Shown here: piece by piece, positions 1-64,000 of the stretch | Layout of the letters: each line of letters begins with the position of its first letter | Position numbering within the stretch: the first letter of the stretch is position 1 | The notes under the pieces: generated by a model | Database searches by the model: none | Told to the model about the DNA's origin: nothing | What the model saw: only the letters and a program-made list of their open reading frames with translations | Made by a program: the position numbers and the translations under genes | Assembly (NCBI RefSeq): GCF_030384885.1 | Contig: NZ_CP128613.1 | Reading direction: 5' to 3' (one strand) | DNA: 64,000 bases | Origin: Escherichia coli | GTDB taxonomy: Bacteria > Pseudomonadota > Gammaproteobacteria > Enterobacterales > Enterobacteriaceae

Positions 1-1488
<1,488 letters not shown>

Positions 1489-1492
1489 ACCT

Positions 1493-1792
1493 ATGGCGCT
1501 TACAAAAGCTGAAATGTCAGAATATCTGTTTGATAAGCTTGGGCTTAGCAAGCGGGATGCCAAAGAACTGGTTGAACTGTTTTTCGAAGAGATCCGTCGA
1601 GCTCTGGAAAACGGCGAACAGGTGAAACTCTCTGGTTTTGGTAACTTCGATCTGCGTGATAAGAATCAACGCCCGGGACGTAACCCGAAAACGGGCGAGG
1701 ATATTCCCATTACAGCACGGCGCGTGGTGACCTTCAGACCCGGGCAGAAGTTAAAAAGCCGGGTCGAAAACGCTTCGCCCAAAGACGAGTAA
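1493..1792 (+). CDS. ihfA: Integration host factor alpha subunit
   Basis: 99-aa [76 protein letters not shown]..., canonical IHF-alpha/HU fold sequence. Confidence 0.97.
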
Positions 1793-1804
1793 TCTGATCT
1801 AACT

Positions 1805-1834
1805 AAAAAGGCCGCTCTGCGGCCTTTTTTCTTT
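1805..1834 (+). terminator. Rho-independent terminator after ihfA (GGCCGC-TCT-GCGGCC stem plus T-run)
   Basis: aaaaaggccgctctgcggccttttttctttt directly after ihfA stop. Confidence 0.8.
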
Positions 1835-1892
1835 TCACTGTCGAAGAGTCACCGTAAAATCAACGCCATGACACTTCAGCAGAACGGATACC

Positions 1893-2873
1893 ATGCTGAC
1901 ACTTGCCCGCCAACAACAGCGACAAAATATTCGCTGGTTATTATGCCTGTCAGTTTTGATGCTGCTGGCGCTTCTCTTAAGCCTTTGCGCCGGTGAACAA
2001 TGGATTTCGCCAGGTGACTGGTTTACTCCTCGTGGCGAACTGTTCATCTGGCAAATTCGCCTACCACGTACGCTGGCTGTATTGCTGGTTGGTGCGGCGC
2101 TGGCTATATCCGGCGCTGTAATGCAGGCATTGTTTGAAAATCCTCTGGCAGAACCTGGACTACTTGGCGTCTCTAACGGCGCAGGCGTAGGGCTTATCGC
2201 CGCGGTATTGCTTGGGCAAGGGCAATTCCCAAACTGGGCACTAGGGCTGTGTGCGATTGCTGGCGCGCTTATCATCACTTTAATACTCTTACGTTTTGCC
2301 CGTCGTCATCTTTCGACCAGTCGGTTATTGCTGGCTGGTGTTGCATTAGGGATTATCTGTAGCGCACTAATGACGTGGGCTATCTATTTTTCCACCTCTG
2401 TTGATTTACGTCAGCTGATGTACTGGATGATGGGCGGTTTTGGCGGCGTAGACTGGCGGCAAAGTTGGCTGATGCTGGCATTGATACCCGTGTTGTTGTG
2501 GATCTGTTGTCAGTCCAGACCGATGAATATGTTAGCACTTGGCGAGATCTCGGCGCGGCAACTAGGTTTACCCCTGTGGTTCTGGCGCAATGTGCTGGTG
2601 GCAGCGACCGGCTGGATGGTTGGCGTCAGTGTGGCGTTGGCGGGTGCTATCGGCTTTATTGGTCTGGTGATCCCACATATTCTCCGGTTATGTGGTTTGA
2701 CCGATCATCGCGTATTACTTCCCGGCTGCGCGCTGGCAGGGGCGAGCGCATTGCTGCTGGCCGATGTTGTAGCGCGCCTGGCATTAGCTGCCGCAGAGCT
2801 GCCTATTGGCGTGGTCACCGCAACGTTGGGTGCGCCGGTGTTTATCTGGTTATTGTTAAAAGCAGGACGTTAG
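1893..2873 (+). CDS. btuC: Vitamin B12 ABC importer permease
   Basis: 326-aa highly hydrophobic ORF, FecCD-type permease sequence recognised as BtuC; followed by btuE and btuD. Confidence 0.95.
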
Positions 2874-2932
2874 CCGCAAAAGACGGTCTATGATTAAAAG
2901 CTAAGATTTTTACTGACCACCCAGGAGAAACG

Positions 2933-3484
2933 ATGCAAGATTCCATTCTGACGACCGTAGTGAAAGATATCGACGGTGAAGTGGCCACGCTGGAGAAGTA
3001 CGCCGGTAATGTGCTGTTGATTGTCAATGTCGCCTCAAAGTGTGGCTTAACGCCGCAATATGAGCAGTTGGAGAATATTCAGAAAGCCTGGGCCGATCGT
3101 GGTTTTGTGGTGTTGGGATTCCCGTGCAACCAGTTTCTGGAGCAAGAACCGGGCAGCGATGAAGAGATTAAAACTTACTGCACCACTACCTGGGGGGTGA
3201 CGTTCCCGATGTTCAGTAAGATTGAAGTTAATGGCGAAGGACGCCATCCGCTGTATCAAAAATTGATTGCCGCAGCGCCGACGGCAGTCGCGCCGGAAGA
3301 GAGCGGATTCTATGCCCGTATGGTCAGCAAAGGTCGTGCACCGCTGTACCCTGATGATATTTTATGGAATTTTGAGAAATTTTTAGTTGGCAGGGACGGA
3401 TTGGTCATCCAGCGTTTTTCCCCGGATATGACGCCGGAAGATCCCATTGTGATGGAAAGCATTAAACTGGCGTTGGCGAAATAA
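2933..3484 (+). CDS. btuE: Glutathione-peroxidase-family thioredoxin/glutathione peroxidase
   Basis: 183-aa ORF with GPx-family motifs ([26 protein letters not shown]); AGGAG SD; stop overlaps btuD start (TAATG). Confidence 0.95.
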
Positions 3485-4233
3485 TGTCTATTGTGATGCA
3501 GCTACAGGATGTTGCGGAATCAACCCGCCTTGGGCCGCTTTCTGGCGAGGTTCGGGCTGGGGAGATCCTGCATCTGGTGGGGCCGAATGGCGCGGGTAAG
3601 AGTACCTTACTGGCGCGAATGGCCGGAATGACCAGCGGTAAGGGAAGCATTCAGTTCGCGGGGCAACCACTGGAAGCATGGTCCGCAACAAAACTCGCGC
3701 TGCATCGCGCCTATCTTTCACAACAACAGACGCCACCGTTTGCAATGCCGGTCTGGCACTACCTGACACTGCATCAGCACGATAAAACGCGTACCGAACT
3801 ACTGAATGATGTCGCAGGGGCGCTGGCTCTTGATGACAAACTCGGACGTAGCACCAATCAACTTTCCGGCGGCGAATGGCAACGCGTACGTCTTGCTGCG
3901 GTGGTGCTGCAAATCACACCACAAGCCAATCCCGCAGGCCAATTACTACTTCTTGATGAGCCTATGAACAGTCTTGATGTTGCGCAACAAAGTGCGTTAG
4001 ACAAAATTCTGAGCGCGCTGTGTCAGCAAGGACTGGCGATTGTTATGAGCAGTCACGATCTCAACCACACCTTGCGTCATGCGCATCGGGCGTGGTTGCT
4101 AAAAGGTGGAAAAATGCTGGCCAGTGGACGCAGAGAAGAGGTGCTCACGCCGCCAAATCTGGCGCAGGCCTATGGGATGAATTTTCGCCGTCTGGATATC
4201 GAAGGTCACAGAATGCTGATTTCGACCATCTGA
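3484..4233 (+). CDS. btuD: Vitamin B12 ABC importer ATPase
   Basis: 249-aa ORF with Walker [13 protein letters not shown] signature LSGGEWQR, Walker B LLLLDEP. Confidence 0.95.
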
Positions 4234-4310
4234 TTTCATTAGTATCTTGAAAATCGGGTAATTACGACGCTAAATTAATGCAAGAATAAAAAACAGAGGA
4301 ACCGTACGGA

Positions 4311-4775
4311 ATGCGTTTCTGCCTTATTTTGATCACAGCACTGTTTCTGGCCGGGTGTAGCCACCATAAAGCACCGCCGCCAAATGCCAGACTTTCTGAT
4401 TCGATTACCGTTATTGCCGGTTTGAACGACCAGCTACAGAGCTGGCATGGCACGCCGTATCGTTATGGTGGCATGACGCGGCGCGGTGTGGACTGTTCGG
4501 GGTTTGTGGTTGTGACGATGCGCGATCGTTTCGATTTGCAGCTGCCCCGTGAAACCAAACAACAAGCCTCTATCGGCACGCAAATTGATAAAGACGAGTT
4601 GCTGCCTGGTGACCTGGTCTTTTTCAAAACGGGCTCCGGACAAAATGGTTTGCATGTAGGTATTTACGATACCAACAACCAATTTATCCACGCCTCTACC
4701 AGCAAGGGAGTGATGCGTTCCTCACTCGATAATGTCTATTGGCAGAAAAATTTCTGGCAGGCGAGACGAATCTAG
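4311..4775 (+). CDS. nlpC: NlpC/P60-family lipoprotein (peptidoglycan endopeptidase-like)
   Basis: 154-aa ORF with lipoprotein signal and lipobox (LFLAGC), NlpC/P60 catalytic Cys context (GVDCSGFV) and His (GLHVGIY). Confidence 0.93.
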   Translation: MRFCLILITALFLAGCSHHKAPPPNARLSDSITVIAGLNDQLQSWHGTPYRYGGMTRRGVDCSGFVVVTMRDRFDLQLPRETKQQASIGTQIDKDELLPGDLVFFKTGSGQNGLHVGIYDTNNQFIHASTSKGVMRSSLDNVYWQKNFWQARRI

Positions 4776-5021
4776 TATGTCGAAAAATGGACGGCGATGA
4801 TACATCTCCGTCCATTTACTCCTGAATACAGTAGTATTTTACAGACAAAAATACCGTATATGGATTATTCGTTTATAATCAGGATAATCTAATAAAAGGA
4901 CCCCTGAAAAAGTGGTTAACATGGAACAAATGAAAGTTACTCCTTCTGTAATTGTTATGTCTTATGGCCTCATCCCTTTTAGCCGGATACTGAAAAACAT
5001 CCTTCGAGAGGGACGGTTACC

Positions 5022-5735
5022 ATGAAGATTTTTTTGGAGAATCTTTATCGTTCTGATTGCTATTTCCTGCCGATAAGAGATAACCAGCAAGACCTTGTCG
5101 GCGTTGAGTTAATTACCCATTTCTCCAGTGAAGATGGTACGGTTCGTATACCGACGAGTCGGGTTATAGCGCAACTTACCGAGGAGCAACATTGGCAATT
5201 ATTTTCTGAGCAGTTGGAATTGCTAAAATCATGCCAACACTTTTTTATTCAACATAAACTCTTTGCCTGGCTTAATTTAACCCCACAAGTGGCTACTTTA
5301 TTATTAGACAGGGATAATTACGCGGGCGAACTATTAAAATATCCGTTTATTGAACTGTTGATTAATGAGAATTACCCGCATCTCGATGAAGGAAAAGATA
5401 ATCGCGATCTTTTGTCCTTATCGCAAATGTATCCCCTTGTGTTAGGTAATTTGGGCGCAGGCAATAGCACAATGAAAGCGGTTTTTGATGGTCTTTTCAC
5501 CCGCGTCATGCTGGATAAAAGTTTTATTCAGCAACAAATCACGCATCGCTCCTTCGAACCGTTTATTCGTGCGCTCCAGGCGCAAATTTCCCCATGTTGC
5601 AATTGCATCATCGCGGGGGGCATTGATACGCCAGAAATAATGGCACAGATTACCCCCTTTGATTTCCATGCTCTCCAGGGATGCCTGTGGCCTGCCGTTC
5701 CTGTAAATCAGATAACGACGTTGGTTCAGCGATAA
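5022..5735 (+). CDS. ydiV: Anti-FlhD4C2 factor, degenerate EAL-domain protein
   Basis: 237-aa ORF recognised as YdiV (MKIFLENLYRSDCYFLPIRDNQQDLVGVELITHF...); position after nlpC as in E. coli. Confidence 0.92.
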   Translation: MKIFLENLYRSDCYFLPIRDNQQDLVGVELITHFSSEDGTVRIPTSRVIAQLTEEQHWQLFSEQLELLKSCQHFFIQHKLFAWLNLTPQVATLLLDRDNYAGELLKYPFIELLINENYPHLDEGKDNRDLLSLSQMYPLVLGNLGAGNSTMKAVFDGLFTRVMLDKSFIQQQITHRSFEPFIRALQAQISPCCNCIIAGGIDTPEIMAQITPFDFHALQGCLWPAVPVNQITTLVQR

Positions 5736-5758
5736 CCCTCCTGTTTGCTGGTGTTTAA

Positions 5759-7234
<1,476 letters not shown>

Positions 7235-7237
7235 AGG

Positions 7238-7429
7238 CTACTTGGTCAATAGCAGCTTGCCAGCCTGAGTTTTACGGAGCAGATATTCTTGCCCGTCATG
7301 ATCGATAATCAGTTTGCCATCCGGACCTAACAGTGTCTGGCTGGTAATTCGCCGAATGGGCTGCGGGGAGGCGGTCTTGTGATTGGCATCCGTTTCAGGC
7401 GTGAGTTTTCTGCTATCCGTATAACGCAT
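7238..7429 (-). CDS. ydiE: HemP/HmuP-like small protein
   Basis: 63-aa reading frame [63 protein letters not shown] (internal ATG of the 72-aa track ORF); Fur-box-like sequence just upstream. Confidence 0.8.
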
Positions 7430-7440
7430 AAAAATTAATA

Positions 7441-7471
7441 ATAATTGATATAACAATGATTCTTATTATCA
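7441..7471 (-). promoter_or_regulatory. Fur-box-like operator in ydiE promoter region
   Basis: ataattgatataacaatgattcttattatc: AT-rich dyad resembling Fur consensus GATAATGATAATCATTATC, 12-40 nt upstream of ydiE start. Confidence 0.5.
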
Positions 7472-7560
7472 ATATTCTGGCGGGCCAGAGCAAGCAGTAA
7501 TTTGTTGAGAAGACAACAAGTTGCGCAGAAATGCCCATTCCGTCAGGAATGGGCACGCAT

Positions 7561-8607
7561 TCAGAAGCGGGTATCAACCGCAGAGGCGAGTTTTTCGACC
7601 AGGCGTTCGGTATCTTCCCAGCCCAGACACGGGTCGGTAATCGATTGACCGTAAGTGAGCGGCTGACCGCCGACGATTTTTTGCGTTCCTTCGCGCAGGA
7701 AACTTTCCGCCATAATTCCAGCAATCGCCGTAGAGCCATTGCGGATTTGCTGACAAATATCCTCACAAACTTCTAACTGGCGACGATGCTGCTTCTGGCA
7801 GTTGCCGTGGCTGAAATCCACCACCAGATGTTCAGGTAAATCAAACTCGTGCAACGTATCGCAGGCAGCGGCGATATCATCCGCATGGTAATTCGGCTTT
7901 TTGCCGCCACGCATAATAATGTGGCCATACGGATTGCCGCTGGTCTGATAGATGGTCATCTGACCATTTTTGTCTGGCGAGAGGAACATATGGCTGGCGC
8001 GGGCTGCGCGGATAGCATCCACGGCAATCCGCGTGTTGCCATCGGTACCATTTTTAAAACCTACCGGACAGGAGAGTGCCGAAGCCATTTCACGGTGGAT
8101 CTGACTTTCGGTAGTACGTGCGCCAATCGCGCCCCAACTGATTAAATCAGCAATAAACTGACCGGTCACCATATCGAGGAACTCAGTCGCGGTAGGGACG
8201 CCCAGCTCATTGACCTGTAAAAGTAATTTGCGCGCCAGCTCCAGACCGTGATTTACCCGATAGCTGCCGTTTAAATCCGGATCGGAGATTAGCCCTTTCC
8301 AGCCGACTACAGTTCGTGGTTTTTCAAAATAGGTGCGCATTACGATTTCCAGCCGTGACTGGTACTGGTTGCGCAGCGACTGCAGACGGGTGGCGTACTC
8401 CATTGCAGCGGTGAGATCGTGGATCGAGCAGGGGCCAATAATGACCAACAGTCGCTTATCTTCACCATTCAGTATTTTTTCAATTCTGCGGCGGGAGTCG
8501 GTGACATGGGTGGCGACGCCAGGCGTTACGGGATACCGTAGCGCGAGTTCGGCGGGCGTTACCAGGCTCTCAATACGCGCAGTACGGAGTTCGTCAGTTC
8601 TGTTCAT
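7561..8607 (-). CDS. aroH: DAHP synthase, tryptophan-sensitive (3-deoxy-7-phosphoheptulonate synthase)
   Basis: 348-aa ORF MNRTDELRTARIESLVTPAELALRYPVT..., class I DAHP synthase; TrpR operator upstream. Confidence 0.96.
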   Translation of the reverse strand: MNRTDELRTARIESLVTPAELALRYPVTPGVATHVTDSRRRIEKILNGEDKRLLVIIGPCSIHDLTAAMEYATRLQSLRNQYQSRLEIVMRTYFEKPRTVVGWKGLISDPDLNGSYRVNHGLELARKLLLQVNELGVPTATEFLDMVTGQFIADLISWGAIGARTTESQIHREMASALSCPVGFKNGTDGNTRIAVDAIRAARASHMFLSPDKNGQMTIYQTSGNPYGHIIMRGGKKPNYHADDIAAACDTLHEFDLPEHLVVDFSHGNCQKQHRRQLEVCEDICQQIRNGSTAIAGIMAESFLREGTQKIVGGQPLTYGQSITDPCLGWEDTERLVEKLASAVDTRF

Positions 8608-8750
8608 TACAAGTCTCAGAAATTTGTTGCTTCTACGGCAGGACTACCGGGAAGTGATGCGCATCACGATAAACCAATCGCAGCTGATTTCAAGTGCGAG
8701 GTGTGTCACACCTCGCCGGGTGGTTAGCATGATAACAAAAAAACAAGTTA

Positions 8751-8772
8751 ATGCACTAGTTCTCTAGTACAT
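8751..8772 (-). promoter_or_regulatory. TrpR operator of aroH promoter (CTAG-containing dyad)
   Basis: minus-strand ATGTACTAGAGAACTAGTGCAT, matching the trp-repressor operator core GTACTAG..CTAGTAC; overlaps ppsR stop codon. Confidence 0.75.
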
Positions 8773-9597
8773 TCGACGACTAAGGCCCATGATATCAAGG
8801 ATCTTGGTGGCAATCTCTTCTACCGAATAATTGGTACTGTTAATCCATGGGATCTGATTCTTACGGTACAACGCTTCCACTTCCGCGACTTCCATCCTGC
8901 ACTGACGAAGCGAGGCATAGCGACTGTTCTCCCGACGTTCCTCGCGAATCGCCGCCAGACGTTCCGGGTCGATAGTCAGGCCGAACAATTTATGCTGAAG
9001 CGGTTTGAGCGACGCGGGTAGCACCAGATTATCCATATCGTCGGCAATAAAGGGGTAGTTTGCCGCGCGGATACCAAATTGCATTGCCAGATACAGACTG
9101 GTGGGGGTTTTACCACAGCGAGAAACGCCGAGCAGGATCACCTGAGCCTGGTCCAGATTGCGCAACGAAATGCCGTCGTCATGGGCAAGGGTGTAATCAA
9201 TCGCCGCAATGCGCGCATCGTATTTATTGAGATTATTAGGGTTAAGGCCATGGGTACGATGAGCAATCGGCGTTGGATCCAGTTTCATCTCTTGCTGTAG
9301 CGGGGCAACCAGCGCCTGAACGATATCCTGGCAAAAGCCTTCACTTTGCAAGATGATGGCGCGAATCTCCGGCAACACGATGGAGTAGAAGACCAGTGGG
9401 CGCACACCTGTCTGGTGATAAATTGCGTCAATCTGATCCTTCACTGCCCGTGCACGGCTCTCATTTTCGACAAACGGCAGCGTAATGCTGCTGATAGTGA
9501 CGGGAAATTGTGACATTACTGCGTGTCCTAATACCTCCGCAGTTATTGCCGTACCATCAGAAATATAAAAAACGTGGCGATCAACAGCATTATCCAT
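8764..9597 (-). CDS. ppsR: PEP synthetase regulatory protein (bifunctional kinase/pyrophosphorylase)
   Basis: 277-aa [30 protein letters not shown]... with P-loop GVSRCGKT; divergent from ppsA. Confidence 0.95.
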
Positions 9598-9827
9598 TTT
9601 GTTCTTCCCGTAATGCAGACATAATTCTATGAAAGCATAAATTAAAAACGCACAGAAGCGTAGAACGTTATGTCTGGTTTATAAAATGAACCTTCAATTT
9701 TATTTTTTATGAAAACAGCATTTCATTTTTACGGTTTCGTTTATACCGATGGTTTATGTGGAAATTGTCGAAGAGAGCAGATTTGCGCAACGCTGGGATC
9801 AGTCTTAAAAAGTAAAAAAATATATTT

Positions 9828-9843
9828 GCTTGAACGATTCACC
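9828..9843 (+). promoter_or_regulatory. Candidate Cra (FruR) site in ppsA promoter region
   Basis: gcttgaacgattcacc (minus-strand GGTGAATCGTTCAAGC), imperfect palindrome TGAA-N-TTCA type, about 90 nt upstream of ppsA ATG. Confidence 0.45.
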
Positions 9844-9929
9844 GTTTTTTTCATCCGGTTAAATATGCAAAGATAAATGCGCAGAAATGTGTTTCTCAAA
9901 CCGTTCATTTATCACAAAAGGATTGTTCG

Positions 9930-12308
9930 ATGTCCAACAATGGCTCGTCACCGCTGGTGCTTTGGTATAACCAACTCGGCATGAATGATGTAGACAGGGT
10001 TGGGGGCAAAAATGCCTCCCTGGGTGAAATGATTACTAACCTTTCCGGAATGGGTGTTTCCGTTCCGAATGGTTTCGCCACAACCGCCGACGCGTTTAAC
10101 CAGTTTCTGGACCAAAGCGGCGTAAACCAGCGCATTTATGAACTGCTGGATAAAACGGATATTGACGATGTTACCCAGCTTGCGAAAGCGGGCGCGCAAA
10201 TCCGCCAGTGGATTATCGACACTCCCTTCCAGCCTGAGCTGGAAAACGCCATCCGCGAAGCCTATGCACAGCTTTCCGCCGATGACGAAAACGCCTCTTT
10301 TGCGGTGCGTTCCTCCGCTACTGCAGAAGATATGCCGGACGCTTCTTTTGCCGGTCAGCAGGAAACTTTCCTCAACGTTCAGGGTCTTGACGCCGTTCTC
10401 GTGGCAGTGAAACATGTATTTGCTTCTCTGTTTAACGATCGCGCCATCTCTTATCGTGTGCACCAGGGTTACGATCACCGTGGCGTGGCGCTCTCCGCCG
10501 GTGTTCAGCGGATGGTGCGTTCCGACCTCGCATCTTCTGGCGTGATGTTCTCCATTGATACCGAATCCGGCTTTGACCAGGTGGTGTTTATCACTTCCGC
10601 TTGGGGCCTTGGTGAAATGGTCGTGCAGGGCGCGGTTAACCCGGATGAGTTTTACGTACATAAACCGACACTGGCGGCAAATCGCCCGGCTATCGTGCGC
10701 CGCACCATGGGGTCAAAAAAAATCCGCATGGTTTACGCGCCGACCCAGGAGCACGGCAAGCAGGTTAAAATCGAAGACGTACCGCAGGAACAGCGTGACA
10801 TCTTCTCGCTGACCAACGAAGAAGTGCAGGAGCTGGCAAAACAGGCCGTACAAATTGAGAAACACTACGGTCGCCCAATGGATATTGAGTGGGCGAAAGA
10901 TGGCCACACCGGCAAACTGTTCATTGTGCAGGCGCGTCCGGAAACCGTGCGCTCACGCGGTCAGGTCATGGAGCGTTATACGTTGCATTCACAGGGTAAG
11001 ATTATCGCCGAAGGCCGTGCTATCGGTCATCGCATCGGCGCGGGTCCGGTGAAAGTCATTCATGACATCAGCGAAATGAACCGCATTGAACCTGGCGACG
11101 TGCTGGTCACTGACATGACCGACCCAGATTGGGAACCGATCATGAAGAAAGCATCTGCCATCGTCACCAACCGTGGCGGTCGTACCTGTCACGCGGCGAT
11201 TATCGCTCGTGAACTGGGCATTCCGGCGGTAGTGGGCTGTGGTGATGCAACAGAACGGATGAAAGACGGTGAGAACGTCACTGTTTCTTGTGCAGAGGGT
11301 GATACCGGTTACGTCTATGCTGAGTTGCTGGAATTTAGCGTGAAAAGCTCCAGCGTGGAAACGATGCCGGATCTGCCGTTGAAAGTGATGATGAACGTCG
11401 GTAACCCGGACCGTGCTTTCGATTTCGCCTGCCTGCCGAACGAAGGCGTGGGCCTTGCGCGTCTGGAATTTATCATCAACCGTATGATTGGCGTCCACCC
11501 ACGCGCACTGCTTGAGTTTGACGATCAGGAACCGCAGTTGCAAAACGAAATCCGCGAGATGATGAAAGGTTTTGATTCTCCGCGTGAGTTTTACGTTGGT
11601 CGTCTGACTGAAGGGATCGCGACGTTGGGTGCTGCGTTTTATCCGAAGCGTGTCATTGTCCGTCTCTCTGATTTTAAATCGAACGAATACGCCAACCTGG
11701 TCGGTGGTGAACGTTACGAGCCAGATGAAGAGAACCCAATGCTCGGCTTCCGTGGCGCGGGACGTTATGTTTCCGACAGCTTCCGCGACTGCTTCGCACT
11801 GGAGTGTGAAGCGGTGAAACGTGTGCGCAACGACATGGGACTGACCAACGTTGAGATCATGATCCCGTTCGTGCGTACCGTAGATCAGGCGAAAGCGGTG
11901 GTTGAAGAACTGGCGCGCCAGGGGCTGAAACGTGGTGAAAACGGGCTGAAGATCATCATGATGTGTGAAATTCCGTCCAACGCCTTACTGGCAGAGCAGT
12001 TCCTCGAATATTTCGACGGCTTCTCAATTGGCTCAAACGATATGACGCAGCTTGCGCTTGGTCTGGACCGAGACTCCGGCGTGGTGTCTGAACTGTTCGA
12101 TGAGCGCAACGATGCAGTGAAAGCACTGCTGTCGATGGCGATTCGTGCCGCGAAGAAGCAGGGCAAATATGTCGGGATTTGCGGTCAGGGTCCGTCCGAC
12201 CATGAAGACTTTGCCGCCTGGCTGATGGAAGAGGGGATCGATAGCTTGTCCCTGAATCCGGACACTGTGGTACAAACCTGGTTAAGCCTGGCTGAACTGA
12301 AGAAATAA
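9930..12308 (+). CDS. ppsA: Phosphoenolpyruvate synthase
   Basis: 792-aa ORF, PEP-utilising enzyme family with phosphohistidine region ([21 protein letters not shown]). Confidence 0.97.
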
Positions 12309-12316
12309 AATAAATA

Positions 12317-12343
12317 CCCGGCGGCGTTTTGTCGCCGGGTTTA
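12317..12343. terminator. Bidirectional hairpin terminator between convergent ppsA and fadK
   Basis: cccggcg-gcgttttgt-cgccggg followed by ttt; lies between the two convergent stops. Confidence 0.65.
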
Positions 12344-12364
12344 CGTGATCCCCGAGTATGAAAC

Positions 12365-14011
12365 TTATTCAACCTCTTCGCAGATATCCTGAGTTAATCG
12401 CCGCATAATATCTTTCCTTAACAAAAACTTTTGTATTTTACCTGATGCAGTACGTGGTAATTTCTCTGTTACCACAATATGTTCAGGATATTTATATTTT
12501 GCTACCCGTTTACGGCTAAAAAAAGCCACTATGTCTTTCAGCGATATTGAATGATGTGGCGCTTTCAGCACGACATAAGCGCATGAACGTTCACCTAAGC
12601 GTTCATCGGGCATTGCCACAACACAAGCATCATGAATTTTAGGATGCTGTAATAAAATATCTTCCACTTCACGACTGCTAATATTTTCCCCGCCGCGGAC
12701 AATAATATCTTTCTTGCGCCCGGTTATTTTTATATAGCCAGCTTCATCCATTCGGCAGAGATCGCCGCTGTAATACCAGCCTTCTTCATCCAGCGCACGG
12801 GCGGTTAATTCAGGTTCATCAAAATACCCCATAAATACATTGGGGCCACGCGAGGCTTCTTCACCTACACAACCAGGCGGTAAGGTCTTGCGTGCATCAT
12901 CGACCACTTTAATCTCTACGCCTGCGGCAGCGTAACCATCGGTGTTCATAAAGCGCGACAAAGGATCGTCGAGATTTACCACCGCATGCGGCGAACTTTC
13001 TGTGGAACCATAAACACTTAATAATTTAATGCCGCGTTGTTGGCATTCACGCGCCACCTTTTTGGGGATCGTGGTGCCGCCGCAAAGAAAGAAGCGGAGT
13101 GCTGAAAGGTCCGCAGGCTGTTTTTCCAGTAAGTTCAGCAAATCATAGACAAATGGCGTGGCGCCGAGCATACAGGTGCAACGCTGCTGCTCAAGCAGCG
13201 CGAGACACGCATCAGGAGTGAAAATATCTAACAACACGCTGCGAGCACCAATCAAAAAAGGTGCCGTTACGCCATGCAGAAAGCCCGTTGCGTGACCAAG
13301 TGGCGCAGGCATCATAAAGACATCCTGCCAGGTCAGGTTCAGCCGCGCGCAATATGCCCGCTCACTGGCGAGAATATTGTTATGCGTTAGCATCACGCCC
13401 TTTGGCTGCCCCTCAGTTCCGGAGGTAAATAGCACTGCTGCTAATTCATCGCCGTGGACCGTTATTGCCTTAGTCAGTGGGGTATTGTCGGCGATAAGAT
13501 GACTTAACGAGAGGGACGAGGTGGCGGGGGCCAGTTTGTCGACGCCGACGATTTGCTGTAGTTGTGGAAGCTGATTTTGCAGCGGCAGGATTAAATCTAC
13601 CGGACGCGTTTGTTTAAACAACGTCGGTGCAAAGAACATTTTTGCCTGACACTTATTGAGCACCCACACCAGTTCAGCCTCCCGCCAGGAAGGCAACAGC
13701 GGCACGGAAACCGCACCGGTTTTCAGGCAGGCAAGATAGATAACGGTAAATTCACACCAGCCAGGCAGTTGAAAAGCAATGCGATCCCCTGATTCAATAC
13801 CCTTCGCCAGCATCCAGTTTGCCAGACAGCTCGCGGCGTGATCGAGCTCGCTATAGGTGTACGATGCACCATGATTATCGACCACGGCAATTTTATCTGG
13901 CATCGAACGAGCGGTCTGCTGCCAGTAATCGGCCAGCGAAGCATCGCCCCATAATCCTTGTTGACGATAAGCCGCACGACGTTGTTCGTTAAACGTTAAT
14001 GTCACTTTCAT
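12365..14011 (-). CDS. fadK: Short/medium-chain acyl-CoA synthetase (anaerobic)
   Basis: 548-aa frame from internal ATG (MKVTLTFNEQ...) of the 566-aa track ORF; AMP-binding signature FTSGTEGQPKGV. Confidence 0.9.
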   Translation of the reverse strand: MKVTLTFNEQRRAAYRQQGLWGDASLADYWQQTARSMPDKIAVVDNHGASYTYSELDHAASCLANWMLAKGIESGDRIAFQLPGWCEFTVIYLACLKTGAVSVPLLPSWREAELVWVLNKCQAKMFFAPTLFKQTRPVDLILPLQNQLPQLQQIVGVDKLAPATSSLSLSHLIADNTPLTKAITVHGDELAAVLFTSGTEGQPKGVMLTHNNILASERAYCARLNLTWQDVFMMPAPLGHATGFLHGVTAPFLIGARSVLLDIFTPDACLALLEQQRCTCMLGATPFVYDLLNLLEKQPADLSALRFFLCGGTTIPKKVARECQQRGIKLLSVYGSTESSPHAVVNLDDPLSRFMNTDGYAAAGVEIKVVDDARKTLPPGCVGEEASRGPNVFMGYFDEPELTARALDEEGWYYSGDLCRMDEAGYIKITGRKKDIIVRGGENISSREVEDILLQHPKIHDACVVAMPDERLGERSCAYVVLKAPHHSISLKDIVAFFSRKRVAKYKYPEHIVVTEKLPRTASGKIQKFLLRKDIMRRLTQDICEEVE

Positions 14012-14067
14012 TTTGGACTCTCGAAACAGAACATCAGGCCCGAGATACGGGCCTGTGGGATGCATGA

Positions 14068-14361
14068 TTAGCCGTAGCGAAAATCAATACCGAAGGTGCC
14101 TGCGGGATATTGCCACTGTTCGAGAATCGTATTGCCACACAACACCCGACAGGTGCCGCATTCGAGACAACCGGCGGAATCAAAATGTATGTTTCCTGCG
14201 TCATCCTGCTTATACAGTCCGGCAGGGCAAGCTTTCATTAATTTACGGAATTCATTGATATCGGGATTTGCCGCCAGAATGATATGCGGGTGACCCTCAT
14301 CAACATGGAATTTATTGACACCTAATTTGATGTCGACGTTAACCGTAGCGTTCTGGCTCAT
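14068..14361 (-). CDS. ydiT: FixX-like ferredoxin
   Basis: 97-aa ORF with Cys cluster (CPAGLY...DSAGCLECGTCRVLC); start overlaps ydiS stop (ATGA). Confidence 0.9.
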   Translation of the reverse strand: MSQNATVNVDIKLGVNKFHVDEGHPHIILAANPDINEFRKLMKACPAGLYKQDDAGNIHFDSAGCLECGTCRVLCGNTILEQWQYPAGTFGIDFRYG

Positions 14362-15647
14362 AGCGCGGTTGCTCCCTTAATGCCATCTTTCAGCAAGTTG
14401 ATCAGCCCAATTTTCTTCGCATGTCCCATGATCATTTTGCGTACCGGTTGGTTAGGCTTACCGTCGATAGTGAACATTTCGTTCATGATGTCGGCGACCA
14501 TTCGTGGGTATTGGCTAAACAGGCGCGGGTTTTCCATCAGCGCCGGGATCTTGCGAAAATGCTGCATATCACGCATGACGCAACTTTGTTCCAGCTCACG
14601 TTTGTATTGCGCCAGGCTGCTGGCGGAGAAGTCAGCGCGTTCTTTAGCGGCAATCACTGTTGTGGCAGCAGCCTGGGCCGATGCGATGGCTAAATCCATT
14701 CCGCGAACCGTAAAGCCCAGATTGAGGCAGAAACCTGCGGCATCACCGACGATCATCACGCCCTCATTAACCAGCTGCGGCACCATCGCCAGACCGCCTT
14801 CCGGCACCATGTGCGCGGAATATTCAAGCAGTTTGCCGCCGCTAATCAGTGGGCGAATGGCGGGGTGTTGTTTAAAATCTTCCAGCATTTGCGGCACGCT
14901 TTTTTTTGCATGGGCGATATCACCCAATCCACAAACCAGCCCCAACGATACGGAATCCTTGTTGGTATAGAGGAATCCGCCGCCCATCAGGCCGTCAGAA
15001 GGGGAACCGGCAAACAGCCAGGCGGTACCTTCCTCGCCCATAACATTAAAGCGATCGTTGATTTGCTCTGGTGTAAGACCAATAACCTCTTTAACACCAA
15101 CTGCGTAATGATGCGGATCGGAAGCGGGAACCATTCCCAGCGAGCGGCCAAGCATTGAGTTAACGCCATCAGCCAGAATCACTACATTCGCTTCGAGAAT
15201 ATCCTCCCCGGCCTGGACGCCAGTGACCTTGTTTCCTTCACGAACCAGCGCATCGACGCGAACACCCGGGATAAACTGCGCACCCGCCTGTTCGGCTAGT
15301 TCCATCAACCACGGGTCCAGACGATTACGCAATACGGTATAAGACGCGTGTTGCGGAACATCTGGTTGCTCGCGGTGAAAATCGAGGGTAACGGCACTCT
15401 CTTCGGTTAAGAAGGAGATTTTCTCGCGTGTGACCTTGCGTTCTACCGGTGCTGATGCAGCAAAGCCCGGAATGATCGCTTCAAGTGTGTGGGCATAAAG
15501 ACGCCCGCCGGTCATATTTTTGCATCCGGCACTGTCGCCGCGTTCTATCACCAGGACATCCAGCCCGGCTCGCGCCATGACCAGTGCGGCAACGCTACCG
15601 GCAACGCCCGCACCGACCACAATGGCATCAAATTTGTCATCCGACAT
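14358..15647 (-). CDS. ydiS: FixC-like flavoprotein (ETF-quinone oxidoreductase family)
   Basis: 429-aa ORF with N-terminal FAD-binding GxGxxG (VVGAGVAGSVAA). Confidence 0.92.
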   Translation of the reverse strand: MSDDKFDAIVVGAGVAGSVAALVMARAGLDVLVIERGDSAGCKNMTGGRLYAHTLEAIIPGFAASAPVERKVTREKISFLTEESAVTLDFHREQPDVPQHASYTVLRNRLDPWLMELAEQAGAQFIPGVRVDALVREGNKVTGVQAGEDILEANVVILADGVNSMLGRSLGMVPASDPHHYAVGVKEVIGLTPEQINDRFNVMGEEGTAWLFAGSPSDGLMGGGFLYTNKDSVSLGLVCGLGDIAHAKKSVPQMLEDFKQHPAIRPLISGGKLLEYSAHMVPEGGLAMVPQLVNEGVMIVGDAAGFCLNLGFTVRGMDLAIASAQAAATTVIAAKERADFSASSLAQYKRELEQSCVMRDMQHFRKIPALMENPRLFSQYPRMVADIMNEMFTIDGKPNQPVRKMIMGHAKKIGLINLLKDGIKGATAL

Positions 15648-15701
15648 GCGTTATGCTCCCTTCCCGCTGCGTTTACAGCGGGAGATGTGGTTGAAAGGGA
15701 A

Positions 15702-16640
15702 TTAGCGACTCAACTGACTAATCAGGGCAGGGACGACTTTGTAGATATCGCCCACCAGACCGTAGTCGGCATAGTTGAAGATTGGCGCATTTTTATCTTT
15801 ATTAATGGCGACAATCACTTTTGCACCGTTGCCGCCAACCATATGCTGGATCTGCCCGGAGATCCCCAGCGTCAGGTAGAGATCGGATTTCAGCAACACG
15901 CCGGAGACACCGATATAACGTTCACGCTCCATCCAGTTCTCGCCTTCGGCAATTGGACGTGAACAGCCGACTTCAGCATTCAGAACCGCCGCCAGTTCGT
16001 GGACCATTTTCAGGTCATCCTGCGCCGCCAGACCACGACCGACGCCAACCACACGTTTTGCTTTGCTCAGGTCCACGCTGCTTGCCGCTTTCGCACGGCG
16101 TTCGCGACAGAGAATTTCATGACGCGGGGCAACATAAGGTACCGTTTCTGTCGGGCACTGATGAGAGATATCACTGGTGCACGGTTCCTGAACACCGGGT
16201 GCAAGGGTAATGATCGCCAGCGGGCTGTTGATCTTTTCCTGAGCGAACGCTAACCCGCCATACATCCGGTGTTCGGCGCAAATGTGACCATCGACAATAT
16301 CCACCGCCGTGGCATCGTTCACCAGCGCCGCATTCAGTTGCACACTTAACCGTGCTGCCAGAGCTTTACCACGTTTCGTCGCGGCCAACAGCAACATAGC
16401 GGGGTGTTTATCTTTCAGCAGGGCAGCAATGCTTTCGGCGTAATTTTCAGTACGTTGCAGCGCGTCGTTTTGTTCAAGAACATAAATACATTTTGGCCCA
16501 TAAGGCATAACTGCCTGCGCCTGGTCGGTATTTTGTACAATGGCATACACCTGTTGGCCCCATTGCTGAGCGCCGCCAAACAGTTCAGCATAACGTTCAG
16601 GATTATCGCTAAAGACCCAGACGCTGTTTAATTGACTCAT
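15702..16640 (-). CDS. ydiR: Electron-transfer flavoprotein alpha subunit (FixB-like)
   Basis: 312-aa ORF of ETF-alpha family. Confidence 0.92.
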   Translation of the reverse strand: MSQLNSVWVFSDNPERYAELFGGAQQWGQQVYAIVQNTDQAQAVMPYGPKCIYVLEQNDALQRTENYAESIAALLKDKHPAMLLLAATKRGKALAARLSVQLNAALVNDATAVDIVDGHICAEHRMYGGLAFAQEKINSPLAIITLAPGVQEPCTSDISHQCPTETVPYVAPRHEILCRERRAKAASSVDLSKAKRVVGVGRGLAAQDDLKMVHELAAVLNAEVGCSRPIAEGENWMERERYIGVSGVLLKSDLYLTLGISGQIQHMVGGNGAKVIVAINKDKNAPIFNYADYGLVGDIYKVVPALISQLSR

Positions 16641-16659
16641 CGTTTCTTCTCCGTAGGCT

Positions 16660-17424
16660 TCAGTTCAGGGCTTTCTTCAGATGTTCCGCCAGCTCGGCAA
16701 TGGCCTCCGGCGAATCGTTATCGAGAATGATGTGCTTACGTTCTGTTTGCGGCGGTACGCGAATGCCGGTCAGTTCAGCAAGTGGTGTGCTCTGGCTCCA
16801 GCCAATATCACTTGCCTGCCACTGATTTACCGGTTTTTTACCCGCGCCGAGAATGGCTTTCATCGAAGGAATGCGTGGCATGTTAATATCGGAGGTGACG
16901 CAGAGCACGGCTGGAACAGAGAGCTCAATAACTTCAACATCATCTTCAAGCGTGCGTTCAATCACCAGTGTATTGCCCTGACGCTGAATAGCACTCACTG
17001 CATTAATCACCGGAAGTTGCAGAATTTCTCCGACCAGCAAGCCAACCTGCTGGGCATAAAGGTCGCCGGAACCTTCACCAAAGATCAGTAAATCGAAGCC
17101 GATCTTTTCAACTGCTGCCGCCAGCGCCTTTGCGGTATCGAGAGGCAGTGCATGTTCAAGTTGCGCATCCTGCACCAAATACAGGCTATGCGGCCCGCGG
17201 GATAGCACGTCTTTGCGCACTTTCGAGTTCTGCAACAATGAGCCGCCAATGGTCAGCGCGGCTATCTCATCGTCATCTGTTGCAATCTGGCTTGCAGCTT
17301 CAATGGCATTGAGATCGAACTGGCTGATTTTGGCGTCGGCATTGTCGAAATTCAGGGTATATTCTGGAGTGACAACAATGTCCTGTTCTTCAGGCACCAG
17401 CTTAAAGCAGGTTATTATTTTCAT
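16660..17424 (-). CDS. ydiQ: Electron-transfer flavoprotein beta subunit (FixA-like)
   Basis: 254-aa frame from internal ATG (MKIITCFKLVPEEQD...) with SD ctcacaggaga; the track ORF extends 33 codons upstream, which I reject. Confidence 0.9.
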   Translation of the reverse strand: MKIITCFKLVPEEQDIVVTPEYTLNFDNADAKISQFDLNAIEAASQIATDDDEIAALTIGGSLLQNSKVRKDVLSRGPHSLYLVQDAQLEHALPLDTAKALAAAVEKIGFDLLIFGEGSGDLYAQQVGLLVGEILQLPVINAVSAIQRQGNTLVIERTLEDDVEVIELSVPAVLCVTSDINMPRIPSMKAILGAGKKPVNQWQASDIGWSQSTPLAELTGIRVPPQTERKHIILDNDSPEAIAELAEHLKKALN

Positions 17425-17739
17425 GATTTCTCCTGTGAGTCGCATACGGAACCATCTCCGATGGAAGGTAAAAATGGCCTGAAAATAGTGTGCGATAGCG
17501 GTGCGGGGTTTTCGACGGAGCAAGCTGTTTTCCTTGCCAACAATCTTGCAAAAAAAATGCGATCGCTAAAACAAAAGTGCAATTTGCGGCAAAGTTGTTA
17601 TTCCATGACCGTACAATCTTGCATTCAGTGTAAATAATCTTGTTTAGCTCTCGCTAAACGCGGTTGTATAACCGCAATACACGCCGTATTTTATCCGGCA
17701 TATATTGTTTTTGCTTGCTCATGGAATAGGGAGGTTGTC

Positions 17740-18651
17740 ATGTATCAACGCTGTTTTGATAACGCCAGCGAAACGCTGTTTGTCGCCGGTAAAACGCCAC
17801 GGCTTTCACGTTTTGCATTTAGCGATGATCCAAAATGGGAGTCCGGACATCACGTTCATGACAATGAAACCGAGTTGATTTACGTCAAGAAAGGGGTAGC
17901 AAGGTTTACCATCGATTCTTCGTTATATGTCGCGCATGCCGATGACATTGTGGTGATAGAACGTGGCAGGTTGCATGCGGTGGCCTCTGACGTTAACGAT
18001 CCGGCAACGACGTGTACCTGTGCGCTGTACGGCTTTCAGTTTCAGGGGACTGAGGAAAATCAGCTACTGCAACCGCATTCTTGCCCGGTCATTGCCGCAG
18101 GGCAGGGAAAAGAAGTCATTAAAACCTTATTTAATGAGCTAAGTGTGATTTTGCCGCAAAGTAAAAATAGCCAAACATCTTCGTTATGGGACGCATTTGC
18201 CTATACGTTAGCAATTCTTTACTACGAAAACTTTAAAAATGCTTATCGTTCGGAGCAGGGGTATATTAAAAAAGATGTTCTGATAAAAGATATTCTTTTC
18301 TATCTGAATAATAATTATCTCGAAAAAATCACTTTAGAGCAGTTATCGAAAAAATTTCGTGCCAGCGTCAGTTATATCTGCCATGAATTTACCAAAGAGT
18401 ATCGTATTTCCCCTATTAACTATGTTATTCAACGGCGTATGACGGAAGCGAAATGGTCACTCACTAATACTGAATTATCACAGGCAGAGATCTCCTGGCG
18501 TGTGGGTTATGAAAATGTCGATCACTTTGCCAAACTGTTTTTGCGCCATGTCGGCTGTTCGCCCAGCGATTACCGCAGGCAATTTAAAAACTGTTTTGCG
18601 GAACAAGAAATCCTATCTGAATTTCCTCAACCAGTAAGTCTTGCCGGATAA
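17740..18651 (+). CDS. ydiP: AraC/XylS-family transcriptional regulator
   Basis: 303-aa ORF with C-terminal AraC-type HTH region; divergent from ydiQ operon. Confidence 0.9.
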   Translation: MYQRCFDNASETLFVAGKTPRLSRFAFSDDPKWESGHHVHDNETELIYVKKGVARFTIDSSLYVAHADDIVVIERGRLHAVASDVNDPATTCTCALYGFQFQGTEENQLLQPHSCPVIAAGQGKEVIKTLFNELSVILPQSKNSQTSSLWDAFAYTLAILYYENFKNAYRSEQGYIKKDVLIKDILFYLNNNYLEKITLEQLSKKFRASVSYICHEFTKEYRISPINYVIQRRMTEAKWSLTNTELSQAEISWRVGYENVDHFAKLFLRHVGCSPSDYRRQFKNCFAEQEILSEFPQPVSLAG

Positions 18652-18655
18652 ATCT

Positions 18656-18687
18656 GGCGGCGCAGTTTGTTAAGAAGCTGCGCCGCC
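18656..18687. terminator. Bidirectional hairpin between convergent ydiP and ydiO
   Basis: ggcggcgcag-tttgttaagaa-gctgcgccgcc, 10-11 bp GC-rich stem. Confidence 0.6.
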
Positions 18688-18693
18688 TGCAGA

Positions 18694-19845
18694 TTATTTG
18701 TTCTGATAATCTTTCAGGATCTGCCGACCCGCTACGTAAATCATAATTTCGTCTGTACCGCCGCCGATACGTTCACAACGGACATCACGCCAGAAGCGGG
18801 AGACGCGCGCCTCATCGGTATAGCCCAGACCGCCCATGATTTGAATCGCATCATCAATAACTTCCATTGCGGTACGTGCGCAGTACAGTTTTGCCAGCGC
18901 CGCGCTGGTGCGCAGTGACTGATGCTGATCGGCTTGCCATGCCACTTTCAACACCATGTTGCGCATGTTGTCGATCTTAATCGCCATCAGCGCCAGTTTT
19001 TCCTGGATCATCTGGTTATGACCAATGGGTTTACCAAAAGCGATACGTTGGTTGGCATAGCGGGCGGCATCTTCGAATGCGCATTCGGCAAAGCCGGTGC
19101 TGCGCGCGGCGTTGATCAGGCGCTCCATCTCAAAGTTGTACATCACATTGAGGAAACCCATTCCTTCTTCGCCCACCATGTCGCTCTCTTCAACCTCTAC
19201 GTTGTCGAGATAGACTTCGCAGGTGCTGAGCATATGCCAGCCGATTTTATGCAGCGGGTTAATCTTAATGCCGGGCTTACTGGAGTCGACCCACCACAGG
19301 GTGAAGGCTTTTTTGGGATCTTTCGGTTCTGGATCGCGCGCCAGCACCAGCATATATGGGTACTCTTTCGCGCCGGTAATAAAGGTTTTCTGGCCGTTGA
19401 TGTAAACCTTGCCATTTTTACGCGTGTAAGTGGTAGTGGCACTGTTATTGTCTGAGCCTGCGCCTGGTTCCGTCAACGCCAGGGCATAGGCGGGATCACC
19501 CGTTTCCAGGGTGCTCTCTGCCGTTTTACGTAGCTGCTCAGCAGAACCGAAACGGCGCATGCTGTGAATACATTGACCGTTGGTAATCAAAAATGCCGGA
19601 GCACCGCATTTTGACACTTCCATCAGCGCCAACATCTGGGTGACGTAATCCGCAGGGATGCCACCAAATTCTTCCGGCACGCCAAGCATAGAAATGCCGT
19701 TATCCGCCAGTGCCCGCATAAACTCACGCGGGTATGTCCCGTTTTGATCGCAGGTGCGGAAATACTCTTCCGGGAAGTTGGTCGTAATCAACTCGCGAAT
19801 ACTGGCCAGCAGCAGTTCTTGTTCTTCAGTTAAAGAAAAATCCAT
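18694..19845 (-). CDS. ydiO: Acyl-CoA dehydrogenase family protein
   Basis: 383-aa frame from internal ATG (MDFSLTEEQELL...) with SD aacaggagta; ACAD-family sequence. Confidence 0.9.
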   Translation of the reverse strand: MDFSLTEEQELLLASIRELITTNFPEEYFRTCDQNGTYPREFMRALADNGISMLGVPEEFGGIPADYVTQMLALMEVSKCGAPAFLITNGQCIHSMRRFGSAEQLRKTAESTLETGDPAYALALTEPGAGSDNNSATTTYTRKNGKVYINGQKTFITGAKEYPYMLVLARDPEPKDPKKAFTLWWVDSSKPGIKINPLHKIGWHMLSTCEVYLDNVEVEESDMVGEEGMGFLNVMYNFEMERLINAARSTGFAECAFEDAARYANQRIAFGKPIGHNQMIQEKLALMAIKIDNMRNMVLKVAWQADQHQSLRTSAALAKLYCARTAMEVIDDAIQIMGGLGYTDEARVSRFWRDVRCERIGGGTDEIMIYVAGRQILKDYQNK

Positions 19846-19858
19846 CGTGATACTCCTG

Positions 19859-21454
19859 TTAATGAGCCGCTTCAGGCAGGACAAAACCCATCGCCGCATC
19901 GATAAATAATCTTTCGTCCATCAGTTTGAGTTCTGGTGAAATCACTGGGGTGAAATCCATTTTGTCGAGAATATCTTTTTGTAAATCGACGCCAGGGGCG
20001 ATTTCGATTAAATGCAGGCCGTCTTCTTTTAGCGTGAATACGGCGCGCTCAGTGATATAACGAACATCCAGCCCTCGCTCGAGAGCGATTTTTCCGCTGA
20101 AAGTAATTTCCGGTAGTTCCCGAATAAATTTCTTCACCCGTCCTTCCTGGACGATATTTAATTTGCCGTCGGTAATTTCTGTTTTTAAACTGCCCGCAGT
20201 TAACGTGCCGCAGAAAACGATTTTCTTCGAAGTGGCACTGATATCAATAAATCCACCGGTGCCCATGATTTTACCATTGAATTTATGCACGCCGACGTTA
20301 CCGTGCTGGTCGACTTCAGCAAAACTCAAATAACAAACATCCAGACCGCCACCGTGATAAAAATCAAACTGGGACGTCATATCCAGAATGGCACGGGTAT
20401 TCACGTTCGCGCCAAAGGCGATACCCTGTGAAGTAATACCGCCAATTGGGCCTGTTTCTACCGTCAGAATAAAGTCATCAGCACAACCTTCTTCCCGGGC
20501 GACCAGGCCAATGCCGTCAGCAATACCGACGCCGACATTCCCCACCGCGCCTTTACGCATTTCGAATAATGCGCGCCGCGCAACTAATTTACGTTGGTTT
20601 AGGGGCAGGCTAAGTTTGGTACTGTCATCAAGGGTGAAGTCACCAGAAATAAAGCGGTTAACCGGCGCACCGCCATACAGTTGGGTTTGATCCGGATCGA
20701 CCACCACAATATCCACCAGATAACCCGGAATACGGACAGATTTAGGATGCAGCGTGGCTTTCTTAACCATTTTCTGCACCTGCATCATCACAATACCGCC
20801 GTTATTGTGCACCGCCTGAGCAATAACCAATGCGTCGAGATACATCACCTCATCTTCAAAAGTGGCGTAGCCTTCGCTGTCGCAGGTGGTAGCGCGAATG
20901 AAGGCGATATCTGGCGCTATCGCTTTGTAATAGAGATATTCTTTGTTATCAAACTCGACCAGTTTAATCAGGTCTTCTTTAGTGACTTCATTCAGTTTGC
21001 CGCCTTGCTGGCGTGGATCGACAAATGTTCCGATGCCAATATCACTAATAATACCAGGCTGGTGGGCTGCGGCGGCGCGTAAGGTTTGTGTAAGTACACC
21101 TTGTGGATAGTTATAAGCAATAATTTTATTTTGTTCTGCGAGATCAGAAATACGCGGCGATTGTCCCCAGTGACCGCATAATGCCCATTTCACCAGACCT
21201 TCTTGTGCCAGCGGACTAATACCACGGTCGGCGCGATCGCCAAGCCCTGTTGGACTAATAATCGATAAATTACGTGGTGTTTGAGTCTGTTTATATTTAT
21301 CAGCAAGAGCAGTAATTAACGTGGTGGCTTCCAGAATACCGCCGCCAGCGCCTAACACACAAAGTGTTGCTTCGTCGGGAATATAATTCACCGCTTCCTG
21401 TGCCGACAGGACCGGCACTCGTCCATTAATACGAGGTGGTTTTACAGGTTTCAT
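19859..21454 (-). CDS. ydiF: Family I CoA-transferase (acetate/short-chain acyl-CoA transferase, fused alpha-beta)
   Basis: 531-aa ORF recognised as YdiF. Confidence 0.92.
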   Translation of the reverse strand: MKPVKPPRINGRVPVLSAQEAVNYIPDEATLCVLGAGGGILEATTLITALADKYKQTQTPRNLSIISPTGLGDRADRGISPLAQEGLVKWALCGHWGQSPRISDLAEQNKIIAYNYPQGVLTQTLRAAAAHQPGIISDIGIGTFVDPRQQGGKLNEVTKEDLIKLVEFDNKEYLYYKAIAPDIAFIRATTCDSEGYATFEDEVMYLDALVIAQAVHNNGGIVMMQVQKMVKKATLHPKSVRIPGYLVDIVVVDPDQTQLYGGAPVNRFISGDFTLDDSTKLSLPLNQRKLVARRALFEMRKGAVGNVGVGIADGIGLVAREEGCADDFILTVETGPIGGITSQGIAFGANVNTRAILDMTSQFDFYHGGGLDVCYLSFAEVDQHGNVGVHKFNGKIMGTGGFIDISATSKKIVFCGTLTAGSLKTEITDGKLNIVQEGRVKKFIRELPEITFSGKIALERGLDVRYITERAVFTLKEDGLHLIEIAPGVDLQKDILDKMDFTPVISPELKLMDERLFIDAAMGFVLPEAAH

Positions 21455-21597
21455 TGTTAATTCCTGATTCAGGTGTGATTTTCCCTACGCCAGATGGAGA
21501 ATTAGCGCACAGAGACTCACGAAATATTTTTATTAAATACGGTTGAATATATTTTTTTGTTCGGCGGGGGAGGGTATTCCCGCCGAAATATTATTGC

Positions 21598-22356
21598 TTA
21601 TGCCTGATGTAAAATAGTTAATACCGTGCGCAAATCATTTACCGAGATTTGCCCTGGCGCAGAGGCTTTTTTTACCGCACCAAAAGTTGCCGCCGAGCCA
21701 AATACTTCACCAGCCAGACGAGAAATTACGCCAGTTTTTGCCATCGACATCGTGATGATTGGACGATCGGCATACTGCTCCTGCATCTCCAGGGTCGCAG
21801 CAAGCAACGTCAGCACATCGCTGGTACTTTGCGGCATCAGCGCAATCTTAGGAATATCGGCATCGAAGGACTGCATTTTGCGCAGACGGGCAATGATTTC
21901 TTCGGCTTCCGGCGTTTTATGGAAGTCATGGTTGGACATGACAACTTTCACATCATGCGCGTGGGCGTAGGCGACGGTTTCTTTAACCTGATCATCGCCG
22001 GTAAATAACTCCAGATCGATCATATCAACCAGGCCACTATCGATGGCTGCACGATTGAGTGCAATATAAGCCTCGGTGGAAATCGCCTGCTCGCCGCCTT
22101 CTTTGGCACTGCGGAAGGTAAACAGCAGCGGTTTTTCTGGCATGGTTTCACGGAGAATTTTTGCCGCTGCCATGACAGACTCCACATTGGAGAGGTCGGC
22201 ATAGTGGTCAACACGCCATTCCAGAATATCAAAGTCCGCTTCACGATAGGCGAGAGCTTCGGATTTCACGCTGGCGATATCTTTCGCCATCAGCGAGACG
22301 ATGATTTTAGGTGCGCCCGTACCAATGACGAGATCTTTTACAGTTACGGTTTTCAT
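21598..22356 (-). CDS. aroD: 3-dehydroquinate dehydratase, type I
   Basis: 252-aa [55 protein letters not shown]... Confidence 0.96.
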
Positions 22357-22386
22357 TTTTTACCCTTTCTGCACGCGGTCAGCCTG

Positions 22387-23253
22387 TCAGGCACCAAACC
22401 CCATGACCTGTTTAACATATTCCAGAGGGAAATCTTTGCCAGTCCATAACGTGAACTGTTCAGCCCCTTGCCACAACAACATGCCGTATCCATCAATCGT
22501 TTTGCAACCAGCTTGTTGCGCCTGCTGCAATAACTTCGTCATATGCGGGTTATACACGCATTCAGTGACCAGAAGTCCCGGATGTAACAGACTGATATCA
22601 TTAACCAATGATTCATTCTCAAGGGGTTTCATACCCACTTTTGTGCCATTGGTTAAAATGTCGGCGGAAGCCAGGGCTTCAGCAAAGGCTTGCTGATCGG
22701 CGAGATCGGTGACTGTCACGACGCAATCGGTGTTTTCGTTAACCCGCTGCGCGAAGGCGAGGGCTTTATCGAAGAACTCATCCCGACGGTTAAAGAGTTT
22801 AATTTCTTTTAAACCTTCAATTGCCCCCTGCGCGCCAATCGCCGTTGAGGCACCTCCGGCCCCTAACAGCACCATCGTTTTGCCTTTGATATCAAAACCG
22901 CTCTCTTTAATGGCGCGAATATGCCCCGTGCCGTCGGTGTTATAGCCACGCAGATAGCCATCATCATTAACGATGGTGTTGATGGCCCCCACCAGTTTGG
23001 CAGCTGGTGTTAATTCATCAACATATTCACACGCCAGTTGTTTGTTCGGCATTGATACACCAGTTCCGCGCATTTTTAGAGCTTTTAATCCTTCAATTGC
23101 TCCGGGAAAGCTATCGTTATCCACTTCAAAGGCCATATAGGTAAATGGCAATCCCGCTTTTTCTAAGGCTTTATTCTGCATTTCGGGCGATAAACTGTGG
23201 CGGATAGGATAGGCCATCAACCCAATCAATTCGTATTTTGCGGTAACATCCAT
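22387..23253 (-). CDS. ydiB: Quinate/shikimate dehydrogenase, NAD(P)-dependent
   Basis: 288-aa ORF of the AroE/YdiB family with GAGGA nucleotide-binding motif. Confidence 0.94.
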
Positions 23254-23264
23254 AATTAACTCCT

Positions 23265-24530
23265 TTAACCTCTATGCTTAATTGTGTTTAACCGGGTGCT
23301 AAATTTACGCTCGCCAAACCGCACATCATTTTCAGGAATAATGAAAACGCGGTAATAGCGGATAAAAACAATAATTGCGGTAATCAGGGCCAGCAGCGCG
23401 AAAGTAAAATCGAGAACAATGATATATTGCAGGCCGATGTTCGACAGATAACCGGTAATCAGCGGAATAACAAAGTTAGCCAGTCCACCCATCATCATAT
23501 AAATACTGGTGACTTTGGCTTTGCTTTTGGGGAAAAACTCTGACATGACCGAAACGCCGAGCTGTAAAATGCCGCCAGCCGCTGAGAAACCGATAACAAA
23601 GGCTCCGGCATTACACACCAGTGGAGAAGGGTACAGGTAGATAATGGCAGCTGTTATTGTTGCCAGTGCAGAGTTAAATACATTAGCCCAGATGGGCCGG
23701 ACCATTTTTTTCAGTAGTGCGGCAAAAATAAAGACACAGACCAACGAGCCCATACTGTAATAAGAGATGGTTTTTAATGCCTCAGCTTCTGACATACCAG
23801 CAAAAGCCATCGCATATTTGGGCATCCACACCACAATCACATAAAAGGTCGAGAATGCGGCTACACCGAACAGTACCGATGAAACACCTTCCAGCCAGAC
23901 TAATGGTTTGCTGTTCATTTGTGGTAATTCATGAGCTACGCTGGCGTCCACCAACTGGCTGGGGAATTTGCTTTTCAACAGCATCAACGTGATCAGTAAA
24001 AATAGGATGCCTGGAATAATCAGCCCATAGCCGTACCAGATATTATTGAGCAACATATAGCTCACTAGCATTGGATAGAACATTTGTCCAAATGACACCA
24101 TTGCTTTAACCAGTATGACTGCCGAACCGGAGGCTTTCGGAAAGCATTCCATTAGCGCGGGGTAACCACCCGTATCCAATGCTGAGTTAGCGATACCTAC
24201 GCACACTGCCAGACAGTAGGCGAGAGTTAAATTCGGGCAAGCGGGAATACCAAAGAAGAATAGCAGATACATTATTACTGCCATTAATATTACCGCCCGA
24301 CGACCAAACTTATCGGAGATCACACCGAAGAATAAAATACTGATCAATCGCCCCAAACCGATACCGGAAATTAAATAGGCAATGCCCGCGTTGTCAGTAG
24401 AAAACTTTTCTGCCAGAGATGACATATTTTGGGCAAGCGTTATAACACTAATGCCGTGCAGGAAATAGCTGAAGTAAATACAAAGAACAGCCAGGATAAA
24501 TGGCGTGCTGAAAGCCTTATTTTGAGACAT
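23265..24530 (-). CDS. ydiN: MFS transporter
   Basis: about 421-aa 12-TM hydrophobic ORF; I chose the ATG with AAGGAG SD (track ORF starts 2 codons earlier at GTG). Confidence 0.88.
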
Positions 24531-24756
24531 TTTCACAGCTCCTTGCTGAAAGATAATTTCGTTACCGTACGTATTGTTCTCCGACGGTTTACATAATTAC
24601 TATACTGAAGATGATTTTCCCTGGGTACATGGCATAAAGTTTATGTTTCCAGGAATATTGCATGTCATAGTTTGTTTTTTATCGCGATTTTCCTTAGTTG
24701 GCGCAGAAAGAGTTATTTATCCGTAAGATCTTGCATGACCTGAAAAGAATATTGCA

Positions 24757-25971
24757 TTACCCACCCGGAGCGACATTTTCCTTTAGCGAGTGATGCCACG
24801 TTTCTTTGCGGCTGCGTAAGCCGATAAACAGTGCCAGTAAAAAGCCGATGGCAGCGATGGCGGTATCGAACCACATAATATCGGCAATACTTCTTTGGGA
24901 CAGATGAGCCGTAATCAACGGAATAGTAAAGGTCGCAATACTGCCCGCACTGTAATAGATCCCTGTAGCTTTACCTTTAGCGTAGGGGAAACGTTCAGCC
25001 ATTAATGTCAGGCCAATTTGCACAACACCTCCAGCAGAGGTAAAACCAATGACAAAAGCAAATATTATCACCACATAAAATGTGGGATGCAGACAGACGG
25101 TAAACAGAGCAATAAATGAGATAAAGGTGTACAGCATCAGTAATGTTGTTGGGCGAACGGTATTACGAATGAGTGGAGCGGTAATAAATACACAAAGCAG
25201 CGAACCCACGGTGTAGATACTGAGTAGTTTGATCGACATAGTGTATGACATGCCTGCAACAAATTGTCCGTACTGTGCCAGCCACTGGCTAACCAGATAA
25301 AAGGTTGCCATTGAGATATAGCCATATAAGGTATAACTGGCTAAATCGATAATTGAACAGCGATGTTCCGTAGAGTTGGTGGCTTTCTCTATGACAGGTA
25401 AGCGACGACCCGGATGTGGTGGGAACGTACAACGGTATAAAAACAGAGCGTTAATAAACATAATGCCTGCGGCAATCATAAAGGACCAGCCGAACCACAG
25501 TTCAGCCCACACTAACAGGCTGATGATTAGCGGTAATAAAAATTGCCCGCTGGAAACAAATGCTTTAATTAAAATATTAGCTGTACCCGGTGAACGTGGA
25601 AAAGCTTCCATCAAACTGGGATAGGTGCCTGCATCGAGAAAACTGTTTGCCATTCCCGCCAGAAAGCCCAAACCATAAGCGATAATGATGTTATTGGTGT
25701 GCAGGATGCCAAAAAAGAAGGCCATATAGCAGCACATCCCGAGCATGATAAAAGGGCGGCGACCAAAGCGATCGGATAATAATCCTGCAAAAAGCAAGAC
25801 ACTTAATCGACCAATACCCAGCGATGAGATAACTATTGAGACGCCTGCGGCATTAGTCTGCCAAAGCGTCTCCAGCGAGGCCATATTCAGGCTCATCAAA
25901 ATGACGCCCATACCATGCACCAGGTAATTAAAATACAACCCAAGTGCGGTAGGGAAATAGGGATTTTTCAT
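24757..25971 (-). CDS. ydiM: MFS transporter
   Basis: 404-aa hydrophobic ORF, paralogous in architecture to ydiN. Confidence 0.9.
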   Translation of the reverse strand: MKNPYFPTALGLYFNYLVHGMGVILMSLNMASLETLWQTNAAGVSIVISSLGIGRLSVLLFAGLLSDRFGRRPFIMLGMCCYMAFFFGILHTNNIIIAYGLGFLAGMANSFLDAGTYPSLMEAFPRSPGTANILIKAFVSSGQFLLPLIISLLVWAELWFGWSFMIAAGIMFINALFLYRCTFPPHPGRRLPVIEKATNSTEHRCSIIDLASYTLYGYISMATFYLVSQWLAQYGQFVAGMSYTMSIKLLSIYTVGSLLCVFITAPLIRNTVRPTTLLMLYTFISFIALFTVCLHPTFYVVIIFAFVIGFTSAGGVVQIGLTLMAERFPYAKGKATGIYYSAGSIATFTIPLITAHLSQRSIADIMWFDTAIAAIGFLLALFIGLRSRKETWHHSLKENVAPGG

Positions 25972-26069
25972 AGGTTCTACTTAGCAAAGGTGCTTTAAAA
26001 AGTGAAGCGATGTTGTGTCAGCATCCGTTCATTATTGTTGTAACAACGACAATTCCTTTCTTTGGAAAA

Positions 26070-26426
26070 TTAACAAAGGCGCTCCAGATCGTGTGCATAT
26101 AATTCAGCGGCTACCGATTGATAGATCTTCCAGTCAATAAAATTGCCATCAGGGTAGACACGTTGAAACGCGGTTAAGTCAGGGAAAAAACGCATGGTGT
26201 TGTTGCCGATGTGGTTATTTATTTTCTCTATGATGGCATGAAGATGTTTTTTTCGTTGCTGTCGCATAGCCAACAGTTGCTCGACCACACGATCAGGAAT
26301 GGCGCATTTGCCATTTTCCCACTGACGCCAGCTTTCACTGTCACCGGTCTGGGCAATCCAGGTCGCGCATTCATCAATAGTCATGGCAAAAATATGGCGG
26401 AGTGCCTGGAGTTCATAAGCGTTCAT
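26070..26426 (-). CDS. ydiL: Uncharacterised protein YdiL
   Basis: 118-aa frame from internal ATG (MNAYELQALRHIF...); the track ORF begins at an upstream TTG. Confidence 0.85.
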   Translation of the reverse strand: MNAYELQALRHIFAMTIDECATWIAQTGDSESWRQWENGKCAIPDRVVEQLLAMRQQRKKHLHAIIEKINNHIGNNTMRFFPDLTAFQRVYPDGNFIDWKIYQSVAAELYAHDLERLC

Positions 26427-26563
26427 CGTGTAATGGCTGCATGAAATAAACAATAAAATATAAATAACATTATCAGCCTGCTGACGGCTTGAAGAGAGTC
26501 ACAGTATCTTGTGCAACATTATTGGAAAGAGTGAGGGGCGAGGTAGCGAAGCGGAAAAATGTT

Positions 26564-26669
26564 AAAAAAAAGCCCATCGTGGGAGATGGGCAAAGACTAC
26601 ACACAGCAATTCGTTGTTTCACTCAGGGGATTTCCATGCTTATAAATCAATATGTTGATTTATAACCGT
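26564..26669 (-). ncRNA. rprA: RprA small regulatory RNA (RpoS translational activator)
   Basis: minus-strand sequence ACGGTTATAAATCAACATATTGATTTATAAGCATGGAAATCCCCTGAGTGAAACAACGAATTGCTGTGTGTAGTCTTTGCCCATCTCCCACGATGGGCTTTTTTTT matches RprA as I remember it, with terminal hairpin and U-tract; located in ydiL-ydiK intergenic region. Confidence 0.9.
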
Positions 26670-26854
26670 GAGCTAATAGTAGGCATACGGACTTTTTGCG
26701 TCGATCAGATTCGTCTCATTAGTTTAAAAACTGTAAAGAATTTGCGACAGGTACTACCAGCTGAAAGGCGGTAAGCAGGAAAATATAGTGAAGAGCAAGC
26801 AAATATCAATTAGCGGTGGTTAACAATCAGGCGGCAGAGCCGCCTGATGAGAAA

Positions 26855-27967
26855 TTACTTATTCGGTTTCTCGATTTCGCCAAGTTCTTCGAGAATTTCT
26901 TCCGGTTGGTCCGTCGGCGGCGGGACTTCTTCCACCCACGCGGCAAACAGACGCCAGGAAACGGCTAACAGAACCGGACCAATAAACAGACCGATCATCC
27001 CGAAAGCAATCAAACCACCAATAACGCCAGAGAGGATCAGGATCAGCGGTAAATCGGCACCCATGCGAATTAACATTGGGCGGATGACGTTATCCAGCGT
27101 GCCAACCACACCACTCCATACCAGTAATACCGTGCCCCAGGTGGTATCGCCGGTCCAGTAAAGCCAGATGATCGCCGGAATCAGCACCGGCAGCGGGCCA
27201 AGTTGGACAAGGCAGGAGAGGATCATTAACACCGTGAGCAAAGTTGCATAAGGTACGCCGGATACCGCGAGGCCGATACCACCAAGCACTGCCTGTACTA
27301 ACGCAGTCACCACAACACCCAGCGCCACTGCGCGGATAGCTTGTGCCGCTAGCAGCACGGCGGCATCTCCACGAACGCCTGCCAGACGGGTAGCAAAATG
27401 GCGAATGCCTTGCGCCACTTGTTCACCGCGCCAGTACAGCAGGGCGCTGAAGAGAAGCATCAGCGCACAATGCACCATAAAGCGCCCGATATGCGCCGCC
27501 TGCCCAACGAACCAGGTGGTGGTGGTGCCAATATAAGGACGGAGTTTCGCCATGATCGCCGTACCCCCCATATCCAGCAAGTTGTGCCAGCCTGCATATA
27601 GCTTCGCGCCAATCACCGGAATGGTATTAAGCCACGCCAGATCGGGTAACGTCATGTCACCGCTGGAAATAGCTTTAATAAGCGGGCCGCTGCCATCGAC
27701 AATACTGTTAACCAACAAGGCAATAGGGATGATAAACACCATCACTAATAACAGCGTCATCACCAGAACGGCGAGAGAGCGGCGGCCAAACATGATCTTT
27801 TGCAAACGTAACAATACCGGCCAGGTAGCGATAACCACCGTACCGGCCCATGCGAAACCGAGAATAAAGGGTTGAACAATCCACAGACATGCCACAATCA
27901 TGATGGCTAAAAACAGCACCGAAAGCAGAATTTGTGCGACATCCCTGGGCTGACGAACATTTACCAT
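26855..27967 (-). CDS. ydiK: AI-2E/PerM-family membrane transporter
   Basis: 370-aa hydrophobic ORF. Confidence 0.9.
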   Translation of the reverse strand: MVNVRQPRDVAQILLSVLFLAIMIVACLWIVQPFILGFAWAGTVVIATWPVLLRLQKIMFGRRSLAVLVMTLLLVMVFIIPIALLVNSIVDGSGPLIKAISSGDMTLPDLAWLNTIPVIGAKLYAGWHNLLDMGGTAIMAKLRPYIGTTTTWFVGQAAHIGRFMVHCALMLLFSALLYWRGEQVAQGIRHFATRLAGVRGDAAVLLAAQAIRAVALGVVVTALVQAVLGGIGLAVSGVPYATLLTVLMILSCLVQLGPLPVLIPAIIWLYWTGDTTWGTVLLVWSGVVGTLDNVIRPMLIRMGADLPLILILSGVIGGLIAFGMIGLFIGPVLLAVSWRLFAAWVEEVPPPTDQPEEILEELGEIEKPNK

Positions 27968-28353
27968 AACTACTTTTCACCTTTTTTGTGCGTCAAATCG
28001 TCGACGCGACGTGAACACGCGAAACTCACCTGCATAATGATGAGCAATTTCAGCGGTTTTTAACAGGCCGATTCTGCCCTTAATTCTGATGGGCGTGTTA
28101 GAAAAAAATGTGGTACAACAAATCAGGCAACACGCAAACGATTTACTCGTCGTATTTCAAATTGCATGTGCTGCGGCTACGTTCGTTCACCCCAGTCACT
28201 TACTTTTGTAAGCTCCTGGAGTTCACTCGCTTGCCGCCTTCCTGCAACTCGAAATCCATAGAGTAAACAAACATCACCTTTCAGTGCGCTATTAGAAGCC
28301 TGAAAGAACAGTGTATCGATCTACATCACAGACCGCAGGAAAGGGTCAATATA

Positions 28354-31300
28354 ATGATTCCACAGATTTCCCAGGCACCCGGCGTCGTTCAATTGGTGCT
28401 TAATTTTTTGCAAGAGCTGGAGCAACAGGGTTTTACTGGCGATACGGCGACAAGTTATGCCGATCGTCTGACAATGTCGACCGACAACAGTATTTACCAA
28501 CTTCTCCCCGATGCAGTGGTATTTCCGCGTTCGACCGCAGATGTGGCGCTGATCGCTCGTCTTGCCGCGCAGGAACGCTATTCATCGCTGATCTTTACCC
28601 CCCGCGGCGGCGGCACCGGCACTAACGGTCAGGCGCTCAACCAGGGGATTATTGTTGATATGTCCCGCCATATGAACCGCATCATCGAAATTAACCCTGA
28701 AGAGGGCTGGGTGCGCGTTGAGGCCGGGGTGATAAAAGATCAACTCAATCAGTACCTGAAACCGTTCGGCTACTTTTTTGCGCCGGAGCTTTCGACCAGC
28801 AACCGGGCAACGCTCGGCGGGATGATCAATACCGATGCATCCGGTCAGGGATCGCTGGTCTATGGCAAAACGTCAGATCACGTACTTGGCGTACGCGCGG
28901 TGTTGTTGGGGGGCGATATTCTCGATACGCAACCCTTACCCGTCGAACTGGCAGAAACGCTGGGTAAAACCAATACCGCAATCGGGCGAATTTATAACAC
29001 GGTTTATCAACGTTGCCGTCAGCAACGCCAGTTAATCATCAACAACTTCCCCAAACTTAACCGCTTTCTTACCGGTTACGATCTGCGTCATGTCTTTAAC
29101 GATGAGATGACCGAGTTCGACCTGACGCGCATTCTGACGGGTTCAGAAGGGACGCTGGCCTTCATTACCGAAGCGCGGCTGGATATTACGCCCTTGCCTA
29201 AAGTGCGCCGTCTGGTGAACGTCAAATATGACTCTTTTGACTCCGCGCTGCGTAACGCGCCGTTTATGGTTGAGGCGAGGGCGCTTTCGGTAGAGACGGT
29301 GGACTCAAAAGTGCTGAATCTGGCGCGGGAAGATATTGTCTGGCATTCCGTCAGCGAGTTGATTACCGATGTGCCTGACAAAGAAATGCTCGGGCTGAAC
29401 ATTGTGGAATTTGCTGGTGATGATGAGACGCTGATTGATGAGCGGGTAAATGCACTCTGTGCGCGGTTGGATGAACTGATTGCCAGCCAACAGGCAGGTG
29501 TGATTGGCTGGCAGGTGTGCCGCGAACTGGCGGGTGTTGAACGTATCTATGCGATGCGCAAAAAAGCCGTTGGTCTGCTTGGCAATGCCAAAGGTGCCGC
29601 TAAGCCAATTCCGTTTGCTGAGGATACCTGCGTACCGCCGGAACATCTGGCCGATTATATTGCTGAATTTCGCGCGCTGCTCGACAGCCACGGCTTAAGC
29701 TACGGTATGTTCGGTCACGTCGATGCAGGTGTCTTGCACGTCCGTCCGGCGCTGGATATGTGCGATCCACAACAAGAGATTTTGATGAAGCAAATCTCTG
29801 ATGATGTAGTGGCGTTGACTGCGAAATACGGTGGTTTGTTGTGGGGCGAACACGGTAAAGGTTTTCGTGCCGAATACAGCCCGGCGTTTTTCGGTGAGGT
29901 ACTTTACGGCGAATTACGTAAAGTCAAAGCGGCATTTGATCCACAAAACCGGCTCAACCCAGGGAAAATTTGCCCACCGGAAGGTATCGACGCGCCTATG
30001 ATGAAAGTGGACGCGGTGAAGCGTGGCACATATGATCGACAGATCCCCATCGCGGTACGCCAGCAGTGGCGCGGGGCAATGGAGTGTAATGGCAACGGTT
30101 TATGCTTCAACTTTGATGCCCGCAGTCCGATGTGCCCGTCGATGAAGATCACCCAGAACCGGATTCATTCACCGAAAGGACGCGCAACGCTGGTGCGTGA
30201 GTGGCTGCGTTTGTTGGCAGATCGCGGCGTTGACCCACTCAAACTGGAACAAGAACTGCCTGAATCCGGCGTCAGTTTGCGGACGTTAATTGCCCGCACG
30301 CGCAATAGCTGGCATGCGAATAAAGGCGAATATGACTTCTCACACGAAGTCAAAGAGGCGATGTCGGGCTGTCTGGCCTGTAAAGCTTGTTCGACCCAGT
30401 GCCCCATCAAAATTGATGTGCCGGAGTTTCGCTCTCGTTTCCTGCAGCTCTATCACACACGTTATTTACGCCCATTACGTGACCATTTGGTGGCAACGGT
30501 TGAGAGCTACGCGCCGCTGATGGCACGCGCGCCGAAAACCTTTAACTTCTTCATTAACCAGCCGCTGGTGCGCAAACTCTCGGAAAAACATATTGGCATG
30601 GTTGATTTGCCGCTGCTGTCGGTCCCCTCGCTGCAACAACAAATGGTGGGGCATCGCTCGGCAAACATGACGCTGGAACAGCTTGAAGCTCTCAATGCAG
30701 AGCAGAAAGCGCGCACGGTGTTGGTGGTGCAGGACCCCTTTACCAGCTATTACGATGCGCAAGTGGTGGCGGATTTTGTCCGTCTGGTCGAAAAATTAGG
30801 TTTCCAGCCCGTGTTACTGCCATTTTCGCCGAATGGCAAAGCCCAGCATATCAAAGGCTTTCTTAATCGTTTTGCGAAGACGGCGAAAAAAACGGCGGAT
30901 TTTCTCAACCGAATGGCGAAATTGGGAATGCCAATGGTGGGCGTCGATCCAGCGCTGGTACTTTGTTATCGCGATGAATATAAACTGGCTCTGGGCGAGG
31001 AGCGTGGCGAGTTTAAGGTCTTACTGGCGAATGAATGGTTGGCAAGCATACTTGAGTCACAGCCAGTGGCTACAGTCAGCGGTGAATCATGGTATTTCTT
31101 TGGTCACTGTACCGAGGTTACCGCTTTGCCGGGCGCGCCAGCACAATGGGCTGCGATATTTGCCCGTTTTGGCGCGAAACTGGAAAATGTCAGCGTGGGT
31201 TGCTGCGGCATGGCAGGGACTTACGGACATGAAGCGAAAAACCATAAAAATTCGCTCGGGATCTATGAGTTATCCTGGCATCAGGTGATGCAGCGACTGC

Positions 31301-31410
31301 CGCGTAACCGCTGTCTGGCGACCGGATATTCCTGCCGTAGTCAGGTCAAACGGGTTGAAGGCACGGGGGTACGCCATCCTGTGCAGGCTTTACTGGAGAT
31401 TATTAAATGA
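28354..31410 (+). CDS. ydiJ: FAD-linked oxidoreductase fused to Fe-S/CCG domains (GlcD-GlcF-like; putative D-2-hydroxyacid dehydrogenase)
   Basis: 1018-aa ORF: N-terminal PCMH-type FAD-binding region (RGGGTGTNGQA), C-terminal ferredoxin-type CLACKACSTQCP and CCG motif GCCGMAG. Confidence 0.92.
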   Translation: MIPQISQAPGVVQLVLNFLQELEQQGFTGDTATSYADRLTMSTDNSIYQLLPDAVVFPRSTADVALIARLAAQERYSSLIFTPRGGGTGTNGQALNQGIIVDMSRHMNRIIEINPEEGWVRVEAGVIKDQLNQYLKPFGYFFAPELSTSNRATLGGMINTDASGQGSLVYGKTSDHVLGVRAVLLGGDILDTQPLPVELAETLGKTNTAIGRIYNTVYQRCRQQRQLIINNFPKLNRFLTGYDLRHVFNDEMTEFDLTRILTGSEGTLAFITEARLDITPLPKVRRLVNVKYDSFDSALRNAPFMVEARALSVETVDSKVLNLAREDIVWHSVSELITDVPDKEMLGLNIVEFAGDDETLIDERVNALCARLDELIASQQAGVIGWQVCRELAGVERIYAMRKKAVGLLGNAKGAAKPIPFAEDTCVPPEHLADYIAEFRALLDSHGLSYGMFGHVDAGVLHVRPALDMCDPQQEILMKQISDDVVALTAKYGGLLWGEHGKGFRAEYSPAFFGEVLYGELRKVKAAFDPQNRLNPGKICPPEGIDAPMMKVDAVKRGTYDRQIPIAVRQQWRGAMECNGNGLCFNFDARSPMCPSMKITQNRIHSPKGRATLVREWLRLLADRGVDPLKLEQELPESGVSLRTLIARTRNSWHANKGEYDFSHEVKEAMSGCLACKACSTQCPIKIDVPEFRSRFLQLYHTRYLRPLRDHLVATVESYAPLMARAPKTFNFFINQPLVRKLSEKHIGMVDLPLLSVPSLQQQMVGHRSANMTLEQLEALNAEQKARTVLVVQDPFTSYYDAQVVADFVRLVEKLGFQPVLLPFSPNGKAQHIKGFLNRFAKTAKKTADFLNRMAKLGMPMVGVDPALVLCYRDEYKLALGEERGEFKVLLANEWLASILESQPVATVSGESWYFFGHCTEVTALPGAPAQWAAIFARFGAKLENVSVGCCGMAGTYGHEAKNHKNSLGIYELSWHQVMQRLPRNRCLATGYSCRSQVKRVEGTGVRHPVQALLEIIK

Positions 31411-31817
31411 TATGGAAACGAAAAATCACCCTGGAAGCACTGAATGCCATGGGTGAAGGAAACATGGTGGGGTTACTGGATATTCGCTTTGAACATATTG
31501 GTGATGACACCCTTGAAGCGACAATGCCAGTAGACTCGCGGACAAAGCAGCCTTTCGGGTTGCTGCATGGAGGCGCGTCTGTGGTGCTAGCCGAAAGTAT
31601 CGGTTCCGTTGCCGGTTATTTATGTACCGAAGGTGAGCAAAAGGTGGTTGGTCTGGAAATCAATGCTAACCACGTCCGCTCGGCACGAGAAGGGCGGGTG
31701 CGCGGCGTATGCAAACCGTTGCATCTCGGTTCGCGTCACCAGGTCTGGCAGATTGAAATCTTCGATGAGAAAGGGCGTTTGTGCTGTTCGTCACGATTAA
31801 CGACCGCCATTTTGTGA
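31407..31817 (+). CDS. menI: Hotdog-fold thioesterase, 1,4-dihydroxy-2-naphthoyl-CoA hydrolase
   Basis: 136-aa ORF; start overlaps ydiJ stop (ATGA). Confidence 0.92.
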   Translation: MIWKRKITLEALNAMGEGNMVGLLDIRFEHIGDDTLEATMPVDSRTKQPFGLLHGGASVVLAESIGSVAGYLCTEGEQKVVGLEINANHVRSAREGRVRGVCKPLHLGSRHQVWQIEIFDEKGRLCCSSRLTTAIL

Positions 31818-31916
31818 CGTTGTCACCAGAAAAGTGTGACGCATATTGCTTTTGGTCATTATCTGCACAGTAAACGGTGGTATACTGTGCAGGTCTTGTC
31901 TAAAAGCGAGGATGCT

Positions 31917-32105
31917 ATGTCTACTCAACTTGATCCCACCCAGCTGGCCATTGAATTTTTACGCCGTGACCAGAGCAATCTTTCACCTGCCCAATATCTC
32001 AAACGTCTGAAACAATTAGAACTTGAATTTGCTGACCTGCTTACTCTCTCTTCTGCTGAATTAAAAGAAGAAATCTACTTTGCCTGGCGTTTGGGCGTGC
32101 ATTGA
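31917..32105 (+). CDS. ydiH: Small uncharacterised protein YdiH
   Basis: 62-aa frame from internal ATG (MSTQLDPTQLAIEFLRRDQSNL...) with GAGGA SD; track ORF extends 27 codons upstream. Confidence 0.78.
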   Translation: MSTQLDPTQLAIEFLRRDQSNLSPAQYLKRLKQLELEFADLLTLSSAELKEEIYFAWRLGVH

Positions 32106-32259
32106 TCCTGACGTAATGCCGCGAGTTCGCCAAATCGGCCTGGATTAATCTTCGTCCAGGTTCGAGGGCCTTCTTAATACTGCTTATCTACCCGCCTGAT
32201 AACGTTCAAAAATAATACAGATCGCAGTTTGTGCTAAAACAGCGGCTTAGCTTTATGAG

Positions 32260-32360
32260 ACTATTCTTATCGCCCCTTCAAGAGCTAAGCCACTGTGAGT
32301 GCCGGAGATAAGCGCCGGATGGGGTAGAAACCCTTAAGCCTGTGATGCACAGACTTAAGG
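32260..32360 (+). ncRNA. rydB: Candidate RydB-like small RNA locus (boundaries approximate)
   Basis: ydiH-sufA intergenic region; 5' hairpin (gccgg-agataagc-gccgg) and terminator-like hairpin aaacccttaag-cctgtgatgcacaga-cttaagggttt followed by tcttatttct; RydB is known to map between ydiH and sufA, exact sequence not recalled. Confidence 0.45.
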
Positions 32361-32593
32361 GTTTTCTTATTTCTGAACGCTGCAATTTTTTACCTATCTC
32401 TTAAATAGTCATTTTCAATACAACTTTTTCTTTTTCATCACAGCCTTAATGCTCCTTAGATAATAATCATTATCTAACAATGAGATACCTAATTCTTAGC
32501 GTGCCTGTTAACCCACACATCAGGGTCTATGCTTATTAAAAGCAGGCAAAAAGCATGTTTTACGGTAAAGCCCCTGCGTTTGCTGGGTTGAAC

Positions 32594-32608
32594 TGATAAT
32601 CATTATCA
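32594..32608 (+). promoter_or_regulatory. Fur box in sufA promoter
   Basis: TGATAATCATTATCA, near-perfect Fur consensus core, about 45-60 nt upstream of sufA ATG. Confidence 0.75.
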
Positions 32609-32653
32609 CTAACATGCTGTTATACGCTGAAAGCGATGAAGTGAGGTAAATCG

Positions 32654-33022
32654 ATGGACATGCATTCAGGAACCTTTAATCCACAGGATTTCGCCTGGCA
32701 GGGCTTAACGCTGACACCTGCTGCCGCGGTCCACATCCGTGAGCTGGTGGCAAAGCAGCCGGGTATGGTAGGCGTGCGCTTAGGCGTGAAGCAAACGGGC
32801 TGCGCGGGCTTTGGCTATGTGCTCGACAGTGTTAGCGAGCCAGACAAAGACGATCTGCTGTTTGAACACGACGGCGCGAAGCTGTTTGTCCCGCTGCAAG
32901 CGATGCCGTTTATTGATGGCACGGAAGTCGATTTCGTTCGTGAAGGACTTAATCAGATATTCAAATTTCACAACCCTAAAGCCCAGAATGAATGTGGCTG
33001 TGGCGAAAGCTTTGGGGTATAG
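32654..33022 (+). CDS. sufA: Fe-S cluster A-type carrier
   Basis: 122-aa ORF with C-terminal CGCGESF motif. Confidence 0.96.
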
Positions 33023-33030
33023 GCGGTACT

Positions 33031-34518
33031 ATGTCTCGTAATACTGAAGCAACTGACGATGTCAAAACCTGGACCGGCGGCCCGCTGAATTATAAAGAAG
33101 GATTCTTCACCCAGTTAGCCACCGATGAGCTGGCAAAGGGGATAAACGAAGAGGTGGTGCGCGCAATTTCGGCGAAGCGTAATGAGCCGGAGTGGATGCT
33201 GGAATTTCGTCTCAACGCCTATCGCGCATGGCTGGAGATGGAAGAACCGCACTGGTTGAAAGCGCACTACGACAAGCTGAATTATCAGGATTACAGCTAC
33301 TACTCAGCACCATCGTGCGGTAATTGTGACGACAACTGCGCGTCTGAACCCGGTGCGGTGCAGCAAACTGGCGCGAACGCCTTTTTAAGTAAAGAGGTGG
33401 AGGCGGCGTTTGAGCAGTTGGGCGTTCCCGTGCGGGAAGGCAAAGAGGTGGCGGTGGATGCCATTTTCGACTCTGTTTCGGTTGCCACCACTTATCGCGA
33501 AAAACTGGCGGAGCAGGGAATTATTTTCTGTTCCTTTGGTGAGGCGATCCACGATCACCCGGAACTGGTGCGTAAATATCTCGGCACCGTGGTGCCGGGG
33601 AATGACAACTTCTTTGCCGCGCTTAATGCGGCGGTAGCCTCTGACGGTACGTTTATTTATGTGCCTAAAGGCGTGCGCTGCCCGATGGAACTTTCCACCT
33701 ATTTTCGCATTAACGCGGAAAAAACCGGGCAGTTTGAGCGCACCATTCTGGTGGCCGACGAAGACAGCTACGTCAGCTACATTGAAGGCTGTTCCGCTCC
33801 GGTGCGTGACAGCTATCAGTTACACGCGGCGGTGGTGGAAGTCATCATCCATAAAAACGCCGAGGTGAAATACTCCACGGTACAAAACTGGTTCCCTGGC
33901 GATAACAACACCGGCGGTATTCTCAACTTCGTCACCAAGCGTGCGTTGTGCGAAGGCGAAAACAGCAAAATGTCATGGACGCAATCAGAAACCGGGTCAG
34001 CGATTACGTGGAAATATCCCAGTTGCATTTTGCGCGGCGATAACTCCATCGGTGAGTTTTACTCAGTGGCACTGACCAGCGGTCATCAGCAGGCGGATAC
34101 CGGCACCAAGATGATCCATATTGGTAAAAACACCAAATCGACCATCATCTCTAAAGGGATCTCAGCCGGACACAGCCAGAACAGTTATCGCGGCTTAGTG
34201 AAAATCATGCCGACGGCAACCAATGCACGTAACTTCACCCAGTGCGACTCAATGCTGATAGGCGCTAATTGTGGGGCGCATACTTTCCCGTATGTCGAAT
34301 GTCGCAATAACAGCGCGCAACTGGAGCACGAGGCAACGACATCACGTATTGGTGAAGATCAACTGTTTTACTGCCTGCAACGCGGGATCAGCGAAGAAGA
34401 CGCCATCTCGATGATTGTTAACGGCTTTTGCAAAGACGTGTTCTCGGAACTGCCGCTGGAATTTGCCGTTGAAGCACAAAAACTCCTCGCCATCAGTCTT
34501 GAACACAGCGTCGGATAA
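33031..34518 (+). CDS. sufB: Fe-S cluster assembly scaffold SufB
   Basis: 495-aa frame from ATG at 33031 ([17 protein letters not shown]...); track ORF starts 13 codons earlier inside sufA. Confidence 0.95.
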
Positions 34519-34527
34519 GGAATAAAC

Positions 34528-35274
34528 ATGTTAAGTATTAAAGATTTACACGTCAGCGTGGAAGATAAAACTATCCTGCGCGGATTAAGCCTCGACGTTC
34601 GTCCCGGCGAAGTTCACGCCATTATGGGGCCAAACGGTTCTGGCAAAAGTACCTTATCGGCAACGCTTGCCGGACGCGAAGATTATGAAGTGACGGCTGG
34701 CACGGTTGAGTTTAAAGGCAAAGATTTGCTTGCGCTGTCGCCGGAAGATCGTGCAGGTGAAGGCATCTTTATGGCCTTCCAGTATCCGGTGGAAATTCCC
34801 GGCGTCAGTAACCAGTTTTTCCTGCAAACGGCACTTAATGCGGTGCGCAGCTATCGCGGCCAGGAAACGCTCGACCGCTTTGATTTTCAGGATTTGATGG
34901 AAGAGAAAATCGCTCTCCTGAAGATGCCGGAGGATTTATTAACCCGTTCGGTAAACGTTGGTTTTTCCGGCGGCGAGAAAAAGCGCAACGATATTTTGCA
35001 AATGGCGGTGTTGGAACCGGAGTTATGCATTCTTGATGAGTCGGACTCCGGGCTGGATATTGACGCATTAAAAGTGGTTGCCGATGGCGTGAACTCGCTG
35101 CGTGACGGCAAGCGTTCATTCATCATTGTTACGCACTACCAACGCATTCTCGACTACATCAAACCTGATTACGTCCATGTGCTGTATCAGGGACGAATTG
35201 TGAAATCCGGCGATTTCACGTTGGTCAAACAACTGGAGGAGCAGGGTTATGGCTGGCTTACCGAACAGCAGTAA
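34528..35274 (+). CDS. sufC: Fe-S cluster assembly ATPase SufC
   Basis: 248-aa ORF with Walker A GPNGSGKST and ABC-type motifs. Confidence 0.96.
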   Translation: MLSIKDLHVSVEDKTILRGLSLDVRPGEVHAIMGPNGSGKSTLSATLAGREDYEVTAGTVEFKGKDLLALSPEDRAGEGIFMAFQYPVEIPGVSNQFFLQTALNAVRSYRGQETLDRFDFQDLMEEKIALLKMPEDLLTRSVNVGFSGGEKKRNDILQMAVLEPELCILDESDSGLDIDALKVVADGVNSLRDGKRSFIIVTHYQRILDYIKPDYVHVLYQGRIVKSGDFTLVKQLEEQGYGWLTEQQ

Positions 35275-36520
35275 CGCGCTGCAACAGTGGCATCACTTGT
35301 TTGAAGCTGACGGAGCGAAACGCTCCCCGCAAGCACAGCAGCATTTACAACAATTGCTGCGTACCGGACTGCCGACACGCAAACATGAGCACTGGAAATA
35401 TACGCCGCTGGAAGGGCTGACCAATAGCCAGTTTGTCAGCATTGCGGGAGAGATATCCCCACAGCAGCGAGATGCCTTAGCGTTAACGTTAGACGCTGTG
35501 CGGCTGGTGTTTGTCGATGGACGTTACGTGCCCGCGCTGAGCGATGCAACTGAAGGCAGCGGATATGAAGTGAGCATTAACGATGACCGCCAGGGGTTAC
35601 CCGACGCTATTCAGGCGGAAGTGTTTCTGCATTTAACGGAAAGCCTGGCGCAAAGCGTGACGCATATCGCCGTGAAGCGCGGTCAACGACCGGCAAAGCC
35701 ATTGCTGTTAATGCATATCACCCAGGGTGTGGCAGGTGAAGAGGTGAACACTGCCCATTACCGACATCATCTGGATCTGGCGGAAGGTGCCGAAGCGACG
35801 GTGATCGAACATTTTGTCAGCCTTAATGATGCTCGTCATTTCACCGGAGCGCGCTTTACCATCAATGTCGCAGCGAACGCCCACTTGCAGCATATCAAGC
35901 TGGCGTTTGAAAACCCGGTCAGTCACCACTTTGCCCATAACGATTTGTTGCTGGCTGACGATGCCACTGCATTTAGCCACAGTTTCCTGCTGGGTGGCGC
36001 AGTATTACGACACAACACCAGTACGCAACTCAATGGCGAAAACAGCACGCTGCGGATCAATAGCCTGGCGATGCCGGTGAAAAATGAAGTGTGTGATACC
36101 CGCACCTGGCTGGAACACAATAAAGGTTTTTGTAACAGCCGACAGTTGCACAAAACTATCGTCAGCGACAAAGGCCGCGCGGTATTTAACGGTTTGATCA
36201 ACGTCGCGCAGCACGCCATCAAAACGGATGGTCAGATGACCAACAATAATTTGCTGATGGGCAAATTGGCAGAAGTGGATACGAAACCGCAGCTGGAAAT
36301 CTATGCAGATGATGTGAAATGCAGCCACGGCGCGACGGTGGGGCGTATTGATGATGAACAGATGTTCTATCTGCGCTCGCGTGGGATCAATCAGCAGGAT
36401 GCCCAGCAGATGATCATTTACGCCTTTGCTGCCGAACTGACGGAAGCACTGCGTGATGAGGGGCTTAAACAGCAGGTGCTGGCCCGAATCGGTCAACGAC
36501 TGCCAGGAGGTGCAAGATGA
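35249..36520 (+). CDS. sufD: Fe-S cluster assembly protein SufD
   Basis: 423-aa ORF; start overlaps the 3' end of sufC by 26 nt. Confidence 0.93.
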
Positions 36521-37737
36521 CTTTTTCCGTCGACAAAGTGCGGGCCGACTTTCCGGTGCTTTCTCGTGAGGTAAACGGTTTGCCGCTGGCTTATCTCGAC
36601 AGCGCCGCCAGTGCGCAGAAACCAAGCCAGGTGATTGACGCCGAGGCCGAGTTTTATCGTCATGGCTACGCGGCGGTGCATCGCGGTATTCATACCTTAA
36701 GCGCCCAGGCGACCGAGAAAATGGAGAACGTGCGCAAGCGGGCATCGTTGTTTATCAACGCCCGTTCGGCGGAAGAGCTGGTGTTCGTCCGCGGCACGAC
36801 GGAAGGGATCAATCTGGTCGCCAATAGCTGGGGCAACAGCAATGTGCGGGCGGGCGATAACATCATCATCAGTCAGATGGAGCACCACGCTAACATTGTC
36901 CCCTGGCAGATGCTTTGTGCACGCGTTGGCGCAGAGCTGCGTGTGATCCCTCTCAACCCCGACGGTACGCTGCAACTGGAGACGCTGCCTACGCTGTTTG
37001 ATGAGAAAACTCGCCTGCTGGCAATTACCCATGTCTCCAACGTGCTTGGGACAGAAAATCCGCTGGTGGAGATGATCACGCTTGCGCATCAACATGGCGC
37101 AAAAGTACTGGTGGATGGCGCTCAGGCGGTGATGCATCATCCGGTGGACGTTCAGGCGCTAGATTGCGATTTTTACGTGTTCTCCGGGCATAAACTGTAT
37201 GGCCCCACTGGAATTGGCATTCTTTATGTCAAAGAAGCCTTGTTGCAGGAGATGCCGCCGTGGGAAGGGGGCGGTTCTATGATCGCCACCGTCAGCCTGA
37301 GTGAAGGGACTACCTGGACTAAAGCACCGTGGCGGTTTGAAGCCGGCACACCCAATACCGGAGGCATCATTGGTCTTGGCGCGGCACTCGAGTATGTTTC
37401 GGGGCTGGGGCTTAATAATATAGCCGAGTATGAACAGAATCTGATGCACTACGCGCTATCACAGCTGGAATCTGTACCGGATCTCACTCTCTATGGTCCC
37501 CAGAACAGACTTGGCGTTATTGCTTTTAATCTTGGTAAACACCACGCCTATGATGTTGGCAGTTTTCTCGATAACTACGGCATTGCTGTGCGTACCGGAC
37601 ATCACTGCGCTATGCCATTAATGGCCTATTACAACGTCCCTGCTATGTGTCGGGCGTCGCTGGCCATGTATAACACCCATGAAGAAGTTGATCGTCTGGT
37701 GACCGGATTGCAACGTATTCATCGTTTGCTGGGATAA
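36517..37737 (+). CDS. sufS: Cysteine desulfurase (PLP-dependent, group II)
   Basis: 406-aa ORF, class V aminotransferase family; ATGA overlap with sufD. Confidence 0.96.
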
Positions 37738-37749
37738 CAGGGAGGCACT

Positions 37750-38166
37750 ATGGCTGTATTGCCGGATAAAGAAAAATTGCTGCGTAATTTTTTACGCTGC
37801 GCCAATTGGGAAGAGAAATATCTCTACATTATTGAGCTGGGCCAGCGTCTGCCAGAATTACACGACGAAGACAGAAGCCCGCAAAATAGCATCCAGGGCT
37901 GCCAGAGTCAGGTATGGATTGTGATGCGTCAAAATGCGCAGGGAATTATTGAATTACAGGGCGACAGCGATGCGGCCATTGTGAAAGGGCTTATTGCGGT
38001 CGTCTTTATTCTTTACGATCAAATGACACCGCAGGATATTGTCAATTTCGATGTGCGCCCGTGGTTTGAAAAAATGGCGCTCACCCAACATCTCACCCCA
38101 TCACGCTCACAAGGTCTGGAAGCGATGATTAGCGCAATTCGCGCCAAAGCCGCTGCACTTAGCTAA
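37750..38166 (+). CDS. sufE: Cysteine desulfuration sulfur acceptor SufE
   Basis: 138-aa ORF. Confidence 0.95.
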
Positions 38167-38314
38167 ACTAAAGGGACAGCTTTCATCCGGTGGACTCACA
38201 TTGCCGGGTGGTCAATGTTTACACTGGCCTGCACAGGAGTGTTTTGGTTTCAGGTGAACATAAGCGCCATCCGACGTTTCAGCGTGAGTCTCCGGCAAAT
38301 ACAGGAGGTTTACA

Positions 38315-39319
38315 ATGAAACGCGCGTCTTTGCTTACACTCACGCTTATCGGCGCTTTTAGCGCCATCCAGGCTGCCTGGGCGGTTGATTATCCGCTACC
38401 ACCAACCGGAAGCCGACTGGTTGGGCAAAATCAAACGTATACGGTGCAAGAAGGGGATAAAAACCTTCAGGCCATCGCCCGACGTTTTGATACTGCGGCA
38501 ATGTTGATACTTGAAGCCAATAACACTATCGCTCCGGTGCCAAAACCCGGTACGACGATAACGATTCCTTCGCAATTGTTATTGCCTGATGCGCCGCGTC
38601 AGGGGATTATCGTTAACCTTGCAGAGCTGCGCCTTTATTATTATCCGCCGGGAGAAAATATCGTGCAGGTCTATCCGATAGGTATTGGATTGCAGGGGCT
38701 GGAAACGCCGGTGATGGAAACGCGTGTGGGGCAGAAAATCCCTAATCCAACCTGGACGCCAACGGCGGGCATTCGTCAGCGTTCGCTGGAGCGTGGCATT
38801 AAATTACCGCCAGTCGTTCCTGCCGGGCCAAATAACCCGCTAGGACGTTACGCACTGCGCCTCGCGCATGGTAATGGCGAATACCTCATTCATGGCACCA
38901 GTGCGCCGGACAGCGTCGGTTTGCGTGTCAGTTCAGGGTGTATTCGCATGAATGCACCGGATATTAAAGCCTTGTTCTCCAGCGTGCGGACGGGAACGCC
39001 GGTGAAAGTGATCAACGAACCGGTGAAATATTCCGTGGAACCGAACGGGATGCGTTATGTGGAAGTACATCGACCACTATCAGCAGAAGAACAGCAGAAC
39101 GTTCAGACAATGCCTTACACACTGCCAGCAGGCTTCACGCAATTTAAAGATAATAAGGCTGTAGACCAGAAGTTAGTCGATAAAGCGTTGTATCGTCGGG
39201 CAGGGTATCCAGTTGCCGTGAGCACTGGCGCAACGCCTGTAGCCAGCAATGCGCCTTCAGTAGATTCAGCGCAGAATGGTGAACCAGAGCAAGGGAATAT
39301 GTTACGCGCGACGCAGTAG
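38315..39319 (+). CDS. ldtE: L,D-transpeptidase with LysM domain
   Basis: 334-aa ORF with signal peptide, LysM-like region and YkuD catalytic region ([20 protein letters not shown]). Confidence 0.93.
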
Positions 39320-39334
39320 CGGTAAATGGCAGGC

Positions 39335-39366
39335 AAAAAAATGGCGCACAATGTGCGCCATTTTTC
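39335..39366. terminator. Bidirectional rho-independent terminator between ldtE and lpp
   Basis: aaaaaaa-atggcgcac-aatg-tgcgccat-ttttt: perfect hairpin flanked by A-run and T-run. Confidence 0.8.
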
Positions 39367-39381
39367 ACTTCACAGGTACTA

Positions 39382-39630
<249 letters not shown>

Positions 39631-39872
39631 CTAGATTGAGTTAATCTCCATGTAGCGTTACAAGTATTACACAAAGTTTTTTATGTTGAGAATATTTTTT
39701 TGATGGGAAGGCACTTATTTTTGATCGTTCGCTCAAAGAAGCATCGAACGCTGGGTTTTAGATAAAAAAATTGAGAGAAAACAGGATGCTTCCATCGGAT
39801 TCATCTTAGATAAAGTGGGATTATATAGCGAAATCCGATTTGATTTTTTATTGCTTCTGGTTATCGATTAAA

Positions 39873-39897
39873 TAAAAAAAGCGCCCATCAGGGCGCT
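39873..39897 (-). terminator. Rho-independent terminator of pykF
   Basis: minus strand: gaagcgccc-tgat-gggcgcttt followed by TTTTTTATTT. Confidence 0.8.
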
Positions 39898-39928
39898 TCG
39901 ATATACAAATTAATTCACAAAAGCAATA

Positions 39929-41341
39929 TTACAGGACGTGAACAGATGCGGTGTTAGTAGTGCCGCTCGGTACCAGTGCACCAGAAACCATAACTACGAC
40001 GTCACCTTTGTGTGCCAGACCGCTCTGCAGAGCCAGTTCTTTACCCAGACGGTAGAAATCATCAGTAGAAGTGATTTCTTTAACCAGCTGCGGCACAACG
40101 CCTTTGCTCAGTACCAACTGATGAGCCGTTTTTTCGTTGGTGGTCAGTGCCAGGATGGTGGCATCCGGGAAGTATTTACGTACTGCACGAGCAGATTTAC
40201 CGCCCTGGGTAGCAACCACGATCAGCGGAGCATCCAGTTTTTCAGCAGTTTCAACCGCGCCACGGCATACTGCTTCGGTAATGCGCAGTTTACGGTTGTC
40301 ATTGTTGAACTCGAGACGGCTGTTCATAACGCGGTCGGTACGTTCGCAGATGGTCGCCATGATAGAAACTGCTTCCAACGGGTATTTACCTTTTGCGGAT
40401 TCACCAGACAGCATTACTGCGTCAGTACCGTCGAGGATGGCGTTCGCAACGTCACCGGCTTCTGCGCGAGTCGGGCGTGGGTTTTTGATCATTGAATCGA
40501 GCATCTGGGTCGCAGTGATAACGACTTTACGTGCACGGATACATTTTTCGATCATCATCTTCTGGGCGAAGATAACTTCTTCAACCGGGATCTCAACGCC
40601 CAGGTCGCCACGCGCAACCATGATGCCGTCGGAGGCTTCGAGGATTTCGTCGAAGTTGTTCAGGCCTTCCTGGTTTTCGATTTTGGAGATGATTTGGATG
40701 TTTTCACCACCGTGTGCTTTCAGATGCTCACGGATTTCGATAACGTCAGAACGCTTACGAATAAAGGAGGCAGCAACAAAGTCTACGCCTTGTTCGCAAC
40801 CGAAGATCAGGTCTTGTTTGTCTTTTTCAGCCAGTGCTGGCAGGGCAATGGAAACACCCGGCAGGTTCACACCTTTGTTTTCGCCCAGGTCGCCGTTGTT
40901 CAGTACTTTACAGATAACTTTGTTACCTTCAATAGCGGTAACTTCCATACCGATCAGACCATCGTCAACCAGTACGGTGTTGCCAACAGACAGGTCGGTA
41001 GTGAAACCTTCATACGTTACCGCAACCATTTCGCTGTTGCCGATAACAGATTTATCAGTGGTGAAAGTAAAGGTCTGACCGGCTTTCAGAGAAACGTCGT
41101 TACCGCCTTCCAGTTTCATAGTGCGGATTTCTGGACCTTTGGTATCAAGCAGGATAGCGGCAGTTTTACCGGTTTTGCTCATCACGTTGCGCAGATTCTG
41201 AATGCGCTGACCGTGTTCTGCATAGTCACCATGAGAGAAGTTCAGACGCATAACGTTCATGCCAGCGTCCAGCATTTTAGCTAACATCTCTTCAGATTCG
41301 GTTTTCGGTCCGATGGTGCAAACAATTTTGGTCTTTTTCAT
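39929..41341 (-). CDS. pykF: Pyruvate kinase I (fructose-1,6-bisphosphate activated)
   Basis: 470-aa frame from internal ATG ([44 protein letters not shown]...); track ORF carries a 72-codon N-terminal extension, which I reject. Confidence 0.96.
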
Positions 41342-41546
41342 GACAGTCTTAGTCTTTAAGTTGAGAAGGATGGGAGAAACTTGCTTTCTGGGCGCACTGC
41401 CGGAAAGCGAATCCGGTATTACGAAAGTGGTGGTGCCTCGCTCTAAGGATAGGTGACATCGAAAAAGCGTGCAGAGGAATGTGTGCTTGTGTCTCAGCCC
41501 AACGTGAGTGCCTGTTTTTGAGTCGTTGAGTTCTACAGTCCAAAGT

Positions 41547-41562
41547 GCTGAAACCATTCAAG
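41547..41562 (-). promoter_or_regulatory. Candidate Cra (FruR) operator upstream of pykF
   Basis: GCTGAAACCATTCAAG, 14/16 match to my recollection of the Cra consensus GCTGAAACGTTTCAAG, about 205 nt upstream of pykF ATG. Confidence 0.45.
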
Positions 41563-41897
41563 AGTCAATTGGCGCGCATTATACGCTGAAATTAATCCAA
41601 AAGGAAAACAAAAACAGCGTTTCAAAAAATATACAACTTGTAAGACAATAAATTGTTATCAAAGATTTAACGTTACAGGGAAAGGGTTACGCAAAAACCT
41701 CGTTGTTTGCGCAACGTCTGGTGCCTGGGTTGTCAGTGTGAGGATAAGTGAGAGTTCATCCGGTGTATAAATACATCATCGCTCAATTGCTACAGTGAAA
41801 ATAATTTATCGCGTTATTTGTCTGATTTTGTTTGGTTTTTGTTTAATTGGTTAGATTGATATATGCTGATAGTTGGCATGATAAATAGGTATAAAGA

Positions 41898-42107
41898 ATG
41901 GGAAACCGGACAAAAGAGGATGAACTGTACCGAGAAATGTGCAGAGTTGTCGGTAAAGTTGTGCTGGAAATGCGCGATCTGGGGCAGGAACCAAAGCATA
42001 TTGTTATCGCAGGCGTATTACGTACAGCATTAGCCAATAAACGCATTCAGCGCAGTGAGCTGGAAAAGCATGCGATGGAAACCGTCATTAACGCACTGGT
42101 TAAATGA
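41898..42107 (+). CDS. fumD: Small fumarase-like protein FumD (YdhZ)
   Basis: 69-aa ORF MGNRTKEDELYREMCRVVGKVVLEMRDLGQEPKHIVIAGVLRTALANKRIQRSELEKHAMETVINALVK. Confidence 0.85.
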   Translation: MGNRTKEDELYREMCRVVGKVVLEMRDLGQEPKHIVIAGVLRTALANKRIQRSELEKHAMETVINALVK

Positions 42108-42112
42108 CCATT

Positions 42113-42139
42113 CAGGATGAGGCGGTAAGCTTCATCCTG
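42113..42139 (+). terminator. Hairpin terminator after fumD
   Basis: caggatgag-gcggtaagc-ttcatcctg followed by atattctt. Confidence 0.55.
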
Positions 42140-42347
42140 ATATTCTTAGTTCAGTTGCAGTCCAGTTAATCATTCTAAATAACAACTGCTGAAATTATAC
42201 AAATTTCGGTATGTATTTTAATTTATAGCGCTAATGTTATTTTTATTATCTGTAATGAAAGTCACAAATAATTGTCGGATCAGTTAAATTCATATCAAAT
42301 GATAATAAATATCACTTCACTTATATTTTTTTTCTTTGTGTTTTTAA

Positions 42348-42361
42348 TTGATAACGATCAA
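42348..42361 (+). promoter_or_regulatory. FNR box (TTGAT-N4-ATCAA) upstream of ydhY operon
   Basis: TTGATAACGATCAA, perfect match to FNR consensus half-sites, about 200 nt upstream of ydhY ATG in an AT-rich region. Confidence 0.8.
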
Positions 42362-42562
42362 TGTTAAGAACTCAGAATAATCACATTATTTTTTCTCCTA
42401 ACCATAAAGGATTAGTTTATCAGCGTTAAATCTTTTCTCATACACTATCGGGTTAGGGAAAATATCTGGTGTTGGGGACAGAGTCAGCAGCGTATTAGTT
42501 GAATGCTTAATATCAGGCTGCTGAATTGTCAGCACTGTGTTTGCGAAGAGGATGCGAAATAA

Positions 42563-45312
<2,750 letters not shown>

Positions 45313-45324
45313 GGAATGGGTGAG

Positions 45325-45975
45325 ATGAACCATCAGGATGTCTTGCCGTTAGCGGAAATCAGCGAAATTGACGAGGCGAAGCGGCAATGGTTGCAGGGGA
45401 TGCGCCACCCCGTTGATACGGTAATTGAAGACATCACAGAACCAGAACCTGCTGAAATCCTGGCAGAGTTCATTCGCCAGCATTCTGCGGCTGGGCAGCT
45501 GGTGGCGCGCGCCGTGTTTCTCTCGCCACCCTATTCGGTTGCAGAAGAGGAACTGTCAGTTTTGCTGGAAAACATTAAGCAGAACGGAGACTACGCGGAT
45601 ATCGCGTGTATGACGGGAAGCCAGGATGATTACTATTACTCAACGCAGGCCATGAGTGAAAACTACGCGGCGATGTCTTTGCAAGTTGTGGAGCAGGACA
45701 TTTGTCGCGCTATTGCACACGCCGTTCGTTTTGAGTGCCAGACGTATCCTCGTCCTTACAAAGTCGCCATGCTGATGCAAGCGCCATATTACTTCCAGGA
45801 AGCGCAGATTGAAGCCGCGATCGCCGCGATGGATGTTGCACCTGAATATGCCGATATACGGCAGGTGGAGTCATCGACGGCGGTGTTGTACTTGTTTAGC
45901 GAGCGATTTATGACCTATGGCAAAGCTTATGGCTTATGCGAATGGTTCGAGGTAGAGCAGTTTCAGAACCCCTGA
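45325..45975 (+). CDS. ydhW: Uncharacterised protein YdhW
   Basis: about 216-aa acidic ORF; start chosen at second in-frame ATG with better SD spacing (the ATG at 45316 is also possible). Confidence 0.8.
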   Translation: MNHQDVLPLAEISEIDEAKRQWLQGMRHPVDTVIEDITEPEPAEILAEFIRQHSAAGQLVARAVFLSPPYSVAEEELSVLLENIKQNGDYADIACMTGSQDDYYYSTQAMSENYAAMSLQVVEQDICRAIAHAVRFECQTYPRPYKVAMLMQAPYYFQEAQIEAAIAAMDVAPEYADIRQVESSTAVLYLFSERFMTYGKAYGLCEWFEVEQFQNP

Positions 45976-46038
45976 AATTTCAGGGAGATGTCATGGATAG
46001 GGTGGACATTAGCAGCCACTGCATTAGGGGATAATCAG

Positions 46039-46707
46039 ATGTCCTTCACTCGACGCAAATTTGTTCTGGGGATGGGAACAGTAATCTTTTTTACTGGTTC
46101 TGCGTCTTCTCTGTTAGCGAACACGAGGCAAGAAAAGGAAGTTCGGTATGCCATGATTCATGACGAGTCACGGTGCAATGGCTGTAATATTTGCGCCCGC
46201 GCATGCCGTAAAACTAACCACGTCCCCGCTCAGGGAAGCCGTTTATCGATAGCACACATACCGGTCACCGATAACGACAACGAAACGCAGTATCACTTTT
46301 TTCGCCAGTCATGCCAGCACTGTGAAGATGCTCCTTGCATCGACGTTTGCCCAACAGGAGCGTCATGGCGTGATATGCAGGGGATCGTGCGGGTAGAAAA
46401 ATCGCAGTGCATCGGCTGCAGTTATTGCATTGGCGCTTGCCCGTATCAGGTTCGCTACCTTAACCCTGTCACTAAAGTGGCAGATAAATGTGATTTCTGC
46501 GCTGAGTCCCGACTAGCAAAAGGCTTTCCGCCCATTTGCGTTAGCGCCTGCCCGGAACATGCATTGATCTTTGGTCGCGAAGATAGCCCAGAAATTCAAG
46601 CGTGGTTGCAAGAAAATAAATATTATCAATATCAGCTACCTGGTGCCGGGAAACCGCATCTGTATCGCCGATTCGGTCAACATTTGATTAAAAAGGAAAA
46701 TGTATGA
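46039..46707 (+). CDS. ydhX: Tat-exported 4x[4Fe-4S] ferredoxin-like subunit
   Basis: 222-aa frame with twin-arginine signal (SFTRRKFVLGMG) and four Cys clusters (CNGCNICARAC, CQHCEDAPCIDVCP, CIGCSYCIGACP, CDFC...CVSACP). Confidence 0.88.
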   Translation: MSFTRRKFVLGMGTVIFFTGSASSLLANTRQEKEVRYAMIHDESRCNGCNICARACRKTNHVPAQGSRLSIAHIPVTDNDNETQYHFFRQSCQHCEDAPCIDVCPTGASWRDMQGIVRVEKSQCIGCSYCIGACPYQVRYLNPVTKVADKCDFCAESRLAKGFPPICVSACPEHALIFGREDSPEIQAWLQENKYYQYQLPGAGKPHLYRRFGQHLIKKENV

Positions 46708-47489
46708 ACCCGTCGCAACATGCTGAACAGTTTCAGAGCCAGTTGGTGAACTATGTGCCACAGTTCACTCCCGAATTTTGGCCGGTGTGGTTGATCATTG
46801 CCGGACTATTGCTGGTTGGGATGTGGTTGGTGCTGGGGCTGCATGCCTTGCTTCGTGCTCGTGGCGTGAAGAAATCAGCCACCGATCATGGTGAGAAGAT
46901 TTATCTTTACAGCAAAGCGGTCAGATTATGGCACTGGTCGAATGCGTTACTCTTTGTATTGTTGCTGGCAAGTGGGCTGATAAATCACTTTGCGCTGGTG
47001 GGAGCAACTGCGGTTAAAAGTCTGGTTGCGGTGCATGAAGTTTGCGGATTTTTGTTACTGGCATGCTGGCTCGGCTTTGTTCTGATCAATGCCGTTGGGG
47101 GTAATGGTCACCACTATCGCATTCGTCGTCAGGGTTGGCTGGAGCGAGCGGCAAAACAAACGCGATTTTATTTGTTTGGCATTATGCAGGGGGAAGAACA
47201 TCCTTTCCCGGCAACAACACAGTCTAAATTTAATCCCTTACAGCAGGTCGCCTATGTTGGTGTCATGTATGGATTGCTGCCGTTGTTACTATTGACGGGG
47301 CTGCTGTGTCTCTATCCGCAAGCCGTGGGAGATGTGTTTCCTGGCGTAAGATACTGGTTATTTCAGGCGCATTTTGCTCTGGCATTTATAAGCCTCTTTT
47401 TTATCTTCGGTCATCTTTATCTTTGCACCACGGGGCGTACGCCACACGAAACCTTTAAAAGCATGGTCGATGGCTATCACCGGCACTAA
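46704..47489 (+). CDS. ydhU: PhsC/cytochrome-b-like integral membrane subunit
   Basis: 261-aa hydrophobic ORF with conserved His residues in TM helices; ATGA overlap with ydhX. Confidence 0.88.
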   Translation: MNPSQHAEQFQSQLVNYVPQFTPEFWPVWLIIAGLLLVGMWLVLGLHALLRARGVKKSATDHGEKIYLYSKAVRLWHWSNALLFVLLLASGLINHFALVGATAVKSLVAVHEVCGFLLLACWLGFVLINAVGGNGHHYRIRRQGWLERAAKQTRFYLFGIMQGEEHPFPATTQSKFNPLQQVAYVGVMYGLLPLLLLTGLLCLYPQAVGDVFPGVRYWLFQAHFALAFISLFFIFGHLYLCTTGRTPHETFKSMVDGYHRH

Positions 47490-47492
47490 CGA

Positions 47493-48308
47493 ATGATCAT
47501 TACACGAGCAGACCTGCGAGAATGGCGTATCGGAGCGGTGATGTATCGCTGGTTCCTGCGCCATTTCCCACGCGGCGGTAGTTATGCCGATATTCATCAT
47601 GCACTTATTGAGGAAGGATATACGGACTGGGCGGAGAGTCTGGTTGAGTATGCGTGGAAAAAATGGCTGGCGGATGAAAACTTCGCGCATCAGGAAGTTT
47701 CTTCTATGCAAAAACTGGCCATAGATCCCGGAGGAGAGAGACCATTTTGCAGTCAGTTTGCCCGCAGCGACGATCATGCTCGCATCGGCTGTTGTGAGGA
47801 TAATGCCAGAATCGCAACTGCTGGGTATGCCGCGCAAATTGCCAGTATGGGTTATAGCGTGCGGATTGGAAGTGTCGGCTTTAACAGTCACATTGGCAGC
47901 TCCGGTGAACGCGCACGGGTTGCTGTAACCGGTAATTCTTCGCGGATAAGCAGCGCTGGAGATAGTAGTCGGATTGCGAATACCGGAATGCGAGTACGCG
48001 TTTGCACATTGGGTGAACGGTGTCATGTCGCCAGTAATGGTGACCTGGTGCAAATCGCCAGCTTTGGCGCAAACGCCAGAATTGCCAACAGCGGCGACAA
48101 TGTACACATCATTGCCAGCGGTGAAGATTCAACAATAGTGAGCACGGGCGTGGTCGACTCAATTATTCTCGGGCCAGGGGGAAGCGCCGCACTGGCATAT
48201 CATGACGGCGAAAGAGTTCGCTTCGCCGTCGCCATTGAAGGTGAAAACAATATTCGAGCCGGAGTCCGCTATCGCCTTAATGAACAGCATCAGTTTGTTG
48301 AGTGCTGA
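47493..48308 (+). CDS. ydhT: Uncharacterised protein with 15 tandem nonapeptide repeats
   Basis: 271-aa ORF; residues about 90-225 form 15 consecutive 9-residue units of pattern x-[R/H/Q]-[I/V]-x-x-x-G-x-x. Confidence 0.88.
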   Translation: MIITRADLREWRIGAVMYRWFLRHFPRGGSYADIHHALIEEGYTDWAESLVEYAWKKWLADENFAHQEVSSMQKLAIDPGGERPFCSQFARSDDHARIGCCEDNARIATAGYAAQIASMGYSVRIGSVGFNSHIGSSGERARVAVTGNSSRISSAGDSSRIANTGMRVRVCTLGERCHVASNGDLVQIASFGANARIANSGDNVHIIASGEDSTIVSTGVVDSIILGPGGSAALAYHDGERVRFAVAIEGENNIRAGVRYRLNEQHQFVEC

Positions 48309-48313
48309 TAGCT

Positions 48314-49924
48314 TTACATTTGATCAAACGAAAGACGCCGACGAGCACGGGATGCAGGCTTTACGACCGCCTGAGCCATCGCCTCACCAATTTCTGCACA
48401 TGCCGTAAGTCCCTGTACGAATGGCCGGTCGTGCATCAACCAGGGCAACGCGCCGAACGCTACGCGCCCACGAATTTCTTCGGGTTGCTGTAGCGTATAA
48501 TCTTCGCCAACATCCGGGATTTCATCGCCTGTTTTCTGTAATTGTTCGCGTAGCCCTGGGAAAGGAATGTCTTTCACTTTGAGCGGACGCTGCCCGCGGG
48601 CATCAATAAAAACGTCAAACGAGTAGCTATTGTTTTCCGTTTTCAGGACGGTGCGCGACTCATTAATTTCCATTTCGTAGTCTTCACCGAGGGCGAGAAT
48701 ATGAATGATTCCCGCTTCACGTAAGGCCAGTAGTCGACGAATAGACTCTGAAGGGATTGCCGCATAATTATCGATGAAAACCCGGGCAAGGCCTTTACTG
48801 AACCGTTTATGGTCGTGTTCATTCAGATGAGGAACAATTTCCTGTACGGCTTCATGCAGGCGCAGAATGACATAACGCCAGGGAACAGTATGTTTTTCTC
48901 GTTTATTGCGTTCGACTTCCTGGAGATTTTTTTCTGCCCAGTCGAATGGGTCGCGTTGTTTGCGCTCGGCAAACCAGGCTTGAGCAAAGGAATCGACATT
49001 CAGGCTCTCTAAGGCTATGCGTTGGCTCCAGTCTAGATCAGCAAATTTGATTTCCTCTACTATTAATTCGAATACTCGATCCAAAAGGCCCTCTTCGCCT
49101 TTTTGAATCTCCGCATTTAATGCCTGTTCAGTGACGATGTGTAAGGGCTCGTAGGGAATAGGGCAATAGAAATCGGCTTCCGGTAAAATACCCGTGCGTG
49201 ACATTAGCGTAATACTTAGCTTTTCACTTGTGTTATTGAGTTGATAAATAACATGTTGTTTATCATCTTCAATAAATGAACCATGTTGAATAGCCACTGC
49301 CATTGCCGCATCCAGTCCGCTCAAGGATGTTCCCATAATACCCACGTTACACGCATCAACCTTTGCTTCCATCAGGCCTGACCACGGGCTGGGAAAATAC
49401 GTTCTGGTTGCTTCTTCTTCATCAGGCCAGACGTGACCCGTCGCGATCACCGCTAAATCAAACGTCTCGATGGGTAAATCCTGATTTGTAGCGAGCATGA
49501 CGCCAGCATTTATAATTTTCAGATCGGTAACCTGGCATGATTCATAAACAGCCACTGCAAATTTTTGCTGTCGTGCCTGGTCTACTAATCGTAAAAATTG
49601 ATCGCGGAAATATTCGCCCAGCAGAATTCGCGGTAAAAACTGGCGATCGTGCAAGGTTTCTTTTTTAACGCCATAACGCTGGAGATGGCTGGCTTCTTGC
49701 TTTTGTAGCCATTCGAGATATGTACAAGAAATCGGCGGTATTTCAATACTGGCAATATTTGCCAGCATCAGTTTTGAGTTTTCCTCATCACTGTATGGCA
49801 TCCCGACACCGGCTTCGTCAGCCTGCTCGAAGATAGAAATAGAAAGTGGAGTTTGTTGCTGTAGAAGCGAGAATAAGGTGTAGATCCCCGTAGGCCCGGC
49901 ACCCACAATAGCAATTTTTTTCAT
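48314..49924 (-). CDS. ydhS: FAD/NAD(P)-binding oxidoreductase-like protein
   Basis: 536-aa ORF with N-terminal Rossmann motif (IAIVGAGPTGIYT). Confidence 0.9.
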   Translation of the reverse strand: MKKIAIVGAGPTGIYTLFSLLQQQTPLSISIFEQADEAGVGMPYSDEENSKLMLANIASIEIPPISCTYLEWLQKQEASHLQRYGVKKETLHDRQFLPRILLGEYFRDQFLRLVDQARQQKFAVAVYESCQVTDLKIINAGVMLATNQDLPIETFDLAVIATGHVWPDEEEATRTYFPSPWSGLMEAKVDACNVGIMGTSLSGLDAAMAVAIQHGSFIEDDKQHVIYQLNNTSEKLSITLMSRTGILPEADFYCPIPYEPLHIVTEQALNAEIQKGEEGLLDRVFELIVEEIKFADLDWSQRIALESLNVDSFAQAWFAERKQRDPFDWAEKNLQEVERNKREKHTVPWRYVILRLHEAVQEIVPHLNEHDHKRFSKGLARVFIDNYAAIPSESIRRLLALREAGIIHILALGEDYEMEINESRTVLKTENNSYSFDVFIDARGQRPLKVKDIPFPGLREQLQKTGDEIPDVGEDYTLQQPEEIRGRVAFGALPWLMHDRPFVQGLTACAEIGEAMAQAVVKPASRARRRLSFDQM

Positions 49925-50049
49925 TGTTACTTACCTGTACGCATTCTTTCGAATTTAGTGTTATCAGATAAGTTTGGTTGAAATTTTTAGAATTTGAGAA
50001 ATTTCAGACAGGGATGAAAAGGGCGCTAACCGCCCTTGGTTAAAATCAG

Positions 50050-50355
50050 TCAGGCGAGTTTTGCCTGATTGATTTGACTCAGTGGCTCATTGACATCGAA
50101 AACTTTGGCGACAACTTCCTCAACGCCGAGATTTTTCAGTCGGGCAGTATGTTTTTCCAGATAGGCAAGGGCGCTTTTTTCATCAGTGAAAAGGTAGATC
50201 CCACCGGCTTCGTGGTTCTTTTCACTTTCTGTCCATACCTTCCACAGAAAACCAGGTTCCTGATTAATCGACTCAGCAAGCGGTTTAAGCTGCTCAGCCA
50301 TTGCGTCGCCAAATGGGCCATTAAAAGCAAAATGAAGTTGTAACAAAGTTGCCAT
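50050..50355 (-). CDS. ydhR: Small Dabb/antibiotic-biosynthesis-monooxygenase-like protein
   Basis: 101-aa ORF; terminator hairpin downstream (aagggcg-gttag-cgccctt). Confidence 0.85.
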
Positions 50356-50462
50356 AGCGATTCTCCTTCTGATAACGCATACGAAGACAGTGTAAATCTT
50401 TTAACGTATTGGATACAGAGAAGAAACAGAGGGAAAAAGGAGAAGACCAGATTAAGAAAATC

Positions 50463-50539
50463 TGGTGCGTCCGAGTGGACTCGAACCACCGACCCCCACC
50501 ATGTCAAGGTGGTGCTCTAACCAACTGAGCTACGGACGC
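50463..50539 (-). tRNA. valW: tRNA-Val (anticodon GAC)
   Basis: minus strand GCGTCCGTAGCTCAGTTGGTTAGAGCACCACCTTGACATGGTGGGGGTCGGTGGTTCGAGTCCACTCGGACGCACCA: 77 nt, cloverleaf-compatible, encoded CCA; copy assignment valV vs valW inferred from gene order. Confidence 0.95.
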
Positions 50540-50543
50540 AGGA

Positions 50544-50620
50544 TGGTGCGTTCAATTGGACTCGAACCAACGACCCCCACCATGTCAAGGTGGTGCTCTA
50601 ACCAACTGAGCTATGAACGC
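50544..50620 (-). tRNA. valV: tRNA-Val (anticodon GAC)
   Basis: minus strand GCGTTCATAGCTCAGTTGGTTAGAGCACCACCTTGACATGGTGGGGGTCGTTGGTTCGAGTCCAATTGAACGCACCA: 77 nt, differs from its neighbour in acceptor and T stems; 4-nt spacer. Confidence 0.95.
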
Positions 50621-50928
50621 AACGTTGTAGGTGACAACGGGGACGAATATTAGCGGCAGAGTGGGAAGGTGGCAAGAGGCAAAACGTAATTTTCTGCGGT
50701 ATTTCGACCGTTTGCAGAGCTTTTAAGCAAATTGGCTATATTTTGTTGATTTGCAAGGGCGATTTTTATTCAGGATCGCATTTACATCTGACACAACCCA
50801 ATAATCTGTGTATCAGAGTTTAAACAGAGTTGTTTGCCACCATCTCAAAATCTGTCGTGGATAAATCCTCCGTAGCCTTTACACTTATGTAGCAATAAAG
50901 GCACACAGATGCAGCAAAGGAATAAATC

Positions 50929-52185
50929 ATGGGATCTGATGCGAAAAACTTGATGAGCGACGGGAACGTGCAAATTGTTAAGACCGGCGAGGTCATTGGC
51001 GCGACGCAACTTACTGAAGGTGAGTTAATTGTTGAAGCTGGCGCAAGAGCCGAAAATACCGTGGTCACGGGGGCCGGTTGGTTGAAAGTGGCAACCGGTG
51101 GGATCGCCAAATGCACACAGTACGGCAACAATGGCACGCTATCGGTCAGTGACGGTGCCATTGCCACAGATATTGTTCAGTCAGAGGGAGGCGCAATTAG
51201 TCTCTCTACGCTCGCTACGGTTAATGGCCGCCATCCAGAAGGTAAATTTAGCGTTGATCAGGGTTATGCCTGCGGTTTGTTGCTGGAAAATGGCGGTAAC
51301 CTGCGTGTACTGGAAGGCCATCGCGCGGAAAAAATCATTCTCGATCAAGAGGGCGGCCTGTTGGTCAATGGGACAACCTCAGTGGTCGTGGTAGATGAAG
51401 GTGGTGAATTGTTGGTGTATCCAGGTGGGGAAGCCAGCAATTGTGAGATTAATCAGGGCGGCGTTTTTATGCTGGCGGGGAAAGCCAGTGATACATTGCT
51501 TGCTGGTGGCACCATGAATAATCTCGGTGGTGAAGACTCTAACACTATTGTTGAGAATGGAGCCATTTATCGTCTGGGGACGGATGGCCTTCAGCTCTAT
51601 AGTTCCGGTAAGACGCAAAACCTGTCCGTTAATGTGGGTGGTCGGGCTGAAGTGCATGCTGGTACGCTGGAAAACGCGGTAATACAAGGTGGGACAGTGA
51701 TCTTGTTGTCACCCACCAGCGCGGACGAAAATTTTGTCGTAGAGGAAGATCGCGCACCGGTTGAACTGACCGGGAGTGTTGCATTACTGGACGGCGCTTC
51801 AATGATTATTGGCTATGGCGCAGATCTGCAACAATCATCGATTACTGTACAGCAGGGCGGTGTGTTGATTTTCGATGGCAGTACGGTAAAAGGTGACAGT
51901 GTCACTTTCAATATTGGTAACATCAATCTGAATGGTGGAAAACTGTGGCTGATCACTGATGCGGCAACGCATGTGCAACTGAAAGTGAAACACCTGCGCG
52001 GAGAGGGAGCGATTTGCCTGCAAACCAGTGCGAAAGAGATTTCACCTGACTTCATCAATGTTAAAGGGGATGTTAACGGTGATATACACGTTGAGATAAC
52101 CGATGCCAGTCGGCAAACTTTGTGTAACGCACTGAAATTACAGCCAGACGAAGACGGGATTGGCGCAACGCTCCAGCCTGCGTAA
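50929..52185 (+). CDS. ydhQ: Autotransporter-passenger-like beta-helix repeat protein lacking a translocator barrel
   Basis: 418-aa Gly/Asn/Val-rich ORF with imperfect repeats typical of AIDA-type passenger beta-helices; no C-terminal beta-barrel-length region. Confidence 0.87.
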   Translation: MGSDAKNLMSDGNVQIVKTGEVIGATQLTEGELIVEAGARAENTVVTGAGWLKVATGGIAKCTQYGNNGTLSVSDGAIATDIVQSEGGAISLSTLATVNGRHPEGKFSVDQGYACGLLLENGGNLRVLEGHRAEKIILDQEGGLLVNGTTSVVVVDEGGELLVYPGGEASNCEINQGGVFMLAGKASDTLLAGGTMNNLGGEDSNTIVENGAIYRLGTDGLQLYSSGKTQNLSVNVGGRAEVHAGTLENAVIQGGTVILLSPTSADENFVVEEDRAPVELTGSVALLDGASMIIGYGADLQQSSITVQQGGVLIFDGSTVKGDSVTFNIGNINLNGGKLWLITDAATHVQLKVKHLRGEGAICLQTSAKEISPDFINVKGDVNGDIHVEITDASRQTLCNALKLQPDEDGIGATLQPA

Positions 52186-52225
52186 AAACACAGGCGCAAC
52201 CCGTGAAGGTTGCGCCTTATCTTTA

Positions 52226-53620
<1,395 letters not shown>

Positions 53621-53813
53621 TTATATGAGAGACTAAAAAGCCGCCTGAATGGGCAGCAAAAAGAAGAAGCAGGGGAAATTCAGTCTATTGTAGCGAGGAT
53701 TTATTAATTCTCCAGTGAAAAAATAGCCATTCTTACCCCTTCACTGGTAAGGGCGTTTTCCACCTGCTATTGTGCTGAACAGAATGTCTTAACTGATTTC
53801 AGGAGTTGTAAGT

Positions 53814-54455
53814 ATGTTTACGGGGATTGTACAGGGCACCGCAAAACTGGTGTCGATTGACGAGAAACCAAATTTTCGCACGCATGTGGTGGAGTTACCC
53901 GACCACATGCTGGACGGTCTGGAAACCGGTGCGTCCGTGGCGCATAACGGTTGCTGCCTGACCGTGACGGAGATTAACGGCAACCATGTCAGTTTTGACC
54001 TGATGAAAGAAACGTTACGTATTACCAATCTTGGCGATTTAAACGTGGGGGATTGGGTAAATGTTGAGCGGGCGGCGAAATTTAGCGATGAAATTGGCGG
54101 ACACTTAATGTCAGGTCATATTATGACCACCGCTGAAGTGGCTAAAATATTAACCTCGGAAAATAATCGCCAGATCTGGTTTAAAGTCCAGGATAGTCAG
54201 CTGATGAAATATATCCTGTACAAAGGATTTATTGGCATCGACGGTATTAGCCTGACCGTCGGCGAAGTCACGCCAACGCGTTTTTGCGTCCATTTAATTC
54301 CGGAAACACTGGAACGCACGACTCTTGGGAAGAAAAAACTCGGCGCACGCGTCAATATTGAGATCGATCCACAAACTCAGGCAGTGGTAGATACGGTAGA
54401 ACGTGTGCTGGCGGCACGAGAAAATGCCATGAATCAACCAGGTACAGAAGCCTGA
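53814..54455 (+). CDS. ribC: Riboflavin synthase
   Basis: 213-aa [33 protein letters not shown]... with the internal duplication typical of riboflavin synthase; AGGAG SD. Confidence 0.95.
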
Positions 54456-54461
54456 TCTGAA

Positions 54462-54484
54462 ATCGCCCCCGGAGCGGGGGCGAT
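54462..54484. terminator. Bidirectional hairpin terminator between ribC and cfa
   Basis: atcgcccccg-gag-cgggggcgat between convergent stops. Confidence 0.7.
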
Positions 54485-54494
54485 AGAATAGCCT

Positions 54495-55643
54495 CTAGCG
54501 AGCGACTCGAAGGCCGTTTTCGACTCCGCGAGAGAACACCACCTGCCAGAGCTGAATATCACGGGCGCGGAAAGCACCTGCACAGGCATTCAGATAATAG
54601 GTAAACATCCGTTTAAAGCGTTCACTGTAGTTATCCGCAATTTCTGGCCATGCGGCGAGGAAACGTTCATACCACGCCATCAACGTAGTATCGTAATCAG
54701 CACCGAAGTTATGCCAGTCTTCCATCACAAAGTGGGGTTCGCTGGACTGAGCAATCTGGCGTACAGAGGGCAGGCAACCGTTCGGGAAAATATATTTATT
54801 AATCCAGGGATCAACATTCAGATCGGTTTTTTTCGAACCGATAGTATGGAGCAGGAATATACCTTCCGGTTTCAAATTACGATCCACCACCGCAAAATAG
54901 GTATCGTAATTTTTCGGTCCGACGTGCTCGAACATCCCCACAGAAACAATACGATCAAACTGGTCGTTCAGGTCACGATAATCTTGCAGCAAAATGGTGA
55001 CATCCAGGCCTTCACAGCGTTCCTGAGCCATTTTTTGCTGTTCAGCAGAAATGGTGACGCCCACCACGCTTACGTCATAGTTAGACGCCATGTAATGCGC
55101 CAGTCCGCCCCAACCACAGCCAATATCCAGTACGCGCATCCCTGGTTTTAACTGCAATTTTTCACAAATCATTTTGAGCTTCGCCTGCTGGGCAGATTCC
55201 AGATTATCGGCATCTTTCCAGTAAGCGCAGGAATATTGCATGAAGGGATCAAGCATGCGGCTGAACAAGTCATTACCCAAATCGTAATGCTCTTTGCCGA
55301 CTATCCAGGCACGTTTTTTACTCTGCAGATTGAAGAGACGAGCGCCGGCAATACGCAGCGTGTCTTTGAAATGATGGGGGAGTTGGTTCTCGAGACCTGC
55401 GCGTAAGACTTTGCTAAAAAACATATCCAGTCGGTCACATTCCCACCAGCCATCCATATAACTTTCGCCTAACCCCAAAGAGCCTTCCTGCAGAACGCGT
55501 TTAAAAAAATCGGGGTTTTTGACACGAATATCCGCCGGGGCAGAACCGTTAATGGCTATACCGGCACGGCTAAGTAATTCGTTGGCGATACGGTACCAGT
55601 TGTCATCCGGTACACTGACTTCTTCTATACACGATGAACTCAT
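54495..55643 (-). CDS. cfa: Cyclopropane-fatty-acyl-phospholipid synthase
   Basis: 382-aa ORF with SAM-methyltransferase motif (VLDIGCGWGG). Confidence 0.95.
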   Translation of the reverse strand: MSSSCIEEVSVPDDNWYRIANELLSRAGIAINGSAPADIRVKNPDFFKRVLQEGSLGLGESYMDGWWECDRLDMFFSKVLRAGLENQLPHHFKDTLRIAGARLFNLQSKKRAWIVGKEHYDLGNDLFSRMLDPFMQYSCAYWKDADNLESAQQAKLKMICEKLQLKPGMRVLDIGCGWGGLAHYMASNYDVSVVGVTISAEQQKMAQERCEGLDVTILLQDYRDLNDQFDRIVSVGMFEHVGPKNYDTYFAVVDRNLKPEGIFLLHTIGSKKTDLNVDPWINKYIFPNGCLPSVRQIAQSSEPHFVMEDWHNFGADYDTTLMAWYERFLAAWPEIADNYSERFKRMFTYYLNACAGAFRARDIQLWQVVFSRGVENGLRVAR

Positions 55644-55933
55644 AGTTTCTCCATCACTGGTCGGTGATCAGAACCTTAAAACAGCGTAGACGCTTTTTGG
55701 GCTTTGTGAGAAATATCGCAGAAAAATCCGCGAGTCTATAATCCGACGTAGAACAGAGGGAAAGGAGGAACCCTTGCCGAAATGACCATCCATAGTGAGT
55801 CGGGAACGATCCTGTCCCCGTAAAAACATAATATTTATCGTAGCTTTAACAACTCGAAATTAGTATAGGCCGCTAATTTCAATCATACAACAAAATTTTG
55901 TTAGCAGCCTAAGTATAAGCATATCGATATAGA

Positions 55934-57145
55934 TCAGTGTGATTCGCTATGAGCGACTTCGGCATTGCCATGATTCTGGCAGTCTACTTCTTCACAACGT
56001 TGCATCATGTAACCCAGAGCGACCAGCACTACTGTTGATAACATCACGCTGGTGGTGGTGAGCAATGGCGTGCTGATACTGATAAGCCAGGAAACTACCA
56101 GACTTGCGAGGAAGCACAGACCCAGTTGTAGAGTGTTCTGCAACGCTGCGGCGCGACCAGTTGCATGTGGGAAAGGACGCAGTGCCTGGGCGACAACAAT
56201 CGGGTAGATCGCGCCGTTGGCAATCGCCATCACACAGAATGGGATCAGGATTTCGGCCAGCGACACATGGCTAATGAAGCCCGCAGCCCAGGTCGCAATG
56301 ACGCTGACAGCAAACAGCACCAGCAACCACGGTAATAACTGCTTGCCTTGCCATTTTTGTAGTGCGGCGCGACAGCCATAGCCACCAATCAGAAACGCGA
56401 TAGTTTGCGGGACATAGCTTAAACCAATCACTGCCGGGCTGTAACCCATTTCGCTAAGGATGAACGGTGAACCGGTCAGCCATGCAAAAAAACTGGCTGA
56501 ACAGGCCGCGTATACCAGCACGTTGCCGCGATAGGTTTTAGAACGTAGCAGATCGGTAAAGGTCAGACCATCCTGACTATTGTTACGGGCCTTCGTCGTG
56601 GGTTTGAGCCAGAAAATAGGCAGAATCAGCACCACGGTAATGGCAAACAGGGTGGCGAATATCGCCTGCCAGGAAAAATGGACCAGCAGCCAGCTTCCTA
56701 ACAGAGGAGCCAGTGCCGGAGATAGACCCACCAGCGGCATGATGGTCGCAAAAATACGGTTAACTTTCTGTGAAGGATAATAATCTGTCACTAATGCTTG
56801 CCAGATAACCGCCGCGGCGCAGACACCTACAGCCTGTACAAAACGCAATACCAGCAGCGTGGCGGCGTTTTCAACCCACAGCATCCCCAGACTACCTAAC
56901 GCAAAAATTGTCAGGCCGATGAATAACACCGGTTTACGACCATAACGGTCGGAGAGCGGCCCCCACAGAAGCTGGGCTGCGGCAAATCCGGCAAGGAACA
57001 GACTAAGGCTGGCACTGACAGCAGACGCAGGCGTTTGCAGGTCGGCCTGTATGGCGGCGAAAGCAGGCAGATACATATCGGTTGCCAGAAAACCGAGTAC
57101 GCTCAAACCTGCCAGCCAGACTAAAAATCTTTTCCCAGGTTGCAT
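55934..57145 (-). CDS. ydhC: MFS transporter (Bcr/CflA-type)
   Basis: 403-aa hydrophobic ORF. Confidence 0.9.
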
Positions 57146-57257
57146 GTATATTCTCTAAATCTCTCAATTAAACACCGCCGCAAAGTGTAGGGAGTGAAAT
57201 TAGTGTTGTGAAACGGTAATATTTGATGACTGGTTTCAAAAATTTTGCAGGCAGACT

Positions 57258-58190
57258 ATGTGGTCAGAATATTCACTCGAAGTTGTTGATGCGGTAGCGC
57301 GTAATGGTAGTTTTAGCGCTGCAGCCCAGGAGTTGCATCGCGTTCCTTCTGCGGTCAGCTATACCGTGCGTCAGCTGGAAGAGTGGCTGGCGGTGCCTCT
57401 GTTTGAACGACGTCACCGTGATGTGGAACTGACCGCTGCCGGAGCGTGGTTTCTCAAAGAAGGGCGCTCTGTTGTCAAAAAAATGCAGATCACTCGGCAG
57501 CAATGTCAGCAGATAGCGAACGGCTGGCGCGGTCAGTTAGCTATCGCAGTGGATAATATTGTCAGGCCAGAACGTACACGGCAGATGATCGTTGATTTTT
57601 ATCGCCATTTTGATGATGTCGAACTTCTTGTCTTTCAGGAAGTGTTCAACGGTGTCTGGGATGCGCTTTCCGACGGGCGCGTGGAACTGGCGATTGGCGC
57701 AACACGCGCGATTCCGGTAGGCGGTCGTTATGCCTTCCGGGATATGGGGATGCTAAGCTGGAGTTGCGTTGTTGCCAGCCACCACCCGCTGGCGTTGATG
57801 GATGGCCCGTTCAGCGATGATACGTTGCGCAACTGGCCGTCATTGGTGCGCGAAGACACCTCGCGAACGCTACCTAAACGTATTACCTGGTTGCTGGATA
57901 ACCAAAAAAGACTTGTCGTGCCTGACTGGGAATCATCGGCAACCTGTATCTCGGCAGGATTATGCATAGGGATGGTGCCAACACATTTCGCCAAACCGTG
58001 GCTTAATGAGGGGACGTGGGTAGCATTAGAACTGGAAAACCCCTTTCCGGATTCGGCATGTTGTCTGACATGGCAGCAAAATGATATGTCGCCTGCGTTA
58101 ACCTGGTTGCTTGAGTATCTCGGCGATAGTGAGACGCTGAATAAGGAGTGGCTGCGGGAGCCGGAAGAGACTCCCGCAACGGGTGATTAA
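57258..58190 (+). CDS. punR: LysR-family transcriptional regulator
   Basis: 310-aa ORF with N-terminal LysR HTH; divergent from ydhC (punC). Confidence 0.9.
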
Positions 58191-59212
58191 CGACGATAGT
58201 CTCGGAACGGGCCGTCAGCCACGGAGCGGCGTTCAATCAAGCGCGGATGCACTTCAATGGACTGCGGTTCTTCACGTTTGTTGACGATACGATCCAACAG
58301 CATGTTGAACGCTGTTTCACCCAGCGAATCTTTTGGCTGATGGATCGTGGTCAGCGCCGGCGTAAAATAGCGGGCGTTGCGCACGTTATCATAACCGATC
58401 AGCGAAACATCCTGCGGGACGCGCAGACCCATTTCATCAGCAGCACAAAGTGCGCCCATTGCCATGATATCGCCACCACAGAAGACGGCAGTAGGGCGAT
58501 GCGGCTGCGACAGTATTTGCTGCATGGCGCGATAACCGGATTCAGGTTCAAAGTCACCCTGTACAATCCAGCTTTCCGGCACCTTGATCATCGCTTCTTC
58601 CATCGCCTTCATAAAACCGGCAAGGCGGCCTGCGCCAGTGTTACGTTCCAGCGGGCCGGGGATAACGCCGATTTCGCGGTGACCGCGTTCAATCAGATAA
58701 CGCCCGGCCATGTAGCCGCCTTCGAACGCGTTATCAATGACCGCATCGGTGAAGTCAGCTTTTGCTTCACCCCAGTCCATTACCACCATTGGGATATGGC
58801 GATACTCTTCCAGCATCGTCAGCAACGGCTCTGGGTACTCAGAACACATCACCAGCAGACCATCGACGCGTTTTTGCGCCATCATCGACAGATAAGCCCG
58901 CTGTTTCTCAAGATTGTTCCACGCATTACCCAGAATCAGGGTGTAACCTTTCTGGAAGCAATTTTTTTCAACCGCTTCAATTATCTCGGCAAAATAGGCC
59001 GCTTCGCTGCTGGTCGCCAGCAAACCGATAGACTTGGTGTGGTTAACCTTCAGGCTACGCGCCACCGCGCTAGGGGAGTAGTGTAATTCTTTGATCGCTG
59101 CCCACACGGCGTTGCGCGTTTCTTCAGCGACGAAACGTGTTTTGTTGATTACGTGTGACACAGTTGTAGTGGAAACGTTTGCTCGTTTCGCTACATCTTT
59201 TATTGTTGCCAT
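58187..59212 (-). CDS. purR: Purine repressor (LacI family)
   Basis: 341-aa [68 protein letters not shown]... Confidence 0.97.
59171..59186 (-). promoter_or_regulatory. PUR-box-like operator inside the 5' end of purR coding region
   Basis: minus strand GAGCAAACGTTTCCAC, matching PurR-box core CAAACGTTT; lies in codons about 9-14 of purR. Confidence 0.6.
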
Positions 59213-59253
59213 TCCATTTCACTCCAGACCCTAACTTCAGCTCCTGCAAAATC

Positions 59254-59274
59254 GCAAGGTAAACGTTTGCCTTT
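59254..59274 (-). promoter_or_regulatory. PUR-box-like operator in purR leader
   Basis: minus strand AAGGCAAACGTTTACCTTGC, about 45-60 nt upstream of purR ATG. Confidence 0.6.
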
Positions 59275-59510
59275 ACACACCTTACGCACAACAAAAGTGT
59301 TGCGGTACGCCGGAAAAACGACACGGAGCGTCAGGAAGGGGTCAATGGCCAGTACGCAAATAGTGTAAGCGTGGAATTTTGGCCGATCTTGACGAAAAGG
59401 GGAAGTGGTAAAAACACTTATCATTATAAATGACGGGAGATTTTTTCATCACAGTGTGTAAAAATGCGTAATATCACTTTTTGTGTGGTAATAAAAAAGG
59501 AGAAAACTTG

Positions 59511-59600
59511 ATGAGCACCGACCTTAAATTTTCACTGGTAACAACGATTATCGTCCTCGGTTTGATCGTAGCCGTGGGTTTGACTGCCGCGCTGCACTGA
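59511..59600 (+). CDS. ynhF: 29-aa single-TM small membrane protein
   Basis: ATG preceded by AGGAG SD (aaaaaaggagaaaacttg ATG); encodes MSTDLKFSLVTTIIVLGLIVAVGLTAALH; below the size cut-off of the supplied ORF track. Confidence 0.75.
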   Translation: MSTDLKFSLVTTIIVLGLIVAVGLTAALH

Positions 59601-59765
59601 TTTCCTCTCGAGGGAGCGCGTTCTCCCTCGCATCTCCTTCCTGTTTGTTAGCAAAATGGCAAAAGTGTTTTCTCTTTTTGTTATTTTCATTTTTTTGTGA
59701 TTGCTGTCATGCTTTCGCCACTTTAATGAATATCGCGTAATGACGCGAAGAGGTGGAGATAAGGC

Positions 59766-60935
59766 ATGAAGATTAACTATCCGTTGCTGGCGCTGGCGAT
59801 TGGCGCGTTTGGTATCGGGACAACGGAGTTCTCGCCAATGGGCTTGTTGCCCGTCATTGCGCGCGGTGTGGATGTCTCGATTCCCGCTGCCGGAATGTTA
59901 ATCAGTGCCTATGCAGTTGGCGTAATGGTTGGCGCGCCGCTGATGACGCTTCTACTTTCTCATCGTGCCCGCCGCAGTGCGTTGATTTTCCTGATGGCAA
60001 TTTTCACGCTCGGCAACGTACTTTCCGCCATCGCGCCGGATTATATGACCCTGATGCTTTCACGCATTTTGACCAGCCTGAATCACGGAGCATTTTTTGG
60101 TTTGGGTTCAGTTGTGGCCGCAAGCGTGGTGCCAAAACATAAACAGGCCAGCGCAGTTGCCACTATGTTTATGGGGTTAACCCTGGCAAATATCGGTGGC
60201 GTTCCGGCAGCGACCTGGTTGGGCGAAACCATCGGCTGGCGGATGTCATTTCTGGCAACGGCGGGGCTGGGCGTGATTTCAATGGTAAGTCTGTTCTTCT
60301 CATTACCTAAAGGTGGAGCAGGGGCGCGACCTGAAGTGAAAAAAGAGCTGGCGGTATTAATGCGTCCGCAGGTGCTGTCTGCATTGCTGACGACGGTACT
60401 GGGGGCTGGTGCAATGTTTACCCTCTACACCTATATCTCTCCGGTACTGCAAAGCATTACCCACGCAACGCCGGTGTTCGTCACGGCAATGCTGGTGCTG
60501 ATTGGTGTCGGATTCTCTATCGGTAACTATCTCGGCGGCAAACTGGCAGATCGTTCAGTTAACGGCACGTTGAAAGGCTTTTTGTTGCTGCTGATGGTGA
60601 TTATGCTGGCAATCCCGTTCCTGGCCCGCAATGAGTTCGGCGCAGCTATTAGCATGGTGGTGTGGGGAGCTGCAACCTTTGCGGTCGTACCGCCGTTACA
60701 GATGCGCGTGATGCGTGTCGCCAGTGAAGCGCCTGGTCTGTCTTCATCAGTCAATATTGGTGCCTTTAATCTTGGAAATGCGCTGGGAGCAGCTGCTGGT
60801 GGTGCGGTAATTTCCGCTGGGCTGGGATACAGTTTTGTGCCGGTGATGGGGGCGATTGTCGCGGGACTGGCATTATTGCTGGTGTTTATGTCAGCCAGAA
60901 AACAACCTGAGGCAGTTTGCGTTGCCAACAGCTAA
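59766..60935 (+). CDS. ydhP: MFS transporter
   Basis: 389-aa hydrophobic ORF. Confidence 0.9.
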   Translation: MKINYPLLALAIGAFGIGTTEFSPMGLLPVIARGVDVSIPAAGMLISAYAVGVMVGAPLMTLLLSHRARRSALIFLMAIFTLGNVLSAIAPDYMTLMLSRILTSLNHGAFFGLGSVVAASVVPKHKQASAVATMFMGLTLANIGGVPAATWLGETIGWRMSFLATAGLGVISMVSLFFSLPKGGAGARPEVKKELAVLMRPQVLSALLTTVLGAGAMFTLYTYISPVLQSITHATPVFVTAMLVLIGVGFSIGNYLGGKLADRSVNGTLKGFLLLLMVIMLAIPFLARNEFGAAISMVVWGAATFAVVPPLQMRVMRVASEAPGLSSSVNIGAFNLGNALGAAAGGAVISAGLGYSFVPVMGAIVAGLALLLVFMSARKQPEAVCVANS

Positions 60936-60944
60936 TTAAACAAA

Positions 60945-60970
60945 AACGCAGAAGGATAACCTTCTGCGTT
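60945..60970. terminator. Hairpin terminator after ydhP (also positioned downstream of convergent sodB)
   Basis: aacgcagaagg-ataa-ccttctgcgtt with A-run upstream and short T context. Confidence 0.6.
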
Positions 60971-60998
60971 ACAGTTGCTGGCAACGTGCGATTTATCT

Positions 60999-61060
60999 TG
61001 CCGGATGCGGTGTTAACGCTTCATCCGAGTTGGCATGGTAAGCGAAGCGCATCAGGCAAT
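60999..61060. repeat. REP/BIME-like repetitive extragenic palindrome
   Basis: GCCGGATGCGGTGTTAACGCTTCATCCG resembles enterobacterial REP consensus, followed by an inverted partial unit (AGCGCATCAGGCAATG). Confidence 0.55.
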
Positions 61061-61080
61061 GTTGCATTTGCCATCAGTTA

Positions 61081-61662
61081 TTATGCAGCGAGATTTTTTG
61101 CTACGAATTCCCAGTTCACCAGCGCCCAGAAGTGCTCCAGATAGCCAGGACGTGCATTGCGATAGTCGATGTAATAAGCGTGTTCCCAGACATCAACGGT
61201 CAGCAGTGGAGTCGCATCGGTGGTCAGCGGAGTACCCGCGTTAGAGGTTGAAACGATAGCCAGCTTGCCATCGCTGTTTTTCACCAGCCAGGTCCAGCCA
61301 GAACCAAAGTTTTTGATCGCTGCATCAGTAAACTGAGCTTTGAAATCGGCAAAGCTGCCAAAAGATGCGGCGATAGCTTCAGCGACTTTTCCAGTCGGTT
61401 CGCCACCCGCGTTCGGTGCCAGGCAGTTCCAGTAGAAAGTATGGTTCCAGACCTGAGCTGCGTTGTTGAATACGCCACCTTCAGAGCTGCGAATAATCTC
61501 TTCCAGTGATTTACCTTCAAACGCGGTACCTTTAATCAGGTTGTTCAGGTTAGTCACATAAGTCTGATGATGCTTGCCGTAGTGATACTCGATGGTTTCC
61601 GCAGAAATGTGCGGTGCCAGAGCATCTTTAGCATATGGTAGTGCAGGTAATTCGAATGACAT
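61081..61662 (-). CDS. sodB: Iron superoxide dismutase
   Basis: 193-aa [48 protein letters not shown]..., Fe/Mn-SOD family. Confidence 0.97.
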
Positions 61663-61789
61663 TGCTACTCTCCTTTATTATTAATTTGCATACGTACAAT
61701 AGCCTTATTGTGCGTATGGATAGGGTAGCAAATTAAAAGGTGAGACAAAAGATGAACTTACCCTGTTGCCGTAACAACAGGGTAAAGTT

Positions 61790-62617
61790 TTAGCGAAGTG
61801 TTTTTGGGGTCATTACCCGGCGAGCGCCAACATAGTGGCGCTGCCAGTAGTCTTCACTGAGAGAAGTGATTTGAATTTCCTGACCCGTACGCGGTGACTG
61901 AATAAATTTGCCGTTGCCGACATACACGCCGACATGATCGGCTGTACCGCGTCCCTGAGTACGGAAGAAGACCAGGTCGCCGTTTTTCAGTTCACTACGT
62001 TCGATAGGTGCTGCATCACGCAGGTGATACATTTCATTCGCCGTACGCGGAATACGAATTTTCACCAAATCTTTATAAGCGTAATAAACCAGGCCGCTGC
62101 AATCAAAACCGGTACGCGGTGAGCTGCCACCCCAACGATATGGCTTACCAATTTGCTGCATCAGTTTATTCATTGCCACTTTTGTAGCTTTTTGCACCTT
62201 CGCTTTGTGTGCGTCGGCAAGGGTTCCTGACGCGGCATTTTTGACTTTCACACAATGCGATTTATAGCCCTTACGTTTGGTACACTTTTCGGTAAAGCTG
62301 GCTGAGGCCGTTTTATTGACGACGTGTTTGCTGCGAGTTTTGGCGTTTTTAGAAGCGGTAATGGAAGATTTTTTAACGGAAGAAGCGGTTTTGCTTTTGG
62401 TCGTACTTTTACTGGCGGCTTTTTTCGCTGTTTTCTGGCTGGCTTTCTGGGTCTTTTTGGTGGTTGCCGTACTTTTCTTTTTATCTGCTTTTTTGGTGAT
62501 ATGAGTGGTAGCAGAACTCTCCCTGGCTTGCTTTGAAGCATGGGCCATAGGCGTTAAAGGCAGGGTGGTAAAAAGTAAAGCACAGAGCGTGATCGAAATA
62601 CGGTTTATCCGCGCCAC
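61790..62617 (-). CDS. mepH: NlpC/P60-family peptidoglycan D,D-endopeptidase with K/S/T-rich low-complexity linker
   Basis: 275-aa ORF (GTG start): signal peptide, about 70-residue Lys/Ser/Thr-rich segment, C-terminal NlpC/P60 domain (GFDCSGLVYYAY...HVGVYVGNG). Confidence 0.9.
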   Translation of the reverse strand: MARINRISITLCALLFTTLPLTPMAHASKQARESSATTHITKKADKKKSTATTKKTQKASQKTAKKAASKSTTKSKTASSVKKSSITASKNAKTRSKHVVNKTASASFTEKCTKRKGYKSHCVKVKNAASGTLADAHKAKVQKATKVAMNKLMQQIGKPYRWGGSSPRTGFDCSGLVYYAYKDLVKIRIPRTANEMYHLRDAAPIERSELKNGDLVFFRTQGRGTADHVGVYVGNGKFIQSPRTGQEIQITSLSEDYWQRHYVGARRVMTPKTLR

Positions 62618-62951
62618 TGAGCGTCCCTCTGTTAAGGCAGGTCTATCATGCCTGCGTCTGATTTACAAAACTTGATGATTCTAATGCATAGAAGAAGAGA
62701 AAGTTAATAGCTTTTATTGTTAAAAAATACGTTTCGTCGGCGAGCGCAAAAAAATGCAGCAGTGGAAGCTAAAAATGGTTATAAATACGCCAGTTTGCCG
62801 TGCGTCAGGGAAGAAACGAATATTTGAAATGCAACAAATAGAACAAAGGGATAAAATAGCAAAAGCGTGATGAAAATGTTATTTTCCGATGCCGCACTGA
62901 CCCGCTACAATGTCAGATTACAGCCGTAAAGAAGTTTGAGGAAGCAAGACA

Positions 62952-63299
62952 ATGAGCACCACTATCGAAAAAATCCAACGCCAGATTGCTGAAAACCCGA
63001 TCCTGCTGTACATGAAAGGTTCACCGAAACTGCCGAGCTGCGGTTTCTCTGCCCAGGCAGTCCAGGCGCTTGCCGCATGTGGCGAACGTTTTGCCTATGT
63101 TGATATCCTGCAGAATCCGGACATTCGTGCGGAACTGCCGAAATATGCTAACTGGCCGACCTTCCCGCAACTGTGGGTTGACGGCGAGCTGGTCGGCGGT
63201 TGTGATATTGTGATCGAAATGTATCAGCGTGGCGAACTGCAGCAGCTGATCAAAGAAACTGCCGCTAAATACAAGTCTGAAGAGCCGGACGCTGAATAA
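62952..63299 (+). CDS. grxD: Monothiol glutaredoxin (Grx4)
   Basis: 115-aa ORF with CGFS active site (PSCGFSAQAV). Confidence 0.96.
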   Translation: MSTTIEKIQRQIAENPILLYMKGSPKLPSCGFSAQAVQALAACGERFAYVDILQNPDIRAELPKYANWPTFPQLWVDGELVGGCDIVIEMYQRGELQQLIKETAAKYKSEEPDAE

Positions 63300-63313
63300 T
63301 CCGTCCTGCAATA

Positions 63314-63341
63314 CTGACGGATGCGAACGGGCATCCGTCAG
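63314..63341. terminator. Bidirectional hairpin terminator between grxD and lhr
   Basis: ctgacggatgc-gaacgg-gcatccgtcag, 11-bp perfect stem. Confidence 0.7.
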
Positions 63342-63349
63342 TCCTTTCT

Positions 63350-64000
63350 CTATCCCCAATCCAGTCCTTGTGGCGAACTTGAAAATCCCGCCTCACGCAG
63401 CAGCGTAAACATCGGCGTTTGCCGGACCGGTAGGTCATTCACTTCTGTTAGCGTAAAGCGCAGCCGTGGTTCGCGACGCAGTGCGGTAGTCAGCGCGTGG
63501 AAAATCTCTGGGGCGAGTAATTCCTCTTTTTCCTGCCAGACCAGCATTTTTTTGCCACCTTGCGCCAGATAGAGTAACAATTTGCCGCCAGAAACGACCA
63601 CCAGCGCACCCGCCCGACGCGTTGGTATCAGCGTTGCCGGATGTGCAGGCCAGGGCAGAAGATTTCCCCATGCATTAGCCGGATCGTTGGCAGAGAGCGC
63701 CACTGGTGTATAGTGGCGCGTTTGCGTGGCTTGTGTCGCCAGATCGCGCAATCGGTCAATAGTCAGACGTTCAGCGAATTGCGCGCCACCCAGACCTTCT
63801 ACAAAACGACCTCGCATAATTCGCCCGGAGTCTTCCATACTTCGACAAAGCGTTTGCATCGATGGAAACCCGCCAGGGATATTTTCGGCTATCACCGCCT
63901 GACGACTGATGATGCCGTAGCGGTCGAGCATATTTTCCGCCAGCGCCAGCATCCTTTCGGTATCGTTTAGTGGCTCCACCTGCAATAACGACCAGCGTCC
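63350..64000 (-). CDS. lhr: Lhr-type large ATP-dependent helicase, C-terminal end (5' part outside window)
   Basis: reading frame open to the window edge on the minus strand; C-terminal sequence recognised as Lhr; the track's M at 63985 is a TTG inside the longer gene. Confidence 0.85.
   Translation of the reverse strand, partial: GRWSLLQVEPLNDTERMLALAENMLDRYGIISRQAVIAENIPGGFPSMQTLCRSMEDSGRIMRGRFVEGLGGAQFAERLTIDRLRDLATQATQTRHYTPVALSANDPANAWGNLLPWPAHPATLIPTRRAGALVVVSGGKLLLYLAQGGKKMLVWQEKEELLAPEIFHALTTALRREPRLRFTLTEVNDLPVRQTPMFTLLREAGFSSSPQGLDWG

Follow-up and report, generated by a model that had tools for sequence, protein, structure and literature searches.

The convergent genes ydhP and sodB of E. 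coli are separated, in the 64-kb stretch of DNA analysed here (the window), by an intergenic spacer of 145 bp that carries a palindromic repeat, which raises the question of what this repeat is and whether it shapes the 3' end of the sodB mRNA. The original prediction described a REP/BIME-like element, made up of one unit and an inverted partial unit, and suggested that it may stabilise the 3' end of the sodB message. Taking the whole reading together, we consider it likely that the repeat is a REP pair, that it is an Escherichia insertion into the sodB 3' UTR, that sodB transcripts end at the terminator and not at the repeat, and that the pair is largely a neutral relic. The parts of the locus, in window coordinates, are the following.

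59766-60935, + strand: the gene ydhP.
60938-60970, - strand: the intrinsic terminator of sodB, with an 11-bp stem read from 60970 to 60945, the tail TTTGTTT and a predicted 3' end at 60942 (terminator scan; K-12 Term-seq).
60971-60997, no strand: single-copy spacer from the terminator to the doublet, within the Escherichia-specific insert, pairing weakly with 61062-61076 in MFE folds.
60998-61059, no strand: the whole REP doublet, an atypical degenerate BIME (REPv128a,b), with an outer stem of 11/12 bp and an MFE of -22.3 kcal/mol for the 62-nt core.
60999-61026, + strand: REP unit 1, z-type, of which the head, stem and loop are present and the GGCCTAC (CTAC/GTAG) tail is missing; profile E 0.0046, 4 mismatches in 28 nt.
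61029-61058, - strand: REP unit 2, short y-type, inverted, with GTAG changed to GTTG; 4/30 mismatches to TGCCTGATGCGCTACGCTTATCAGGCCTAC, the short-y form of the K-12 training loci.
61060-61080, no strand: the 21 nt that separate the foot of the doublet from the sodB stop codon, read from the sequence.
61081-61662, - strand: the gene sodB, with its stop codon at 61081-61083.

The neighbouring genes beyond sodB are mepH, grxD and purR. The 221 bases around the doublet are 100% identical to those of strain 7/2 and were found in 5,425 of 5,426 complete genomes. Two single-copy flanks, at 60975-60989 and 61062-61076 (GCAACGTGC and GCATTTGCC), are partly complementary, and the whole insert of ~100 nt is therefore predicted to fold as one long imperfect hairpin on either strand. 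A promoter scan of the sodB-ydhP spacer found none, and two open reading frames that run over it on the + strand (60917-61144 and 61035-61244) were judged to be spurious antisense overlaps with sodB.

Positions 60998-61059 are a degenerate E. coli REP pair, in which a z-type unit and an inverted short y-type unit are arranged tail to tail. The doublet at sodB is already known, being catalogued as REPv128a,b in K-12; Table 2 of PMC10100675 gives, under their K-12 names, 'REPv128ab' for sodB and 'REPt127' for grxD. For its detection, we built a REP profile from the classical malE-malF pair as seed, with which nhmmer gathered 23 REP units in 150 kb of K-12 from other loci. These 23 training REPs sort into the expected classes, namely z (35 nt), long y (37-38 nt) and short y (30 nt). 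A scan of the 64-kb window with REP models, which had been proposed along with the element, yielded one significant profile match, at 60999-61026 (+), with an E value of 0.0046 and spanning positions 1-28 of the 35 in the model. The z consensus, taken over its first 28 nt, matches the window once, at unit 1 with 4/28 mismatches, and the 30-nt short-y consensus likewise matches it once, at unit 2 with 4/30 mismatches. No other match to either consensus was found in the window even at up to 6 or 7 mismatches, and 20 shuffled windows gave 0. The profile and the class-specific consensus forms replaced a substitution-only, full-length REP consensus (up to 8 substitutions), which gave no match because loop lengths differ.

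The motifs themselves are readily located. The 28-mer GCCGGATGCGGTGTTAACGCTTCATCCG is present exactly at 61000-61027 of the window, and a second head motif, GCCTGATGCG, lies on the - strand from 61057 to 61048. Together, the heads of the two units form a 12-nt inverted repeat (60998-61009 and 61048-61059) that is complementary at 11 of its 12 positions, and the two 13-nt arms of unit 1 (61002-61014 and 61015-61027) are 77% complementary. The degenerate head GCCKGATGCG occurs 3 times in the 64-kb window compared with 0.36 expected, a count reached in no shuffle. A third copy of GCCTGATGCG, at 38584, was rejected as a REP, since it is without a REP tail and has a profile E value of 0.5; it sits in presumably coding, reading-frame-like sequence without an ORF call.

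The 67-nt core occurs at no fewer than 22-54 places per E. coli genome (median at least 38), and the adjoining 34-nt flank, which takes in 60971-60997, at a median of 1 place per genome under the same search settings. The doublet is extragenic, lying in the 145-bp spacer between the end of ydhP at 60935 and the sodB stop codon at 61081-61083, and shows the pairing of a BIME, its + strand z unit and - strand y unit meeting tail to tail. The REP/BIME-like element that had been proposed is borne out by the sequence, by the many dispersed copies, by the location outside genes and by the inverse orientation of the paired units. Both of its units are present, but it is not the inverted one that is partial: unit 2 is a full-length short-y REP, and the tail is missing from the z-type unit 1 instead. 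That this is the only clear REP-type repeat in the window also held, at a single profile and consensus site, with the caveat of a REP-like hairpin after grxD (63313-63343) that the profile missed. An Rfam scan of 60700-61900 at E <= 10 returned nothing in the spacer, and the REP family was absent from its matches. The RefSeq annotation of K-12 shows no repeat feature in the sodB-ydhP spacer, which is uninformative because the classical malE-malF spacer is equally without one.

A REP is defined as an imperfect palindrome of 30-40 nt with a conserved GTAG at its foot, and a BIME as an inverted pair of REPs with an L or S linker (PMC3333891). Binding and cleavage by TnpA_REP need the GTAG (PMC3333891). 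In the window allele this tag is lost in both units, unit 2 reading GTTGG for GTAGG and unit 1 ending in ...CATCCGAG with no CTAC, whereas GTAGG is intact in both units of the K-12 allele. The characteristic L or S linker is missing as well: the units abut, with 2 nt between them (61027-61028), as compared with a 13-nt spacer in the K-12 allele, to whose intact y REP unit 2 is positionally homologous. By hand pairing, the own foot of unit 2 is disrupted, and the MFE structure pairs unit 1 with unit 2. In the sodB-sense RNA, the doublet is accordingly predicted as one composite hairpin formed by head-to-head pairing (-22.3 kcal/mol for the 62-nt core), while in the K-12 allele each unit folds separately in the predicted fold. 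The whole 156-nt spacer folds at -51.6 kcal/mol in the sodB sense, with z = -4.5. The doublet is best called an atypical or degenerate BIME.

Compared with the y and z REPs found in E. coli BIMEs (Stern/Higgins; Gilson, Bachellier; Ton-Hoang 2012, PMC3333891), the window doublet has the same heads, GCCGGATGCG and GCCTGATGCG, and the same stem-loop layout. It also shares with them inverse units, a location outside genes where two genes converge, a copy number in the dozens in each genome and a strain-variable number of units, but differs in that GTAG/CTAC is present in neither unit and unit 1 is tailless. As both the L and the S linker are missing, it cannot be classed as BIME-1 or BIME-2. Unlike a canonical REP, the y unit of the window seems no longer to fold alone, the pair being predicted to form a composite hairpin; the K-12 allele is much closer to the canonical form. 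REPINs are inverted REP doublets taken as the unit that is mobilised by RAYTs (Bertels and Rainey). The window doublet resembles them in that its two inverted REPs pair as a single long hairpin and have persisted at the orthologous site in E. coli and E. whittamii, but its flanks are single-copy and its recognition tag is lost. Given the requirement for GTAG, the window doublet is probably no longer mobilisable by TnpA_REP.

The number of units at the sodB-ydhP locus varies by strain, with either 2 or 3 REPs. Alleles were defined from an alignment of seven strains, and their shares, which are approximate, were read from identity bands and sampled rows of 5,425 genomes.

Short allele: 145 bp intergenic, 2 abutting units, in the window, S88 and O157:H7; ~66% of genomes.
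K-12-like allele: 161 bp intergenic, 2 units with a 13-nt spacer, in MG1655 and CY598; ~7% of genomes.
Long allele: 234 bp intergenic, 3 REP units, in 720632 and ET665; ~28% of genomes.

No genome without any REP unit at this locus was seen in the sampled rows, and nearly all of the 5,426 genomes match across the intergenic region. In the long allele of 720632, an 8-nt direct repeat, ATCCGCGT, brackets the exact 89-nt segment that is missing from the short allele; such an arrangement would fit a segment deleted or duplicated through slippage or through recombination of REP units with one another. Among five short-allele strains, 7/62 sites vary in the REPs versus 4/83 in the rest of the spacer, which is not statistically significant and a trend only. 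Analysis of compensatory changes in the outer stem gave no support for a conserved RNA structure, the substitutions being mixed, with a wobble on one strand and a mismatch on the other. Across the alleles, the core MFE covers a threefold range, between -19 and -61 kcal/mol. The terminator hairpin shows no variation among 7 E. coli alleles, its MFE being -17.4 in all of them.

This hairpin, at 60945-60970, had originally been assigned to ydhP. The terminator scan scored it on the - strand only, with an 11-bp stem containing 6 GC pairs and then TTTGTTT; on the + strand, that of ydhP, ACAGTTGC comes after the hairpin, without a T-run. For comparison with other species, we retrieved 96 of their sodB loci by a degenerate pattern on the sodB C-terminus. 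In many other genera, the hairpin ACGCAGAAGG-loop-CCTTCTGCGT with its T-run, or close variants thereof, begins 3-10 nt past the sodB stop. Carriers of the sodB hairpin that have no REP include many Citrobacter species, Enterobacter, Salmonella arizonae, Trabulsiella, Silvania and Leclercia, and in the REP-less genera the 3' end of ydhP comes directly after the hairpin. Because the T-run is on the sodB strand, the hairpin is conserved after the stop codon across REP-less genera and the 3' end in K-12 Term-seq falls on it, we conclude that 60945-60970 is the ancestral intrinsic terminator of sodB. The repeat does lie between this hairpin and the 3' end of the sodB gene, as had been stated, but the attribution of the hairpin to ydhP has to be dropped, the T-run being on the sodB strand only.

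The spacer at 60971-60997 is absent in Citrobacter, Enterobacter and Salmonella arizonae. E. whittamii has a doublet of y and inverted z, with the hairpin at +119. These comparisons show that the doublet and ~40 nt of flanking single-copy sequence were inserted in the Escherichia lineage, past the sodB stop codon and ahead of the terminator. Since the insertion is upstream of the terminator, the doublet is internal to a lengthened sodB 3' UTR. The corrected local map has the conserved hairpin as the terminator of sodB, not of ydhP, and the REP pair as a lineage-specific, polymorphic insert in the 3' UTR. In itself the doublet matters little, REPs being among the best-known bacterial repeats and the locus already named in K-12, but it provides a clean example of a REP doublet that landed between a stop codon and its terminator.

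Mapping of the sodB 3' end, the second check that had been proposed, was done with K-12 Term-seq data, which contain a strong sodB-sense 3' end at 1736114 (+) (Adams et al. 2021, PMC7815308, supplementary file 1). This entry occurs three times in the file, which covers three growth conditions, and two of its rows score 23167 and 8132 (PMC7815308). By coordinate transfer, 1736114 is in the U-tract of the terminator, at the fifth T after the GCG end of the stem, and corresponds to 60942 of the window; the sequence at this 3' end reads ...CCTTCTGCGTTTTT / ...AACGCAGAAGGTTATCCTTCTGCGTTTTT. The peak is labelled 'antisense ydhP' in PMC7815308 because it is more than 50 nt from the sodB stop. No curated 3' end lies within the K-12 REPs at sodB in supplementary file 1 (PMC7815308). 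This absence is meaningful because the same data set reports a 3' end at the REP-like hairpin of the malE-malF spacer (4245094), which serves as a positive control. Peaks were called from uniquely mapped reads with threshold curation, a procedure by which minor REP-associated decay intermediates could be missed, and the strain is K-12, whose REP allele differs from that of the window in having intact units and a 13-nt linker. From K-12 we infer by homology that the sodB mRNA of the window strain ends at ~60942 and carries the doublet internally.

Because REP-mediated stabilisation of mRNA is an accepted and established mechanism, one might predict that the pair blocks 3'-to-5' exonucleases and defines a stable sodB 3' end, as has been described for malE-malF. 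Stabilisers of this kind are discussed in PMC10100675. The REPs are indeed transcribed within the sodB 3' UTR and have stable predicted folds (-22 kcal/mol for the core and -51.6 kcal/mol for the 156-nt spacer, z = -4.5), and as in malE-malF there is a z and an inverted y unit downstream of, and transcribed with, a highly expressed gene. However, the Term-seq end at malE-malF is at the REP-like hairpin itself (4245094), whereas in the sodB spacer it maps past the REPs, to a canonical intrinsic terminator of the same strand, with no peak at the REPs. In addition, genera sharing the sodB terminator do without any REP, and the stability of the element differs threefold among E. coli alleles. We therefore regard a function as 3' stabiliser as unlikely. 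What remains of the suggested stabilisation is that the doublet is transcribed in the 3' UTR and may have a secondary stabilising role; the 3' end itself maps at the separate terminator and not at the REPs. A more general caution follows, in that a REP downstream of a gene need not set or protect the 3' end of that gene.

Instead, the doublet is most likely a near-neutral relic of a mobile repeat, with a back-up role at most. After its insertion ahead of the pre-existing terminator, the doublet now present at sodB would be essentially the relic of a repeat once mobilised by RAYT/TnpA_REP. This interpretation is put forward because GTAG is lost, gain and loss of whole units is tolerated and substitutions are accumulating. 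As a secondary effect, the doublet may present a second hairpin barrier to 3'-to-5' exonucleases after the terminator stem has been breached. It may also act as a structural roadblock to ydhP read-through, which is conceivable given that the terminator lacks a U-tract when read in the direction of ydhP. Persistence since before the split of E. coli and E. whittamii and near-universal presence are also compatible with some selective retention. REPs located within ~15 nt of a stop codon reportedly repress translation or interfere with its termination (Liang, Rudd and Deutscher, 2015), but such a mechanism is unlikely here because the doublet starts 21 nt past the stop and thus beyond that distance.

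Selective use of the insertion after its arrival would be a further scenario, in which the three length alleles, with modelled REP structures of ~-20, -35 and -61 kcal/mol, would alter the decay of sodB mRNA or the insulation from ydhP. We judge such co-option quite unlikely. If it were true, natural E. coli lineages would differ in Fe-SOD expression by way of a polymorphic 3' UTR repeat.

The doublet could also be thought to work on the opposite strand, where a terminator, attenuator or insulator for ydhP would keep read-through from running antisense into sodB, a highly expressed gene. BIME-associated attenuation of transcription has reportedly been observed (Espeli et al., 2001), and several features of the locus would suit such a role. 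Past the conserved hairpin, the ydhP strand reads ACAGTTGC and has no T-run; in Citrobacter the corresponding side is T-rich (ATCATTTTTA), a tract that was replaced by the Escherichia insert; and the + strand RNA has a long predicted hairpin (-56.6 kcal/mol) followed by the U-rich GUUAUUAU. However, a canonical U-tract is absent on the ydhP strand, and K-12 Term-seq lists no ydhP-sense 3' end in the spacer, its sole ydhP-related entry being a Rho termination region within ydhP itself. That the stem is polymorphic and decaying likewise speaks against strong selection, and we give this function very little chance of being the right one. The Rho termination region internal to ydhP is at K-12 position 1736788 (-), or ~60270 in the window when counted back from the stop codon of ydhP (Adams et al. 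2021, supplementary file 2), a hint that a large part of ydhP transcription may stop short of the spacer.

A role at the DNA level, in which the doublet, by analogy with some BIMEs, would be bound by DNA gyrase, IHF or Pol I and would relieve supercoiling between convergent sodB and ydhP, would agree with a location that is typical of REPs and with documented protein binding to BIMEs (PMC3333891, PMC2817692), but is highly improbable here: the window allele has no linker, and hence not the IHF-binding L linker of BIME-1, no WATCAANNNNTTR-like site was seen by eye within the doublet, and the same convergent gene pair occurs in other genera without a REP element.

Further observations concern the neighbourhood of the doublet. 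In Kluyvera ascorbata, a different palindrome, AATAACCCGGCATCGCAACGCTTCGCCGGGTTAT, lies between the sodB stop and the conserved terminator, within the first 70 nt after the stop. Kluyvera ascorbata and Escherichia taken together suggest that small palindromic repeats recurrently land between the stop codon and the terminator of sodB. The REP-like hairpin at 63313-63343 (+), ctgacggatgcgaacgggcatccgtcag, lies ~14 nt past the grxD stop and is REPt127 in K-12, where Term-seq maps the 3' end of grxD just past it. Undetected by the REP profile, it is thus a variant hairpin that acts as the 3' end structure of grxD. At the other end of sodB, Rfam gave a sub-threshold match to RF02775, the SodB 5' UTR thermometer, at 61633-61737 (-), with 31.4 bits compared with a gathering threshold of 98 and an E value of 0.0014; this match spans the start of sodB and its leader.

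Follow-up and report, generated by a model that had tools for sequence, protein, structure and literature searches.

Does the strongly basic, low-complexity tract of the endopeptidase MepH differ in length between strains of E. coli and, if so, how does the difference arise and what does it mean for the protein? A preliminary description of the window (the whole stretch of 64,000 nucleotides of E. coli DNA that was analysed) had named the 275-codon open reading frame at positions 61,790-62,617 as MepH, an NlpC/P60 endopeptidase, and had taken the reference protein to be slightly shorter. We found that the reading frame is real and that it lies on the minus strand, which had not been given, as do all the mepH features located below. 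The mepH (ydhO) coding sequence consists of 275 codons plus a stop codon, starts with GTG and corresponds to RefSeq WP_000101187.1. At 100% identity, it matches mepH of E. coli 2013C-4282 (NZ_CP027579.1), for which RefSeq gives identical coordinates, start and stop included. The identification proposed earlier is borne out by synteny, RefSeq annotation, the Pfam NLPC_P60 domain and a fold match. The gene order lhr-grxD-mepH-sodB-ydhP, with ydhP (+), sodB (-), grxD (+) and lhr (-), is the K-12 arrangement, the RefSeq product name is MepH, and the nucleotide identity to K-12 mepH is 97.1% when a 12-nt gap is counted. Of 5,426 complete E. coli genomes, a single one lacks the gene. By sequence inspection, a Shine-Dalgarno-like AGAGGGA (62,624-62,630) is located 6 nt upstream of the GTG. 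A terminator-like hairpin (61,757-61,786) directly follows the stop codon. A sigma-70 promoter-like site, TTAACT-18-TAGAAT (62,678-62,707), is a consensus match only and statistically weak (one found against 1.8 expected in shuffled sequences), and no RNA family of Rfam was found in positions 60,900-63,400.

We then delimited the parts of the protein between which the tract is inserted. Residues 1-27 (62,537-62,617) were assigned by inspection to a signal peptide of the Sec/SPase I type, with an n-region MARINR, a hydrophobic core ISITLCALLFTTLPLTP and a c-region MAHA that carries the AxA motif and is followed by the serine at position 28. A27 and S28 are invariant in 24 MepH orthologues, and the sequence I-T-L that precedes Cys12 is not a lipobox. 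MepH is accordingly predicted from its sequence to be a Sec-exported soluble periplasmic protein with an SPase I signal. At the other end, the NlpC/P60 catalytic domain covers residues 157-267 (61,817-62,149) and was recovered by Pfam, AlphaFold2 (AF2), Foldseek and phmmer. The Pfam profile NLPC_P60 (PF00877), that of the cysteine peptidases of MEROPS family C40, matched over its positions 1-105 of 105 with 125.9 bits, for a cut-off of 23. Cys173 of the DCSG motif (62,099-62,101) and His228 (61,934-61,936) correspond in the alignment to the Cys and His of the active site of Spr/MepS (2k1g) and are kept in at least 90% of 120 homologues. The third position of the triad is Gln240 (61,898-61,900) where MepS has His; it is invariant in the 24 orthologues, and polar substitutes at this position are known in the NlpC/P60 family. 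Structure prediction was conducted twice, with 24 close orthologues (mean pLDDT of 47) and with 120 diverse homologues (mean of 78). In the model based on the deep alignment, pLDDT reached 96-98 over residues 141-275 and 90 for residues 131-140. Foldseek searches against the PDB recovered the papain-like alpha+beta fold, with target-normalised TM scores of 0.80-0.91 to 7cfl, 7v6t and 8xud.

The tract had been placed between the signal peptide and the catalytic domain. This is correct, but it does not abut the catalytic core, since two further elements intervene. The first is a beta-hairpin at residues 108-126 (62,240-62,296), seen in the orthologue alignment and in the AF2 model (pLDDT of about 70 with the deep alignment), whose two strands carry the invariant Cys112 and Cys122, a probable periplasmic disulfide. 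The second is a long helix at residues 133-153 (62,159-62,221), predicted with a pLDDT of 90-98 and included in the approximately 145 columns aligned to 8xud/8xup. Only the C-terminal 125-150 residues or so of MepH matched solved NlpC/P60 structures, MepS included, in Foldseek and phmmer searches. No PDB chain was found to cover the tract, and the matches to residues 28-130 consisted of low-complexity overlap only. Likewise, LysM, SPOR, SH3b, PG_binding_1 and OmpA-like Pfam modules were not detected in the N-terminal region at E <= 0.1.

The existence of a basic, low-complexity tract was confirmed by its composition and entropy, but its length had been given as 70 residues, whereas the peptide that had been quoted for it counts 56. 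This peptide is found verbatim at residues 42-97 (62,327-62,494), which we consider the core of the tract. It is composed of 34% K, 20% S, 18% T and 16% A and bears a net charge of +19. In its DNA, A makes up 48% of the bases and forms three runs of six and four runs of five. The 84 residues from the cleavage site to the first conserved Cys (28-111) carry a net charge of +21. We computed Shannon entropies for 15,164 50-residue windows from the 46 ORFs of the 64-kb stretch (mean of 3.81 +/- 0.17). The minimum of the tract, 2.41 bits, was the lowest among the 46 ORFs, followed by a value of 3.00 bits in a membrane protein, and none of 5,000 shuffles of MepH residues reached it. The low complexity of the tract is far beyond chance. 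Tandem Repeats Finder detected no array, and we rejected the possibility that the tract is a tandem repeat: it is a compositional bias. Residues 28-107 (62,297-62,536), the N-terminal region of the mature protein, contained no secondary structure or DSSP elements in either AF2 run, with a pLDDT of 49-56 from the deep alignment and 25-32 from the shallow one. This region is predicted to be intrinsically disordered, polycationic and of low complexity. MepH is basic elsewhere too, with net charges of +11 in the hairpin and helix region and +8 in the catalytic domain, which calls for caution in reading the tract as a tether, since its charge may not be a special adaptation. It should also be mentioned that the low-complexity (DUST) filter of BLAST masks the tract, and a 150-nt query restricted to it matched nothing in E. 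coli genomes.

The K-12 protein was indeed slightly shorter, as had been supposed. K-12-type mepH is 816 nt long and encodes 271 residues, compared to 828 nt and 275 residues for the allele of the window, and the difference falls inside the tract, whose length was also correctly expected to vary between strains; an alignment across strains had been proposed to establish it. K-12 MepH/YdhO (b1655; WP_000101193.1) occupies the same locus, and no residue of its signal peptide, Cys pair or catalytic domain differs from the protein of the window. Aligned to each other, the two alleles showed 12 SNPs, one gap of 12 nt and, at the protein level, one substitution (V99A). The segment that is present here and missing from the K-12-type allele is CCAGAAAGCCAG (62,439-62,450), which encodes QKAS at residues 57-60. 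Both this segment and the sequence that follows it start with CCAGAAA, and the second copy of this 7-bp direct repeat (62,432-62,438) provides a substrate for slippage. Judging from the sequence, the resulting 7 bp of junctional microhomology are the signature of a slipped-strand deletion.

The direction of the change was determined from outgroups. E. albertii, whose protein also has 275 residues, presents NKAS at the site of the indel, a 279-residue relative presents AKAS, and Citrobacter presents NKTN or TKTS. Because the outgroups keep the four residues, the short form is the derived deletion and the long form carried by the window is ancestral. The opposite possibility, that the long form was created by a recent tandem duplication, was rejected: its two 12-nt units are identical at only 8 of 12 positions and the outgroups already possess the extra residues. 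The long form, with QKAS located between the CCAGAAA repeats, thus gives rise to the short form through slipped-strand deletion.

We estimated the frequency of the two forms by means of a 221-nt query, anchored on signal-peptide sequence, that separates long and short alleles by their band of BLAST identity. The long form (at least 95% identity, insert present) was found in 1,255 + 623 = 1,878 of 5,424 complete genomes (~35%) and the short form (90-95% identity, 12-nt gap) in 3,546 of them (~65%), frequencies that rest on identity bands and not on 5,424 extracted sequences, such that single-codon indels would escape. All 59 full-length matches sampled from this search were either 221 or 209 nt long, all those sampled from a search with the full gene were either 828 or 816 nt long, and no third common length class was seen for the 5,424 complete genomes in these sampled matches. 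The difference between 275 and 271 residues is therefore a common biallelic polymorphism. One could suspect an artefact of sequencing, assembly or annotation, given that the tract is masked by DUST and yields mis-called chimeric ORFs in other assemblies. However, the approximately 1,878 long and 3,546 short alleles come from independent complete genomes and are consistent within lineages, and the long form is also carried by E. albertii and other genera. These population data refute such an artefact, to which we give practically no credence.

To what extent the short form has a single origin was addressed by comparing the haplotypes of 12 mepH alleles from annotated genomes. Among these alleles, the short form was associated with no fewer than three divergent SNP backgrounds: K-12-like, O157/O55 and ST95. 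The K-12-like short allele is three SNPs away from its nearest long allele, that of O111:NM. The short allele of FDAARGOS_1300, which is the same as in UTI89, S88, APEC O1 and IHE3034, is five SNPs away from its nearest long allele ('clone D i14') and 18 SNPs away from the K-12 short allele. The O157:H7 short allele differs by 14 SNPs from the K-12 short allele, and no long allele fewer than 13 SNPs away was found among the 12 sampled. We take UTI89, S88 and APEC O1 to be B2/ST95, K-12 to belong to phylogroup A and O157 to phylogroup E. At an identity of at least 99%, the K-12-like short allele was found in 2,972 genomes, the long allele of O26/O103/O111 on the K-12-like haplotype in 419 and the ST95-type short allele in 266. 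That the deletion occurs on three or more divergent haplotypes indicates that it arose more than once or that it was moved by very short recombination patches. Between nucleotides 112 and 294, the ST95 allele and an ST73-like allele differ only by the deletion and by one site, at which ST95 has the majority base. This comparison favours an independent origin of the ST95 deletion, the alternative that remains with 12 alleles being the transfer of a patch shorter than 183 bp (~180 bp).

The tract is prone to other rearrangements. Direct repeats of at least 7 bp within 150 bp of each other numbered 13 in its 252 nt, 10 of them with in-frame spacing, against four in the other 495 nt, a density approximately six times that of the rest of the gene. 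We identified four rare E. coli alleles in the protein database, whose DNA sequences were then compared to that of K-12. The 261-residue allele (P0010) lacks exactly the 30 bp between two copies of a 9-bp direct repeat, ACCGCTTCT, which are spaced 30 bp apart at 62,351-62,389, and has 9 bp of microhomology. The 244-, 239- and 210-residue alleles result from deletions of 81, 96 and 183 bp with microhomologies of 3, 5 and 5 bp, respectively, the last of which removes the Cys pair as well. These four deletions are all in-frame, all begin in the tract and are all private. More drastic losses were also observed in two complete genomes: a 225-bp deletion in ST2747 takes the Shine-Dalgarno sequence, the start codon, the signal peptide and half of the tract, and only the last 114 nt of mepH are left in TUM2805. 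In other strains, the A6 homopolymer at codons K82-K83 (62,369-62,374) is extended to A7, and the main frame ends after 89 residues. An alternative frame meets no stop for 97 codons across the tract, such that gene callers report a chimeric 246-residue "protein" from the A7 allele. Blocks of the assembly collection with this exact chimera numbered at least 39, and the A7 allele was found in none of the 5,426 complete genomes, where the best matches were 816-nt alleles at 99.9%. The 48% A content of the tract, its many short in-frame direct repeats and its A5-A6 runs turn it into a local hotspot of deletions and, occasionally, of frameshifts. We note that the tolerance of mepH to deletions, frameshifts and pseudogenes could reflect weak selection on the gene as a whole rather than a function that is insensitive to length.

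These observations raise the question of whether the tract is a contingency locus, phase- or length-variable, that switches MepH or changes its length adaptively. The same 12-nt deletion on at least three haplotypes, the spread of the A7 frameshift over the assembly collection and the three A6 and four A5 runs could be understood in this way. However, there is no tandem array, the runs do not exceed 6 nt and are shorter than typical phase-variable homopolymers, only two length classes were found in the matches sampled from the 5,424 complete genomes, the A7 allele is absent from complete genomes, and the alleles are stable inside clonal groups (O157, ST95 and K-12 derivatives). What would define such a locus, an array or long homopolymer and a multi-allelic length, was not found, and we regard this possibility as largely refuted and very improbable. 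The expectation of the preliminary description that tracts of this type are indel-prone is backed by the density of repeats, the four larger deletions and the 12-nt deletion on at least three haplotypes. The variation is nevertheless not open-ended, as only two length classes were seen in the sampled matches and no array was detected.

We further analyzed how the tract evolves across relatives of E. coli. In an alignment of 24 genera, indels were numerous in the tract and hardly any of its positions were conserved, in contrast to the high conservation of the catalytic domain, Cys pair and signal peptide. We surveyed length and charge in 73 enterobacterial proteins, among them one mis-called chimera and a small number of truncated alleles. 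Across these 73 proteins, length was near-constant for the stretch between the Cys pair and the catalytic motif (44-46 residues) and for the catalytic part (118 residues). Among full-length orthologues, the tract ranged from 75 to 92 residues, with 17-28% K and a net charge of +17 to +23. Homologues at 46-59% identity also possessed long, basic, low-complexity N-termini with charges of +14 to +31, some of them with AKKx-type repeats. Within E. coli, 6 polymorphic codons of the tract were nonsynonymous and 4 synonymous, versus 1 and 21 elsewhere in the mature protein, indicating relaxed constraint on the tract (Fisher p = 0.0014). These comparisons suggest that the sequence of the tract drifts freely while its charge and approximate length are kept. 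Because length and charge are kept as the sequence varies, and because distant homologues are alike in this respect, the tract most likely works by its bulk properties.

The same data can be read as evidence of a passive spacer, or of a neutral low-complexity insertion without a specific partner, whose indels are neutral noise. This would be in line with the unconserved sequence, the frequent indels between genera, the 6 to 4 ratio of polymorphic codons, the natural alleles that miss 10-61 residues of the region and the lack of an obvious phenotype of single mepH mutants (PMC11789061). Yet every full-length enterobacterial orthologue that we examined has 75-92 residues and a charge of +17 to +23, and the homologues at 46-59% identity still carry +14 to +31, although a neutral segment should decay in some lineages. 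Moreover, the large deletions are private singletons and never common alleles. We consider a passive or neutral segment of this kind to be rather unlikely, which does not apply to the 12-nt polymorphism itself, apparently neutral.

MepH is a soluble periplasmic DD-endopeptidase which, together with MepS and MepM, forms a redundantly essential set of enzymes that open peptidoglycan cross-links (PMC8996183, PMC11789061, bioRxiv 10.1101/2021.02.12.430937), and the K-12 enzyme cleaves 4-3 cross-links (bioRxiv 10.1101/2021.02.12.430937). On its own, mepH is dispensable (PMC11789061). The level of the protein is set post-transcriptionally by Prc, partly via NlpI, and by BipP (PMC8996183, PMC11789061), and the outcome of domain swaps of MepH with MepS suggests a role for parts other than the catalytic domain (PMC7516022). 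Our search of the literature for studies of the N-terminal region of MepH/YdhO found nothing relevant, and the papers above do not treat the tract. A closely related protein is the E. coli paralogue MepS (Spr; 8xud/8xup, 7v6s, 2k1g), which has the same catalytic fold (Foldseek E-value of about 1e-11, 30-35% identity). Both proteins present a disordered N-terminus followed by a helix and the catalytic domain, and both are NlpI-Prc substrates (PMC8996183). They differ in that MepS is an outer-membrane lipoprotein, whereas MepH has an SPase I signal and no lipobox, and in that the Cys-x9-Cys hairpin of MepH is missing from MepS. The disordered region of MepS is 36 residues long and includes the hydrophobic L24 and F31 (PMC11211486), in contrast to the approximately 80 residues of MepH, which are polycationic and nearly devoid of hydrophobic residues.

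The relation to MepS opens the possibility that the tract serves in regulation, as a docking or degradation element that engages NlpI or hands Prc an unstructured handle, in which case its length could tune the level or half-life of MepH. Indeed, MepH is an NlpI-Prc substrate that is stabilised by BipP (PMC8996183, PMC11789061), the disordered N-terminus of MepS, 36 residues long, is what binds NlpI (PMC11211486), and helix 133-153 of MepH overlays the helix extended by MepS in its NlpI-bound state. The contact of MepS with NlpI, however, is hydrophobic and conserved (L24, F31), and the MepH tract is almost without hydrophobic residues and unconserved even within Enterobacteriaceae; no obvious motif equivalent to L24/F31 was found in it, about 88% of the tract being K, S, T or A. 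In addition, much of the proteolysis of MepH by Prc is independent of NlpI, Prc is known to recognise C-termini, and no mapping of a MepH degron was found in the literature searched. A docking or degradation element is, in our view, unlikely, if somewhat less so than a passive or neutral segment.

A flexible tether would account for the retention of bulk properties. In the mechanism that we propose, the disordered cationic arm would concentrate a soluble hydrolase on the net-anionic sacculus or on envelope surfaces and would give reach to the catalytic domain, and the gain or loss of four residues would be functionally neutral. Several charged, compositionally biased and non-globular segments of envelope proteins act by length and charge and not by a conserved sequence, such as the low-complexity linkers of TonB (Glu-Pro/Lys-Pro) and domain II of TolA, which span the periplasm, and the cationic tails of phage endolysins. 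TonB and TolA differ from MepH in being membrane-anchored and in having Pro-rich or helical linkers, whereas MepH is soluble and its K/S/T/A-rich tract is predicted to be unstructured; no homology is implied. Binding of the tract to peptidoglycan, which had been suggested at the outset, is plausible given the conserved positive charge, against which stands that the Pfam search detected no known peptidoglycan-binding domain. The other ligands suggested at that time, teichoic-acid-like polymers, are not applicable to E. coli. Taken on its own, the idea that the disordered arm of about +20 is an electrostatic tether of MepH to the anionic sacculus or envelope is tentative, and we would put it at somewhat less than even odds. 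The explanation as a whole, namely that mepH encodes a disordered cationic tract with a 12-nt polymorphism made by slippage and that this tract may act as a flexible tether, seems to us the best account of these results, with a probability of roughly 0.6.

The locus is a known gene with a common slippage-generated polymorphism and, as such, is ordinary. A more consequential scenario is that the N-terminus is a functional module tuned by charge and length, either as a tether to the sacculus or as a handle for NlpI/Prc, and that the recurrent QKAS deletion shifts the abundance or activity of MepH. If this were true, the deletion, which is fixed in K-12-like, O157 and ST95 lineages, would make these lineages differ in the dosage of a cell-wall hydrolase, but we view this scenario as improbable. 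For annotation, our results indicate that MepH proteins of 275 and 271 residues are two normal alleles and not errors, with the caveats that DUST masks the tract and that its 97-codon alternative frame generates chimeric "proteins" in public databases. The population data also provide a small and clean example of a microhomology-mediated deletion that recurs at one site in a disordered region. Finally, the conserved charge and length of the N-terminus of MepH may bear on how soluble hydrolases find their substrate or undergo turnover.

The tract of mepH contains a run of six adenines on the minus strand (codons 82-83, window positions 62369-62374), and a natural allele in a K-12-type background carries a seventh adenine at this run (loci L005-L010), a frameshift that cuts MepH off after 89 residues. 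Gene callers report this A7 allele as a chimeric ORF of 246 aa (P0037). The assembly collection has the exact chimera in at least 39 of its blocks, whereas none of the complete RefSeq genomes carries it. An alternative frame of 97 codons on the minus strand (positions 62248-62541) is open across the whole tract, as a by-product of its A-rich low-complexity codons. This open frame accounts for the database "proteins" P0013, P0042 and P0050, whose middle reads KKQIKRKARQPPKRP...

The gene was found to be inactivated in two complete genomes. In ST2747 (NZ_CP007394.1, L004), a 225-bp deletion without microhomology takes out the Shine-Dalgarno sequence, the start codon, the signal peptide and half of the tract. 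In the 4.09-Mb genome of TUM2805 (NZ_CP128950.1, L003), only the final 114 nt of mepH are left, adjoining grxD.

Outside the tract, Gln240 (positions 61898-61900), which is unchanged across 24 MepH orthologues, aligns with the third catalytic-triad histidine of the paralogue MepS, such that MepS presents FVHAS where MepH presents FIQSP. Cys112 (62282-62284) and Cys122 (62252-62254) are invariant; a beta-hairpin is predicted to separate the tract from the helix, and each of its two opposite strands bears one of these residues. They probably form a periplasmic disulfide staple. A rare 210-aa allele found in nature (P0049) has lost the pair by deletion.

On the minus strand, some 60 nt upstream of the mepH start, there is a weak match to a sigma-70-like promoter (62678-62707), and a terminator-like hairpin of 13 pairs directly follows the stop codon, ahead of sodB (61757-61786). 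The orthologues of Salmonella enterica and S. bongori (P0056 and P0059) are annotated with an N-terminus 11 residues longer (MNRLPLTEDCS-V...). The valine that follows this extension corresponds to the GTG start of E. coli, and the extension is therefore probably an upstream start mis-call.

Our search of E. coli genomes returned one mepH-like match in a record whose type is given as plasmid, and one genome matched at two places; one genome gave no mepH match. When the DNA of the tract alone (62369-62518) was compared by megablast to 5,426 E. coli genomes, "no match" was returned because the DUST filter masks the entire query. Masking of the mepH tract by DUST is a pitfall for automated comparisons.
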